From contig CM059431.1 of the NCBI GenBank assembly GCA_030390025.1, positions 103,852,001 through 103,916,000 on the forward strand: a stretch of 64,000 nucleotides of DNA. The letters are read 5' to 3'. Below the pieces are notes generated by a model. It was given only the letters and a program-made list of their open reading frames with translations, was not told the DNA's origin and searched no databases. Source of the stretch: Squalus acanthias (taxonomy: Eukaryota). Positions 1 through 64,000 of this stretch are shown piece by piece (position 1 is the stretch's first letter; every line of letters begins with the position of its first letter). Both the position numbers and the translations under genes were made by a program.

Positions 1-341
1 TCAATTTTAAAATTCTCATCCTTGGTTTCAAATCCCTCCATGGCCTCGCCCCTCCCTATCTCTGTAATCTCCTTCAGCCCTACAACCCCCTGAGATCTCT
101 GCGCTCCTCTAATTCTGCCCTCTTCAGCATCCCTGATTATAATCGCTCCACCATTGGTGGCCGTGCCTTCAGCTGTCTGGACCCTAAGTTCTGGAATTCC
201 CTCCCTAAACCTCTCCGCCTCTTTACCTCTCATTCGTCCTTTAAGATGCTCCTTAAATCCTACCTCTTTGACCAAGCTTTTGGTCATCTGCCCTAATTTC
301 TTTTTATGTGACTCGATGTCAATTTTTTTTGCCTTATAATA
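1..341 (+). mobile_element. L2 LINE 3' fragment; its tail resumes at 1288-1362
   Basis: Encodes FKILILGFKSLHGLAPPYL...GGRAFS...WNSLP. The tail GCTATATAAATACAAG(TTG)n at 1288-1362 matches the uninterrupted copy at 20458-21065. Confidence 0.9.
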
Positions 342-604
342 CTAGGGACAGAGAGACCTGGGAGTTAATGTGCATAGGTCCCTGAAGGTGGCAGGACATA
401 TTGAGAGAGTGGTTAGCAAAGCATATGGGATCTTGGGCTTCATAAATAGAGGTAGAAAAGCAGAGAAGTTATGCTGAATCTTTATAAAGCGCTGGTTAGG
501 CCACAACTTTAGTATTGCGTCCAGTTCTGGTCACCACACTTTAGGAAGGATGTGAAGGCCCTTGAGAGGGAGCTGAGGAGATTTCCCAGAATGGTTCCGG
601 GGAT
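342..604 (+). mobile_element. CR1 LINE internal RT fragment inserted in L2
   Basis: RDLGV...[28 protein letters not shown] motif. Confidence 0.85.
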
Positions 605-1284
605 AGCGCCCCGGAAAAATTAGCGCCCCCGCGACAGAAATTGAGTGGTAGCGCCCCAAAAGGGAAGCGGGGCGCCACTGGAAGCGCCCCGCCTCCCTCT
701 TGGGGTGCTGTGAGAGAACATTGCGGCGCTACGTGCCGCAGCGCCACGGTATTGCAGGCCTTTCTCCCCTTCTTAAAGGGGAGGGGCATTGCGCAGCGCA
801 ACCCGGGGCCCAGCTGGGTCCCAGGGATCAGAGTGCCGGCAAAAGAGCCTGGCACTCAAGGGAAGTGCCGGGCTCACGGAGAGTAGCCTGGCACTCCATG
901 GGGGGCCGGTTAATGAGGCCGGGGACGGGAGCGGGGGCAGGTGCTGGCAGGCGGCCAGCAACAAACATGGCCGCCCGGCACCTCGCCTTTAAATAGCGTC
1001 GCCTCAGCCGCAGGTTGGCCCCCCTGATCCTGTCGGACATAGCATCCGGTGGTAAGTCAGGGGGCGCTACCGAAGATTGCGGCCGGGGCGCGAGCAGGGC
1101 GCTGCGCACGGCGATGACATCATCAGTGGCGGCGCAGCGCCGCAGGGCGCTAACGGTTACCTGCCGCCACTAACCTCCCGCTGAATTTCGCGGGAGGCGT
1201 TAGCGGTGCCACACCCGGGCGCTAGTTGCTTTGCGCCCCATTAGCGCCCTAAGAGGAGGCGCAAAGCAACCAAATTTTTCCCCC
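605..1284. mobile_element. GC-rich MITE-like element, left end unclear
   Basis: Ends AAATTTTTCCCCC like the other GG-ended MITEs here; contains repeated TAGCGCCC/GGGCGCTA motifs. Confidence 0.55.
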
Positions 1285-1863
1285 ATGACTCCTGTGCAGC
1301 GCCTTGGGACGTTTTACTACGTTAAAGGAGCTATATAAATACAAGTTGTTGTTGTTGTTGTTCATGCTGCACACTAAGGCGCAAAGCATTCACATTCTTT
1401 TCCTGTTAGCAAACACAAAGTGCTGTTGATTCACAACATTAATCCTCTGGGAGTACATAATAAAACCAGGAAGCAATGCTTGCATTAGTATCGAACAGAT
1501 ACCGACACACTCCAGTGCATCGTGATGCTGTGGAAAGGTTTTTCTTTGCAAGCAAAAGCAGAAGATGGGGATGGTTTTTTAATTCAGATGGATGGCCAGA
1601 CGATATTTACTGCAGGGCATTGGGAAAGGGCAGCTTCCCACCTCTGCATACTTCTGCACACCTTTGCCCCTGGTTGATCTTTAGCAAGGCCTTTAACAAG
1701 CAATTTGACTTTACAAAGGGAGCAAGGCTCAGTGCTAATGGATGAAAGCCGTGCTGCTTGCTTAATTAAAATTAATACTCTGAGGAAAATAACAGGCCTG
1801 ATCTCACTGGAGTGGGGCATCTCGCAGTGTGTCCTGTAAGTTAAACTTTTTACTGCACCCTTC

Positions 1864-2316
1864 AGAAAGACTTGCATTTCTATCGCACCTTTCAGGATGT
1901 CCCAAAGCGCTTTACAGCCAATGAAGTAATTTTGAAGTGTAGGCACTGTTGTAATGTAGGAAATGCTGCAGCCAATTGCACGCAGCAAGCTCCCACAAAC
2001 AGCAACGTGATAATGACCAGATCATCTGTTATTTTATATGTTGATTGAGGGAAAAATATTGCCCAGGACACTGGGGATAACTCCCCTGCACTTTTTTTCA
2101 ATACAGTGCCGTGGGACCATTTACGTCCACCCGACAGGGCAGACGGGGCCTCCGGTTTAACGTCTCATCCGAAAGACGCCACCTCCGACAGTGCAGCACT
2201 CCCTCAGCACTGCACTGGAGTGTCAGCCTAGATTTTTGTGCTTTGGAGTGGGACTTGAACCCACGACCTTCTAGACTGAGAGGTAGGAGTGCTGCCCACT
2301 GAGCCCACTGGCTGAC
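1864..2316 (-). mobile_element. DeuSINE (SacSINE1/AmnSINE-like) tRNA-derived SINE
   Basis: tRNA-like head (GGTTCAAGTCCC), Deu-type body GATGAGACGTTAAACCG and L2-like tail; more than 12 copies in the window. Confidence 0.85.
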
Positions 2317-2323
2317 GCTGTAC

Positions 2324-2932
2324 CTTGCTGGAAGTGCGAGCTGATAACGATGCGCCAATGGTAACAGGGCTTCTGGGACCTCGGAGAATGACGGGACCAA
2401 CAGTCTATCTCCTTAACCCATGCGGTTTAAGGATTTAGAAAGAGAGGGAAAGATTAAATTAAGAGAGAGAGAAAAAACAGAAATACAGAAAGGAAGAGTA
2501 AGAAAAATACTAATAAATTCAAAATTTGACATTTTTAAAATCTTTAACAAATATTTATTACGTGCAGGAATGAGACTCAACAGTTTAAATTGTTCCCTTT
2601 CTGGGCCAGAGAGGTTGATTGGCATCGCATTAACAATTATTACATCGTTAAAAAGGTACTTAACCTGTTAATTACCAGCCCTAATTTTCTGTGGTGCGTT
2701 TAATGGGCAATTAAAGTGCAAGCCCAGCAAGTTCTTCAAAATAACGGGGAGGCTGAGGGTGAGATGCTGTTTGCGCGAAACAAACTTTGGAGCCGCGTAA
2801 ATCGACCAGCAAGTTCCGGAAATTTGCAACTCTTGGCGTATCTCCCCATCCCCTGAACTTGCGGGCCATATTTGAGCATCACTAACGGCGCGCGTCGTGA
2901 ACACACCGAGAATTTTCCAGCAAGTTGAGGCC
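2324..2932 (-). mobile_element. MITE family A, partial copy
   Basis: Reverse-complement similarity along its length to 19063-19828; keeps one TIR (TTTTCCAGCAAGTTGAGGCC). Confidence 0.8.
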
Positions 2933-3347
2933 AGTTGTCCCATGAGGCTTGACACATCAGGGGCGGTTTCCTCTCATTACTGCCCCATTTTCACCCAACA
3001 ATGGGGCAGTAACCGAGGCAAACGCAAGCAGCGGCGGACCGGCCCGAGCAGAAACAGGCGGGTGCCTCATGAAAACATGCACAAAGGGATCAAGTGGCGC
3101 AGTTTTGACCCCGGTACCATTTTCGTCCCTGCCTGCCTGTCTGACGACCTGCCCGTTCCTGCACCCACCCACCAATCACGGGCGGTACACGTCGCTACTG
3201 AAGGTTCTGCACTCATCTTCCTTACTGTGCCAAAGTGTTGTTTCTTTCTGTTCCTGGAGCTAAATACACGTCCCATTTAAGCTGTTGAAAATTACAAAAA
3301 TGAGATTGATAGTTGTTTGTTCGGTAAGGGTATTAAAGGATATGGAA

Positions 3348-3765
3348 CCATCTACCACCTTAAACATTCACTCCCTCCACCACCGGCGCACCGTGGCTGC
3401 AGTGTGTACCATCTACAAGATGCACTGCAGCAACTCGCCAAGGCTTCTTTGGCAGCACCTCCCAAACCCACGACCTCTACCAGCTAGAAGGACAAGGGCA
3501 GCAGGCGCATGGGAACACCACCACCTCCAGGATCCCCTCCGAGTCACACACCATCCTGACTTAGAAGTATATCGCCGATCCTTCATCGTCGCTGGGTCAA
3601 AATCCCAGAACTCCCTCCCTAACAGCACTGTGGGAGCACCTTCTCCACACGAACTGCAGCGGTTCAAGAAGGCAGCTCACCACCACCTTCTCAAGGGCAA
3701 CTAGGGATGGGCAATAAATGCCGGCCTTGCCAGCGATGCCCACATCCCATAAACAAATTTTTAAA
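3348..3765 (+). mobile_element. LINE-B 3' end inserted in a CR1 3' end (3283-3347 and 3768-3867)
   Basis: HHRRTVAAVCTIYKMHCSNSPRLL ORF end; 3' UTR GGGCAAyTAGGGATGGGCAATAAATG. Confidence 0.85.
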
Positions 3766-4398
3766 AACCACGGGTAAATGGAGTTGGGATGCAGCTCAGC
3801 CATGATCTCATTGAATGGTGGAACAGGCTCGAGGGGCTGAATGGCCCACTCCTGTTCCTATGTTCCTATTGAGCTGTGACACACACAACGTTAAAGCCCA
3901 CGTCTACATGACCCAAGTAAGGTGCTGCCTCTTTAAACATAGACTTTCCCAGTGCAGAACGCGCCAGACTCTGATCGCTCAGCACAGGTGACTGGGCATT
4001 TAGGACTGCGCTAATTTCAACGCTTTTCATATTCCCTCCTGTTTTGGGTGGCAACGCTGAAGGAAAAGTTAAAATATTGGCCAAAAGTTGGGCATGCGGT
4101 GGACGACGGGGCAGGGATCTGCCAAGAACGATCTCCGTTCCATTACCCGGTCTCTGCTCATCCATTCCGTGCAGGCACTGCTGGCCATTGTGAATGGAAA
4201 ATCTACCTCGAGTCTGTCAAAGCTTTGATAGCCTTTCAAAAATGTTAAGTGTTAGTGGCACTGGTAGTAGTGCTGCACTTCACTCATATCAAGTACTGGC
4301 TGTGAGAGTTTATTTAATTGGAGTCATTACATAGGTTTGATTCTGGGGCACTTTAACCAGAAGATAACCCTATAAAGTGTAACACTGCAGAGAAGATG

Positions 4399-5590
4399 TC
4401 AGTCTTGGCTCAGTGGGTAGCACTTTCACCTCTGAGTCAGAATATTATGGGTTCAAGCCCCCACTCCAGAGACTTTGAGCATATAATGTAAAGTTGACAC
4501 TTCAGTACAGTGCTGAGGAAGTAGCTGCACTATAGGAGGTGCCGTCTTTCGGATGAGATGTTAAACCGAGGCCCCACCACCTGTCCTTTCAGGTAAATGT
4601 AAAAGAGCAGGAAGGTCTCATATTTATCCTCCAACAAATAACTAAAACAGAATAGGGGCCTGAATTTGCGATCGTAGGCTTCCCGCGGGCGGACGCCTCC
4701 AATCGTCAAATTTTCTACGCATTTACCTGATGGTTCGGGAGATACGGAGGCTTTGCGATCCTGGGCCTCTCCTGGTAGAAATGTGTAGAGGCCCACGTGT
4801 CCCAGGGGCGCAGGCAGGTTCGCGAGCACCCCATGGATCACGGGGGCCGGCTCAAACAATAAAAGAAGGGAATCCCCATTCACACTTATGGGAAATCCGT
4901 ACATACAGAATCCCCATAAGTATGAATGGGGATCACTTAAAAAATACACCAACACAGGAAATAAATTTTTAAAAAAATTACATATATAAAATTAATTAAA
5001 ATGGCATTTAATTAAATATTTTAAACAAAAATGTAATTTTTTGAAAAATGTTTTGATATGTTTTAATGGGGCTAAAAATAAACTTACCTTATTGGACAGG
5101 GTTTTTAATGTATAAGTGAGTGATTTATTTTTCTATTTTTTAAAACTCTTATGCTGGTAAAAGCTTTTATCAGGTGTAAGAATTCCACGGCCTTTCAGCG
5201 GGCCGAAGTTGGGCAAATAGCTCAACTCTCCGCCCGCGGAGGCCCGTCTCCCGGGGATGCGGAGGATCTGTCAAGAAGATGCTTGACAGATCGCAAGTGC
5301 CGGGTTTCAGCGCGTGCGCTTCGCGCGCCTAAACCCGGCACTTGCGTGGCCCCTACAGGCGGGTACGCACCTCGTACGCACCCGGAGGGGTTGCAAAATA
5401 CGGCCCATTATCTGGTCGTTTATCACATTGCTGTTTGTGGGAGCTTGCTGTGTGCAGATTGGCTGTCGCGTTTTCTACATTACAACAGTGGCTACACTTC
5501 AAAAGTACTTCATTGGCTGTAAAGCACTTTGGGACGTCCTGAGGTCGTGAAAGGTGCTATATAAAATGCAAGTTCGCTCTCTTCTTTCTT
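4399..5590 (+). mobile_element. DeuSINE split by MITE 4656-5406
   Basis: Head and body at 4399-4654; body and tail resume at 5407 (...ACTAAAACAGA / ATTATCTGGTC...). Confidence 0.85.
4656..5406. mobile_element. MITE family B (Harbinger-like)
   Basis: Imperfect TIRs GGGCCTGAATTTGC / GCAAAATACGGCCC; GC-rich arms with AT-rich core; clean insertion in a SINE; terminus shared with 25768-25847. Confidence 0.8.
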
Positions 5591-6134
5591 AAACCCCTAA
5601 ATCTCAATAACCCTGTGCTCCAGGATAATCTTCCTAAATAACTAAGTCACTAGCAGAATCAACACTTAACAACATAAAAAGATTGTTGGAATGAAAGCTT
5701 TGCAAGAACTTATTGCAAAATCCTAGAGGTCCAATAAAGCCACATAAGACATGTTTAAATCTATCAGGGCTTGCAACATATACTGCAAGATCCCTCTGCA
5801 TTTCTTTCAAAGCTCATTAGAATTCTTTGGAATCTCACATGATGCATTGATGGAAATGGCAGCTGTTTTGACACTCTTTAACTTTAGCATCTTTATGTAG
5901 TTTGTTGTTGCCAGCAATGTTTTTGCTGACAACTTTGGCTTAGATAAATGAATGTGACATAGATATGGATGTTGTGAATTCATCTACATGCTTTTGTCAT
6001 TTCTTCCAATTAGAAAGTAAGTTAGCTTTTCAATATCCATGTTCATTTCTGTCACTCACGGATGAGAAGAATTTGCCACTGTTCCCTCTGTTAAGCTTAA
6101 TTTGTATGCACATATTTTAAATAGCATCTTTACA

Positions 6135-7824
6135 TCTGATGTGATCTTTGAAGACGCTGCTTCTCATTTATATCTTCACACGGATGTGAAACATTACGTA
6201 AAACTGACAAACATGCTTCAAACAGGCAATGACTATCTCCAACAAGCGAGAGTCTAACCACCTCCCCTTGACATCATTACCATCGCCAAATCCCCCACCA
6301 TCAACATCCTGGGGGATACCATTGAACAGAAATTTAACTGGACCAGCCACATAAATACTGTAGCAACAAGAGCAGGTCAGAGGCTAGGTATTCTGCGGGG
6401 AGTGTCTCACCTCCTGACTCCCCAAAGCCTTTCCACCATCTACAAGGCACAAGTAAGGAGTGTGATGGAATACTCTCCACTTGCCTGGATGAGTGCAGCT
6501 CCAACAACACTTAAGAAGCTCGACACCATCCAGGACAAAGCAGCCCGCTTGATTGGCACCCCATCCACCACCTTAAACATTCATTCCCTCCACCACCGGC
6601 GTACCGTGGCTGCAGTGTCTACCAATGACAAGATGCACTGCAGCAACTCGCCAAGGCTTCTTTGGCAGCACCTCCCAAACCTGCGACCTCTTCCACCTAG
6701 AAGGACAAGGGCAGCAGGCGCATGGGAACACCACCACCTCCAAGTTCCCCTCCAAGTCACACACCATCCTGACTTAGAAGTATATCGGCCGTTCCTTCAC
6801 CGTCGCTGGGTCAAAATCCTGGAACTCCCTCCCTAACAGCACTGTGGGTGCACCTTCACCACACGGACTGCAGCAGTTCAAGAAGGCGGCTCACCACCAC
6901 CTTCTCAAGGGCAATTAGGGATGGGCAATAAATGCTGGCCTTGCCAGCGACGCCCACATCCCATAAATGAATTTTAAAAAAAATTCACACCAGCCAGAAG
7001 GAGATGGTTTTGTTAGTTGTAATGCTGGCAGCAGACATCTCGGGAGACAATTGGACCACCTTGCACCCGAATTATGTGCGCAAAGCGGGCGCAGCGAGGC
7101 CCAATTACGGGGACTGACGTCCTGCCGCCCAAGGACGTCTGAGAAACCTCTGACCCCAAGTTGGGTTGGGCCATTTTTTCTCAGAGGTTCCTGGTGGCCA
7201 TCTAAAACAGGGATTAGGTCCCTGAAATATCTAAATGAGGGGCCCACTGACTGTTTTAGAAACCCTCGTAGAAATTGGATTGTGAGAGCGGGGCAGGCAA
7301 AACTTTGCCAGGAGTGTGGTGGAAACCCCATTTCGGAAACCCCGAGGATTCTTAAGTGTCTGCCGCGGCCTAAACAGAGTCGGCCAACTAATGGTAACGG
7401 TTTCTGTTAAACATTCTTGCGGAGTCAGGAGTTTACCCCGATGATTAGTCGTCACGATTGCCCTCCCACCCTCGGTTGCCCGCTCCAACCCCCTTCACGG
7501 GACTTGCCCCTGGGTCTTTGCCAGTGAGGAAAAAATGGCCCAACCCAACTTAGGCTCAGAGGTTTTTCAGACGTCCTTGGGCGGCAGGACGTCGGTCCCC
7601 GAGATTGGGACTCGCTGCGACCGCTTTGCGCCCATAATTCGGGCGCAAGGCGGTCCAATTGTCTCCCGAGATGTCTGCTGACACCATTACCACTAACAAA
7701 ACCATCTCCTTTTTGTAAAAGATTCTGGCTGGCGTTAATTGAAGCATGTTTGTCAGTTTTACGTAACGTGTCACATCCGTGTGAAGATATAGATGACAGC
7801 AACGTCTTCAAAGATCACATCAGA
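6135..7824. repeat. Foldback with ~290-bp inverted arms, left arm interrupted by LINE-B
   Basis: 6135-6220 plus 6984-7182 is the reverse complement of 7524-7824. Confidence 0.85.
6222..6983 (+). mobile_element. LINE-B 3' 760 bp
   Basis: ORF 6402-6836 SLSTIYKAQVRSVMEYSPLAW...IQDKAARLIG (post-RT region); A-rich tail. Confidence 0.9.
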
Positions 7825-7913
7825 GTGTTCCTCCACTGTCTGAAAATGGGCCCAGATGAATTTCTCCCCCAAAGAATCAAAAATACTTCAACACATGGAG
7901 ATGTGCAAACAGA

Positions 7914-8737
7914 GGGCTGGATTTTATCAATGGGGGCGCATTGGGGGCGGGACTGCTGGTTGTCGGGTTTCAGTCCCGCCCCCAAGGACGTCCGGCCAAC
8001 CCACACTATTTTCCCTTGATTGACCTTGTTAAGCCCACCCTGCGGGCTTAGCCGGCCAATTAAGGGAAAGCCGGTGACAGAGGACGTCAGCGTATGACGT
8101 TTCATCTGTCAAACATTTTTGACAGATGAATTGTCAGCATTTGACAGCTTAGAGAAGCTGTCAAACACTGACAATCTCTGTTCTTTGGTGAGTCCTTGTA
8201 CTGAAGACTCACCAAACCTCTTTCTTTAGCAGAAATCAGATGGCTGTTGCATCAGAGAATGTAGCAGCCATTCTGTCATCACTGCCGTTGAGATGAGGCA
8301 CCTCCGGATCCCCAAGGGTTGAAGCCTGCAGGAAGAAGCAAAGGTAAGTAAACTTTTTCTAACACTTTACACTCACCTCCCATACTCACCTCTCCACACT
8401 TGCACCCATCACTCACCTCCACAGCGGACTTTTCGACCCCTCTCACCCCCAGCAGACCCACTGCTCGCCTCGCTGACCCTGGCGAGGTTCGCAGCCGTCG
8501 GGAAGCCCGCACTTGTGTGGGTAAAGTGGGGATAATCCTCTTAACTGCCCGTTAACTACCTGTTAACAGGCAGTTAATTGGTTGTAATCCCCTTCCTGCC
8601 TCGAGGAGACGGGACCCAGCGCGGATCAGGGACCCGCGTCCCGGGAAGATGGCACGGTACCCGCTCCCACTTTCTGCCATTTTCCCAGCAGTCCCGCCTC
8701 CATACCCTGCCTCCCCATGGCTGGCAAAATTCCCCCC
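7914..8737. mobile_element. MITE, Harbinger-like
   Basis: TIRs GGGCTGGATTTT / AAAATTCCCCCC; AGA direct repeat on both flanks. Confidence 0.65.
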
Positions 8738-8749
8738 AGAGAGTCAGAC

Positions 8750-9800
8750 AATCATAGAGCACAGAAGGAGGCCATTTGACCCATTGTGCCTGTGTGAAAG
8801 AGCTATCCAATTATTCAATTTGTTTCCCCTAGCCTTGCAAATTTTTCCTTTTCAAGTGTATATCCAATTCCATATTGAATCTGCTTCCACCACCCTTTCA
8901 GGAAGTGCATTCCAGATCATAACAACTCGCTGCATAAAAAGAATTCTCCTCATCCCCGCTCTCTGGTTCTTTTGCCAATTACCTTAAATCTGTGTCCTCT
9001 GGTTACCGACCCTCCTGCCACTGGAAACAGTTTATTCTTCATACACTATCAAACCGTTTCATAATTTTAAACATGTCTAATAAATCTCTCCTTAACCTTC
9101 TCTGCTCTAAGGAGAACAACCCCAGCTTCTCCAGTCTCCACATAACTGAAGTCCCTCATCCCCGGTACCTTTCTAGTAAATCTCCTCTGCACCCTCTCCA
9201 AGGCCTTGACATCCTTCCTAAAGTGCGGTGCCCAGAATTGGTCACGATTTAAAAAAACAATTTTTTTTATTCGTTTATGGGATGTGGGCGTTGCTGGCAA
9301 GGCCAGCATTTATTGCCCATCCCTAATTGCCCTTGAGAAGGTGGTGGTGAGCCGCCTTCTTGAACCGCTGCAGTCCGTGTGGTGAAGGTGCTCCCACAGT
9401 GCTGTTAGGGAGGGAGTTTGAGGATTTTGACCCAGCGACGATGAAGGATCGGCGATATATTTCTAAGTCAGGATGGTGTGTGACTTGGAGGTGGTGGTGT
9501 TCCCATGCGCCTGATGCCCTTGTCCTTCTAGGTGGAAGAGGTCGTGGGTTTGGGAGGTGCTGTCGAAGAAGCCTTGGCGAGTTGCTGCAGTGCATCTTGT
9601 AGATGGTACACACTGCAGCCACGGTACGCCGGTGGTGGAGGGACTGAATGTTTAAGGTGGTGGATGGGGTGCCAATCAAGCGGGCTGCTTTGTCCTGGAC
9701 AGTACTCCAGCTGAGGCCTGACCAGTGATTTATAAAGGTTTAGCAGAACTTCCTTGCTTTTGTAATCTATTCCCCCTCAACTTGTCCTGCCACCTTCAAA
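8750..9800 (-). mobile_element. CR1 3' part containing a LINE-B insertion (about 9255-9700, minus)
   Basis: [31 protein letters not shown] 9323-9679. Confidence 0.85.
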
Positions 9801-10273
9801 GACTTGTGTAGGCTGTTTGATGTGGCAGCTGTTTGATCTTTATTTTAATATTTTGATTGTGCTGCATTGTTGTACCGCTAGGTTAGAACAGAACGTCATT
9901 AATAAACAATATTACATTTTATTAATGTCATTTTTGGGCTTTTGGGTTTTATCTCATGTACTTCAGCGCTGATGGCGGGTAGAGGACTCCTATGTACTTT
10001 GCAGCTTCTGAGAATATGGTGTGTAATCACGGCTGAAGTTTAGACATTGATGAAGTACATTACCACATTCGCTACATTACACAATCAAGTTTGAACTCTC
10101 AGTACATCAATTTTCCATTATATATGCATATATTTTAATAAATACTCTTGTAGCATATTAGCACCACCAAAATTCAAACTTGCTGTGATGCCAAACATTT
10201 TTTTTTGCCAATGTCACTGTCCATAAAGAACTGGCTCAAAAAAATAAATGCAAGAGTGTCTATATTCTCCTGA

Positions 10274-10571
10274 TGTGGAGATGCCGGTGTTGGACTGGGA
10301 TGGACAAATGTGAGAAGTCGCACAACACCAGGTTATAGTCCAACAGCTTTATTTGAAATCACAAGCTTTCGGAGCGCTGCTCCTTCGTCAGGTGAAGTGA
10401 AGAGATGCATATAGGCACAGCATATATAGTCAGAGAACAGAGTGTTCTCTGACTATATATGCTGTGCCTTTATGCATCTCTTCACTTCACCTGACGAAGG
10501 AGCAGCGCTCCGAAAGCTTGTGATTTCAAATAAAGCTGTTGGACTATAACCTGGTGTTGTGCGACTTCTCA
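10274..10571. mobile_element. Penelope-like-derived palindromic element with 12-bp TSD
   Basis: Arms 10311-10439 and 10443-10571 with one mismatch; ATATTCTCCTGA at 10262-10273 and 10571-10582. Confidence 0.85.
10487..10523 (+). ncRNA. Minimal type I hammerhead ribozyme motif, mirrored on the minus strand at 10359-10395
   Basis: TCAC-CTGACGA-A-GGAGC agc GCTCC-GAAA-GC-TT-GTGA: stem I, core boxes, stem II and palindromic AGCT stem III, as in PLE-associated hammerheads. Confidence 0.7.
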
Positions 10572-10788
10572 TATTCTCCTGAGCTTTCAATAATCTCCAA
10601 GTGAAGTAGGATATTTAACGCCTTGAAGAGTTGACATTATTCTGACATCAGCCTGGCCGGAAGTTCAAGTCTTAACTCCTGGATCAGGGGGTTGAATGTT
10701 CTGAAAATCGCACCGTTGCTGGCAGACAGAGGCGGGAAATGTCATAAGGAAAGATGGAGGTGGAAAAGGAAAGAAAAACAATTTAATT

Positions 10789-11056
10789 GGCCCCGATTTT
10801 AACTCCAGGTGGATTCCCCCGCTCGGGCCTGAGTTAAAATCACAGTCGGGTCTCCATGATGTCATCAGGCCGCAACATGCAGATGTAAAGAAGGACCCTG
10901 TTGGCTATGGGCGCCTGTCCTTGCCGCCTGCTCAGGAGAGCACGTTAAAGTTGCAGATGTTGTGACCATCACGGCGGCTTTCGGACAGGGGAGAGCCGGG
11001 GGGCGATTTTAACTGCCCACCCGCCAGGTTTCTGCTGAGCGAGAAGGGTTAAAATC
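10789..11056. mobile_element. Short MITE-like remnant
   Basis: GGCCCCGATTTTAAC ... GTTAAAATC inverted ends. Confidence 0.45.
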
Positions 11057-11286
11057 ATTGGAAAAAAAAGTAAAAGGGGCTGAGTTTTCCGCTAGTTTGC
11101 GCTGGATTTATCACCGCAATCCAGGTGAAACCGACCCAACCAGAGCAAAAGATCGGGGAATTCTAAATGGTAAGTTTCGTCCGGTGTAAATTGAGTTTCC
11201 GCGATCTTTAACGCTAGTTTAGCAATCGTTTCATCTGAAGCCGACCCCGCCCACAACACTGGCCATGCCCCCAGATCAATTTTCTT

Positions 11287-11400
11287 AATACAAAAGCAAT
11301 TCTGACGAAGGGTCATCGACCTGAAGCGTTAACTCTGTTTCTCTCTCCACAGATGCTGCCTGACCTGCTGAGCATTTCCAGCATTTTCTGTTTTTATTTC
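11287..11400 (+). mobile_element. PLE pseudo-LTR fragment with degenerate hammerhead
   Basis: CTGACGAAGGGTCATCGACCTGAAGCGTTAAC...CAGATGCTGCCTGACCTGCTGAG; same family as 53073-53325. Confidence 0.75.
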
Positions 11401-11401
11401 A

Positions 11402-12731
11402 AATTTTTAAAATTAGTTTATAGGATGTGGGCATCGCGGGCAAGGAATTTATTGCCCATCCCTAATTGTCCTTGGGAAGTTGGTGGTGAGCCGCCTTCTT
11501 GAACCGCTGCAGTCCGTGTGGTGAAGGTGCTCCCCCAGTGCTGTTAGGGAGGGAATTCCAGGATTTTGATCCAACGACGATGAAGGAACGGCGATATACT
11601 TCCAAGTCAGGATGGTGTGTGACTTGGAGGGGAACTTGGAGGTGGTGGTGTTCCCATGCGTCTGCTGCCCTTGTCCTTCTAGGTGGAAGAGGTCGCTGGT
11701 TTGGGAGGTGCTGCCAAAGAAGCCTTGGCGAGTTGCTGCAGTGCATCTTGTAGATGGTAGACACTGCAGCCACAGTCTCTCTTCTTCTCTTCTTCTTAAG
11801 CAGTCCTTCGAACCGAGGATGACTTGCATTCACACTAAAAATGAGTTCTCAGGTGACTGATGAGTCCAATGCGGGACCTACAGTCTCTGTCACAGGTGGG
11901 GCAGACGGTGGTTGAAGGGGCGGGTGGGTGGGGTGCTTGGGTTGACGTGCGCTCCTTCCGCTGTTTGCGCTCGGCTTCCGCTTGCTCCCGGCGAAGAGAC
12001 TCGAGGTGTTCGGCGCCTCCCCGGATGCTTCTCCTCCACTTTGTGCGGCCTTGGGCCAGGGATTCCCAGGTGTCGGTGGGGATGTTGCACTTTTTCAAGG
12101 AGGCTTTGAGGGTGTCCTTGAAGCGCTTCCTCTGCCCACCTGGGGTTCTCTTGCCGTGTCGGAGCTCTGAGTAGAGCGCTTGTTTTGGGAGTCTCGTATC
12201 GGGCATGCGGACGATGTGGCCTGTCCATCAGAGCTAATAGAGCGTGGTCAAGCTTCGATGCTGGGGATGTTGGCCTGAGCGAGAACACTGACGTTGGTGC
12301 GCCTATCTTGCCAATAGATTTGCAGGATCTTGCGGAGGCAGCGTTGGTGGTACCTCTCTAGTACTTTGAGGTGCCTGCTGTACATGGTCCATGTCTCTGA
12401 AGCATACAGGAGGGCGGGTATCACTACTGCTCTGTAGACCATGAACTTGGTGCCGGGTTTGAGGTCCTGGTCTGCAAACACTCTCTTCCTCAGGCGACCG
12501 AAGGCTGCACTGGCACACTGTAGGCAGTGTTGGACTTCGTCATCGACGTCTGCTCTTGTTGACAGTAGGCTCCCGAGGTATGGAAAGTGATCCGCATTGT
12601 CCAAGGCCTCGTGGTGGAGGGAGTGAATGTTTAAGGTGGTGGATGGGGTGCCAATCAAGCGGGCTGCTTTGTCCTGGATGGTGTCGATCTACTTGAGTGT
12701 TGTTGGAGCTGCACTCACCCAGGCAAGTGGC
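11402..12731 (-). mobile_element. LINE-B split by RTE (11402-11775 and 12611-12731)
   Basis: The two parts join at ...CTGCAGCCAC / GTGGTGGAGGGAG. Confidence 0.85.
11776..12610 (-). mobile_element. RTE-clade LINE 3' part
   Basis: DHFPYLGS...AFGRLRKRVF...RMPDTRLPKQALYSEL...GGQRKRFKDTLK...CPTCDRDCRSRIGLISHLRTH; AAG-type microsatellite tail. Confidence 0.9.
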
Positions 12732-13030
12732 GAGTTAATCACCATGGCGAGTTTCCGCTACTTGCGCCCATCCAGGAGGCTCTTCCCATTGAGCTTTACT
12801 TTTAGGTGCGCAGACACTAGTTGCACATTTTAAAAGCTTTTACAGATTAAAATAGATTTGATTTACTAAGAAACTGACGAATGTACACCAAGGAAACTAA
12901 TAAATGTATTGTTTTTTCAAGTTATTTTTAGTGATATTAAATCGGGTTACTCACAGGTGGAGGACTGGGCACTCTGATTAAAAAAGCTTATTTTTTGAGA
13001 TGAACCCATTTTCAGCTGTATTGATAAAAC

Positions 13031-13250
13031 GGCAGCAGCTCGCCACATCAGCAGAAAAATTGCATAAGAACACAATCCGTAACCTTGAGACCCGGCACAT
13101 CGCTCTCTCATTCATCACAATCAACTTGGAAGACCAATCCTGGTTGAATGTAGAGTGTGGAAGGACGTGCCAGAAGCAGCAGCCGGCGTCCCTTAGAATA
13201 AGGTGCCAATCTAGTGAAGCTGCTACGCCAGATATTTGCTTTACAAACAC
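13031..13250 (+). mobile_element. Diverged LINE ORF2 internal fragment (EN-RT linker)
   Basis: RHIALSFITINLEDQSWLNVEC resembles the conserved 'PWFN.EC' linker of CR1/Jockey-group ORF2. Confidence 0.5.
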
Positions 13251-13301
13251 CAAAGGCAGCACCTTAAACCGCTAGCACTAAGATAGAGCTAAGTGCTCCC
13301 A

Positions 13302-13735
13302 CAACTATGGAGAAGCTGGGGTTGTTCTTCTCAGAGCAGAGAAGGTTAAGAGGAGATTTGATAGAGGTGTTCAAAATCAAGAACGGCTTTGATAGAGTGG
13401 ATAAGGAGAAACTCTTTCCAGCGGCAGAAGGGTCGGTAACCAGAGGACATGGATTTAAAGTGATTGGCAAAAGAACCAAAGGCGACATGCAGAAACATGT
13501 TCTTACGCAGCGAATTGTTGTGATCTGGAACGCGCTGCCTGAAAGGGCGGTGGAAACAGATTCAATAGTAACTTTCAAAAGGAAATTGGATAAACCCTCG
13601 CAGGGAATCAATTTACAGGGCTACGGGGAAAGGGCAGGGAGTTGAAACTAATTGGATAGTTCTACCAAAGAGCCGGCACAGGCACGATGGGCTGAATGGC
13701 CTCCTTCTGTGCTGTATCATTGTATGATACTATGA
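13302..13735 (+). mobile_element. CR1 3' end
   Basis: LEQRRLRGDLIEVFK...TRGH...WNALP. Confidence 0.9.
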
Positions 13736-13991
13736 ACTAAAGGGTCAGAGCAAAGCTCTGTCACCCTATCATATCCAAATGGGAATGGTGGTGGACAACC
13801 AGGCAACTAACAGGACATGAAAACTAAGCACAGTTCTGGTCTCCATATTACCAAAAGGAGATAGAAGCATTTGAGAAAGTGCAAAAAAGATTTACAAGGA
13901 TGATACCAGAACTGAGAGGATACAACTATCAGGAAAGACTGAACAGGCTGGGGCTCTTTTCTCTCGAAAGGAGATAAGGAAAACGTGACCA

Positions 13992-14300
13992 GGCAACACG
14001 GTGGCATAGTGGTTAGCACTGTTGCCTCACAGCGCCAGGGACCTGGGTTCGAATCTGACCTCGGGTGACTGTCTGTGTGGAGTTTGCACATTCTCCCCGT
14101 GTCTGCGTGGGTTTCCTTCGGGTGCTCCGGTTTCCTCCCACAGTCCAAAGATGTGCGGGTTAGGTTGATTTGGCTATGATAAAATTGACCCTTAGTGTTA
14201 GGGGGGGATTAAATACGTGGGGTTACGGGGATAGGGTGGGATATGTGTCGGTGCAGGCTCGATGGGCCGAAATGGCCTCTATCTGCACTGTGGGGATTCT
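13992..14300 (+). mobile_element. HE1-type V-SINE inserted in a CR1 (13825-14680)
   Basis: tRNA head; V-domain GGAGTTTGCACATTCTCCCCGTGTCTGCGTGGGTTTCC; CR1-like tail; GTGACC repeated at 13985 and 14301. Confidence 0.9.
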
Positions 14301-14726
14301 GTGACCTGATGGAGGTTTTTTAAATTATGAAGGGGTTTGATAGGGTAGACGTAGAGAAGATGTTTACACTTGTCGGGGGAGTCCAAAACTAGGGGCCATA
14401 AATATAAGATAGTCACTGATAAATCCAATAGGGAATTCAGGCGATACATCTTTACCCAGAGAGTGGTGGGAATGTGGAACTCGCTGCCACAGGGAGTGGT
14501 TGAGGCGCATTTAAGGGGAAGCTGGATAAACACGCGAGGGGGAAAGTAAGAGAAGGTTATGCTGATAGGGTGATAGAGGGTAGAGTGGGAGGAGGCTCGT
14601 GTGGAGCATAATCATCAGCATCGACTTGTTGGGCCGAATGGCCTGTTACTGTGCTGCCGAATTCGATGTACTTCGATGTAATATGGACGATTGTCCGTGA
14701 ATGTCCTTTTCATAAAACAACAGTGT

Positions 14727-15480
14727 GGGGCAGAGTTTTCCCTTTGGGCGGAATCGTCAATTCTGGCGCAAATTACGCTCAAAATTGCGTCCGTTTTGAA
14801 AAGTGTTTCCCCCATCCCCCGAGTTTCTGCTCAAACTCATTTGCATATCTCAAACCCAAATTCTGCCGTGAACCAGCGCGATCGGACAGCGTTTTTAAAA
14901 CGTAAGCTTTTTTAAAAAGAAAATTTTATTAAAAAATATTCCTTGATATATTTAAGAGTGGTAGCTTGGTAAAGTTTGATCAATACAGCTGAAAAATGGG
15001 TTTATCACAAAAAAAATAAGCATTTTAAATCACAGTGTCAATCCGTCACCCGTGAGTAACCCGCTTTTAAATTACTGAAACTGACTTATAAAAAATATAC
15101 AAAACTATTTTCTAGTTAAATTAGGATACAGTCGTCAATTCCTTAGTAAATTTTTAAATGTACATTCAGAACCTTTTAAACCGTACCTATTAGTGTCCTT
15201 GCGCCCCCAAAAAAGCTTAATTATTAGAGCCTCCTCGAAGGCATACGTACGAGCGCAATTAGCGGAAACTCCCAATGGTGATTAATTTACCCTTGGGGGG
15301 GTTGGCCAGTTTTGTGGGCGGGGCCAGCTTCTACGCGATGTTTTTAAAACCGGTGCAAAAGATCGCGGGAACTCGAGTTGCGCTGGACGCAATTTGCGCT
15401 TAAAATTCCGCGATCTTTTGCAGAGGTTACGCGAATTGCGCCGAAGAAACCCAGCGCGACCGAGCAGAAACCCCAGGCCC
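14727..15480 (+). mobile_element. MITE family C, complete
   Basis: Ends GGGGCAGAGTTTTC / GAAACCCCAGGCCC; GC-rich arms with AT core; second copy at 11076-13030. Confidence 0.75.
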
Positions 15481-16559
15481 ACGTGCGCGAATGTCCTCAG
15501 CGGCCATCCCACTCATTAGCCGCTCACTGACGGATCCACTGACGTTTTTCCGCCCTGTCGTAAGCTCATGGAGTGTCACACTCTGAAGGGCGGATATGCA
15601 AAAATCAAATCCTAGATTGCAGGAAAGCTTTCATTATGCATTCGTCGAAATTTCAGTCATCCATATGTTGATCATTTAATTGAATAATGTTGGTACCGGT
15701 GTGCGCGACCTTATTAAAACAGGCCATGTGGCAGTGAAATCAATAAACAGTGTTGGTGTTCCAACCCTGCATTTAGTTAATTACCGCTTGTAACTCGGTG
15801 CCGCTCACATCACTGCTTCCTCATTGCTTTTATCGAAGGAAACCAGACCAGACGTTCTTGTCCCTTCGTTATCTTCCTCCTGTAAAAATAACTTTGCTGA
15901 ACAGATTATATCCAGTGATTGAAATGTGGCATCTGTTCTAAGTTTCGCCTTGTAGCAGAATTAGCTGATGGTATCCAGCCCGAGCGTTCTGCACAGCATC
16001 AGATAACGAGCAATTCCCTGTTAATAAATTGGCACAGCTGGGCCTGATACAAAGCCTGAAACTAATATAAAAATCCTCCTTCACTGTGTGACAAAGAATT
16101 AATACCTTAGGTAAAACCTGAGATCTATCCCATACTTTTATAGCCAATTAATTCACCATCCTAAGACTTTGGTAATAAAGCCTGCTAATAAATCTATTTA
16201 TTTAATTTATATCCTGTGTCTGTAATTATGTTCTGGAATGGATTTCAAGGGCATGAGGTGCCAAGGCAAAAGCTACTCTAACCTTGTATGGATCAGTGGT
16301 GATGGGCCTTTTAAAATACTTCTGAGGTCCCAGATACAATTTCTGGTCTGTACTGAGTTACCGAATCTTTGCTTGGGCAATGGGAACGGGATGGGAGGGC
16401 GGGGGGGGTGGGGAACGGGGGGATGCGGTTACAATTAGCCTCAGCGTTCCTGACAGGAAAAAGCAGGCAGCGTTCCCGTTCCTGATTGCTATGCCCTGAC
16501 CTTTGGTGGAAGGTCACATGCGCGGATTTTGGGAGAGGACAGGATCAGGTTGAGCTATT

Positions 16560-17015
16560 GAAAGAAAGAAAGACTTGCATTTATATTGCGGCTTTCACGA
16601 CCACCGAATGTCCCAAAGCGTTTTACAGCCAATGAAGTACATTTTTTTTTGAAGTGTAGTCGCTGTTGTAATGTAGTAAACGTGGCAGCCAATCTGCGCA
16701 CAGCAAGCTCCCACAAACAGCAATGTAATAATCTGTTTTTAGTGATGTTGATTGAGGGATAAATATTGGCCCAGGACACCGGGGATAACGCCTCTGCTCT
16801 TCTTCAAAATAGTGCCATAAGATATTTTACGTCCACCTGAGAGAGAAGTTTAATGTCTCATCTGAAAGACAGCACCTCCAACAGTGCAGCACTCCCTCAG
16901 CACTGCATTGGGAGTGTCAGCCTAGATTTTTGTGCTCAAGTCTCTGGAGTGGGACTTAGAACCCACAACCTTCTGACTCAGAGGCGAGAGTGCTACCCAC
17001 TGAGCCACCGATGAC
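16560..17015 (-). mobile_element. DeuSINE
   Basis: Full head, body and tail match to the other copies. Confidence 0.9.
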
Positions 17016-17274
17016 ACACAGGCAAATAATTGCCGATGTTCACTGTCAAGTTTTGTACGAGAGGAACGTCCACGTGGCTGAGATACCGCAGAGCTTCTCC
17101 CGCTCCCTCACCGTGACTTCGCGGGGAAACCCCGCTTACCTGCGTAAAATGGGGTTTCTGAAGTAGGGTTTCTGCCACACTCCTGGCCAAGTTATGGCAA
17201 CAGAGCGGGAGTAGCTCTGGGGTAGTTCCCAACCATGTCCTCACGACAGAAGGGAAATGGAGAAAATAGGCAGA

Positions 17275-17570
17275 GAGTCCCCAAAACTAGGGGCCTTAAA
17301 TATAAGATAATCACTAATAAATCCAATAGGGAATTCAGGAGAAACTTCTTTACCCAGAGAGTGGCGAGAATGGGGAACTCGCTACCACAGGGAGTGGTTG
17401 AGGCGAAAAGCATAGATGCATTTAAGGGGAAGCTAGATAAATACATGAGGGAAAAAGGAATAGAAGAATATGCAGATAGCATGAGATGAAGTAAGGTGGG
17501 AGGAGGCTCATGTGGAGCATAAACACAGGTTGGGCTGAAAGGCCTGTTACTGTGCTGTAAACACTGTCTA
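17275..17570 (+). mobile_element. CR1 3' end
   Basis: FRRNFFTQRVARM.NSLPQ. Confidence 0.85.
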
Positions 17571-17659
17571 ACTATGTATGTAAATATGTGAAAAAAGTAC
17601 TTCACAAAACTGCCCATATCACCTTTGCAAAGGTCATTGGCCTATTCCAGAGTGACCAG

Positions 17660-18030
17660 GAAAGAGATATAATGGCTTCAAGATTTAGGGCTGTAAGCTA
17701 CAAAGAAAGGCTCACGGAACTTAACTTGTTTTCATTAGAGAAACAGTCAAGGGGAAGCATGACCTAGGTGCTAAAAATACTGAGAGGAACTGATAATATA
17801 GATCCAAGTAAGTTATTTAACTTGGACTGTGAGCACAGAACTAGAGGACATGAGTTCAAAATTAACAAGCCTCAAGCAAGACTTCAAATTAGAAGAGATT
17901 ACCCACCCCCTACAGTGTAACGGGTATCTGGAATAGATTGTCCAGTAAGCAGTTAATTCTATGCTGCTTAACAGTTTTTAAAATATCAGAATGAATGAAT
18001 ATCTGGTTAGGAATAGAATGCAAGGTTAGA
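17660..18030 (+). mobile_element. Ancient, highly diverged CR1
   Basis: SYKERL.ELNLFSLEK and RTRGHEFKL remnants. Confidence 0.65.
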
Positions 18031-18213
18031 GAAATAAGCACAGACAGAGCTAATTAAATACCGCACGATACCTGAAGGCGCTGAATTGCTGGGACCTTGA
18101 AAATGTCACACAAAAGGAGGTTCTTGTTCAAGATAAATAGTTTCTTTTCTCAATTTATCTTTGGGGTCCAGTGAGAAGCTTTGTAAGATTTTTTATAGAA
18201 TGATAGAAACGTA

Positions 18214-18995
18214 CATAAGAATATAAGAAATGGGAGCGGGCGTGGGCCATTCGGCCCTTCGAGCCCGAACAAGATCATGGCTGCTCCTAGTTTCTATGTT
18301 TCTATGTTTCTATGTTACCTCAAATCCACCTTCCCGCCTTATCCCCATATCCCTTGATTTCCCTTAATATCTAAAAAATCTATCAACCTGTGTCTTGAAT
18401 ATACTCAACAATTGAGCATCCACAGCCCTCTGGGGTGGAGAATTCCAAAGATTCACAACCCTATGTTCTTATGTTCATAGAACCGTAGAAACTTACAGCA
18501 CAGAAGGAGGCCATTCGGCTGGTCGTGCCTGTGCTGGCTCATTGAAAGAGCCGTCGTGCTTAGTCCCACATCCCCCGCTTTTTGTCCGTAACCCTGTGAG
18601 CTCCTCGTCCTCCAGAACCCGTCCAACTCCCTTTTAAAATTATTGATGGAATCAGCTTCCACCAATTTTTCAGGTCGAGCGTTCCAGAATATCACAACTC
18701 TCTGACTGAAAAAAAATTCTCCTCATCTCCCCTCTAGTCCTTTTGCCAATGATTTTGAATCCATGACCTCTGGTTATTGACCCACTCGCCAGAGGGAATA
18801 GTCTTTCTCTCTCTACTCTGTAAAAATCTCTCATCATCTTGAAAACCTCCATTAGGTCGCCTCTTAACCTTCTCTGTTCCAAGGAGAACAGTCCGAACTT
18901 TTCCAACCTCTCCTCATTACTGAAGTCCCTGATCCCTGGTCACATCCTGGTAAACCTCCTCTGTATCCTTTCTAAAGCCTTTACATCTTTCCTGA
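18214..18995 (-). mobile_element. Two adjacent CR1 3' ends (18214-18460 and 18462-18995)
   Basis: RRLRGDL/RGH/WN motifs; TTCTATGT and TTCTTATG tails. Confidence 0.85.
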
Positions 18996-19062
18996 TTTTT
19001 TCTTGCGTGTTTCTTGTGTATTTACAGACAGCACAAGGTGATGGAAGTGTCAAAAGTTATTA

Positions 19063-19828
19063 GGCCAGATCTCGCTGGAAAAATAATGTTGTGTTAACGA
19101 TGCACGCCGTTATTAATGCGTAAAATCGGACAGCAATTTCAGGGGATGAAGAGATACGCCGTGAGTTGCAAATCTCCAGAACGTGCTGGTCGATTTACGC
19201 TGCTCCAAAGTTTGCTTCGCTCAAACAGCATCTTGCCCTCAGCCTTACCGTTATAATTAAGAACTTTCTGGATTTGCACATTAATTGACCATTAAACGTG
19301 CAGCAGAAAGTTAGGGCTCATAATTAACAGTGTAAGTACGCTTTTAACGACATGATAATTGTTAATGCAATGGCAATCAATCTCTCCGGCCCAGAGAGGG
19401 GACAATTTAAACTGTGGAGTCTCAATCCTTCAGGCAGTAAATTATTGTTTGAGATATTAAAAATTTCAATTTTCAAGTTTTACACTTTTTTTCTTACTTT
19501 TCCTTTCTGTCTCTTTTTCTCTTTCTCTCTTAATCCAGTCTTTCTTTCCCTCTCTTTATTTCTCTTTCTGGACCTGATTTGACTCTAATTCACCCAATTT
19601 CCTTCTCCGTCGTTCCTCTGTTCCTTTCTCAGTCCTTAAATCTCATGGGTTAAGGAGATAGACTGTTGGTCCCGTCGTTTGCTGGATGCCCCCTTGCCCT
19701 CGCTGCGCCGTTATCAGCTCGCACTGCCAGCAAGTTACAGGGCAAAAGAATTTCGAGCTGAAGGGTGAGGGAAAAGTCTAACTAACGGGGCACGCTACGA
19801 GATGCCCCACTCCAGCAAGATCTGGGCC
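19063..19828 (+). mobile_element. MITE family A, complete
   Basis: TIRs GGCCAGATCTCGCTGGA / TCCAGCAAGATCTGGGCC; second copy at 2324-2932. Confidence 0.85.
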
Positions 19829-20457
19829 GCTACCACAACATAAAAACGACACATAAAACTACACTAAATGGAAGGCTGTATATTTAGTGATTAACTGAAA
19901 TGCTGTATACTATTTCTCTATCGGGCACATTATTTTGTCGCTCTCCAGTGACTGCTAAGGAAATGAGCTGCATGAAATGCTGTGTAATTATTTACAGTGT
20001 AAGCAAGGTGTGTCAAACGAAACCATTCTGAATATCATGATTCTATTAATGTTTTAATCAGATATTTGCATCATTGTGATGGACCGTCTTATAGTTACAA
20101 AAAAGACTATCTATTACAATCACTAAATAAGGATAACAATAACAGCTTTACATTTATATACCACCTTCGACGTAGTAAAACATCCCAAGGCGCTTCACAG
20201 AAGCGTAATCAGACAAGTATACCAGGCCATTCTTGGGTAATCCCTCTTTGAACAGGGTAAATGCAAAATTCAATGAAGGAGTAGTGAAGTCCCGCTCACT
20301 TAGACTGCAGTACTTAGCTCGCAAAGCGATCTCCTTAAAAAAAAACCTCTAAAATTAATCTTTACAGATAACACTTGGACCGTGTGATCTGCTGGACTGG
20401 TTTCCGTCGCCTGAGGTGGTAGGAGAGGAATTTTCCAGAGTATTTTTTCCTATTATT

Positions 20458-21065
20458 AAATCCTCATCCATGCCTTTGCTATCTCTAGTCCTTGACTATT
20501 CCAACGCACTCCTGGTTGGCCTCCCACGTTCTACCCTACGTAAACTTGAGGTCATCCAAAACTCGGCTGCCCGTGTCCTAACTCGCACCAAGTCCCGTTC
20601 ACCCATCTCCCCTGTACTCGCTGACCTACATTGGCTCCCGTTTAAGCAGCGCCTCGATTTCAAAATTCTCATCCTTGTTTTCAAATCCCTCCATGGCCTT
20701 GCCCCCTCCCTATCTCTGTAATCTCCTTCAGCCCCACAACCCCCCGAGATATCTGCGCTCCTCTAATTCTGCCCTCTTGCGCATCCCCGATTATAATCGC
20801 TCAACCATTGGTGGCCGTGCCTTCTGTTGCCCAGGCTCTAAGCTCTGGAATTCCCCACCTAAACCTCTTGGCCTCTCTACCTCTCTTTCCTCCTTTAAGA
20901 CGCTCCTTAAAACCTACCTCTTTGACCGAGCTTTTGGTCACCTGCCCTAATTTCTCCTTATATGGCTCGGTGTCAAGTTTTTTTGTCTTATAATACTCCT
21001 GTAAGCGTCTTGGGACGTTTTACTACGTTAAAGGCGCTATATAAATACAAGTTGTTGTTGTTATT
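20458..21065 (+). mobile_element. L2 LINE 3' 600 bp, inserted in a CR1-type 3' UTR (20370-20457 and 21066-21275)
   Basis: LDYSNALLVGLP...IQNSAARVL...LHWLP...FKIL; (TTG)n tail. Confidence 0.9.
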
Positions 21066-22157
21066 GGCCCTGGGTTTTCTCTCTGTATTTTTTTGCCTCT
21101 CCCAGGAGATTACATGGCTGCGGAGGGGTGGTTGGGTGGGGCGGGGTGGGAGGAGGGGGTGGGGGGATGGCAGGGGGTGGTGGTGAAGGAGTCAGGAAGT
21201 GTTTAGTTATGATGCTCCAGCCATCATGGAGTGGGGGGCAGGCTTGATGGACCAGCTGGTCTTTTCCTGCCCCTCAATTTGGTCCGTTTGTTTTCACTGG
21301 AAGCAGCTCCTGTGCCCAAGTTCTCTGTCAAAAGCCATAGGCTTTTATAGACGGACTTGCAATAAAAAGGAAAACCATTTACATAAATGACGCAGGGAGG
21401 GTAAACAGAAGAATCTTCACAAGAATTACTGCTGATGTGGCTATTGTTCCCATAGCATCTATAACTTTGCACAGTTTAAAATGTTTATTTGAAGCAATTG
21501 GTTCGATCAAACAATCAGCGAGGACAAGTTGCAGTGAATACAAACACACTTGACTGTTCGGAGCACAGGTTAATGGCATCTATTTGCATTCTGCAGTTTA
21601 TTATATAAGGAATAGACATGTATTGGCTGCACATTATAACCGGTTTCAGCTCGATAGCACTGTGTGTTCGACACTTCTGCTCAGGATCATGTTGGCACTG
21701 TGCTGAAAATATCCTGAATATGCAATTAGCCTTTTCAATAATTGATCAAATACACGGTTGCAAAAATAATGAATTGGGACTGTTCTATATTCCTTTAGGC
21801 AATAAACATTTCAAATGTTCTCTGTCCCACTCCCACTCTGACCTCTCCATCCACTCGGCTTCCTGCACTGTTCCAATGAAGCTCAAGGCAGGCTCGAGGA
21901 ACAGCGCCTCATCTTTTGATTTACAGCCTTCTGGCCTCAACACTAAGTTCAACAGCTTTGGATCATAACCATTGCTCCCATTTTCTCAGACAGCAGGTGC
22001 TGGTAATGGCTCTACTGTTGTCATTTACACCTCCTCTAGACCCATCTTTTGTTTCTTTACTTGTTCAATTACCATCTCCTTTTGCCTTGTACCATTATCC
22101 CTTTTACTCGTCATTTAATCACTCCTATCCTCTACCCTATCACAGACCTTCCTCTGT

Positions 22158-22918
22158 GATAGGGTGGAGAGAGACTACAGAATGCTGTGGTACAGAAGGA
22201 TCTGGGTGTCCTCGTACATCATGAAACACAAAAAGTTAGCATGCAGGTACAGCAAGTAATTAGGAAGGCAAATGGAATGTTGGCCTTTATTGCATTGGGA
22301 TACAGTATAAAAGTAGGGAAGTCTTGCTACAACTGTACAGGGCGTTGGTGAGACCACACCTGGAGTACTGCGTACAGTTTTGGTCTCCTTATTTAAGGAG
22401 GGATATACTTGCATTGGAGGCAGTTCAGAGAAGGTTCACTAGGTTGATTCCTGAGATGAAAGAGTTGTCTTATGAGGAAAGGTTGAGCAGGTTGGGCCTA
22501 TACTCATTGGAGTTTAGAAGAATGAGAGGTGATCTTATTGAAACATGAGATTCTGAGGGGGCATGACAGGGTAGATGCTGAGAGGATGTTTCCCCTCGTG
22601 GGGGAATCTAGAACTGGAGGGCATAGTTTCAGGATAAGGGGTCACCCATTTAAGAAAGAGATGAGGGGGAATTTCTTCTCTCAGAGGGTCGTGAATCTTT
22701 GGAATTCTCTACCCCAGAGAGCTGTAGAGGCTGGGTCATTGAATATATTCAAGGCGGAGATGGACAGATATTTGAGCTACAGGAGAGTCAAGGGTTATGG
22801 GGAACAGACAGGAAAGTGGAGTTGAGGCCAAGTTCAGATCACCCATGGTCTCATTGAATGGCGGAGCAGGCTCGAATGGCCGACTCCCGCTCCTAATTCT
22901 TATGTTCTTATGTTCTTA
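22158..22918 (+). mobile_element. CR1 (HER1-like) 3' part
   Basis: [19 protein letters not shown]...[10 protein letters not shown]; (TTCTTATG)n tail. Confidence 0.92.
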
Positions 22919-23160
22919 TTCTCCTCCCCTCTTTCCTTGGCTCTGTACTTGCTTATAAACTGTTACATCTCTAACTTTTTCCAGTTCTGATCAAAGGCCA
23001 ACGCCTGAAATGTTAACTCTGTTTCTCTCTCCGCAGATGAAGGAAAGACCTGTATTTATGTAGCGCCTTTCAGGACCTCAGGACGTCCCAAAGCGCTTTT
23101 GTAGGAAACACGACAGCCAATTTATGCACAGCAAGCGCCCACAAACAACAATTTGATAAT

Positions 23161-23765
23161 AAGAACATAAGAATTAGGAGCGGGAGTCAGCCATTCGGCC
23201 CCTTGAGCCTGCTCCACCATTCAATAAGATCATGGCTGATCTTCTACCACAACTGCACTTTCCTCCATTATCCCCATATCCCTTGATTCCCTTAATATCA
23301 AAAAATCTATCGATCTCTGTCTTGAATATACTCAACGACTGAGCCTCCACTGCCCTCTGGGGTAGAGAATTCCAAAGATTCACCACCTTCTGAGTGAAGA
23401 AATTTCTCCTCATCTCAGTCCTAAATGGCCGACCCCTTATTCTGAGACTGTGACCCCTGGTTCTAGACTCCCCAGCCAGGGGAAACATCCTCCCTACATC
23501 TACTCTGTCAAGCCCTGTAAGAATTTTGAATGTTTCAATGAGATCACCTCTCATTCTTCTAAACTCTAAAGAATATAGGCCTAGTCTACTCAATTTGTCC
23601 TCATAGGACAATCTCCCCATTGTTGCACTCCCTCTATGGCAAGTATATCCTTCCTTAGATAAGGAGACCAAAACTGTACACAATACTCCAGGTGTGGTCT
23701 CACCAGGGCCCTAGATAATTGCAGTAAGACGTCTTTACTCTTATACTCAAATCCTCTTGTAATAA
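23161..23765 (-). mobile_element. CR1 3' part inserted in a DeuSINE (23039-23160 and 23766-23885, minus)
   Basis: ORFs 23174-23683 and 23590-23835; the flanks join into the DeuSINE. Confidence 0.9.
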
Positions 23766-24270
23766 TGTTTTTGTGGTATTGATTGAGGGATAAATATTGG
23801 CCAGGACACAGTGCCGTGTGATCTTTTACTTCCACCTGAGAGGGCAGACGGGGCCTCGGTTTAACGTCTCATCTGAAAGACTGCCCAACCGGCTGAGTGT
23901 CTCCAGCATTCTCTGTTTTTATTTCACGCTTCAAGTATAGTGGGTTTAAAGATAAAAAAAATTAGTACCAGAGATTAACAAGGCTACAGGTTTAAGTGGC
24001 TTGTATAATTTATTGAGGAGCTGACGTGGCCCACTTGAGATAGCTTGTTTACAGTACAGAGTATCCTGTTGGATAGAATACAAACAATAATCAGAAGTTA
24101 CAGATTAGAGTTATACTGCACTGGGGGGCAAACTCAAGGTGGTGCGAGACTGTCTCCTTGAGATGCCTCACACTTCACGTGTTCTAGATAGTTTCTTGAG
24201 TTACCCTGCCACTGTTACATTGATATGCACCCAAAATTACTTTGTGATGAATTGAAAGTGGCAGTATATC

Positions 24271-24584
24271 ACAGAATCCCCACAGTGCAGATAGAGGCCA
24301 TTTTGGCCCATCGAGCCTGCACCGACACATATCCCACCCTATCCCCGTAACCCCACGTATTTAATCCCCCTAACACTAAGGGTCAATATGTTTTTTTTAT
24401 CATAGCCAAATCAACCTAACCCGCACATCTTTGGACTGTGGGAGGAAACTGGAGCACCCGGAGGAAACCCACGCAGACACAGGGAGAATGTGCAAACTCC
24501 ACAGAGACAGTCACCCGGGGCCGGATTCGAACCCAGGTCCCTGGCGCTGTGAGGCAACAGTGCTAACCACTATGCCACCGTGTT
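24271..24584 (-). mobile_element. HE1-type V-SINE
   Basis: Close reverse complement of 13992-14300. Confidence 0.9.
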
Positions 24585-24972
24585 ACATCCAAAGTAATAT
24601 AGGCCTTACGAGCAATATAGAAACCAATCTGATAGCTCGATATAAAACTATACTTTCCACGTCTACTTTCTCTGGATGACACTAAAGGGACAGGAATAGG
24701 ACAGTCAGGACCATTATGTACCAGCTAAAAGGAAATTTGGGCTGTAGTCAGTTTCCAGCACAGCTGCACAACTAAAATGAAATCAACATATAAGGCTCTT
24801 GGCTTAGAATCATCAGATAATCACAGGAAATGTAATGGAGTTCCTTTGGCTGAGTCTATACAGTGAGCAATGAAATGTTTGCTTGCCCACCTGATCCAGA
24901 CACTTAATATGACCATTAGCTGCAGTGCCTCTCAGGATATCCTGAAAAGGGGCTGGGAAGGAGAGCGACCAT

Positions 24973-25767
24973 TAGTAGTGGCTGGGATCGGGAGGATGGG
25001 TAGTGTCTGGGTTCGGGAGAGTGGGTAGTGGCTGGGATCGGGAGGGTGGGTAGTGGCTGGGATCGGGAGGGTGGGTAGTGTCTGGGATCGGGAGGGTGGG
25101 TAGTGGCTGGGATCGGGAGAGTGGGTAGTGGCTGGGATCGGGAGAGTGGGTAGTGGCTGGGATCGGGAGAGTGGGTAGTGTCTGGGATCGGGAGGGTGGG
25201 TAGTGGCTGTGATCGGGAGGGTGGGTAGTGTCTGGGATCGGGAGAGTGGGTAGTGGCTGGGATCGGGAGAGTGGGTAGTGTCTGGGATCGGGAGGGTGGG
25301 TAGTGGCTGGGATCGGGAGGGTGGGTAGTGTCTGGGATCGGGAGGGTGGGTAGTGGCTGGGATAGGGAGGGTGGGTAGTGTCTGGGATCAGGAGGGTGGG
25401 TAGTGGCTGGGATCGGGAGGGTGGGTAGTGTCTGGGATCGGGAGGATGGGTAGTGTCTGGGTTCGGGAGAGTGGGTAGTGGCTGGGATCGGGAGGGTGGG
25501 TAGTGGTGGCTGAGATCGGGAGGGTGGGTAGTGGCTGGGATCGGGAGGGTGGGTAGTGGTGGCTGGGATCGGGAGGGTGGGTAGTGGCTGGGATCGGGAG
25601 GGTGGGTAGTGGCTGGGATCGGGAGGGTGGGTAGTGGTGGCTGGGATCGGGAGGGTGGGTAGTGGTGGCTGGGATCGGGAGAGTGGGTAGTAGTGGCTGG
25701 GATCGGGAGGGTGGGCAGTGGTGGCTGGGATCAGGAGGGTGGGTAGTAGTTTCTGGGATCGGGAGAG
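24973..25767 (+). repeat. G-rich minisatellite, 25-bp unit GGGTAGTGkCTGGGATCGGGAGrGT, ~31 units, some 28 bp
   Basis: Read directly from the sequence. Confidence 0.97.
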
Positions 25768-25847
25768 AGGCCCCAGGTGCGCGGGCATTTTATTTGCGGA
25801 TCGGAGGCATTTCCCCGCGGGAAGCTTCCGACCGCAAATTCAGGGCC
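25768..25847 (-). mobile_element. MITE family B terminus, followed by an L2 piece (25851-25980, minus)
   Basis: Reverse complement matches 4656-4715. Confidence 0.7.
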
Positions 25848-26494
25848 TTTAGTTTTAAGGAGTGTCTTAAAGGAGGAGAGAGAGGCGGAGAGGTTTAGGG
25901 AGGGAATTCCAGAGTTTAGGGCCTCGGCAGCTGAAGGCACGGCCACCAATGGTGGAGCGATGAAAATCGGGGATGTGCAACAAACACGTATCCAAAAGAG
26001 CAGATGATCGCAGCATGCTGAGGTTTAATTCCTGCTTCTTCAGAGTAATAAAGAAACTTGTCTGACCCTATCTTCCTGATGGTGCCATTAATGCTCTTGG
26101 ATTAAGCAATTAAAAGCAAAGAAAAAATACTAAAAATAGAAAAAAAAAATGTAAGATTGTTCAGGCTATTCAGCTTCTTTAAGGTATTTAATTTATGCAA
26201 AGAGAATGAATGTTAGATTCACACGTTATGTACGTGATTAGACCAGGAGTACAGGCTATGATACATTGTTAGACAAGGAGCCCCAGAAGATGGCAGCAGT
26301 GGAGCGAGCATGAGAGCTTGAAGGTGGTGGAGCAACTCAGGACTGTGACTGCTCCTTGAAGCATTGCTTAAGCCCAGTGAACTTCAAATTTCCCCAGCAG
26401 CTGAAGCCACGATGAAAACGTAAAAGGAGTCTCTGCAAAAGCACAAGAAGCGAAGATCCCTTCAGAATATCACCTTCAAGGAATATCATGGAGA

Positions 26495-27055
26495 CAATGT
26501 AGAATCACACAGCGCAGAAGGAGGCCATTCGGCCCATCGTGCCTGTGCCGGCTCTTTGAAAGAGCTCTCCAATTAGTCCCACTCCCCCCCCCTGCCCTTT
26601 CCCCGTAGCCCTGCAAATTTTTCCCCTTCAAGTATTTATCCAATTCCCTTTTGAAAGTTACAATTGAATCTGCTTCCACCGCCCTTTGCAGGCAGCACGT
26701 TCATTACATAAATTTAAAACAGAAATAGACAGTTTCCTAGAAGTAAAAGGAATTAAGGGTTACGGGGAGCGGGCAGGAATTTGGACATGAGTCTAGGTTC
26801 GGATCGGTCATGGCCCTGTGGGTAGCGTAGCGGGCCCAGGGGCCGTGTAGCCTGATCCTGCTCCTATTTCGTGTGTCCAATTCTGTTAGGTTCAGGAGAT
26901 GGTTCTGTGATAGTAGATTGGCGGTTAGGATCAGATCAGCCATGATCTTATTGAATGGCGGAGCAGGCTCGAGGGGCCAATTGGCCTACTCCTGCTCCTA
27001 TTTCTTATGTTCTTATGTTCTTATGTTCCAGATCACAATAACTCACTGCGTAAAA
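26495..27055. mobile_element. CR1 3' end (minus) containing a plus-strand CR1 3' end (26703-27027)
   Basis: FKRELDKYL and FKTEIDSFL motifs in opposite orientations. Confidence 0.8.
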
Positions 27056-27609
27056 AAAGCAGCGATGATGGATGATGGTGGAACAGGCTCGATGATGGAA
27101 GCAAGGCCTTTGACCATTCCTTTACATATCGGGGGTTGGGGGGGTGGGGGGGGTGGTGATAAATGCACTGATGCTATGTGACATCCTGTTTTATACCTCA
27201 GCCTGTATCATTGACTGTGTTCCTCCACTTTACAGTGCTGATGTAGCACGTGCCACACATAAGAAAAATCAACTTTATTTAAGTAATCATTCACCATTAC
27301 ATTGCAAGAGACATTCACTTCACTTAACATGAAAGAAGATTGTCACATCCAATCGCACCTTTCTTAAATATCTTTTCCTTTTGAAAGCTTCATAAGTTTT
27401 CAGACCATTTTCTTACTGCCTGGCAACTTGATATTATAACCCAGTGGCTTGTGTCGGATTTTAGTGTTGCTGAATGTTTTAGCAGTAAGTTATGTTGTAG
27501 GCATGATGACTTCGGTGGAATTCATTAGGTAATCCCCTCGGGGGAAAACTGCAATGGTTTCTGTGTGTGGCAATAACATAAATGCTTTCAAGAAGATTTT
27601 CTCGGGTCA

Positions 27610-28050
27610 TTCATTTGAGACAAGGCCGTTTGCTTGATCAGTTCCCTGCCACTGGACTCAATATCCACCTCCTGCACCTCTGATCCGCTCTGGCTGCAGT
27701 AGGTACCATCTGCACGGTGCAACGTAGCAACTCGCCGAGCTTGCTTTGACCGCACCTTTACAGCCCCGCGACCTCTACCACCAAGAACAACAAGAGCAGC
27801 AAGGTCATGATGAACATCATCACCTCCAACTCCCTCTCCCAAGACCATTTGACTTGGACATATTTTGCCATTCCTTCACCATTGCTGGGTCACAGCTGTA
27901 GACTTCCCTACTGAACAGATGGACGGATTTTTGTTGGGTAAGGGTATCAAGGGATGTGGAGCAAAGGCGAGTAAATGGAGGTGAGGTATGCAATCAGCCG
28001 TGATCTAATAGAATGACAGAGCAAGCTCGAGGGGCTGAATGGCCTACTGA
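27610..28050 (+). mobile_element. Old LINE-B relative (27610-27915) and CR1 3' end
   Basis: Diverged but collinear with LINE-B (GACCTCTACCACCAAGAACAACAAGAGCAGCA). Confidence 0.7.
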
Positions 28051-28784
28051 TAGTTGCAAATCGATCACCCATTATACATCCCGGTGTATAAATCGGGCTG
28101 GGTGTATAAACAGGTGGCCGATCCTCTACCCCTAGTTTTCCACTCCCTCCGCCACCAAAAATGAATATTGAGACTCAGCTCACTGGCCAGACAGTTTACA
28201 CACTGCCAGACAGACGTCTGGGAGCAATGACGAGAAAACAATTGGAATTCAGAGGTCCTTTCAATGGGTACTTATTCCTGTATTTTAAAATATGCTAAAT
28301 TTACCCTGTATTCTTTGTTACTGGCTTAATCCAGTATGGTTTCCGGCATGCTATACCCTTAGTGATCTTTTGCCTATTTTATAGAACTCTGCCCAATATG
28401 ATTTTGGTGACTCATTCATTATTGCTTTGTCAAGTTCTGGCACCAGGCACCTCAAAACAAGTTACCTTCATATGGACTCCATGTTGTTAAGTACATGGAT
28501 TCTCACTTTTCTCTCAAATTACTTTATCTCTTGTTAATGTTTGATCCTCTAGCTCTCTTTCTCTATTAATAGAGGGGTACTGTAAGCTTCTGTCCTCTTT
28601 CCCACTCTGTTCCTCATGATCAATGGTTTCCTTACTTATCCTCCGCTCTTTCTCCGATGATTCCAGTTGGCATTCAGCAACTTCCTTCAGATTGCATGCT
28701 GTAAATGCTCGTGACCTCTGGTCCCCTCAGAGCTGTAGACTATACCATGAGTCTTGGCTCTTTCAATTCTTCAAAGACATAAAA

Positions 28785-29240
28785 AAGAAAGAATTTTCAT
28801 TTATTTAGCACCTTTTCATGACCTCCAGACATCTCAAAGTACTTCACAGCCAATTAAGTAATTGGTGTAGTCTTGCTATTTTGTAATGGAGGGAAATGCG
28901 GTACCAATGTGCATGCAGCAAGCTCCCACAAACAGCAATGAGATTAATGGTCAGATAATCTGTTTTAGTGATGTTGGTTGAGGGATAAATATTGGCCCAG
29001 GACACCAGAGAGGAGCCCACCTGCTCTTCTTCGAATAGTGCCATGGGATCTTTTACATTCACCAGAGAGGCATCAGTTCAACATCTCATCAAAAGACAGC
29101 ACCCCTGAAAGTGCAGCGCTCCCTCAATGGTACACCTGAATGTCAGCCTAGATTATGTGCTCAAGTCTCTGGAGTTGGGTTTGAACTCATGATCTTCTAA
29201 CTCAGAGGCAGGAATTCTACCCCTAAGCCAGTGCTGACAT
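28785..29240 (-). mobile_element. DeuSINE, diverged
   Basis: Collinear with the other copies. Confidence 0.85.
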
Positions 29241-29475
29241 CTAAGGGGTAATAAATGTTACTCCCGAGTACCGTACTGCCAAATCACCCGATAGTCTTTT
29301 TTTTATTTGCTTTCAAATCATTGTAAGAAGAAACGCTTCTGTTTGATGGTTCTACCTTTAGTCTTTCTTAATCTATTGATACTCTCGGCTTCACTTTCTC
29401 CTCTGACCTCAAACGGAACAATCACATCTTCGCCACTGCCAAATGGACCTCCAAGAAGCTTGGTTTTTAAGTCGG

Positions 29476-29637
29476 TCTACAAGATGCACTACAGCAACTC
29501 GCCAAGGCTTCTTCGGCAGCACCTCCCAAACCCACGGCCTCTTCCACCTAGAAGGACAAGGCCAGCAGACGCATGGGAACACCAGCAGTTCCAAGTTCCC
29601 CTCCAAGTCACACTCCATCCTGACTTGGAAGTATATC
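29476..29637 (+). mobile_element. LINE-B fragment
   Basis: YKMHYSNSPRLLRQHLPNP. Confidence 0.85.
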
Positions 29638-29641
29638 AAAG

Positions 29642-30018
29642 GTGTGGACGTCACTGGCAATGCCAGCATTTATTGCCCATCCCTAATTGCCCTTTGATAC
29701 AACTGAGTGGCTTGCTAGGCCATTTCAGAGGGCAGTTAAGAGTCAACTGTGGGTTTGGAGTCATATATAGGCCAGACCAGGTAAGGACAGCAGATTGTCT
29801 TCCCTAAAGGACATTAGTGAACCAGATGGGTTTATTACAACAATTTGATAGTTTCATGGTCACCATTACTGATACTAGCTTTTATTCCAGATTTATTTAA
29901 TTAACTGAATTTAAATTCCCCAGCTGCCGTGGTGGGATTTGAACTCACGTCACTAGATCATTAGTCCAGGCCTCTGGATTACTGGTCCAGTAACATAACC
30001 ACTATGCTACCGTACCCC
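29642..30018 (-). mobile_element. tRNA-derived SINE with LINE-B-type tail
   Basis: A box GGTAGCATAGTGG and B box GAGTTCAAATCCC; tail GGGCAATTAGGGATGGGCAATAAATGCTGGC; second copy at 40619-40843. Confidence 0.85.
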
Positions 30019-30180
30019 CGCATTACAGCTTCCATATTTGAAGAAACTCTTTTTGCACCTCTTTGGGCAGGATAGAAGCAAAAGCTTGTCACCCGATGGG
30101 CAGTCCCTCTCTCACCTTGAGCCACAACCTATCTGCCTCTCTGCCACAATCTTTCTTTTCTTTCTCTATTTTATGAATAC

Positions 30181-30350
30181 TCTCTCTTCTTAGGCAGTCC
30201 CTCGGAACCGAAGATGACTTGCTTCCACATTAAAAATGAGTTCTCAGATGACTGATGAGTCCAATGAGGGACCTACAGTCTCTGTCACAGGTGGGGCAGA
30301 CGGTGGTTGAAGGGACGGGTGGGTGGGGTGCTTGGGTTGACGTGCGCTCC
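30181..30350 (-). mobile_element. RTE 3' end
   Basis: Matches 11785-11955. Confidence 0.9.
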
Positions 30351-30764
30351 GTGATGTATGAATACTACTATGGTAGGCATTCCACTAAAGTTTCTTCACA
30401 TTTCTTCTATGTTGCCCTTCATATTCTTCCTTCTCCCGACAGTCATGCTGTGTTGAAATCAAGACTCATTGTACAGTCTAATATCCTCTTTCTTTCCCAG
30501 GACTTCAAGACTGTGGAGCCCTTTACCTCACTCAGCTTTCCTTTCCTCCTGATTTACATGGAGGCCAACAGAGTTCTGAGAGCAGGAATTATGCCAGGCT
30601 TGTCTTTGGGGGCTTCATGGCTACATTATATCATAGAGTTTCAGGAGGAATTTACATAGTTTAAATGCATGCTTCCGTTCATTTGCATATATTTGAAGTT
30701 GCTAACAAATTGTGTTTTTTCTGGTTTCGGATTTATTCACCAATAAGGAGACTGCAAAGTGCCA

Positions 30765-31175
30765 GTCGTGGCTCTATAGTCCAAAGGTCATAGGTTCAAG
30801 CCTCGCTCCAGTGACGTGAGCACATGATCTCCAGGCCAACACTCCCGGTGCCAGTACTGAGGGAGTGCTGCACTGTCAGAAGCACCAGCTTTCAGATCCT
30901 GCCTGCCTGCCCTCTCAGGTGGATATAAAAGATCCCATGGTACTATCCTGAAGAAGAGCAGTGGAGTTCTCCCCAGTGTCCTGGCCAACAGTTATCCCTC
31001 ATCCCTTTACCAACATCACGAAAACAGTTTGGGGGAGCTTGCTGTGCACAAATTGGCTGCTGCGTTTCCCTACATTACAACAGTGACTGCACTTCAAAAA
31101 AGTACTTCATTGGCTGTAAAGCGCTTTGGGACGTCCTGAGATTGTGAAAGGTGCTGAAGAAATGCAAGTCCTTTT
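30765..31175 (+). mobile_element. DeuSINE, diverged
   Basis: Body and tail similarity. Confidence 0.8.
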
Positions 31176-31844
31176 TTTCTTTTCTCTTTTAAGATCAACC
31201 CTATTGCAAAGGTTGAAGGCCATGCGAATCAAACAGGACAAATCAACATATATTATAAATGCAAAAATAAGACTGAGTCGCTCGGCCTCCGAAGGCTGGG
31301 TAGCCAGAGCTCAGGGGCCGCCTGTGAACCTAGGGTCAAAGGTTAGCCACTCTTGCCACTTGTACCTCTCTGCAGATAAAATAAAAAAACACAAATCTGA
31401 ACTAAAGATAGAAAACATTGAAATCTGCATCAGCATCAATATGGGAAAAACTTGCAGGGCTGTGGGGAAAGAGCAGGGGGGAGTGGGACTAATTGGAGAG
31501 CTCGTTCAAAGAGCCGGCAAAGGCACGATGGGCCGAATGGCCTCCTTCTGTGCTGTATCGTTCTATGATTTTATCTGTAAAGAGAAAGGATAGATTAATG
31601 TTTCGGGTGCACATGCTTCAGTAGAACTCTGTAAATTACTTCTTATCCTTGCACCATTTTCCACAAATGGCTATAAAAGGGGGTGCAAGAAAAAAAATCT
31701 TGCGTCAATGCAACGCTTTTAAAACATATTTTTAAGGAGCATTTCTGCCTGTGTAGCTTTCAATGACTTGAATGACTTGAAGGGGTAATGTCTAAAGGGA
31801 AAATTAATTTGGTAATTTTTTTTTTCATTTAGAAAATTAGCCAT

Positions 31845-32233
31845 CTTTTTTTTTTATTTGTTTATGAGATGTGGGCGTCACTGGCAAGGCCGGCATTTAT
31901 TGCCCATCCCTAATTGCCCTTGAGAAGGTGGTGGTGAGCCGTCTTCTTGAACCGCTGCAGTCCGTGTGGTGAAGGTGCTCCCACAGTGCTGTTAGGGAGG
32001 GAGTTCCAAGATTTTGACCCAGCGACGACGAAGGATCAGCGATATACTTCCAAGTCAGGATGATGTGTGACTTGGAGGGGAACTTGCAGGTGGTGGTGTT
32101 CCCATGCGCCTGCTGCCCTTGTCCTTCTAGGTGGAAGAGGTCATGGGTTTGGGAGGTGCTGCAGAAGAAGCCTTGGCAAGTTGCTGCAATGCATCTTGTA
32201 GATGGTACACACTGCAGCTACGGTGCGCCGGTG
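31845..32233 (-). mobile_element. LINE-B 3' end
   Basis: High identity to the other copies. Confidence 0.9.
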
Positions 32234-33854
32234 ATTAAATAAATCACGATGAAGATCGTTGAAGGGATCGTCACCTTGATGAGACTGACGCTTGACTCTT
32301 TTGTCCGAATGTTTGTTGAACACACTCTTGTAAAGATGGTGCCTCTTTAAGACCCCGTGCATGATTGTTGTGTTGCCACGATTGTCACAGTGAGACACAT
32401 TGCTTTGCGTCCCAACACTGTAAAAATGTTTATTCCACGTCTCGACTCCTTCCTTTTTTATCCCTTCCTCCATTTCCCTCGTCACAAAAAAATGAAAAAG
32501 GAACATTAACGGTGGCATAATATTTTTGAAAATTGGGTCCTGCATTCGTAATGTTTTCAAATGTCAGTCCTTACTGCGTCCTTTAAATCTCGCTTTTTTT
32601 TTGGTTTTGCTTTTTAAGGCAAGGAGCTTTTTTGTTTTTCTGCTGCTGTGAACTTGCTGCCCAAAGGATGAATTATAGACTTCCTTGTAGCTCTGAGGCC
32701 CATGCTTCTCCATTAGCCAGCTTTGGCCACCAACAAAGTTGCTGTGGATGAAACAGCCGACCATTACTTTCTCCAAGGGATGCTCAAGGCTTTGCACAAA
32801 CCACATATAATAAGTCAGGCTAAAGTCTCCGTCTCCCTTGGGACTTAAAAAAGCTGTAACAATAGTCAACAAAGCCTGCTGCGGGGGTCACTTGGAGCAG
32901 ATGTGGAAGCTCCATTTTAAGAGTGGAATATTCTGAAAGCATTCATTAATAAAATATTTCCCTTTTTTTTTCCGCTGAGGCTGTTTTCTTTGTGAGCATC
33001 TTGAAATACATTTAGTCATCGAAGGGCTCATACAACAAAACTCCTTTAGAAGTAGTAAAGGTCAGTAGCTTCTCTGGAGAAAACTCCTACAGAACTGAGC
33101 CTGGGGAAGCAAGAAGGTATTGACCACTAACAGCAGCTGAGTGCAGAAGCAAGACCTTTTTTTTCCCTAAGATTATTAAGCTAATGTCATCTTAAGGCTA
33201 ATGGATCCTTTCCATCAAACATCTGATTAAGTATTGACAACTTCATTTAACTTGCGAATTTGACCTTCCCAGCACTTAACTCCACATCCCTAGAGGTGTT
33301 GGCTGAGCACGTTACTCATTTGTCGATCTGTAAATGTAGCTCTTTCTGCCGATTTATATTCTTTCATTATTGTGCCTTATTCAAATAGAATTTGGGGAGT
33401 TTTCCTCCACGTAAACAGTTACGGGTATAAAAAGAACCAGCTAACCATAATGTTTTAGCATTTAAGAGGAAGCTGGATAAACACATGAGGGAGAAAGAAA
33501 TAGAAGGATATGCTGATAGGGTGAGGTGAAGTAAGGTGGGAAGAGGCTCGTGTGGAGCATAAACACTGGCATGGACCAGTTGAGCAGAATGGCCTGTTTC
33601 TGTGCTGTAAACTCTATGTCATTCTATGTAATGTAATCATTTTTGACACAATTTTCCTTTTTTTAATGCTGTTTTTCTATTTGATCAGTATAATAGTAGG
33701 TTTAGCTTTTTTTTTGAGCTACTGTGCATTGACTCTTAAGATTAATTGATACTTAATCAGTACAAGGGACCAGTTGTATAAAATCACATGGGGGGGTGCG
33801 GGTGGGGTGGCGGTGGGGGAAGATGTTTAACTTGTCACCTGGGTGTAAAACTGG

Positions 33855-34700
33855 CTTGGAGGGGGTGCAGCACAGATTCAACAGAATGATACCAGGTGCT
33901 TAAAGGGTTAAATTATGAGGACAGGTTGCATAAACTTGGCTTGTATTCCCTTATGTTTAGAAGGTTGAGGAGTGGTCTAATTGAGCTATTTAGAATGATA
34001 AAGGGATTTGATAGGATTGGAGAGGTATTTCCTAGATTATTTTCCCCAGATTAGCCAGGGTTTTCTATCTGTTTTTTTCGCCCGCCCAGGAGATCCCATG
34101 GCTGCGGGTGGGGTGGGGAGTGTATATATTGCAATACACAAGGTATCGCAATTGTGTGAGACAGGCTGGATGGACCAGAGGGTCTTTACCTGTCCCTCTT
34201 TGTTCGTATGTTTGTATAACACAAAGAAACTATTTCCTCTGGTGGGGGAATCCAGAACAAGGGGGTGCAATGACGAGGCCATTCATGAGTGAAATCACGA
34301 AGCACTTTTTCACAAAAAAAAGGGTAGGGGGAAATCAGCATCTCGCTCCCCCAAAAGGCTGTGGATGCTGGGTCCATAAGAATTTTCAAGGCAGCGATCG
34401 ATCGATATTTGTTGGTTAAGGGTATCAAGGGATATGGAGCAAAGGCAGGTAAATGGAGTTGAGGTACAGATCAGCCATGCTCTATTTGAATGGCTGGAGT
34501 TGAGGTACAGATCAGCCATGCTCTATTTGAATGGCTGGAGTGGAGGTACAGATCAGCCATGCTCTATTTGAATGGCTGGAGTGGAGGTACAGATCAGCCA
34601 TGCTCTATTTGAATGGCTGGAGTGGAGGTACAGATCAGCCATGCTCTATTTGAATGGCAGAGCAGGATCGAGGGGCTGAATGGCCTACTCCTGTTCCTAT
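33855..34700 (+). mobile_element. CR1 3' part with an inserted CR1-type UTR (34010-34217) and an internal tandem array
   Basis: GVQHRFNRMIPG, KLGLYSL; CR1 3' UTR. Confidence 0.8.
34454..34658 (+). repeat. 5 x 41-bp tandem repeat of a CR1 3' UTR segment
   Basis: TGGAGTkGAGGTACAGATCAGCCATGCTCTATTTGAATGGC x5. Confidence 0.97.
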
Positions 34701-35867
34701 GCGGCAGATTGGCCACTCGTTATAGGAACCGCTTGATTGTTATTCCCATTGAGATCAATAGAAAAGAAAATCAGGCAGTTTCTATATAAGGGCGGCTGAT
34801 CCAAATATTTGTATTTTCCAAAAGGCATAGATGGCTGTACCAGCACAGTAATGAATAAGTAAAAATCAAGCTTTTGTTACCAGTAAGACAGTGAGAACAA
34901 TCACCAAATCAGACTGGATTTGAATTAGGCTAATTTGGTTTTATTCCAGCATTTTATATTTTTGGTTGAACATTCCTGAATACTGTGGTTTTAAGATACA
35001 AATATGCCTTTTTTTTTTAAATTGGTGATGATACATTTTTTTCATATAAAATATTTACCTTAAACCTAGGATGGAGTTTATTGGACAGAGTGACTTCAAA
35101 GGTACGTGTATAAATTTCTGACAGTTGGTATAATCTGGGTCCCGAATGGTCCATTCAGAGTTATACATCATATCCAGGGCAATCTAACGGATTCATGCAT
35201 AGAATCATAGGACCAGGAGGAGGCCATTCAGCCCCTCGAGCCTGTTCCGCCATTCAATTAGATCGCGGCTGATCTGTATCTTAACTCCATCTACCCGCCT
35301 TGGCTCCCCAGCTTGTTCCTAACAATGTTTCATAGTTTTCAAAGCCTCTAACATCCTCCCCTCAACCTTCTCTGATCATTAAAAAAAAAAGCCCTGTGTA
35401 AATGTTTCCCTTTGTGAATTCAGCTGGCCATCCCTGCAATGATTTCCATATTTAAAATTATGGAATTATTTATTACATCGCATTCAGAAATAAAATAAAA
35501 ACTCGTAAAAAATATTTATGTCAACTACTACATAACTGTTCAGAATATTAATGATTAAAATATATAGGAACAGTGTTTGAAGAACATTTTTTGACATTAT
35601 TTGCACAGGGCTGGTTTCTCAACACTGAAAGGTCAATGCTGAAAGAATTCTTTACATGGTCACATATATTGGCCACTGTGGGCTTGAATACTGAGCTAAC
35701 AACCCACGTATTAGCATTCAGAGGAGTAAAGGAAGATGTGACCGGCAACACTGGAGATATGAAAGGAATGGAGCGATTTCCTGACCAGTGTGGCAGGAAG
35801 AGTAACTGCACAGACAAACCCATCCACCCACTGCACTTACGCAAATTGTATACAGTTACTCAATATA

Positions 35868-36075
35868 GGTTGGAAGTATATCGGCCGTTCCTTCATCGTC
35901 GCTGGGTCAAAATCCTGGAACTCCCTCCCTAACTGCACTGTGGGAGTACCTTCACCTCACGGACTGCGGCGGTTCAAGAAGGCGGCTCACCACCACCTTC
36001 TCAAGGGGCAGTTAGGAACGGGCAATAAATGCTGGCCTTGCCAGTGATGCCCACATCCCATGAATGAATAAAAAA
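35868..36075 (+). mobile_element. LINE-B 3' end
   Basis: SKSWNSLPN...HHHLLKG plus UTR. Confidence 0.9.
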
Positions 36076-36249
36076 ATATTATTGGCCCAAACTCACAGTG
36101 TCGAGGGCATTATGAATCACCAAAGTATTTTTCTAGGATACTTTGAGTGAACAGCCAGTACCACTGTGACTGATACCACCCTATATCAATGGTACCAGAC
36201 TTGTTGAGTTCAATGGTGCCTGATCTGGTGAAGGAACCTGCTACGAGTT

Positions 36250-37226
36250 CATAGAAAAATAGAAACATAGAAGATAGGAGCAGGAGTAGGCCATTCGGCC
36301 CCTCGAGCCTGCTCCGCCATTCGATGAGATAATGTCTGATCATCCAAACTCAGTACCCTGTCTCTGCCTTCTTCCCATATCCCTTGATACTTTTAGCCTT
36401 AAGAAATATATCTAACTCCTTCTTGAATATATTTACTGACTTGGCCTCAACTGCCTTCTGTGGTAGAGAATTCCACAGGTTCACCACTCTCTGGGTGAAG
36501 AAATTCCTCCTCATCTCTGTCCTAAATGGCTTACCCCTTATCTTTAGACTTTGACCTCTTGTTCTGGACTCACCCGCCATCGGGAACATCCTTCCTGCAT
36601 CCAGTCTGTCTAGCCCTGTTAGAATTTTATAAGTTTCAATGAGATCTCCTCTCATTCTTCTAAACTCCAGCGAGTATAAGCCCAATCGACCCAATCTCTT
36701 CTCGTACGTCATTCCTGCCATCCCAGGTATCAGTCTGGTGAATCTTCGCTGCACTCCCTCCATGGCAAGAACATCCTTCCTCAGATAAGGCAACCAAAAC
36801 TGCACACAATACTCAAGGTGTGGTCTCACCAAGGCCCTGTACAGCTGCAGCAAGACATCCTTGTTCCTGTACTCAAACCCTCTCGCTACGAAGGCCAACA
36901 TACCATTTGCCTTCTTAACCGCCTGCTGTACCTGCATGCTTACCTTCAGCGACTGGTGCACAAGGTCACCCAGGTCTCATTGCACTACCCCTTCTCACAA
37001 TCTATTGCCATTCAGATAATAATCTGCCTTTCTGTTTTTGCCACCAAAGTGGATAACCTCGCATTTATCCACATTATACTGCATCTGTGATGCTTCTGCC
37101 CAATCACCCAACCTGTTCAAATCATACTGGAGTTTCTCGGCATCCTCCTCGCAGCACACACGCCCACCCAGCTTTGTGTCATCTGCAAACTTGGAGATAT
37201 TACATCTAGTTCCCTCGTCTAGATCA
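36250..37226 (-). mobile_element. CR1 with RT C-terminal half
   Basis: YINDLDEG...SKFADDTKL...NVDKCEVIHFG; ORF 36350-36961; (TTCTATGT)n-type tail. Confidence 0.95.
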
Positions 37227-37565
37227 TTAATATATACAGTGAATAGCTCCCCGTTCTTGACAGTACAGTGTTGGGGCCAGTATGCATCTCCTGACTGCGA
37301 GGCTTCATCATATTTGCCCTTCTCCTCTGAGATGTTGATGGGGCCTGGGTGAATCTCTAAGGAACTGACTGTGGAAGTAGCTCCATAATCAGTGCAATTA
37401 CTCCAGGCACAGCCAATCACAATGGGCACAGTTAAATATTATTGACAAACGTATTTTATAAGATGTTATGAGCAGGGGTCAGCCGTGGCTCAGTGGGTAG
37501 CGCTCTCACCTCTGAGATGAGAGTGCAATAATATTTAACTAAGTCTTGCACGTAGCATATATAAT

Positions 37566-38307
37566 GGCCCAAAAATTAGTGCCTCTACGCGAGAGTACGC
37601 ACTGTGTACTCTCGCGTATTCTGTCTCCAATTGCCGGTTTTCTGCATGCACTGCGCATGCACTGAAAACCGGCACTTGGTGATTTCAAAAGGGGGCGGTT
37701 CCTAGGTGAACCGCGTGCGCGCTACAGGCTGCGCGCACGCAGTGCACTTAGTGCTTTGAACGCGCAGGTAAGTATGGAAGATTTTGCACATAAAGAAAGG
37801 AGGCGTAAGACCCTCTTTTAACAAGGTAAGTAGTTAATTAAGTATTATTTTGAATTTTTTTCAACAGGTATATCTTTTTTAGAGACTTTAAAGAAAGGTA
37901 AGTTTATTTTTATAACTTTTTAAAAGATTTTAAATTTTTTCAAAAATTTAATTTTTTGTTTAAAGTGGTTAATTTATTTAACTATACTTATTTTATTAAT
38001 GTGATGTTTTTTTTTAAATTTAATTGTGGTTTAGCTGTTCTTTTGGGGGGGTATAGATTCATAGCTTTCACAGCACTTGATGTGAAAACTATGAATGAAA
38101 GATGGTGTGCTGCCATTGGCTCTAACTGAATCACGTGATCCCACAGCTCGCACGAATTAACTGCGCCTGTGGGATACGCAAGCACTGCCCAGCTGCTGTC
38201 TAGAACATCAAGTTCATGCGAGCTGGGAATGAAAAAGCCGGCGCGCAGTGAGATATCGCGGGGAAGCCTTACCCCCGCACGAAGGCTCCCTCACTAATTT
38301 TTGGGCC
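37566..38307. mobile_element. MITE, PIF/Harbinger-like; distant relative of family B
   Basis: Perfect 16-bp TIR GGCCCAAAAATTAGTG; AAT duplicated at 37563-37565 and 38308-38310. Confidence 0.9.
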
Positions 38308-38344
38308 AATGTCACTGTGCCAAGGCTGACACTAATAAAAGGAA

Positions 38345-38780
38345 AAAAAAAACTTGTGTCTTTCATGACCTCAGGATGTCACAAAGCTCTTTATACTCAA
38401 TTAAGTACTTTTGAAGTGTAGTCACTGTTGTAACGTAAGAAACACAGCAGGCAATTTATGCACAGCAAGCTCCCACAAATAGCAATGTGATAACGACCAG
38501 ATCATCTATTTTTAGCTGTTGGTTGAGGGATAAATATTGGTTAGTATATCAGGGAGCACTCACCTGCTCTTCTTTGAAATACGTCCACCCAAGAGGGCAG
38601 ATTGGGCCTCGGTTTAATATCTCATCCGAAAGACGGCACCTCCGACAGTGCAGCACTCCCTCAGTACCGCACTGGGAGTGTCAGCCTAGAATTTCTGTGC
38701 TACAAAGTCTCTGGAGTGGGACTTGAACCCACAACCTTCAGAATCAACAGCAAGAGTGCTACGCAGTGAGTCATGGGTGC
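38345..38780 (-). mobile_element. DeuSINE
   Basis: Collinear with the other copies. Confidence 0.85.
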
Positions 38781-39335
38781 CGCTGTATATAAACAATTTT
38801 GTTAAGTATAAGTATTTTCATATACAAATTAAACCGCATATCCACATGCCTATGTTGGAAAATGGCTGTCAAAAAAAAAATCTCCCTGCAAAAACATGCT
38901 GTATATCATTTTGAAAGTTATGAAAATATATTTCCATAAACAAAGCGTAATGAGCAGAAGCAATTTCATCAACAGCAAGAAGAAATATGGACTGCAAGTG
39001 CCATTCTCCTACAACTGAGCAAACACCATTTGTGTAGCCACATGGGATTTCCAGATATATGTCTTTTAAATTGGTTATGAGCAATCGTAGTCTTGACTAA
39101 CTATATTCCATTCTGCATGCTCCGTAGGAATTGTATAACCGGGATTTTTGTTGGGTCCTTTGACTGTGAATGTACCAGTAACTTTGAAACAAAAAATCTC
39201 AGAAATGATGTTTGCGCTATCTTTTTCTGGAGAGATGCATCAAAGGAACAAAGCCCGTAGCAAAGCACTTGCAAGTATGGAAGAAAGAAAGAAAGAAAGA
39301 CTGGCATTTCTATCGCGCCTTTCACGACCACAGAC

Positions 39336-39740
39336 CGTCAGCTGTGGCTCAGTTGGTAGCACCCTCACCTCTGAGTCAGAAAGATGGTGGGTCCAGAGAC
39401 TTGAGCACAAAAATCTAGGCTGACACTCCCAGTGCAGTGCTGGGGGAGTGCTGCACTGTCGGAGGTGCCGTCATTCGGATGAGATGTTAAACCGTTCTCT
39501 CAAGTGGATGTAAAAGATCCCATGGCACTATTTCGAAGAAGAGCAGGTGAGTTATCCCCAGTGTCCTGGGGCCAATATTTATCCCTCAACCAACATAACT
39601 AAAACAGATTATCTGGTCATTATCTCATTGCTGTTTGTGGGAGCTTGCTGCGTGCAAATTGGCTGCCGCGTTTCCTACATTCGGGACGTATGTCCCTACT
39701 TTGGGGTGAAAGGTGCTATATGAATGTAAGTCTTTCTTTC
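39336..39740 (+). mobile_element. DeuSINE inserted in an oppositely oriented DeuSINE tail (39282-39333 and 39741-39800)
   Basis: The flanks join into the minus-strand tail. Confidence 0.85.
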
Positions 39741-39823
39741 AAAGCACTTTACAACCAATGTACTTTTGAAGGGTAGTCACTGTTGTAATGTAGGAAATGT
39801 TTAGACACTTGCGGGGAGGGGCA

Positions 39824-40007
39824 GGGGTTGAAATTGGTTTGGGGCGGTCGTGCAAATGGGCGATGGCGAATGGGCAGCCCATTTTACAACCCGCCGAATC
39901 TTCTTTCTCGTTGACTTCAGTGGAACAGTAAATCGGGCGGGGTGTAAATCAGGCTACCCGTTCAATATCGCCCGTTTGCGCTACCGTCCGAAACCAATTT
40001 CGCCCCC
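39824..40007. mobile_element. Short foldback MITE
   Basis: GGGGTTGAAATTGGTTT / AAACCAATTTCGCCCCC; near-palindromic throughout; central TTGACTTCAGTGG. Confidence 0.8.
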
Positions 40008-40618
40008 TTGTATTCCGATGCTCGTAAACACCTTTTGCACGTGTGGTCTGCCTTAGACTACAGTATGTTTCTTGCGATATACCATTTGCTGTATTAACCG
40101 GAATTGCAAGATTGCATCAGATACATATGATTATCCGCACGCCATTTATTCTATAGCTGGCCATGAAGTAATGGTAAAAACAAATCCATACCAAAACAAT
40201 TATGTGTGGCACTTGTTACAAATTGTATCTGCTCCCACAGTCTAATTTTGAAAGTCACGCATTCAATACAATTCACCCTGAACTGACTGATGAATATGAG
40301 TCACGGAATTAATCAGTGAAAGCTGATAAACACTTTTCTGACCTACAGCAACAGATTAGCCCTGCAAAATAAATGGTATACTGTGTCAGAAGTGAGGAAA
40401 CTAAAATAGATGTTAAGCAGGAAAAATCTCCCCTAAGGATGAATTTGAAATTTTGTACTTTTCTGTTGAATACCGCAAAATGGTCTACCTTACTAAACTA
40501 CTAGATTACAGATCAGCATTAAATCCAGCACAAAATTGCTTTGGTAATATTGCAAAATATAACTCAATTCCCATGAGTCAATTAAATTGTTGTGTGCGTC
40601 TCATAATTTTAAGCTAAC

Positions 40619-41030
40619 GGTTACAGTAGCATAGTGGTTATGCTACTCGACTAGTAATCCAGCAAAGGCCTGGACTAATGATCCATAGACGTGAGTTCAA
40701 ATCCCACCACGGCAGCTGGGGAATTTAAAATCAGTTAATTAAATAAAGTTGGAATAAAAAAGCTAGTATCAGTAATGGTGGCCATGAAACTACCGGATTG
40801 TCGTAAAAACCCATCTGGTTCACTCATCTCCTTTATTAGGGAAAGAAAGACTTGCATTTCTATAGCGCCTTTCACGACCACCGGACGGCTCAAAGCGCTT
40901 TGCAGCCAATGAAGTACTTTTTGAAGTGGAGTCACTGTTGTAATATGGGAAACGCGGCAGCCAATTTGCGCACAGCAAGCTCCCACAAACAGCAGTGTGA
41001 TAATGACCAGATAATCTGTTTATGTTATGT
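40619..41030. mobile_element. Truncated SINE (40619-40843, plus) abutting a DeuSINE tail (40840-41030, minus)
   Basis: Match to 29642-30018 and to the DeuSINE copies. Confidence 0.85.
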
Positions 41031-41524
41031 TGGCCGTGCCAGTGACGGCCACATCCTGTGGATGGAGGAAAAAAATAAAATTGAGTCCTATAAAAATCTT
41101 TCTGCAATTATTGGGTTAATAGTCCTGATTCACTTCATAGGATGCTCCTGCTGAAGACTGAGCCAGTAACCTGTCTGAGCACCCGAAAGATGAACACATC
41201 ATTTGAATTGGAAGCTCTGGGGGATTCTGAGATTACTTGCTTGCTCTCCGAGCTGTAGAAAGATTACTCAGAAGCGGTTATGAAACAGATTTAGCAGAAC
41301 AATGTGGGAATGGCAATTATTAAATCTAGAATTCAGACCTAAACTGACTTTTCTCTGTGTACTGTTGTCGATATCTTTTGTGCTCCTGGCAAAGTGCTTC
41401 ACAAGTTGGGAGCACTGAAGATTAAAAACAAATACGCTATAGTGTTGAGGGCCGATTGTGCGTGTATTGTAACATCCTCTGCTGGTTAGCGGATCGACTT
41501 ATTTAATGTCACTGCTTTGCTTGG

Positions 41525-41968
41525 TTAAAGAAATAAAGAAATAACTTGCAGTTATATAGCGCCTTTCACGACCACCGGACATCCCAAAGCACTTTACAGC
41601 CAATGAAATATTTTCGATGTGCAGTCGCTGCTGTAATGTATGACAAACTGTAGCCAATTTCCGCACAGCAAGGTCTCACAAACAACAATGTGATAATGAC
41701 CAGGTAACCTGTTTTAGCGATGTTGGTTGAGGGATAAATATTGGCCCAGGTCTCCGGGGATAACTCCCCCCGCTCTTCTTCGAAATAGAGCCGTGAGAGG
41801 GCAGACGGGGGCCCTCGGTTTAACGCCACTCGGAAAGGCGGCACCTCCGACAGTGCAGCGCTCCTTCAGCACTGCACCGGGGGTGTCAGCCTGGGTTATG
41901 CGCTCAAGTCCCTGGAGTGGGACTTGAACCCACAACCTCCTGAATACCTACTGAGCCATGGCTGACAG
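41525..41968 (-). mobile_element. DeuSINE
   Basis: Head, body and tail. Confidence 0.85.
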
Positions 41969-42196
41969 CTTAAGAGTTGGCCACTCAGGAGGGGCATCCA
42001 GCATATGGAACCGCCACCTTGCACCTGTTGCCCCCCTCACCTGCCACGTCCTGTGCTCCCATTCCTCACCTGCGTCTCCCTTGTTGCTGCCTCCTCCGCC
42101 TCAACACTAAATAATGTTTACAAAGCGTGTGTTCTTGGGCTTTTGATTGATTCAAATGTAGGTGATGAAGCTTGGTAGCATAGAGAATGCTTCTGT

Positions 42197-42673
42197 AAAG
42201 AAACAAAGAAAGACTTGCATTTATATAGCGCCTTTCACGACCACCAGATGTCTCAAAGCGCTTTACAGTCAATGAAGTACTTTTGGAGTGGAGTCACTGT
42301 TGTAATGTGGGAAAAGCGACAGCCAATTTGTGCACAGCAAGCTCCCGCAAACAGCAATTGTGATAATGAGCAGATAATCTGTTTTTGTTATGTTGATTGA
42401 GCAATAAATATTGGCCAGGACACCGGGGAAAACTCCCCTACTCTTCTTCAAAACAGTGCCAAGGGATCTTTTACGTCCACCTGAAAGAGCAGACGGGGCC
42501 TCGGTTTAACATCTCATCCGAAAGACAGCACCTACCGACTGTGCAGCAGTCCCTCAGCACTGCACTCCAGTGTCAGCCTAGCTTTATGTGTTCAAGTCCC
42601 TGGAAGTGGGACTTGAACCCACAACCTTCTGACTCAAAAAGCAAGTGTGCTATCCACTGAGCCACAGCTGACA
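42197..42673 (-). mobile_element. DeuSINE, full length
   Basis: Head, body and tail. Confidence 0.9.
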
Positions 42674-43991
42674 CTATACTATACAGCCATACTAATGAGG
42701 ATACTGTTTCTCCAAACTCTGCACAGAGTATAATGTGCACAATTTATATGTAAGCGCAATTATCATTGTGTTTTTTTGTTGTTGCATGAACCAGGAAGCA
42801 CTTGTGGGCAGTGTTTAAGGACATGTTAATGTAATGTAATCATAAAATACATTTTGCCTGGTATATAGCAGATGATGCTTGACCAGAACCGTCCAAAACT
42901 TCCCTCCCTGTGAATGGCCACCTGTAGTGTTCACGTGATGTCATGGCTTTCTCTTGGGATGACCTCCGACTTGTTCCACCCTTTGCCCTGTTGTTCAATG
43001 AAACATTGGCCTTTTAACGTAACAGTAAAATGAAATAAGAAGAAAAAGAACAAAGTATGTGTGCCTTGCATATCCGCGTCAGCATAATGTGCCTTTATTG
43101 TTTCATTCAAAACTTTTGAAAAGTTATAATTAAAATCCACCCATACGTGTTCCTCACATCCATTTTAAGAAGGGGTGACAGTCTTGTATTGTCTTGGTGA
43201 TCTCTTTCATCTCAGGTTTTGAAAGTGGCCGACCCTAAGTTGACCTAGTTGGTGACTTATTGTCAGGCTTTCTGAATCTGAAGCATGTTCCTAGATCATT
43301 TGCTTGGAGCAAAAGTTTCAGAAGAATGCTGGCGGTAAGGACCTCAATATCGGGATCCATTAAAGGGGGGGGGGTGTCACAAATTCATGGCTATAATTTC
43401 ATATGGAAGTAAAATATGCCACCACTATCTTGATTTGCATTTATTTTCTGCATAATGAGGCAAATTAGCCCTTTATTCTTCAAAATAGCAAACGATTCAT
43501 TGTACAAAAGCACAGTTTCTTGTACTTACACTGCCCTGAAGAGGTGCTGTAAATTCTGTGTAATCCTGTGTAAAATTCCCTCTATAGCTTACACTTAAAA
43601 TGTTACATTGTCAGCGTGCTCATTTTCCGTTGCTGATTGTGAACTACATTCTGGATTTGGCTGATTGTTAAAACCTTTCCAGAATTTTACTTTGTGTGTG
43701 CTCTACTGGTTATAGGCTAGAGATTACTGTTGCCAAAATTAGCAGATAAATATTTAATGCTTTCTGCCTGCTATTTAAGAGAGTCATTAACCCATTTATT
43801 TTAAAAGTTAAGCACTTATCCCCCCCTAACAGCCTTTTAAAGTGATCACGGGTCATGGTTCAGATATTTCTGTTGCTGGCGCTATGGCAGTGGATGGAAT
43901 GTTGTCAGGTATATTTTGATATTAAATCAAGAGGTGACAAAATTGCCATTGGTTTGCAATTTTTTAACCGACCATCAATAATTGGGAGTAA

Positions 43992-44762
43992 TTTTTTTAA
44001 TTTATTCATTCATGGGATGTGGGCGTTGCTGGCAAGGCCAGCATTTATTGCCCATCCCTAATTGCCCTTGAGAAGGTGGTGGTGAGCCGCCTTCTTGAAT
44101 CGCTGCAGTCCGTGTGGTGATGGTACTCCCACAGTGCTGTTAGGGAGGGAGTTGCAGGATTTTGACCCAGCGATGATGAAGGATCGGCGATATACTTCTA
44201 AGTCAGGACGGCGTGTGACTTGGAGGGGAACTTGGAGGTGGTGGAGTTCCCATGCGCCTGCTGCCCTTGTCCTTCTAAGTGGAAGAGGTCGCGGGTTTGG
44301 GAGGTGCTGCCGAAGAAGCCTTGACGAGTTGCTGCAGTGTATCTTGTAGCTGGTACACACTGCAGCCACGGTGCACCGGTGGTGGAGGGAGTGAACGTTT
44401 AAGGGGGTGGATGTGGTGCCAATCAAGCGGGCTGCTTTGTCCTGGGTGGTGTCGAGCTTCTTGAGTGTTGTTGGAACTGCACTCATCCAGGCAAGTGGAG
44501 AGTATTCCATCACACTCCTGACTTGTGCCTTGTAGGTGGTGGAAAGGCTTTGGGGAGTCAGGAGGTGAGACACTCGCCGCAGAATACCCAGCCTGACCTG
44601 CTCTTGTAGCCACAGTATTTATGTGGCTGGTCCAGTTAAGTCTCTGGTCAATGGTGAGCCCCTAGGATGTTGATGCTGGGGGATTCGGTGATGGTAATGC
44701 CTTTGAATGTCAAGGGGAGGTGGTTAGACTCACCCTTGTTGGAGATGGTCATTGACTGGCAC
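43992..44762 (-). mobile_element. LINE-B 3' 770 bp
   Basis: ORF 44058-44573. Confidence 0.92.
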
Positions 44763-45314
44763 TAATGCAGTAATTGCAATGATTGCTATACCAGTAAGCG
44801 CAATCGAATTAAGTTAATAATTAAGTGGGTGGACAATATGAAAATAACCATTAAGTGGGTGGATAATATGAAAATAACCCAGTTACAATTTTAAGACACA
44901 GAGCAGAATGGATGGTATTTAACCTAACTTAATTTTGACCGGTTATCATTATACCGCCATGAAAACATTCTCCGAACAAAGGCTGCCTTTTTGTTGCAGG
45001 AGGAGCTTCACTCATTTCCTTTTTTTTTACAGGTAACTGCAGAACCTATGGAACAGAGACGGAGCGATAGAATTTTATCCTGCAATAACATTTATCAGCT
45101 TAGAACTCATTACTTGGGTCTTTCTGAAAGGCTATTCGAAAAGAGATTTAGGTAGAGAAAGAGAAACTAGAGAACGATTTACAAACTCAATCTGTAATTT
45201 CTGCGGATGAACCGGTACCCATGTTGGTCTGATCTCTATACTATTGGTTCCTTCCAGAAATTAAACAGGCAGCTGTCAGTCCAACATATCATATTGATAT
45301 TTAGCCTTGGGGCT

Positions 45315-47062
45315 AAAAGGGTTAAGTTATTAGGACAGGTTGCACAGACTAGGTTTGCATTCCCTCAATTAAGGGGTGATCTAATTGAGGTATTTAAGGT
45401 GATCGACGATGTTGATAGGGTAGATAGAGAGAAACTATTTCCTCTGGGGGGGGTGGCGGAGTCCAGAACAAGGGGGCACAACCTTAAAATTAGAGCCAGG
45501 GCCGTTCAGGGGTGATGTTCGGAAGCACTTCTTCACACAAAGGGCAATGGAAATCTGGAACTCTCTCCCCCCTAAAAAGCTGTTGAGGCTGGGGGTCAAT
45601 TGAAAATTTCAAAACTGAGATTGATTGATTTTTGTTGGGCAAGGGTATTAAAGGACATGGAACCAAGGCGGGTAGATGGAGTTAAGATACAGATCAGCCA
45701 TGATCTCATTGAAAGGTGGAACAGGCTTGAGGGGCTGAATGGCCTCCTCCTGTTCCTATGTTCGTATGTTTGTCATATACAGTAGGTCACCGATGTTTTG
45801 CTCAAAAGAATATGCCATATAATATGATTCTTTAGGCCAAGCAGAAGCATCTGGATTCTCAGGCAGAGTTCCTTGCCATTTCTGGGTAACCCAACAGGAT
45901 TGGTGCTATTAACTCCACATGTACACTGTTCATAGTGTCTTATGAAGTGGTCCATAAATGGCTTTATAACATGGGACACATGGGAAAATTAAAATTTGAG
46001 TAACCATAACTCAAGCTCCTAAAAAATGCTCTTTTCTCTAGAGTAAGGAAGTCTTACTACAATTGTACAGGGCTTTGGTGAAACCACACCTGGAGTACTG
46101 TGCACAGTTTTGGTCTCCTTATCTGAGGAAGGTACATATATGCCATAGAGGCGGTGCAACAAAGGTTCACTAGATTGATCCCTGGGATGAGAGGGTTGTC
46201 CTATGAGGAGAGATTGAGTAGATTGGGCCTATACTCTCTGGAGTTTAGAAGAGTGAGAGGTGATCTCATTGAAACATATAAGATTCTGAGGGAGATTGAC
46301 AGGGTAGATGCTGAGAGGTTGTTTCCCCTGGCTGGAGAGTCTAGAACTAGGGGACATAGTCTCAGGATAAGTGGTCGGCCTTTTAAGACTGAGATGAGGA
46401 GGAATTTCTTCACTCAGAGGATTGTGAATCTTTGTTATTCTCTAACCCAAAGGGCTGTGGATGCTGAGTTGTTGAGTATATTCAAGGCTGAGATAGACAG
46501 ATAGATGGACCCTAGAGAAATCAAGGGATATGGGGATCGGGCAGGAAAGTGGAGTTGAGGTCGAAGATCAGCCCTGATCTTACTGAATGGCGGAGCAGGC
46601 TCGAAGGGCCGTATGGCCGACTCCTGCTCTTAATTCTTATGTTCTTATGTTCGTAAAAGAGAAGGCTGAGGGGTGGCCGGATAGAGGTCTTTAAGATTAT
46701 GGAGTTGTTCAATAGGGTAGACGTAGAGAAGATGTTTTCACTTGTGGGGGAGATCAAAACTAGGGGTCATAAGTATAAGACAGTCCCTAATAAATCCAAT
46801 AAGGATTCAGGAGAAACTTCTTTACCCAGAGAGTGATTAGAATGTGGAACTCGCTACCACGGGGAGTAGTTGAGGCGACTAGCACAGATACATTTAAGGG
46901 GAAGCTAGTTAAGTACATGAGGGAAAAAGGAATAGAAGGTTATGTTGATGGGGTGAGATGAAGAGGGGTGGGAGGAGGCTGGTGTGGAGCATAAACACCG
47001 GCACAGACCAGTTGGGTCGAATGGCCTGTTTTTGTGCTGTACATTCTATGTAATTCTTATGT
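45315..47062 (+). mobile_element. Three CR1 3' ends (45315-45770, 46040-46650, 46655-47062)
   Basis: RGDLIE/RTRGH/FFTQR motifs and CR1 tails. Confidence 0.88.
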
Positions 47063-48134
47063 AATCAGTTTTCAGTCCTCTTGGGATATATATGTAGCAC
47101 GTTTTTAAAGACGTAGATACAGAATCATACTGCCTTTTCTACATCTTCTAACCTCTAGACCCTATCAAGGATTATTAAGTAGTTTACTTCTATCAATATA
47201 ATTTATGCCTCTTAGCATTTTAAAGATTGGAATGGTGTTTTCTTCAGGTATCTTTACTCCAATCAAAATATGGTCAGCTCGGCAAGTGCCTCCTCAGAAC
47301 TTAGACTGAGAATTTCCTCAGAGCTGCATCGCTGTAATTTCGACAGAAGTGTGTCAGTGCAAGTTTATTAAGGGTTACGGATCCAAGTTGGGCTGGTGGA
47401 GTTAAGATACAGAAAAGCCACGATCTAATTGAATGGCAGAACAGGCTCGAGGAGCTGAATGGTCTACTCCTGTTCTTATGTTCCAAGAAAACCCCACAAA
47501 GTTCCAGCAACGGAGCAGGAGCAGCTCCAAGGAACATCTCGGCCCTAGAATCCTAAGTCCTCGAATCATTCTTGTCCGTCTTCTCTGAATATTCGCCCTC
47601 TCCCTCAGGGCAGACTTGCTCAGAGAATGAGATTGATAACATTTTCTCCCACTGCCCTAACAGTTAAGCATTTATCTTGATCTTCAAGATCAGGTCCATT
47701 GCAACGAATGTTGAACTAAAGAGCAAATCAGAATGCACCTGCAATAAACCTGCTGAGCCACTTGTTAAGCTTCTGACCCTGCACGTCAAAGCGTCGTACC
47801 CGTGAAAGTTGGCTAATGCACTTTTATACTGACTGTGCCTCTGGAGCTTTTTGCTCTGATTGGCTCAGGTAAAAACATGGGAAACCATAGAATCACACAG
47901 AATGTACAGCACAGAAAGAGGCCAGTCGGCCTAACAGATCCGTGCCGGTGTTTGTGCTCCACACCAGCCTTACCTCACCTCACCCTATCAGCATACCCAA
48001 TACAGAATTCAGGAGAAACTCCTTTACCCAGAGACTGGCAATAATGTGAAACTTTCTACCACCAGGAGCGGTTGAGGCGAAGAGCATAGATGCCTTTAAG
48101 GGGTAGCTAGATAAACACATGAGGGAGAAAAGAA

Positions 48135-48640
48135 TGCGGTCTTCTCTACACTGGGGAGCCCAAACGCAGATTGGCCGATTGCTTTGCTGAGCACCTCCGT
48201 TCAAACCGCAAGCGTGACCCTGAGCTCCCGGTTGCTTGCCATTTTAATTCTCCATCCCACTCCCACTCTGACCTCTCTGTCCTCGGCCTCCTACACTGCT
48301 CCAGTCAAGCTCAATGGAAGCTCGAGGAACAGCCCCTCATCTTTCGGTTAGGCACTTTACAGCCTTCCGGATTTACATTGAGCTCAGCAATTTCAGATCA
48401 GAACCATTGCTCCCATTTTTTCAGACAGCCGGTGATGGTAATGATTCTGCTGTTCATTTAATCTCTCCTGCCCTCCACCCTATCCCAGACATTGCCTTTC
48501 CTTCCCTCCCCCCTTTCCCTGCGTTTGTTCTTGCTTAGCACCTGTCAGTTCTGACCGAAGGCCTGAAACGTTAACTCTGTTTCTCTCTCCACAGATGCTG
48601 CTTGGCCGGCTGAATATTTCCAGCATTTTCTGTTTATATA
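48135..48640 (+). mobile_element. Penelope-like element 3' end (GIY-YIG C-terminal part and pseudo-LTR) within CR1 pieces 47885-48828
   Basis: DCFAEHLRS...PVACHFNSPSHSHSDL...KLEEQ.LIFRLGTLQPSG; degenerate hammerhead CTGACCGAAGGCCTGAAACGTTAACT. Confidence 0.85.
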
Positions 48641-49699
48641 GCATGTCCTTCTATTCCTTTCTCCCTTAAGTGTTTATCTAGTTACCCCTTAAATCCATCT
48701 GTTATTCGCTTCAACCACTCCGTGTGGTAACGAGTTAAACATTCTCACCACTCACTGTGGTTTCTCCTGAATTCCCTAATGGATTTATTGATGACTGTCT
48801 TATATTGATGGCCCCTAGTTTTGGACTCAAAGAAAGACTTGGTATAGTTCCTTTCACGACCTCAGGACATCTCAAAGCACTTTACAGCCAATGAAGAACC
48901 AAATATATTGAGAAGAGTCTGTGTTAACTCATTTCTGGTATCAACCATTCCAATCCCTGGAGCAATTCTTTCTCCATGTGCTTTCTCCATCCTAGACATT
49001 GGGGACTTGTGTATGGCATACTTTTTATGGATTATACCAGCCCATAACAGAACCATTAACATTGTCCATTTCATCACATCCAAAGCCTGGACTCTCTATA
49101 AGACATCAATACCCCTTTGAAGACTAAAAAAATCGTCAGCATATTTCATATCATCACTAAAGCAGATTATCTGGCCATTCATCTCTGCTGTTTGTGGGAC
49201 CTTGCTGTGCTGCCATGTTTCCTACATTACAACAGTGACTATACTTCAAATGCACTTCATTGGCTGTAAAGCACTTTGGGACATTCTGAGGTCATGAAAG
49301 GTGCTATAGAAATCCAAGTCTTTCTATCCTTTATAAGAAGAAATACTTTTCTCTGAGTAGTTTACGAACAATGTGAAGCTCAGGAGAAGCAGATCACAAC
49401 GCTTGATTTCTTATTATCGGAAAATCTCACCTGTGGAGACAAGAGACAAGGGGGAGTTGGGTTGGGGGTGGCGGGGGGGGGCGGAGCTGGGGCGTAATTT
49501 TGATCTAACCCACCTGGCGGGAAACTGACCTGATTGCATTGACCACCCGTTTTACATTCCACTCGATTTTACTTTTCAATCAAAATCAGATGGGATGCAA
49601 AGTGGGCAACTTGGAAGGGATTGGTCGATTTTAGTTAAAGTGGCATGGGGATCCAGATGAAGTTATCGGAGCACGGCTTTTCCATGTTAATCAGGCCCT

Positions 49700-50268
49700 A
49701 TCCTTTTTATTTATTCATTCATGTGATGTGGGCGTCGCTGGCAAGGCCAGCATTTATTGCCCATCCCTAATTGCCCTTGAGAAGGTGGTGGTGAGCCGCC
49801 TTCTTGAACCGCTGCAGTCCGTGTGGTGAAGGTGCTCCCACAGTGCTGTTAGGGAGGGAGTTCCAGGATTTTGACCCAGCAACGATGAAGGAACGGCGAT
49901 ATACTTCCAAGTCAGGATGGTGTGTGACTTGAAGGGGAACTTGGAGGTGGTGGTGTTCCCATGCGCCTGCTGCCCTTGTCATTCTAGGTGGAAGAGGTCG
50001 CGGGTTTGGGAGGTGCTGCCGAAGAAGCCTTGGTGAGTTGCTGCAGTGCATCTTGTAGATGGTACACACTACAGCTACGGTGCGCCGGTGGTGGAGGGGG
50101 TGAATATTTAAGGTGGTGGATGGGGTGCCGATCAAGCGAGCTGCTTTGTCCTGGATGATGTTGAGCTCCTTGAGTGTTGTTGGAGCTGCACTCATCCAGG
50201 CAAGTGGAGAGTATTCCATCACACTTCAAACTTGAGCCTTGTAGATGGTGGAAAGACTTTGGGGAGTG
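49700..50268 (-). mobile_element. LINE-B 3' part
   Basis: ORF 49767-50222. Confidence 0.92.
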
Positions 50269-50467
50269 GAATCTGGAATGGAAAAAAATCACCAGTTAAA
50301 ATGGTGACTGGTGGGAATGGTGCGGGAACAATGAGGTGAGTATCCAATCCCCTCCACATGCACTGTTCCCACTGAGCGGACAGGGTTAAAATGGGGGACT
50401 AGTATTTGAACAGTGTTTGTGGAAAAATACTGATGCAGTAAACTATGACTTGAATTTTTCAAAAGCT

Positions 50468-51560
50468 ACTTTCAACCCCCTTGCAACAAAGGCCAACATG
50501 CCATTTGCCTTCCTTATTGCTTGCTGTACCTGCATGCCAGCTCTCCGTGCTTCTTGCACGAGGACACCCAAATCTCTCTGAACACCAACATTTGAAAGTT
50601 TCCCACCATTTAAAAAACATTCTGTTTTTCTATTCTTCCTACCAAAGTGAATAACCTCACATTTCTCCACACCATACTCCATTTGCCACCTTACTGCCCA
50701 CTCACCTCGTCTATCCATGTCTCTTTGCAGGCTCTTTGTGTTCTTCTCTTAGCTTACTGTCCCACCCAGCCTTGTATCATCAACAAACTTGGATACATTA
50801 CACTCGGTCCCTTCATCTAGGTCATTGATATAGATTGTAAAAAGCTGAGGCCCCAACACTGATCCTTGAGGCACCCCACTAGTTACAGCCTGCCAACCTG
50901 AAAAAAGACCCGTTTATCCCTACTCTCTGTTTTCTGTCCATTAACCAGTCCTCTATCCATGCTACTATATTACCCCCAACCCCATGAGCACTAATCTTGT
51001 GTAATAACCTTTTATGTGGCACCTTATCGAATGCCTTTTGGAAATCCAAATATACTACATCCACTGGTTCCCCTTTATCTACCCTATTAGTTACATCCTC
51101 AAAAACTCTAATAAATTTGTCAAACATGATTTCCCTTTCATAAAACCATGTTGATTCTGCCTAATCATGTTATGATTTTCTAAGTGCCCTGATACCACTT
51201 CCCTAACAATGGATTCCAGTATTTTCCCGACGACTGATGTCAGGCTAACTGGCCTGTAGTTCCCTGTTTTCTCTTTCCCTCCTTTCTTGAATAGCGGTGT
51301 TACATTTGCGACCTTCCAATCTGCTGGGACCGTTCTAGAATCTAGGAAATTTTGGAAGATCAAAACCAATGCATTCACTATCTCTTCAGCCACCTCTTTT
51401 AAATCCCTAAGATGTTGGCTGTCAGGTCCAGGGGATTTGTCGGCTTTTAGTCCCATTAGTATCTCTAGTATTTTTTCTCTACTTGTATTAATTACGTTAA
51501 GTTCCTCACCCTCATTAGACCCTCGGTTCCCCACCATTTTTGGTCTGCTTTTTGTGTCAC
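50468..51560 (-). mobile_element. CR1 RT region, frameshifted
   Basis: KSPGPD...WKVANVTPLFKKG...NYRPVSLTS...QHGFMKGKSCLTNL...YLDFQKAFDKVPH. Confidence 0.95.
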
Positions 51561-52322
51561 TAAGTGACAGAGAAAGGGTGATTGGGTGAATTAATTGTGA
51601 CAGCAATCTAAACACCTTGCTGTTTATCTTATCTCATTACTGTCTAGTTCCTCATTATAGGAACTAAATTTGATTCATTGAAGCTGAACTTTTCTCATTG
51701 AGTAAAGATGAAGTGTCTAACATCGGTGGGCGCAAACAGGTTATCAAGAGAGAAGAAACACAAGAAAAGATCGTTATTTAAACAGTTAGAATTGAGTAAA
51801 CTTGCTTCGCTGTGCACTGCTCAGACCCACCATTCTGAAATTGATCAGTACGTAATCCAGGCTGACACTTCCCGTGTGGTACTGAGGGAGTGCTGCACTG
51901 TCGGAGGTGCCGTCTTTCAGATGAGGTGCAAATTAGCTGCCCTGTTCCAACATTACAACAGTGACTACACTTCAAAAAGTATTTAATTGGCCGTAAAGCG
52001 CTTTTCAATGTCCTCAGGTCGTGAAAGACGCTATATAAATGCAAGTTCTTTCTTCTGCAATGAGACTTATTTCAGCAGGCATTACTTTATATACAGCACA
52101 GCAAGGCGATTTGAAGAGTCCTTCCGAGTCATACACAACAACCATAGTAACAGCAACCTGCATTTATTTAGCATCTTAATGTCGAAAAGTTAAGGTGCGT
52201 AGTATTTTCTTTTGAAGGAAATAAAGTGTGGAACAAATCAAACGTCGCAAAAAGATAAAAAGATGAAATGAGATTTGCATTTACTAATTTATGTCAACGT
52301 TAGATAGAATTACATAGAGTCG

Positions 52323-52775
52323 CCAGGACAAAGCAGCCCGCTTGATTAGCACCCCATCCACCACCTTAAACATCTACTCCCTCCACCACCGGCGTACCGT
52401 GGCTGCAGTGTGCACCATCTACAAGATGCACTGCAGCAACTCACCAAGGCTTTTTCGGCTGCACCTCCCAAACCCGCGACCTCTTCCACCTAGAAGGACA
52501 AGGGTAGCAGGTGCATGGGAATACCACCACCTCCAAGTTCCCCTCCAAGTCACACACCATCCTGACTTAGAAATATATCGGCCGTTCCTTCATCGTCGCT
52601 GGTTCAAAATCCTGGAACTCCCTCCCTAACAGCACTGTGGGAGCACCTTCACCACACGGACTGCAACGGTTCAAGAAGGCAGCTCACCACCACCACCTTC
52701 TCCAGGGCAACTAGGGATGGGCAAAAAATGCTGGCTTTGCCAGCAATGCCCACATACCATAAAATGAATAAAACA
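52323..52775 (+). mobile_element. LINE-B 3' end (DeuSINE remnant upstream at 51850-52055)
   Basis: ORF 52342-52629 plus UTR. Confidence 0.9.
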
Positions 52776-53072
52776 TTTTTTTTTTTGCATTTTCTCTCTT
52801 TTACAATGGCCCGGAATTTGCTGTGGGTAATAATGGTGAACTGACAGCGTTCGCTGTTATTACTCTTTTGAAATGGACTGCAACTTCAGGATGTAGCGCA
52901 TGCGCATCCTAACATGGAAATCCTGAAGTTGCGGTCAGTCATTCACTGCTCCGACACTGGGTGCACTGTGGACCGCATCCCCCCCCCCACCATAGCCAGC
53001 AATCAGTGTAATCAGGGAAACTGACAAAAACTTGAGCTTTTCCTCGGTAATATCGCTGTTAAACACCCCATT

Positions 53073-53325
53073 AAATACAAAAGCAAAATACTGCAGATGC
53101 TGGAAATCTGAAATAAAAACAGAAAATGCTGGAAACACTCAGCAGGTCAGGCAGCATCTGTGGAGAGAGAAACAAGGTTAACGTTTCAGGTCGATGACCC
53201 TTTGTCAGAACTGGAAAAAGCTGGAGATGTAACAGGTTTTTAAGCAAGTGTAGGGGTAGGGAAAGGGGGGAGGGGAGGAAAGAACAAAAGGGAAGGTCTG
53301 TGATAGGATGGAAGGCAGGAGAGTT
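53073..53325 (-). mobile_element. PLE pseudo-LTR with degenerate hammerhead
   Basis: Minus strand AGTT-CTGACAAA-GGGTC atc GACCT-GAAACGTT-AACC. Confidence 0.8.
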
Positions 53326-53555
53326 TGTTCATGACATTTCAGGTTCTACCTTATTCCCATGTGAGAGTCCCAATCTTTGTTTCGCTCTCTGTAACATTTT
53401 TAAAAAGTCCGGATAAAAGCAGCTTCTCATTTCCTGGTTCCCTGTCTGTGAGAATTCTGCAATGTGATTGGGTGCTTAGATAGCTTGTTGACATCTCTGC
53501 AGCATCGCACTAGGAAGTCCCACTACAGAATGCTAAAATCACTTGAACATCGGAA

Positions 53556-54240
53556 AACAACAACAACAACAACAACAACGTGTATTTATATAGCGTCTTT
53601 AACGTAGTAAAACGTCCCAAGGCGCTTCACAGGCGTATTAATTGACAAAAAAATTTGACACCGAGCCACATAAGGAGAAATTAGGACAGGTGACCAAAAG
53701 CTTGGTCAAAGAGGTAGGTTTTAAGGAGCGTCTTAAAGGAGGAAAGAGAGAGGTAGCGAGGCGGAGAGGTTTATGCAGGGAATTCCAGAGCTTAGGGCCC
53801 AGGCAACAGAAGGCACGGCCACCAATGGTTGAGCGATTATAATCAGGGATCCTCAAGCGGGCAGAATTAGAGGAGCGCAGATATCTCGGAGGGTAGTGGG
53901 GCTGAAGGAGATTACAGAGATAGGGGGGGATTTGAAAACAAGGATGAGAATTTTGAAATCGAGGCGTTGCTTAACCCCGGTTGGTAGCCAATGTAGGTCA
54001 GCGAGCACAGGGGTGATGGGTGAACGGGACTTGGTGCGAGTTAGGACATGGGCAGCCGAGTTTTGGATCACCTCAAGTTTACGTAGGGTAGAATGTGGGA
54101 GGCCAGCCAGGAGTGTGTTGGAATAGTCAAGTCTAGAGCTAACAAAGGCATGGACGAGGGTTTCAGCAGCGGATGAGCTGAGGCAAGGGTGGAGACGGGA
54201 AATGTTATGGAGGTGGAAATAGGCTGTCTTAGTTATGCTG
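53556..54240 (-). mobile_element. L2 LINE 3' part
   Basis: IQNSAAHVLTRTK...LHWLP; (CAA)n tail. Confidence 0.92.
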
Positions 54241-54654
54241 CAAACATCTCATCACAGAGATTGCGAGATCTTTGTGCGAAGCTTTCTTCGGGGCCAGCGG
54301 TGAATGCCTTTGCTTCGCCGCTGACTGCAAATTACAGGCTAATTTATTTCTCTATTTCCAAAGTAAGCATGCTGGCTGAATTTAGATGGTTCCCCCATCA
54401 ATCTGAAATCAATGCTGGAAAAAGGGTGACTCTATCTTAAATCAATAAAACCTTAATTTCCCTAATGCTAACCTCTAGATATCTAACATTTACGATAGGC
54501 TCTAGTGCCTCTTTCTATCTAACACTTAACCTTTTAGGACAGGCGAGCTCCCTTTAGTCCTGTGCCACAGCTCTCCATAAGAGCCTGTTACGCTGAAGTT
54601 CTATCACTAATTCCCTTGACCACTGCCCAAGACCTTTCCTGATGAATCACTGTG

Positions 54655-55078
54655 TTATAGAATCGTGGAATCATAGAATAGTACAACACAGAAGGAGGCC
54701 ATTCGGCCCATCGAGTCTGCGCCGGCTCTTTCGAAGAGCAATCCAGTTAGTCCCACTCCCTCGCTCTTTCCCCATATCCCTGCAATTTTTCTCCTTCAAG
54801 TATTTATCCAATTCCCTTTTGAAGGCTCCTATTGAAGCTGTGTCCACCGCCCTATCAGGCAGTGCATTCCAAACCCTAACCACTCGTTGCGTAAAAGAGT
54901 TTTTCCTCATGTCGCCTCTGGTTCTTTTGCCAGTCACCTTCAATCTGTGTCCTCTGGTTATCGAACCTTCAGCCACTGGAAACAGTTTCTCTTTATTTAC
55001 TCTGTCTAACCCCTTCATGATTTTAAGCACCTCTATCAAACCTCCTCTTAGCCTTCTCTGCTCCAAGGAGCACAACCT
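54655..55078 (-). mobile_element. CR1 3' end
   Basis: ORF 54671-55075. Confidence 0.9.
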
Positions 55079-55527
55079 CTTATAAAGTCTTATAGAACAC
55101 TTAATCTAACTGAAAAAGGGCCTTTTTTTTCTGTATTGATGCCGTAATCTATGACTTGAATTCTTCAAAGGTTACTTTCTTCTGGTGGTATTTTATACAA
55201 TGAAAGTAATGTATTATGTAAGGAAAATGTTAGAATCATGGAAACATTGAAAATCTTGTAACGTTACAGTAATGAGTGCAGAACTAAGCCAGGAGACTGG
55301 ATACATCTAAATTTAGCTGCTCGGTCACATTAATTCAAAACTGAACTTTGCTCTTAAAACCTTTATGTTAAGCCTTCTAGGCTTTTTGTACAGTTATGTA
55401 ATATTTAATAATTTTGTGCTGAAAATACCAACATTTCATCGTCATATTTATTGATGAGGTTCTGTTGGTAATGTGGTGATGTTGCCAAAGTAACATACTG
55501 AACATGACCTTGCAGTTTAAATTACTT

Positions 55528-56178
55528 CTGCTGGCCTTCATAGTGAAAGGGTTTGAGTATAGGAACAGGGATGTCCTGCTGCAGTTGTACAGGGCCTTGG
55601 TGAGACCACACCTTGAGTACTGTGTGCAGTTTTGGTCGCCTTATCTGAGGAAGGATGTTCTTGCCATGGAAGGAGTTCAGCGAAGATTCACAAGGCTGAT
55701 ACCTGGGATGGCAGGAATGACATATGAGGAGAGATTGGGTCGATTGGGCTTATACTCGCTGGAGTATAGAAGAATGAGAGGGGATCTCATCGAAACATAT
55801 AACATTCTGACAGGTCTGGACAAACTAGATGCAGGAAGAATGTTCCCAATGGTCGGAGAGTCCAGAACCAGGGGTCATAATCTAAGGATAAGGGGTAAGC
55901 CATTTAGGACAGAAATGAGGAAGAATTTCTTCACCCAGAGAGTGGTGAACCTGTGGAATTCTCTACCACAGAAGGTAGTTGAGGCCAAGTCATTAAATAT
56001 ATTCAAGAATGAGTTAGATATATTTCTTAAAGCTAAAGGTATCAAGGGATATGGGGAGAAGGCAGGTACAGGGTACTGAGTTTGGATGATCAGCCATGAT
56101 CTCATCGAATGGCGGAGCAGGCTCGAGGAGCCGAATGGCCTACTCCTGCTCCTATCTTCTATGTTTCTATGTTTCTAT
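55528..56178 (+). mobile_element. CR1 3' part, same young subfamily as 36250-37226
   Basis: ORF 55504-56079 nearly identical in protein to 36350-36961. Confidence 0.95.
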
Positions 56179-56784
56179 GAAACAGGAACATTCGTGCGCT
56201 GAGGTAATCAGTGTCTGCTAGGGCCTAAAATATCTGCTGGAGTAATCCTGAAGTGTCCCTTGGAGTAATATCAGAGTATTAGGCCTGAGAATATGGAGTA
56301 TCTGTTAGAATAAGCTGGTAGCATCAGTCTCAGTAGCAAGTAGATCATAGAATCATACAGCAAAGAAGGAGGCCATTTGGCCCATCGTGCCTGTGCCGGT
56401 TCTTTGAAAGAGCTCTCCAATTAGTCGCACTACCATGCTCTTTCGCCATAGCCTTACAATGCCAAACCTCCATGGAAAAAGTGGTCAGCAGAGAACCCTG
56501 GAATGTAAAAGTTATCTTAATAGAAGCCATTAAGCTTGAGAGACCCATACATGTTAACTTGCTGTGTTTTATACAGACAATTGGTATTGCCAGCTCAGTG
56601 TCCATTTGTCCACGTCTGCTGTTATAAACCAGCTGTGCGTTAACTCTCCGCACTCCTTCAAGATCACCCCGTGAACCACTGCAGCTTAATTCTCCTGCGC
56701 GCGTGCTACTGGGAGGATGGGTCGTCCTGCTTTGGTGGCACAGATTAACCAGGGAACTCCAGAAGCACGAGCAATATAAAAACG

Positions 56785-57252
56785 AAAGAAAGACTTACAT
56801 TTCTATAGCGCCTTCCACGACCACAAGACGTCCCAAAGCGCTTTACAGCCAATGAAGTATTTGTGAAGTGGAGTCACTGTTGCAATGTGGGAAATGCGGC
56901 AGCCAATTTGCGTACAGCAAGCTCCCACAAACAGCAATGTGATAATGACCATATAATCTGTGTTTTTGTTATGTTGGTTGAGGGATAAATATTGGCCAGG
57001 ATACCAGGGGTAACGCCCGGCTCTTCTTCGAAATAGTGCCATGGGATCTTTTACATCCATCTGAAAGAGCAGACGGGACCTCAGTTTAACGTCTCGTCTG
57101 AAAGACGGCACTTCCGACACTGCGGCACTCCCTCAGCAGTGCACTGGGAGTGTCAGCCTAGCTTTTTGTGCGCAAGTCCCTGGAGTGGGACTTTAACCCA
57201 CAACCTTCGGACTCAGAGGCGAGGGTGCTACCCACTGAGCCACAGCTGACAC
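56785..57252 (-). mobile_element. DeuSINE, full length
   Basis: Head, body and tail. Confidence 0.9.
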
Positions 57253-57392
57253 CTCTAAAGCATCAAGAGGGGAGAAATTGCCGGGGTGAACCTGCCAAAA
57301 ATCACTCACCGCTGGCAGAAAGACAAATGAATGTTTCAGGTACGAGCCTCCGTCAGTTTCGACAGCTCACTCACCAGGTGCAAGTTCCAGGC

Positions 57393-57583
57393 GGGGGGTA
57401 ATTTTAAACTAACTCGCCGGGCGGGAAACCCCACGGGATCAGGGGTTACGTTGGTTTTACAACCGCCCAATATTACGCTCGACTGACTTCAATGGAGAGT
57501 AAAATCAGGCGGAGTGTAAAACCAGCGATGCACCCATTCCTCTCAGTTTCCCGACGGGCGGATTAGGTTATAATTCACCCCCC
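57393..57583. mobile_element. Short foldback MITE
   Basis: GGGGGGTAATTTTAA / TTATAATTCACCCCCC; central TGACTTCAATGG; relatives at 39824-40007 and 49489-49600. Confidence 0.75.
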
Positions 57584-57749
57584 AGTCTCACTGATTCCAT
57601 GAATTTAAATAGTGTAATTTCACACATCTTAAAGAATATTTAACTAATCCAAAGAGCTGTAATAATAATAAGTCACATATTTTATGATCCTTTCAGTGCA
57701 TAATATAATCAAGCTTTAATTTTAAAAAATCTGCTCACCAAGTTTCTCC

Positions 57750-58090
57750 TCGTGTCCCAGCCCGACAAGCCTTTTGAGATCTCTGTGATCCTCCAATTCT
57801 GGCCTCTTGCACATACCCAATCTTCAGTGCTCCACCATTGGCGGCCGTGCCTTCAGCTGCCTGGGCCCCAAGCTCTGGAATTCCCTCCCTAAACCTCTCC
57901 TCCTCTCTGCCTCTCTCTCCTTCTTTAACGCGCTCCTCAAAATCTATCTCTTTGACCAAGCTTTTGATCGCCTGCCCTAATATCTCTTTATGTGGCTCGG
58001 TGTCGAATTTTGTTTGATAATCGCTCCTGTGAAGCACCTTGGGACGTTTTGCGACGTTTAAAGTTGCTATATAAATGCAAGTTGTCGCTA
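57750..58090 (+). mobile_element. L2 3' end
   Basis: GGRAFSCLGPKLWNSLP and L2 tail. Confidence 0.88.
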
Positions 58091-58199
58091 TTGTGCTTCT
58101 GGATCGTCCACTCGATTCTGTTCAGTCTGTCCCACCAAGCACGGGAAGTTCATTCTATCCTCCCAGCAGCACTTGTGCAGAAGAACTGAGGCCCAACAC

Positions 58200-58885
58200 C
58201 AACAGCTGGCTTTTATATAGCGCCTTTAATGTAGCAAAACATCCCAAGGCACTTCACAGGAAGCCAGAATTGGAGGAGCGCAGAGATCTCGGAGGGTTGT
58301 AGGCAATGTTCCCGTTAATTATTTTTTGGGTGTGTGGCCCCTTTAAGGGGCTGCGCGGCCCATTCAAAATACCGCGCACATGCGCAGTTTTTTCGCATTG
58401 AAAGCCGGCGAACCGGAGATCCAGAGAGCTGTGCAGCTTAAAGGGAACATTGGTTGGAGGTCTGGAAGAGGTTCGCGAGGCCATGGAGGGATTTGAAAAC
58501 AAGGATGAGAATTTTTAAATCGAGGCGTTGCCGGTCCGGGAGCCAATGTAGGTCAGCGAGCACAGGGGGTGATGGGTGAACGGGACTTGGTGCGAGTTTT
58601 TAAAAATTCATTCATGGGATGTGGGCGTCGCTGGCAAGGCCGGCGTTTATTGCCCATCCCTAGTTGCCCCTTGAGAAGGTGGTGGTGAGCCGCCTTCTCG
58701 AACCGCTGCAGTCCGTGTGGAGGGTGGAAGGTGGGAGGCCATCCAGGAGAGCATTGGAATAGTCGAGTCTAGAGGTAACAAAGGCCTGCATGAGGGTTTC
58801 AGCAGCAGATGAGCTGAGGCAGGGGCGGAGACAGGCGATGTTACGGAGGTGGAAGCAGATGGTTTTGGTGATGGAGCGGACATGT
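58200..58885 (-). mobile_element. L2 interrupted by a hAT-like MITE and a LINE-B tail (58598-58719)
   Basis: FHLRNIA...AFVTSRLDYSNALL. Confidence 0.85.
58304..58452. mobile_element. hAT-like MITE, 149 bp
   Basis: TIR CAATGTTCCC / GGGAACATTG; 8-bp TSD GTTGTAGG / GTTGGAGG. Confidence 0.8.
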
Positions 58886-59994
58886 GCACAGTGGTTCACG
58901 TGGCGAGTCTTGGAGAAGTGTCGGAGGTTTAAATCCATGTGCCGAGTTGCAGCAAACAACAAGCCCAAACCGACTCCGGGTCTCAGACGCTGAAAAGCCC
59001 GTGCAAAGCGCAGAAGGGTTAGGAAGCATTTGGTAAAGGGACGACTGGCTCCATTAAAATAGCAGACAGTAGAAAATATCCGACAAGCACTTTAAGCACT
59101 TGTCCAACAATATTAGCAGCAGTAACGTCTAGCCTGTGCTTTGCTAATGCAGATCTGAGCGAATTCACATTTCCCAAATTCATTTAGTCAGCTTTCAATT
59201 CCCTTTGTACAAACCTCACTTTACACAAAGAGGTGAACTCCTTAGCAATTACTGTGTTTGTTCCAGTAATAAAGTGAATTATTCTCACATCCCCTATCAT
59301 GTCAGCAGCTTCTGCATCTTATTGCCAATTCTGCCGACTCAACAGCCTGTAGTCCTTCAATTTCGAGAACGTGTGTTGCCCTGCTTTGTTTATTTCCGTC
59401 CGTCTGCTCAGAGCTTTGAGATGGAGGAGAAAGATTAGAGTTAGTTTGATGATTCTTGACTGCTGATGGATTTCATGACTGATGCTTAAGATTATAGCAA
59501 TGCCCTTTAAATCTGTTCGATGGGTTTCAATGTGTCTGGTCAATAAATTAACTATTGAAACAACCGCACCTGCCAATCTTTTTATCAGAGGTACAGCATG
59601 TATCTGTTCTTTTTTTTCTTAAAGCCAACAGGATTCAATAAAATTCAACGTGGAGATTGAGAAAGAGAAAATGATAGAAATCCGTAAACGCAGCTACTGA
59701 CGCCATGGGGTGGATTTTCCCGTCGGTCGACTGATAATCTCGGCGTGAGACCCGGTCCATTTTGAGCGCCGTCATCGCTCTATTGGCCGGCCCAGCCAGC
59801 CTATGAGTCCCGAGAAGGGGGTCCCCAATATCTCGGGGCGGTGGGGGGTGCTAGGAGCGAGAGCAGCCCAGGCTGCTTCTGTGGATAGATATTTCTTAAT
59901 AATAGATTACCAATGTTGCAGCATATTACTGATTTTTTTCCCAATTTATTTACCACTTTTAGCTGAGTTTTTTTTTATTTAACCAGAGGTTGAT

Positions 59995-60278
59995 ACAACA
60001 ACAACAACAACTTGCATTTATATAGCACCTTTAACGTAGTAAAACGTCCCAAGGTGCTTCACAGGAGCGTTATCAGACAAAATTTGACACCGAGCCACAT
60101 GGGATATTAGGACAGGTGACCAGAAGCTTGGTCGAAAAGGTAGGTTTTCAACAACGTCTTAAAGGAGAGGGAGGCGGCGGGGTTTAGGAATTTCAGAGCT
60201 TATGGTCTAGCTGGCTGAAGGCACGGCCGTCAATGATGGAGCGATAGACATTGAGGGATGCGCAATAGGCCAGAATTG
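59995..60278 (-). mobile_element. L2 3' end
   Basis: (CAA)n tail and L2 UTR. Confidence 0.88.
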
Positions 60279-60579
60279 CTTCAACCAGTTATTCTGTCTG
60301 ACAGGTAGATGAAACTTAAATAACTTAAGTAAATGATTTGTGTATCTTACAGACAAAACTATTATAGCTGACGAAGCAAAAGATTAACATTCAAAAACAT
60401 AGAAAATAGGAATGATGAGGTAAAATTCTCACCATTATTTTACTGTATATTTTTTGATGGAAGGTGTTCCAGTATTACATAGAATTACTTAGTATTTACA
60501 GCATAGAATCAGACCATTCGGTTCAACTACTCTGTGCCGGTATTTATGCTCCACACGAGCCTCCTCCCAACTCCTCTTC

Positions 60580-62566
60580 ATTATAATGTTGCGAAGAATA
60601 GTAGCAAGCCTGAGGATTGGGAGAGCTTTGGAAACCAGCGGGGGGTGACCAAAAAATTGATAAAAGGGGAGAAGGTAGAATATGAGAGTAAACTAGCAAA
60701 AAATATAAAAACAGATTGTGGGAGCTTCTACGGGTATGTAAAAGGGAAGAGAGTAGCAAAAGTAAACGTTGGTCCCTTAGAGGCTGAGACAGGAGGAATT
60801 GTGGTGGGGAATGGGGAAGAGCCAGAGACTTTGGACAAATATTTTGTATCTGTCTTCACAGTAGAAGACACAAAAAGTATACCAAAAATAGTGGAGCACC
60901 AAGGGGCTAATGAGAGCGAGGAACTTAAAGTAATTAATATCAGTAGAGAAAAGTTACTTGAGAAACTAATGGGACTAAAAGCCAAAGAATCCCCTGGACC
61001 TGATGGCCTACATCCTGGGGTTCTAAGGGATGTGGCTGCAGTGATGGTGGATGTATTGGTTGTGATCTTCTAAAATTCCCTAGATTCTACAACGGTCCCA
61101 GCAAATGTAACCCCATTATTCAGTAAAGGAGGGAGAGAGAAAACGAGTCACTGTGTACCAGTTAGCCTGGCATCAGTCGTCGGGAAAATGTTGGAATCCA
61201 TTATCAAGGAAGTGGTAACAGGGCACTTAGAAAATCCTAATATGATTAGGCAGAGTCAACATGGTTTTATGAAAGGGAAATTGTGTTTAACAAATTTATT
61301 AGAGTTTTTTGGGGGTGTGGCTAGCGAGGTGGATGGTGGGGGGGCGGCAGTGGATGTAGTGTATTTGGATTTCCAAAAGGCATTCGATAAGGTGCCGTAT
61401 AAAAGGTTGCTACGCAAGGTAAGGGCTCATGGGGTTGGGGTTAATATATTAGCATGGATAGAGGATTGGTTAACAGACAGAAAACAGAGAGTAGGGATAA
61501 ATGAGTCATTTTCCGGTTGGCAGGCTGTAACTAGTAGGGTGCCGCAAGGATCATTGCTGGGGCATCAGCCATTTACAATGTATATTAATGACTTAGATGA
61601 AGGGACCGAGTGCAATGTATCCAAGTTTGCTGATGATGCAGAGCTGGGTGGGGGGGTGGGCTGTGAGGAGGAACAGGGAGCCAGCTTGGGGGCGGGGGTG
61701 GGCGGGGAATTGGACAGGTTGAGTGAGTGGGCAATAAGGTGGTGGATGGAGTATGGTGTGGGGAGGTGTGTGAGGTTATTCACTTTGGTAGGAGGAATGG
61801 AAAAGTGTTTTTTGAACGGTGAGAGACTGTTAAATGCTGGTGTTCGGAGAGATTTAGGTGTCCTCGTACAGGAAACACAGAAAGCTGGCATGCGGGTGCA
61901 GCGGAAGGCAAATGGCCTGTTGGCCTTTATTGCAAGGGGGTTGGAGTACAAGAGTAAGGAAGTTTTGCTGCAATCGTATGGGGTTTTGGTGAGACCACAC
62001 CCGGAGTACTGTGCACAGCTTTGGTCGCCTTATCTGAGGAAGGACATACTTGTCTTAGAGGCGGTGCCACAATGGTTCACTAGATTGAGCCCTGGGATGG
62101 GGAGAGGGGGTTGTCCTATGAGCAGAGATTGTGTAGATTGGGCCTATACTCTCTGGAGTTTAGAAGAATGAGAGGTGATCTCATTAAAACATATAAAATA
62201 CTGAGGGGGATTGACAGGGTAGATGCTAAGAGGTTGTTTTCCCCTGGCTGGAGAGTCTGGAACTGGGGGGCATAGTCTCAGGATAAGGGGTCAGCCATTT
62301 GGGACGGAGATGCGAGGTATTTCTTCACTCAGAGGGTTGTGAATCTTTGGGGTTCTCTCTCCCAGAGGGCTGTGGATGCTGAGTCGTTGAGTATATTCAA
62401 GGCTGAGATGGATGGATTTTTGGACTCTAGGGGAATCAAGGGATGTGGGGATCGGGCGGGAAAGTGGAGTTGAGGTCGAAGATCAGCCATGATCTTATTG
62501 AATGGTGGAGCAGGCTCAAAGAGCCGTACGGCCTACTCCTGCTCCTAATTCTTATTTTCTTATGTT
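60580..62566 (+). mobile_element. 2-kb CR1 (disrupted ORF2 with RT) inserted in a minus-strand CR1 3' end (60495-60579 and 62567-62915)
   Basis: SPGPDGLHP...QHGFMKG...YLDFQKAFDKVP...VPQGSLLG...KFADD; stops and frameshifts. Confidence 0.95.
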
Positions 62567-63186
62567 CTAACCCCATCAATATATCCTTCTATTCCTTTCT
62601 CCCTGATGTGTTTATCTAGCTTCCCCTTAAATGCATCTATACTATTCGCCTCAACCACTCCCTGTGGTAGCGAGTTCCACATTCTCGCCACTCTCTGGGT
62701 GAAGAAGTTTCTCCTGAATTCCCCATTGGATTTATTTGTGACTATCTTATATTTATGGTTCCTACTTCTGGTCTCCCCCACAAGTGCAAACATCTTCTCT
62801 ACGTCTACCCTATCAAAGCCTTTCATAATCTTATAGACCTCTGCCAGGTCACCTCTTAGCCTTCTCCTTTCTAGAGAAAGGAGCCCCAGCCTGTTCAAAC
62901 TTTTCTGATAGTTATAATATTTTGGCTTGTACAGCCTTATTATTTTACCCAGTTCTAATCAATAATACATTGCAGCATTGAAACATGCCATGAGCTTACC
63001 ATAATTGATATAATAAATATGAATTACAAGACTATAATGTGATGAAGTAGCACACCTGCTATTAAACTGCAAGAGCAGAGTTTGAGCAGTTTTTCAGTAG
63101 TATCTGCAGGCCACATTAGATTATAACCTTAAATCATCCCTACAATAACTGCTATTTATTATTATATACGGAACAGTGTTTGTTAT

Positions 63187-63620
63187 AAGAACATAAGAAA
63201 TAGGAGCAGGAGTAGGCCATTCAGCCCTTTGAGCCTGCTCCCCCATTCAATAAGATCATGGCTGATCTTCGACCTCAACTCCACCCTCACGCCCAATCCC
63301 CACATCCTTTGATTCCCCCAGTGTCCAAAAATCTCTCGATCTCAGCCTTGACTATACTCAACGACTGGGCATCTACAGCCCTCTGGGGTAGAGAATTCCA
63401 AAGATTCACAACCCTTTGAGCGAAGAAATTTCTCCTCATCTCAGTCCTAAATGGCCGACTCCTTATTCTGAGACTGTGACCCCTAGCTCTAGATGCCCCA
63501 GCCAGGGGAAACATTCTCCCAATATCGACCCTGTCAAGCCCTGTAAGAATTTTATACATTTCAATGAGATCACCTCTCATTCTTCTAAACTCTCGGGAAC
63601 ATTGGCCTAATTTACTCAAT
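63187..63620 (-). mobile_element. CR1 3' end
   Basis: ORF 63287-63619. Confidence 0.9.
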
Positions 63621-63779
63621 TAGAATTAAGTTCTTAGTTCTTAACTTTGATCATTGATTTTTTTTGTTATTCTGGGTTTGTGTGGTACTCTGACTGATTA
63701 ACTGAGCAGACTACTGAGAGTAAGGGAGCTGAAAGCATTCTGAACATGTTTATTGTTGAAGTTACTCTCATAACTTGGA

Positions 63780-64000
63780 AAGAAAGACTTGCATTTATAT
63801 AGCACATTTTATGATCTCAGGGTGTCCCAAAGCACTTTATAAATGATGAAGTATTTTTGAAGTGTAGTCACCATTGCGATGTAGGAAACGCAGCAGCCTT
63901 TTTGCGCACAGCAAGCTCCCACAAACAGAAATGAGATAAATGACCAGACAATCTGTTTTTAATGATGTTGGTTGAGGGATGACACCAGGAGAACTCCCCA
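63780..64000 (-). mobile_element. DeuSINE tail and body, running off the window edge
   Basis: Match to the other copies. Confidence 0.85.

Follow-up and report, generated by a model that had tools for sequence, protein, structure and literature searches.

Clustered sense-strand A>G changes in CR1-like LINE copies, probably derived from ADAR-edited RNA

A sense-strand A>G excess in one LINE insertion

Why does one LINE copy hold G at so many places where its sister copies hold A? The copy lies in a window of 64,000 bases (G000:C7:103,852,001-103,916,000 in a 3.71-Gb assembly), and a preliminary description of it had proposed that its transcript was hyper-edited by ADAR before reverse transcription. 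Sister copies and sequence patterns were searched in the same genome, and the reference state at each place was taken as the base held by at least 70% of 29 long sister copies. Positions 60580-62569 (plus strand) are the 3′ 2 kb of a 5′-truncated non-LTR LINE copy, comprising part of ORF2 and the 3′ end. The Pfam domain RVT_1, the reverse transcriptase of ORF2, was matched here (Table 1) and in sister L002. Elements of the CR1 clade are marked by 5′ truncation, a 3′ tail of short repeats and the lack of a target-site duplication, and the copies had these features, with common 3′ ends, varied 5′ ends and a short-repeat tail; no target-site duplication was evident at the focal copy, the longest word common to both of its junctions being 5 bases. 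The label rests on motifs that we take to be those of CR1, and we therefore write CR1-like. The focal copy is nested in an older, opposite-strand element of the same kind, the two pieces of which join up, but for 5 missing bases, when aligned to the window copy at 46665-47065.

Measured against the 29 sisters, the focal copy had changed 87 of 630 A to G (13.8%) and 10 of 481 T to C (2.1%; Fisher p=2e-13), so that the excess first described at this place stands and the two rates are far from equal. The sisters themselves showed A>G at 0.2-2.6%. G>A (16/549) and C>T (13/258) were within or under the sisters' range and the remaining classes in or near it; an APOBEC-type excess of sense-strand G>A was thus absent from the focal copy, where G>A did not exceed the sisters' rate. 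Sisters were approximately 90-92% identical to each other (top 60 pairs), and the focal copy was 82-85% identical to them (long matches). When it was compared pairwise with other copies in the window, places with G in the focal copy and A in the other outnumbered the reverse in seven of seven comparisons.

The changes were strongly clustered, with 34 adjacent pairs of changed A sites compared to a shuffle mean of 12.2, a number reached in none of 20,000 shuffles. This result bears out the runs of A>G noted earlier, and three dense patches were evident (Table 1). Sites quoted in the preliminary description (61312-61346, 62259, 62265, 62301-2, 62351-2, 62410 and 62414) are among the called changes; its comparison near 61894-61902 was right for 61894 and 61898, whereas its last two G's reflect an 8-base deletion after 61902. 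As had also been noticed, the changed A's often followed T (32/140) or A (35/201), compared to 10/92 after C and 10/173 after G (p=1e-4). Among the A's before G, 36/200 were changed (p=0.064 in the focal copy alone), so the ADAR-type 3′ G preference was borne out only by the pooled copies described below. Codon positions 1, 2 and 3 accounted for 9, 5 and 8 of 22 changes, with no third-position bias. The third patch includes a G-rich 16-base insert (61693-61708) that has no counterpart in the sisters and may reflect slippage in G runs made by the changes.

The A>G shift stopped at the ends of the focal element; neither adjoining piece of the older element, the flanks tested being repeat rather than unique DNA, shared it (Table 1). 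The G's are not a subfamily consensus, since the sisters hold A, and the 40 candidates that were scored included no daughter copy, the next best being 76-85% identical.

Table 1. Features of the focal locus and A>G and T>C counts on the sense strand of further LINE copies; counts for L064-L077 include the searched window.
Feature	Position	Strand	Evidence or counts
CR1-like LINE copy with sense-strand A>G hypermutation	60580..62569	+	A>G 87/630 vs T>C 10/481 against 29 sisters
1st dense A>G patch, 22 sites	60630..60834	+	focal site list
Pfam RVT_1 match	61158..61640	+	residues 29-189 of open frame starting 61074; E=2.6e-16
2nd dense A>G patch, 11 sites, within reverse transcriptase domain	61312..61361	+	focal site list
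3rd dense A>G patch, 30 sites, directly after reverse transcriptase catalytic motif	61638..61898	+	focal site list, frame
Decayed 3′ tail, short 8-base repeats	62545..62569	+	8-base unit also terminates other window copies
Left piece of older CR1-like host element, no A>G excess	60474..60579	-	A>G 0/25
Right piece of older CR1-like host element, no A>G excess	62570..62860	-	A>G 3/62, T>C 2/89
L064			A>G 48/473 vs T>C 5/400
L065			A>G 28/346 vs T>C 5/317
L066			two 5′ pieces: A>G 18/90 vs T>C 1/63, 12/32 vs 2/27; 3′ piece 2/74 vs 1/83
L067			A>G 136/317 vs T>C 20/272
L068			A>G 79/337 vs T>C 13/300
L071			A>G 70/427 vs T>C 22/348
L072			A>G 90/542 vs T>C 48/406; weak, p=0.041
L073			A>G 31/85 vs T>C 2/97
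L074			A>G 19/278 vs T>C 6/253; weak, p=0.022
L075	G000:C2:64216275-64217248	-	A>G 137/265 vs T>C 1/247, to 3′ end; nearest other copy 79%
L076			A>G 37/66 vs T>C 1/76
L077			A>G 87/234 vs T>C 19/203

Recurrence, sequence context and frequency

Four 35-place patterns from the element, each with six A set to G, were searched through the whole genome with three mismatches allowed. They matched 15 distinct places besides the focal copy, and 12 of these were LINE copies in which A>G exceeded T>C over their length (Table 1). L075 is the most extreme clean case; L067 lies at G000:C8:67.05 Mb. The background was higher in L067, L071, L072 and L077 because these copies are more distant from the reference copies. 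The other three matches were dropped: in L069 and L070 the G-rich match lay outside the pieces that align to a reference copy, and L078 had A>G 5/41 and T>C 7/47. A strict 34-place pattern matched in the focal copy only. When six T were instead set to C as a mirror control, one pattern had no match in the genome and a second had 18, all at the mismatch limit and mostly with the same C's, as in subfamily variants; none of the four of these 18 that were examined was a T>C-rich copy (e.g., T>C 9/278, A>G 7/392), the control comprising these two patterns.

The 13 hypermutated copies lie on both assembly strands (8 plus, 5 minus). Their shared sense-strand bias is not independent evidence for the additional copies because they were selected for sense-strand A>G. 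The clustering in seven of the 13 (including a piece of L066) was reached by less than 2% of shuffles, and in one more by 4%; the five most changed were uniformly dense. The heavily edited copies were only 66-76% identical to a sister, and they would be overlooked in repeat annotation or assigned too great an age.

Several of these copies have features of their own. In L064, L065, L066, L068 and L071, whichever pattern found them, A>G falls off approximately 700 bases from the 3′ end, a drop that could mark the end of a partner RNA or a template switch. A generally protected 3′ end, from an antisense promoter or template switching, was rejected, as L073, L075 and L076 (found by the 3′ pattern) and also L067 are changed to the end; the apparent protection arises partly because of where the searches were placed. 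L066 (1404-3035; the same place as L062) comprises three pieces split by later inserts of approximately 75 and 870 bases, and its 3′ piece is unedited. In L074, which is partly edited, the 5′ end of the copy is immediately preceded by an inverted 50-base piece (776-825; 92% alike) from near the 3′ end of the element.

Pooled counts, taken outside the searched windows from 14 pieces of the 13 copies, were A>G 699/3616 and T>C 139/3121. Within the close subfamily (10 pieces, search windows again left out), A>G was 383/2283 (16.8%) compared to 400/26001 (1.5%) in 63 ordinary sisters, in which T>C was 1.8%. The same 10 pieces had T>C 41/2021, A>C 24 and A>T 27; the last two classes hardly rose, from 0.8% and 0.9% in the ordinary sisters to 1.1% and 1.2%. 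Approximately 97% of the excess at A was therefore A>G (15.2 points, compared to 0.5 for A>C plus A>T).

The pooled changes depended on both neighbors, in keeping with the bias seen by the preliminary description. On the 5′ side, A was changed in 220/695 cases after T (31.7%), 240/940 after A (25.5%), 82/562 after C (14.6%) and 117/1093 after G (10.7%; p=2e-31), and C exceeded G with p=0.025; G preceded 117 of the 659 changes for which the 5′ base is known. Because new CpGs decay back, the true rate after C must be higher than the value given. On the 3′ side, the corresponding values were 286/1121 before G (25.5%), 75/351 before C (21.4%), 184/930 before A (19.8%) and 128/846 before T (15.1%; G vs the rest, p=1e-6). 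The top triplet was TAG, with 76/194 changed. The 5′ T preference is not decisive because the ordinary sisters show a twofold rise of their own after T (139/5482, 2.5%, compared to 1.2-1.4% after the other bases, with A, C and G alike). Where a 5′ flank could be measured (8 of 13 copies), it showed no A>G excess.

The frequency of such copies was estimated at one searched place. With A and G left free, the pattern matched 1,918 copies, and it matched between 5/28 and 19/57 of the ordinary sisters (the larger set having been collected partly via that place), which implies approximately 5,800-10,700 copies covering it. The place is covered by seven copies of the close subfamily known to be edited, and the edited share is thus at least 0.07-0.12%. 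This value is a lower bound; the true share is probably several-fold higher because, of 11 known edited copies that span the place, its pattern recovered only 2.

Age of the changes and competing explanations

An A>G change after C creates a CpG, and the decay of such sites carries information about age. C>T next to a changed A was found in 18/76 cases, compared to 27/473 next to an unchanged A (pooled, p=4e-6); the close subfamily had 13/43 at new CpGs, and the focal copy 3/9 compared to 4/78 beside unchanged A. Ordinary sisters showed C>T in 225/664 cases at 21 old CpG places and in 7/50 beside chance A>G changes. The new CpGs have thus decayed almost as far as the old ones, which indicates that the G's have resided in methylated DNA for approximately as long as the copies have existed, and this speaks against both an assembly artefact and late editing. 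Public contigs at the focal copy are dominated by sister copies. In contigs of another organism, the unique left flank was found at depth 28.3, with 8 differences over 249 bases. At 60818 and 60820, in a patch of nine G's, one contig (depth 27.3) had two A>T and no G>A among the matches listed. These data hint that a contig of another organism, at single-copy depth, shares most of the G's near 60818.

The competing explanations have to account for changes that are of one type and on one strand, clustered, dependent on their neighbors, confined to the insert, old and recurrent. We consider it probable that ADAR hyper-edited a double-stranded LINE RNA that was then reverse transcribed into the germline. 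The main rival is error-prone synthesis of the second (sense) strand, with G placed opposite template T by polymerase eta or iota, or by the LINE enzyme working with a skewed nucleotide pool. Such synthesis would also be sense-specific, would stay within the insert and would date from the same time as the copy, and polymerase eta, which prefers A after T or A, shares the observed 5′ preference. The near-exclusive A>G within the excess at A is, however, purer than the spectrum that we understand polymerase eta to have, and loads such as those of L075 and L076, with one T>C each, are far over the polymerase error rates known to us. The 3′ G preference and the excess of 5′ C over 5′ G likewise fit ADAR better, and we regard error-prone synthesis as unlikely. 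Deamination of adenine in DNA after insertion, by ADAR acting on an RNA:DNA hybrid or by a hypothetical adenine-editing genome defence, appears somewhat less likely again. TA is indeed the favored context, as this reading would have it, but AA was changed nearly as often as TA; change of TA on both strands, as TpA-directed hypermutation of double-stranded DNA would give, was not observed, T>C being at background. Moreover, the adjoining older repeats were untouched, and the decay of new CpGs places the changes close in time to the insertion event.

The two remaining explanations are both highly improbable. Errors of sequencing, assembly or polishing might be suspected in patches this rich in G, particularly as none of the contigs listed spans the stretch. 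Against this stand the C>T changes beside new G's, which need long residence in methylated DNA, the occurrence of the 13 copies on both assembly strands, and the foreign contig that seems to share G's. GC-biased gene conversion, or a G-rich subfamily in which the G's only appear derived, could draw on the changed sites that edited copies have in common, which exceed chance (650 vs 422 over 62 pairs). GC bias would lift T>C equally, however, and T>C in the focal copy is only at background, so that GC-biased substitution, held open in the preliminary description on account of some T>C changes, finds no footing here. A subfamily state is contradicted by each copy having its own set of G's, with the focal copy and L061 having 2 of 61-67 other changes in common, and by the lack of any close relative of the focal copy or L075 among the 40 scored candidates. 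The conversion and subfamily readings are thus largely refuted, and the shared sites fit preferred targets.

Edited LINE RNA as the likely source

The proposal that the CR1 transcript was hyper-edited before reverse transcription is supported by these results; the enzyme would be an ADAR, to judge from the spectrum, strand, context and clustering of the changes. We infer both that the change preceded reverse transcription and what the partner strand may have been. A CR1-like LINE transcript would have formed a duplex, complete or partial, with antisense LINE RNA or with an inverted copy carried on the same (read-through) transcript; alternatively, an intronic copy mobilised from a host transcript may have supplied the partner. 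ADAR would deaminate many adenosines to inosine in this RNA, and reverse transcription would fix the inosines as G in the new insertion. The focal copy would have been dead on arrival and would then have aged like its sisters. An inverted match within their own 3-kb locus was absent in 10 of the 12 other copies, and pairing would have taken place at the donor locus.

Two local variants of this mechanism were rejected. One was a host transcript at the focal locus paired with an inverted neighbor (63182-63620): T>C on the neighbor's own sense strand is not in excess (2/117), and most of the focal changes fall beyond the part that could pair. The other was carried-along host RNA, which would have left a co-edited 5′ flank; none was found in the 8 of 13 copies with measurable flanks. 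The neighbor itself (minus strand) is a 3′ fragment of another subfamily with an uncertain A>G excess on its own sense strand (11/105 vs T>C 2/117, p=0.008); this shows no clear 5′ bias, and the comparison set holds few close relatives.

The context agrees with what is known of ADAR. Depletion of 5′ G is a mark of the enzyme (PMC2873906, PMC8586724, PMC5625713), a 3′ G preference is found in most vertebrates (PMC5625713), and inosine is read as G (PMC5224506). Elephant shark brain RNA contains 200,171 hyper-edited sites, 81% of them in repeats, and the study that reported them (Porath et al., PMC5625713), which includes chicken CR1, describes the same class of substrate, CR1 RNA paired with inverted copies, and the same neighbor preference; that editing is in RNA only and is not inherited, whereas the pattern here is in genomic DNA. 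Retroviral A-to-G changes linked to ADAR (RAV-1, avian leukosis virus, HTLV-2 and STLV-3; cited in PMC8586724) resemble ours in that A-to-I editing of RNA was fixed by reverse transcription, with 5′ G depleted; those are viral sequences from infected or cultured cells, whereas the copies described here are aged, non-LTR and fixed in the germline.

Editing fossils in retroelements are already known, and the present ones most likely differ in being the work of another enzyme, ADAR, acting on RNA. APOBEC G>A fossils are established in LTR elements and lizard L1 (Knisbacher and Levanon, PMC4866542; Lindic et al., PMC3880073) and share with our copies the clustered, strand-biased, single-type changes made at insertion in rare copies. 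The edited lizard L1 copies (85/32,872, 0.26%; PMC3880073) are of an order similar to our lower bound. Those fossils are G>A, from C-to-U change on first-strand cDNA, whereas the present ones are A>G, in an ADAR-like context, in a CR1-like LINE; the accessible text of the lizard and zebrafish screen describes G-to-A changes, for which C-to-T served as the control. ADAR1 also acts on human LINE-1, although its restriction of that element is mainly editing-independent (Orecchini et al., PMC5224506), unlike our reading. In transfected human L1 RNA, the same paper found no editing in more than 2.5 kb, and the authors allow for a small edited fraction; by analogy, the copies described here would be such a fraction that reached the germline. 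A review (PMC4982230) calls a role of ADAR editing in retroelement evolution or mutational suppression undetermined but logical to assume, in a passage on Alu, and the available text of PMC5974252 describes no re-integration of edited elements. In our targeted literature search, LINE copies with A>G fossils of the ADAR type were not encountered; subscription papers were mostly out of reach, so such a report may exist.

The copying of edited RNA back into inherited DNA has long been assumed, and these copies would apparently be the first case for a LINE-type element. If the reading is correct, a LINE RNA that is double-stranded and edited remains a usable template for reverse transcription in the germline, and edits made in RNA can be passed on as DNA. 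The question becomes one that assemblies by themselves can address: any assembly can be screened for sense-strand A>G clusters, whose age can be read from subfamily and CpG decay and whose neighbors can be set against profiles of RNA editing. We lean slightly toward the broader view that vertebrate genomes hold a fossil record of germline ADAR activity in LINE copies made from hyper-edited RNA (here at least about one per thousand, with up to half of the adenosines changed). On this view, ADAR would restrict LINEs by mutating them and would at once create heritable G- and CpG-rich sequence, as an RNA-level twin of APOBEC DNA editing, and its past germline activity and the neighbors it preferred could be followed through time in the copies.

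The window has three further features of note. A G-rich tandem array with a period of 25 and approximately 31 copies lies at 24975-25765. At 34454-34658, a 41-base unit that originated close to the 3′ end of a CR1-like element is repeated five times in tandem, with 99% identity between the copies. Finally, positions 10307-10575 form a 269-base near-perfect palindrome that is 97% self-complementary.
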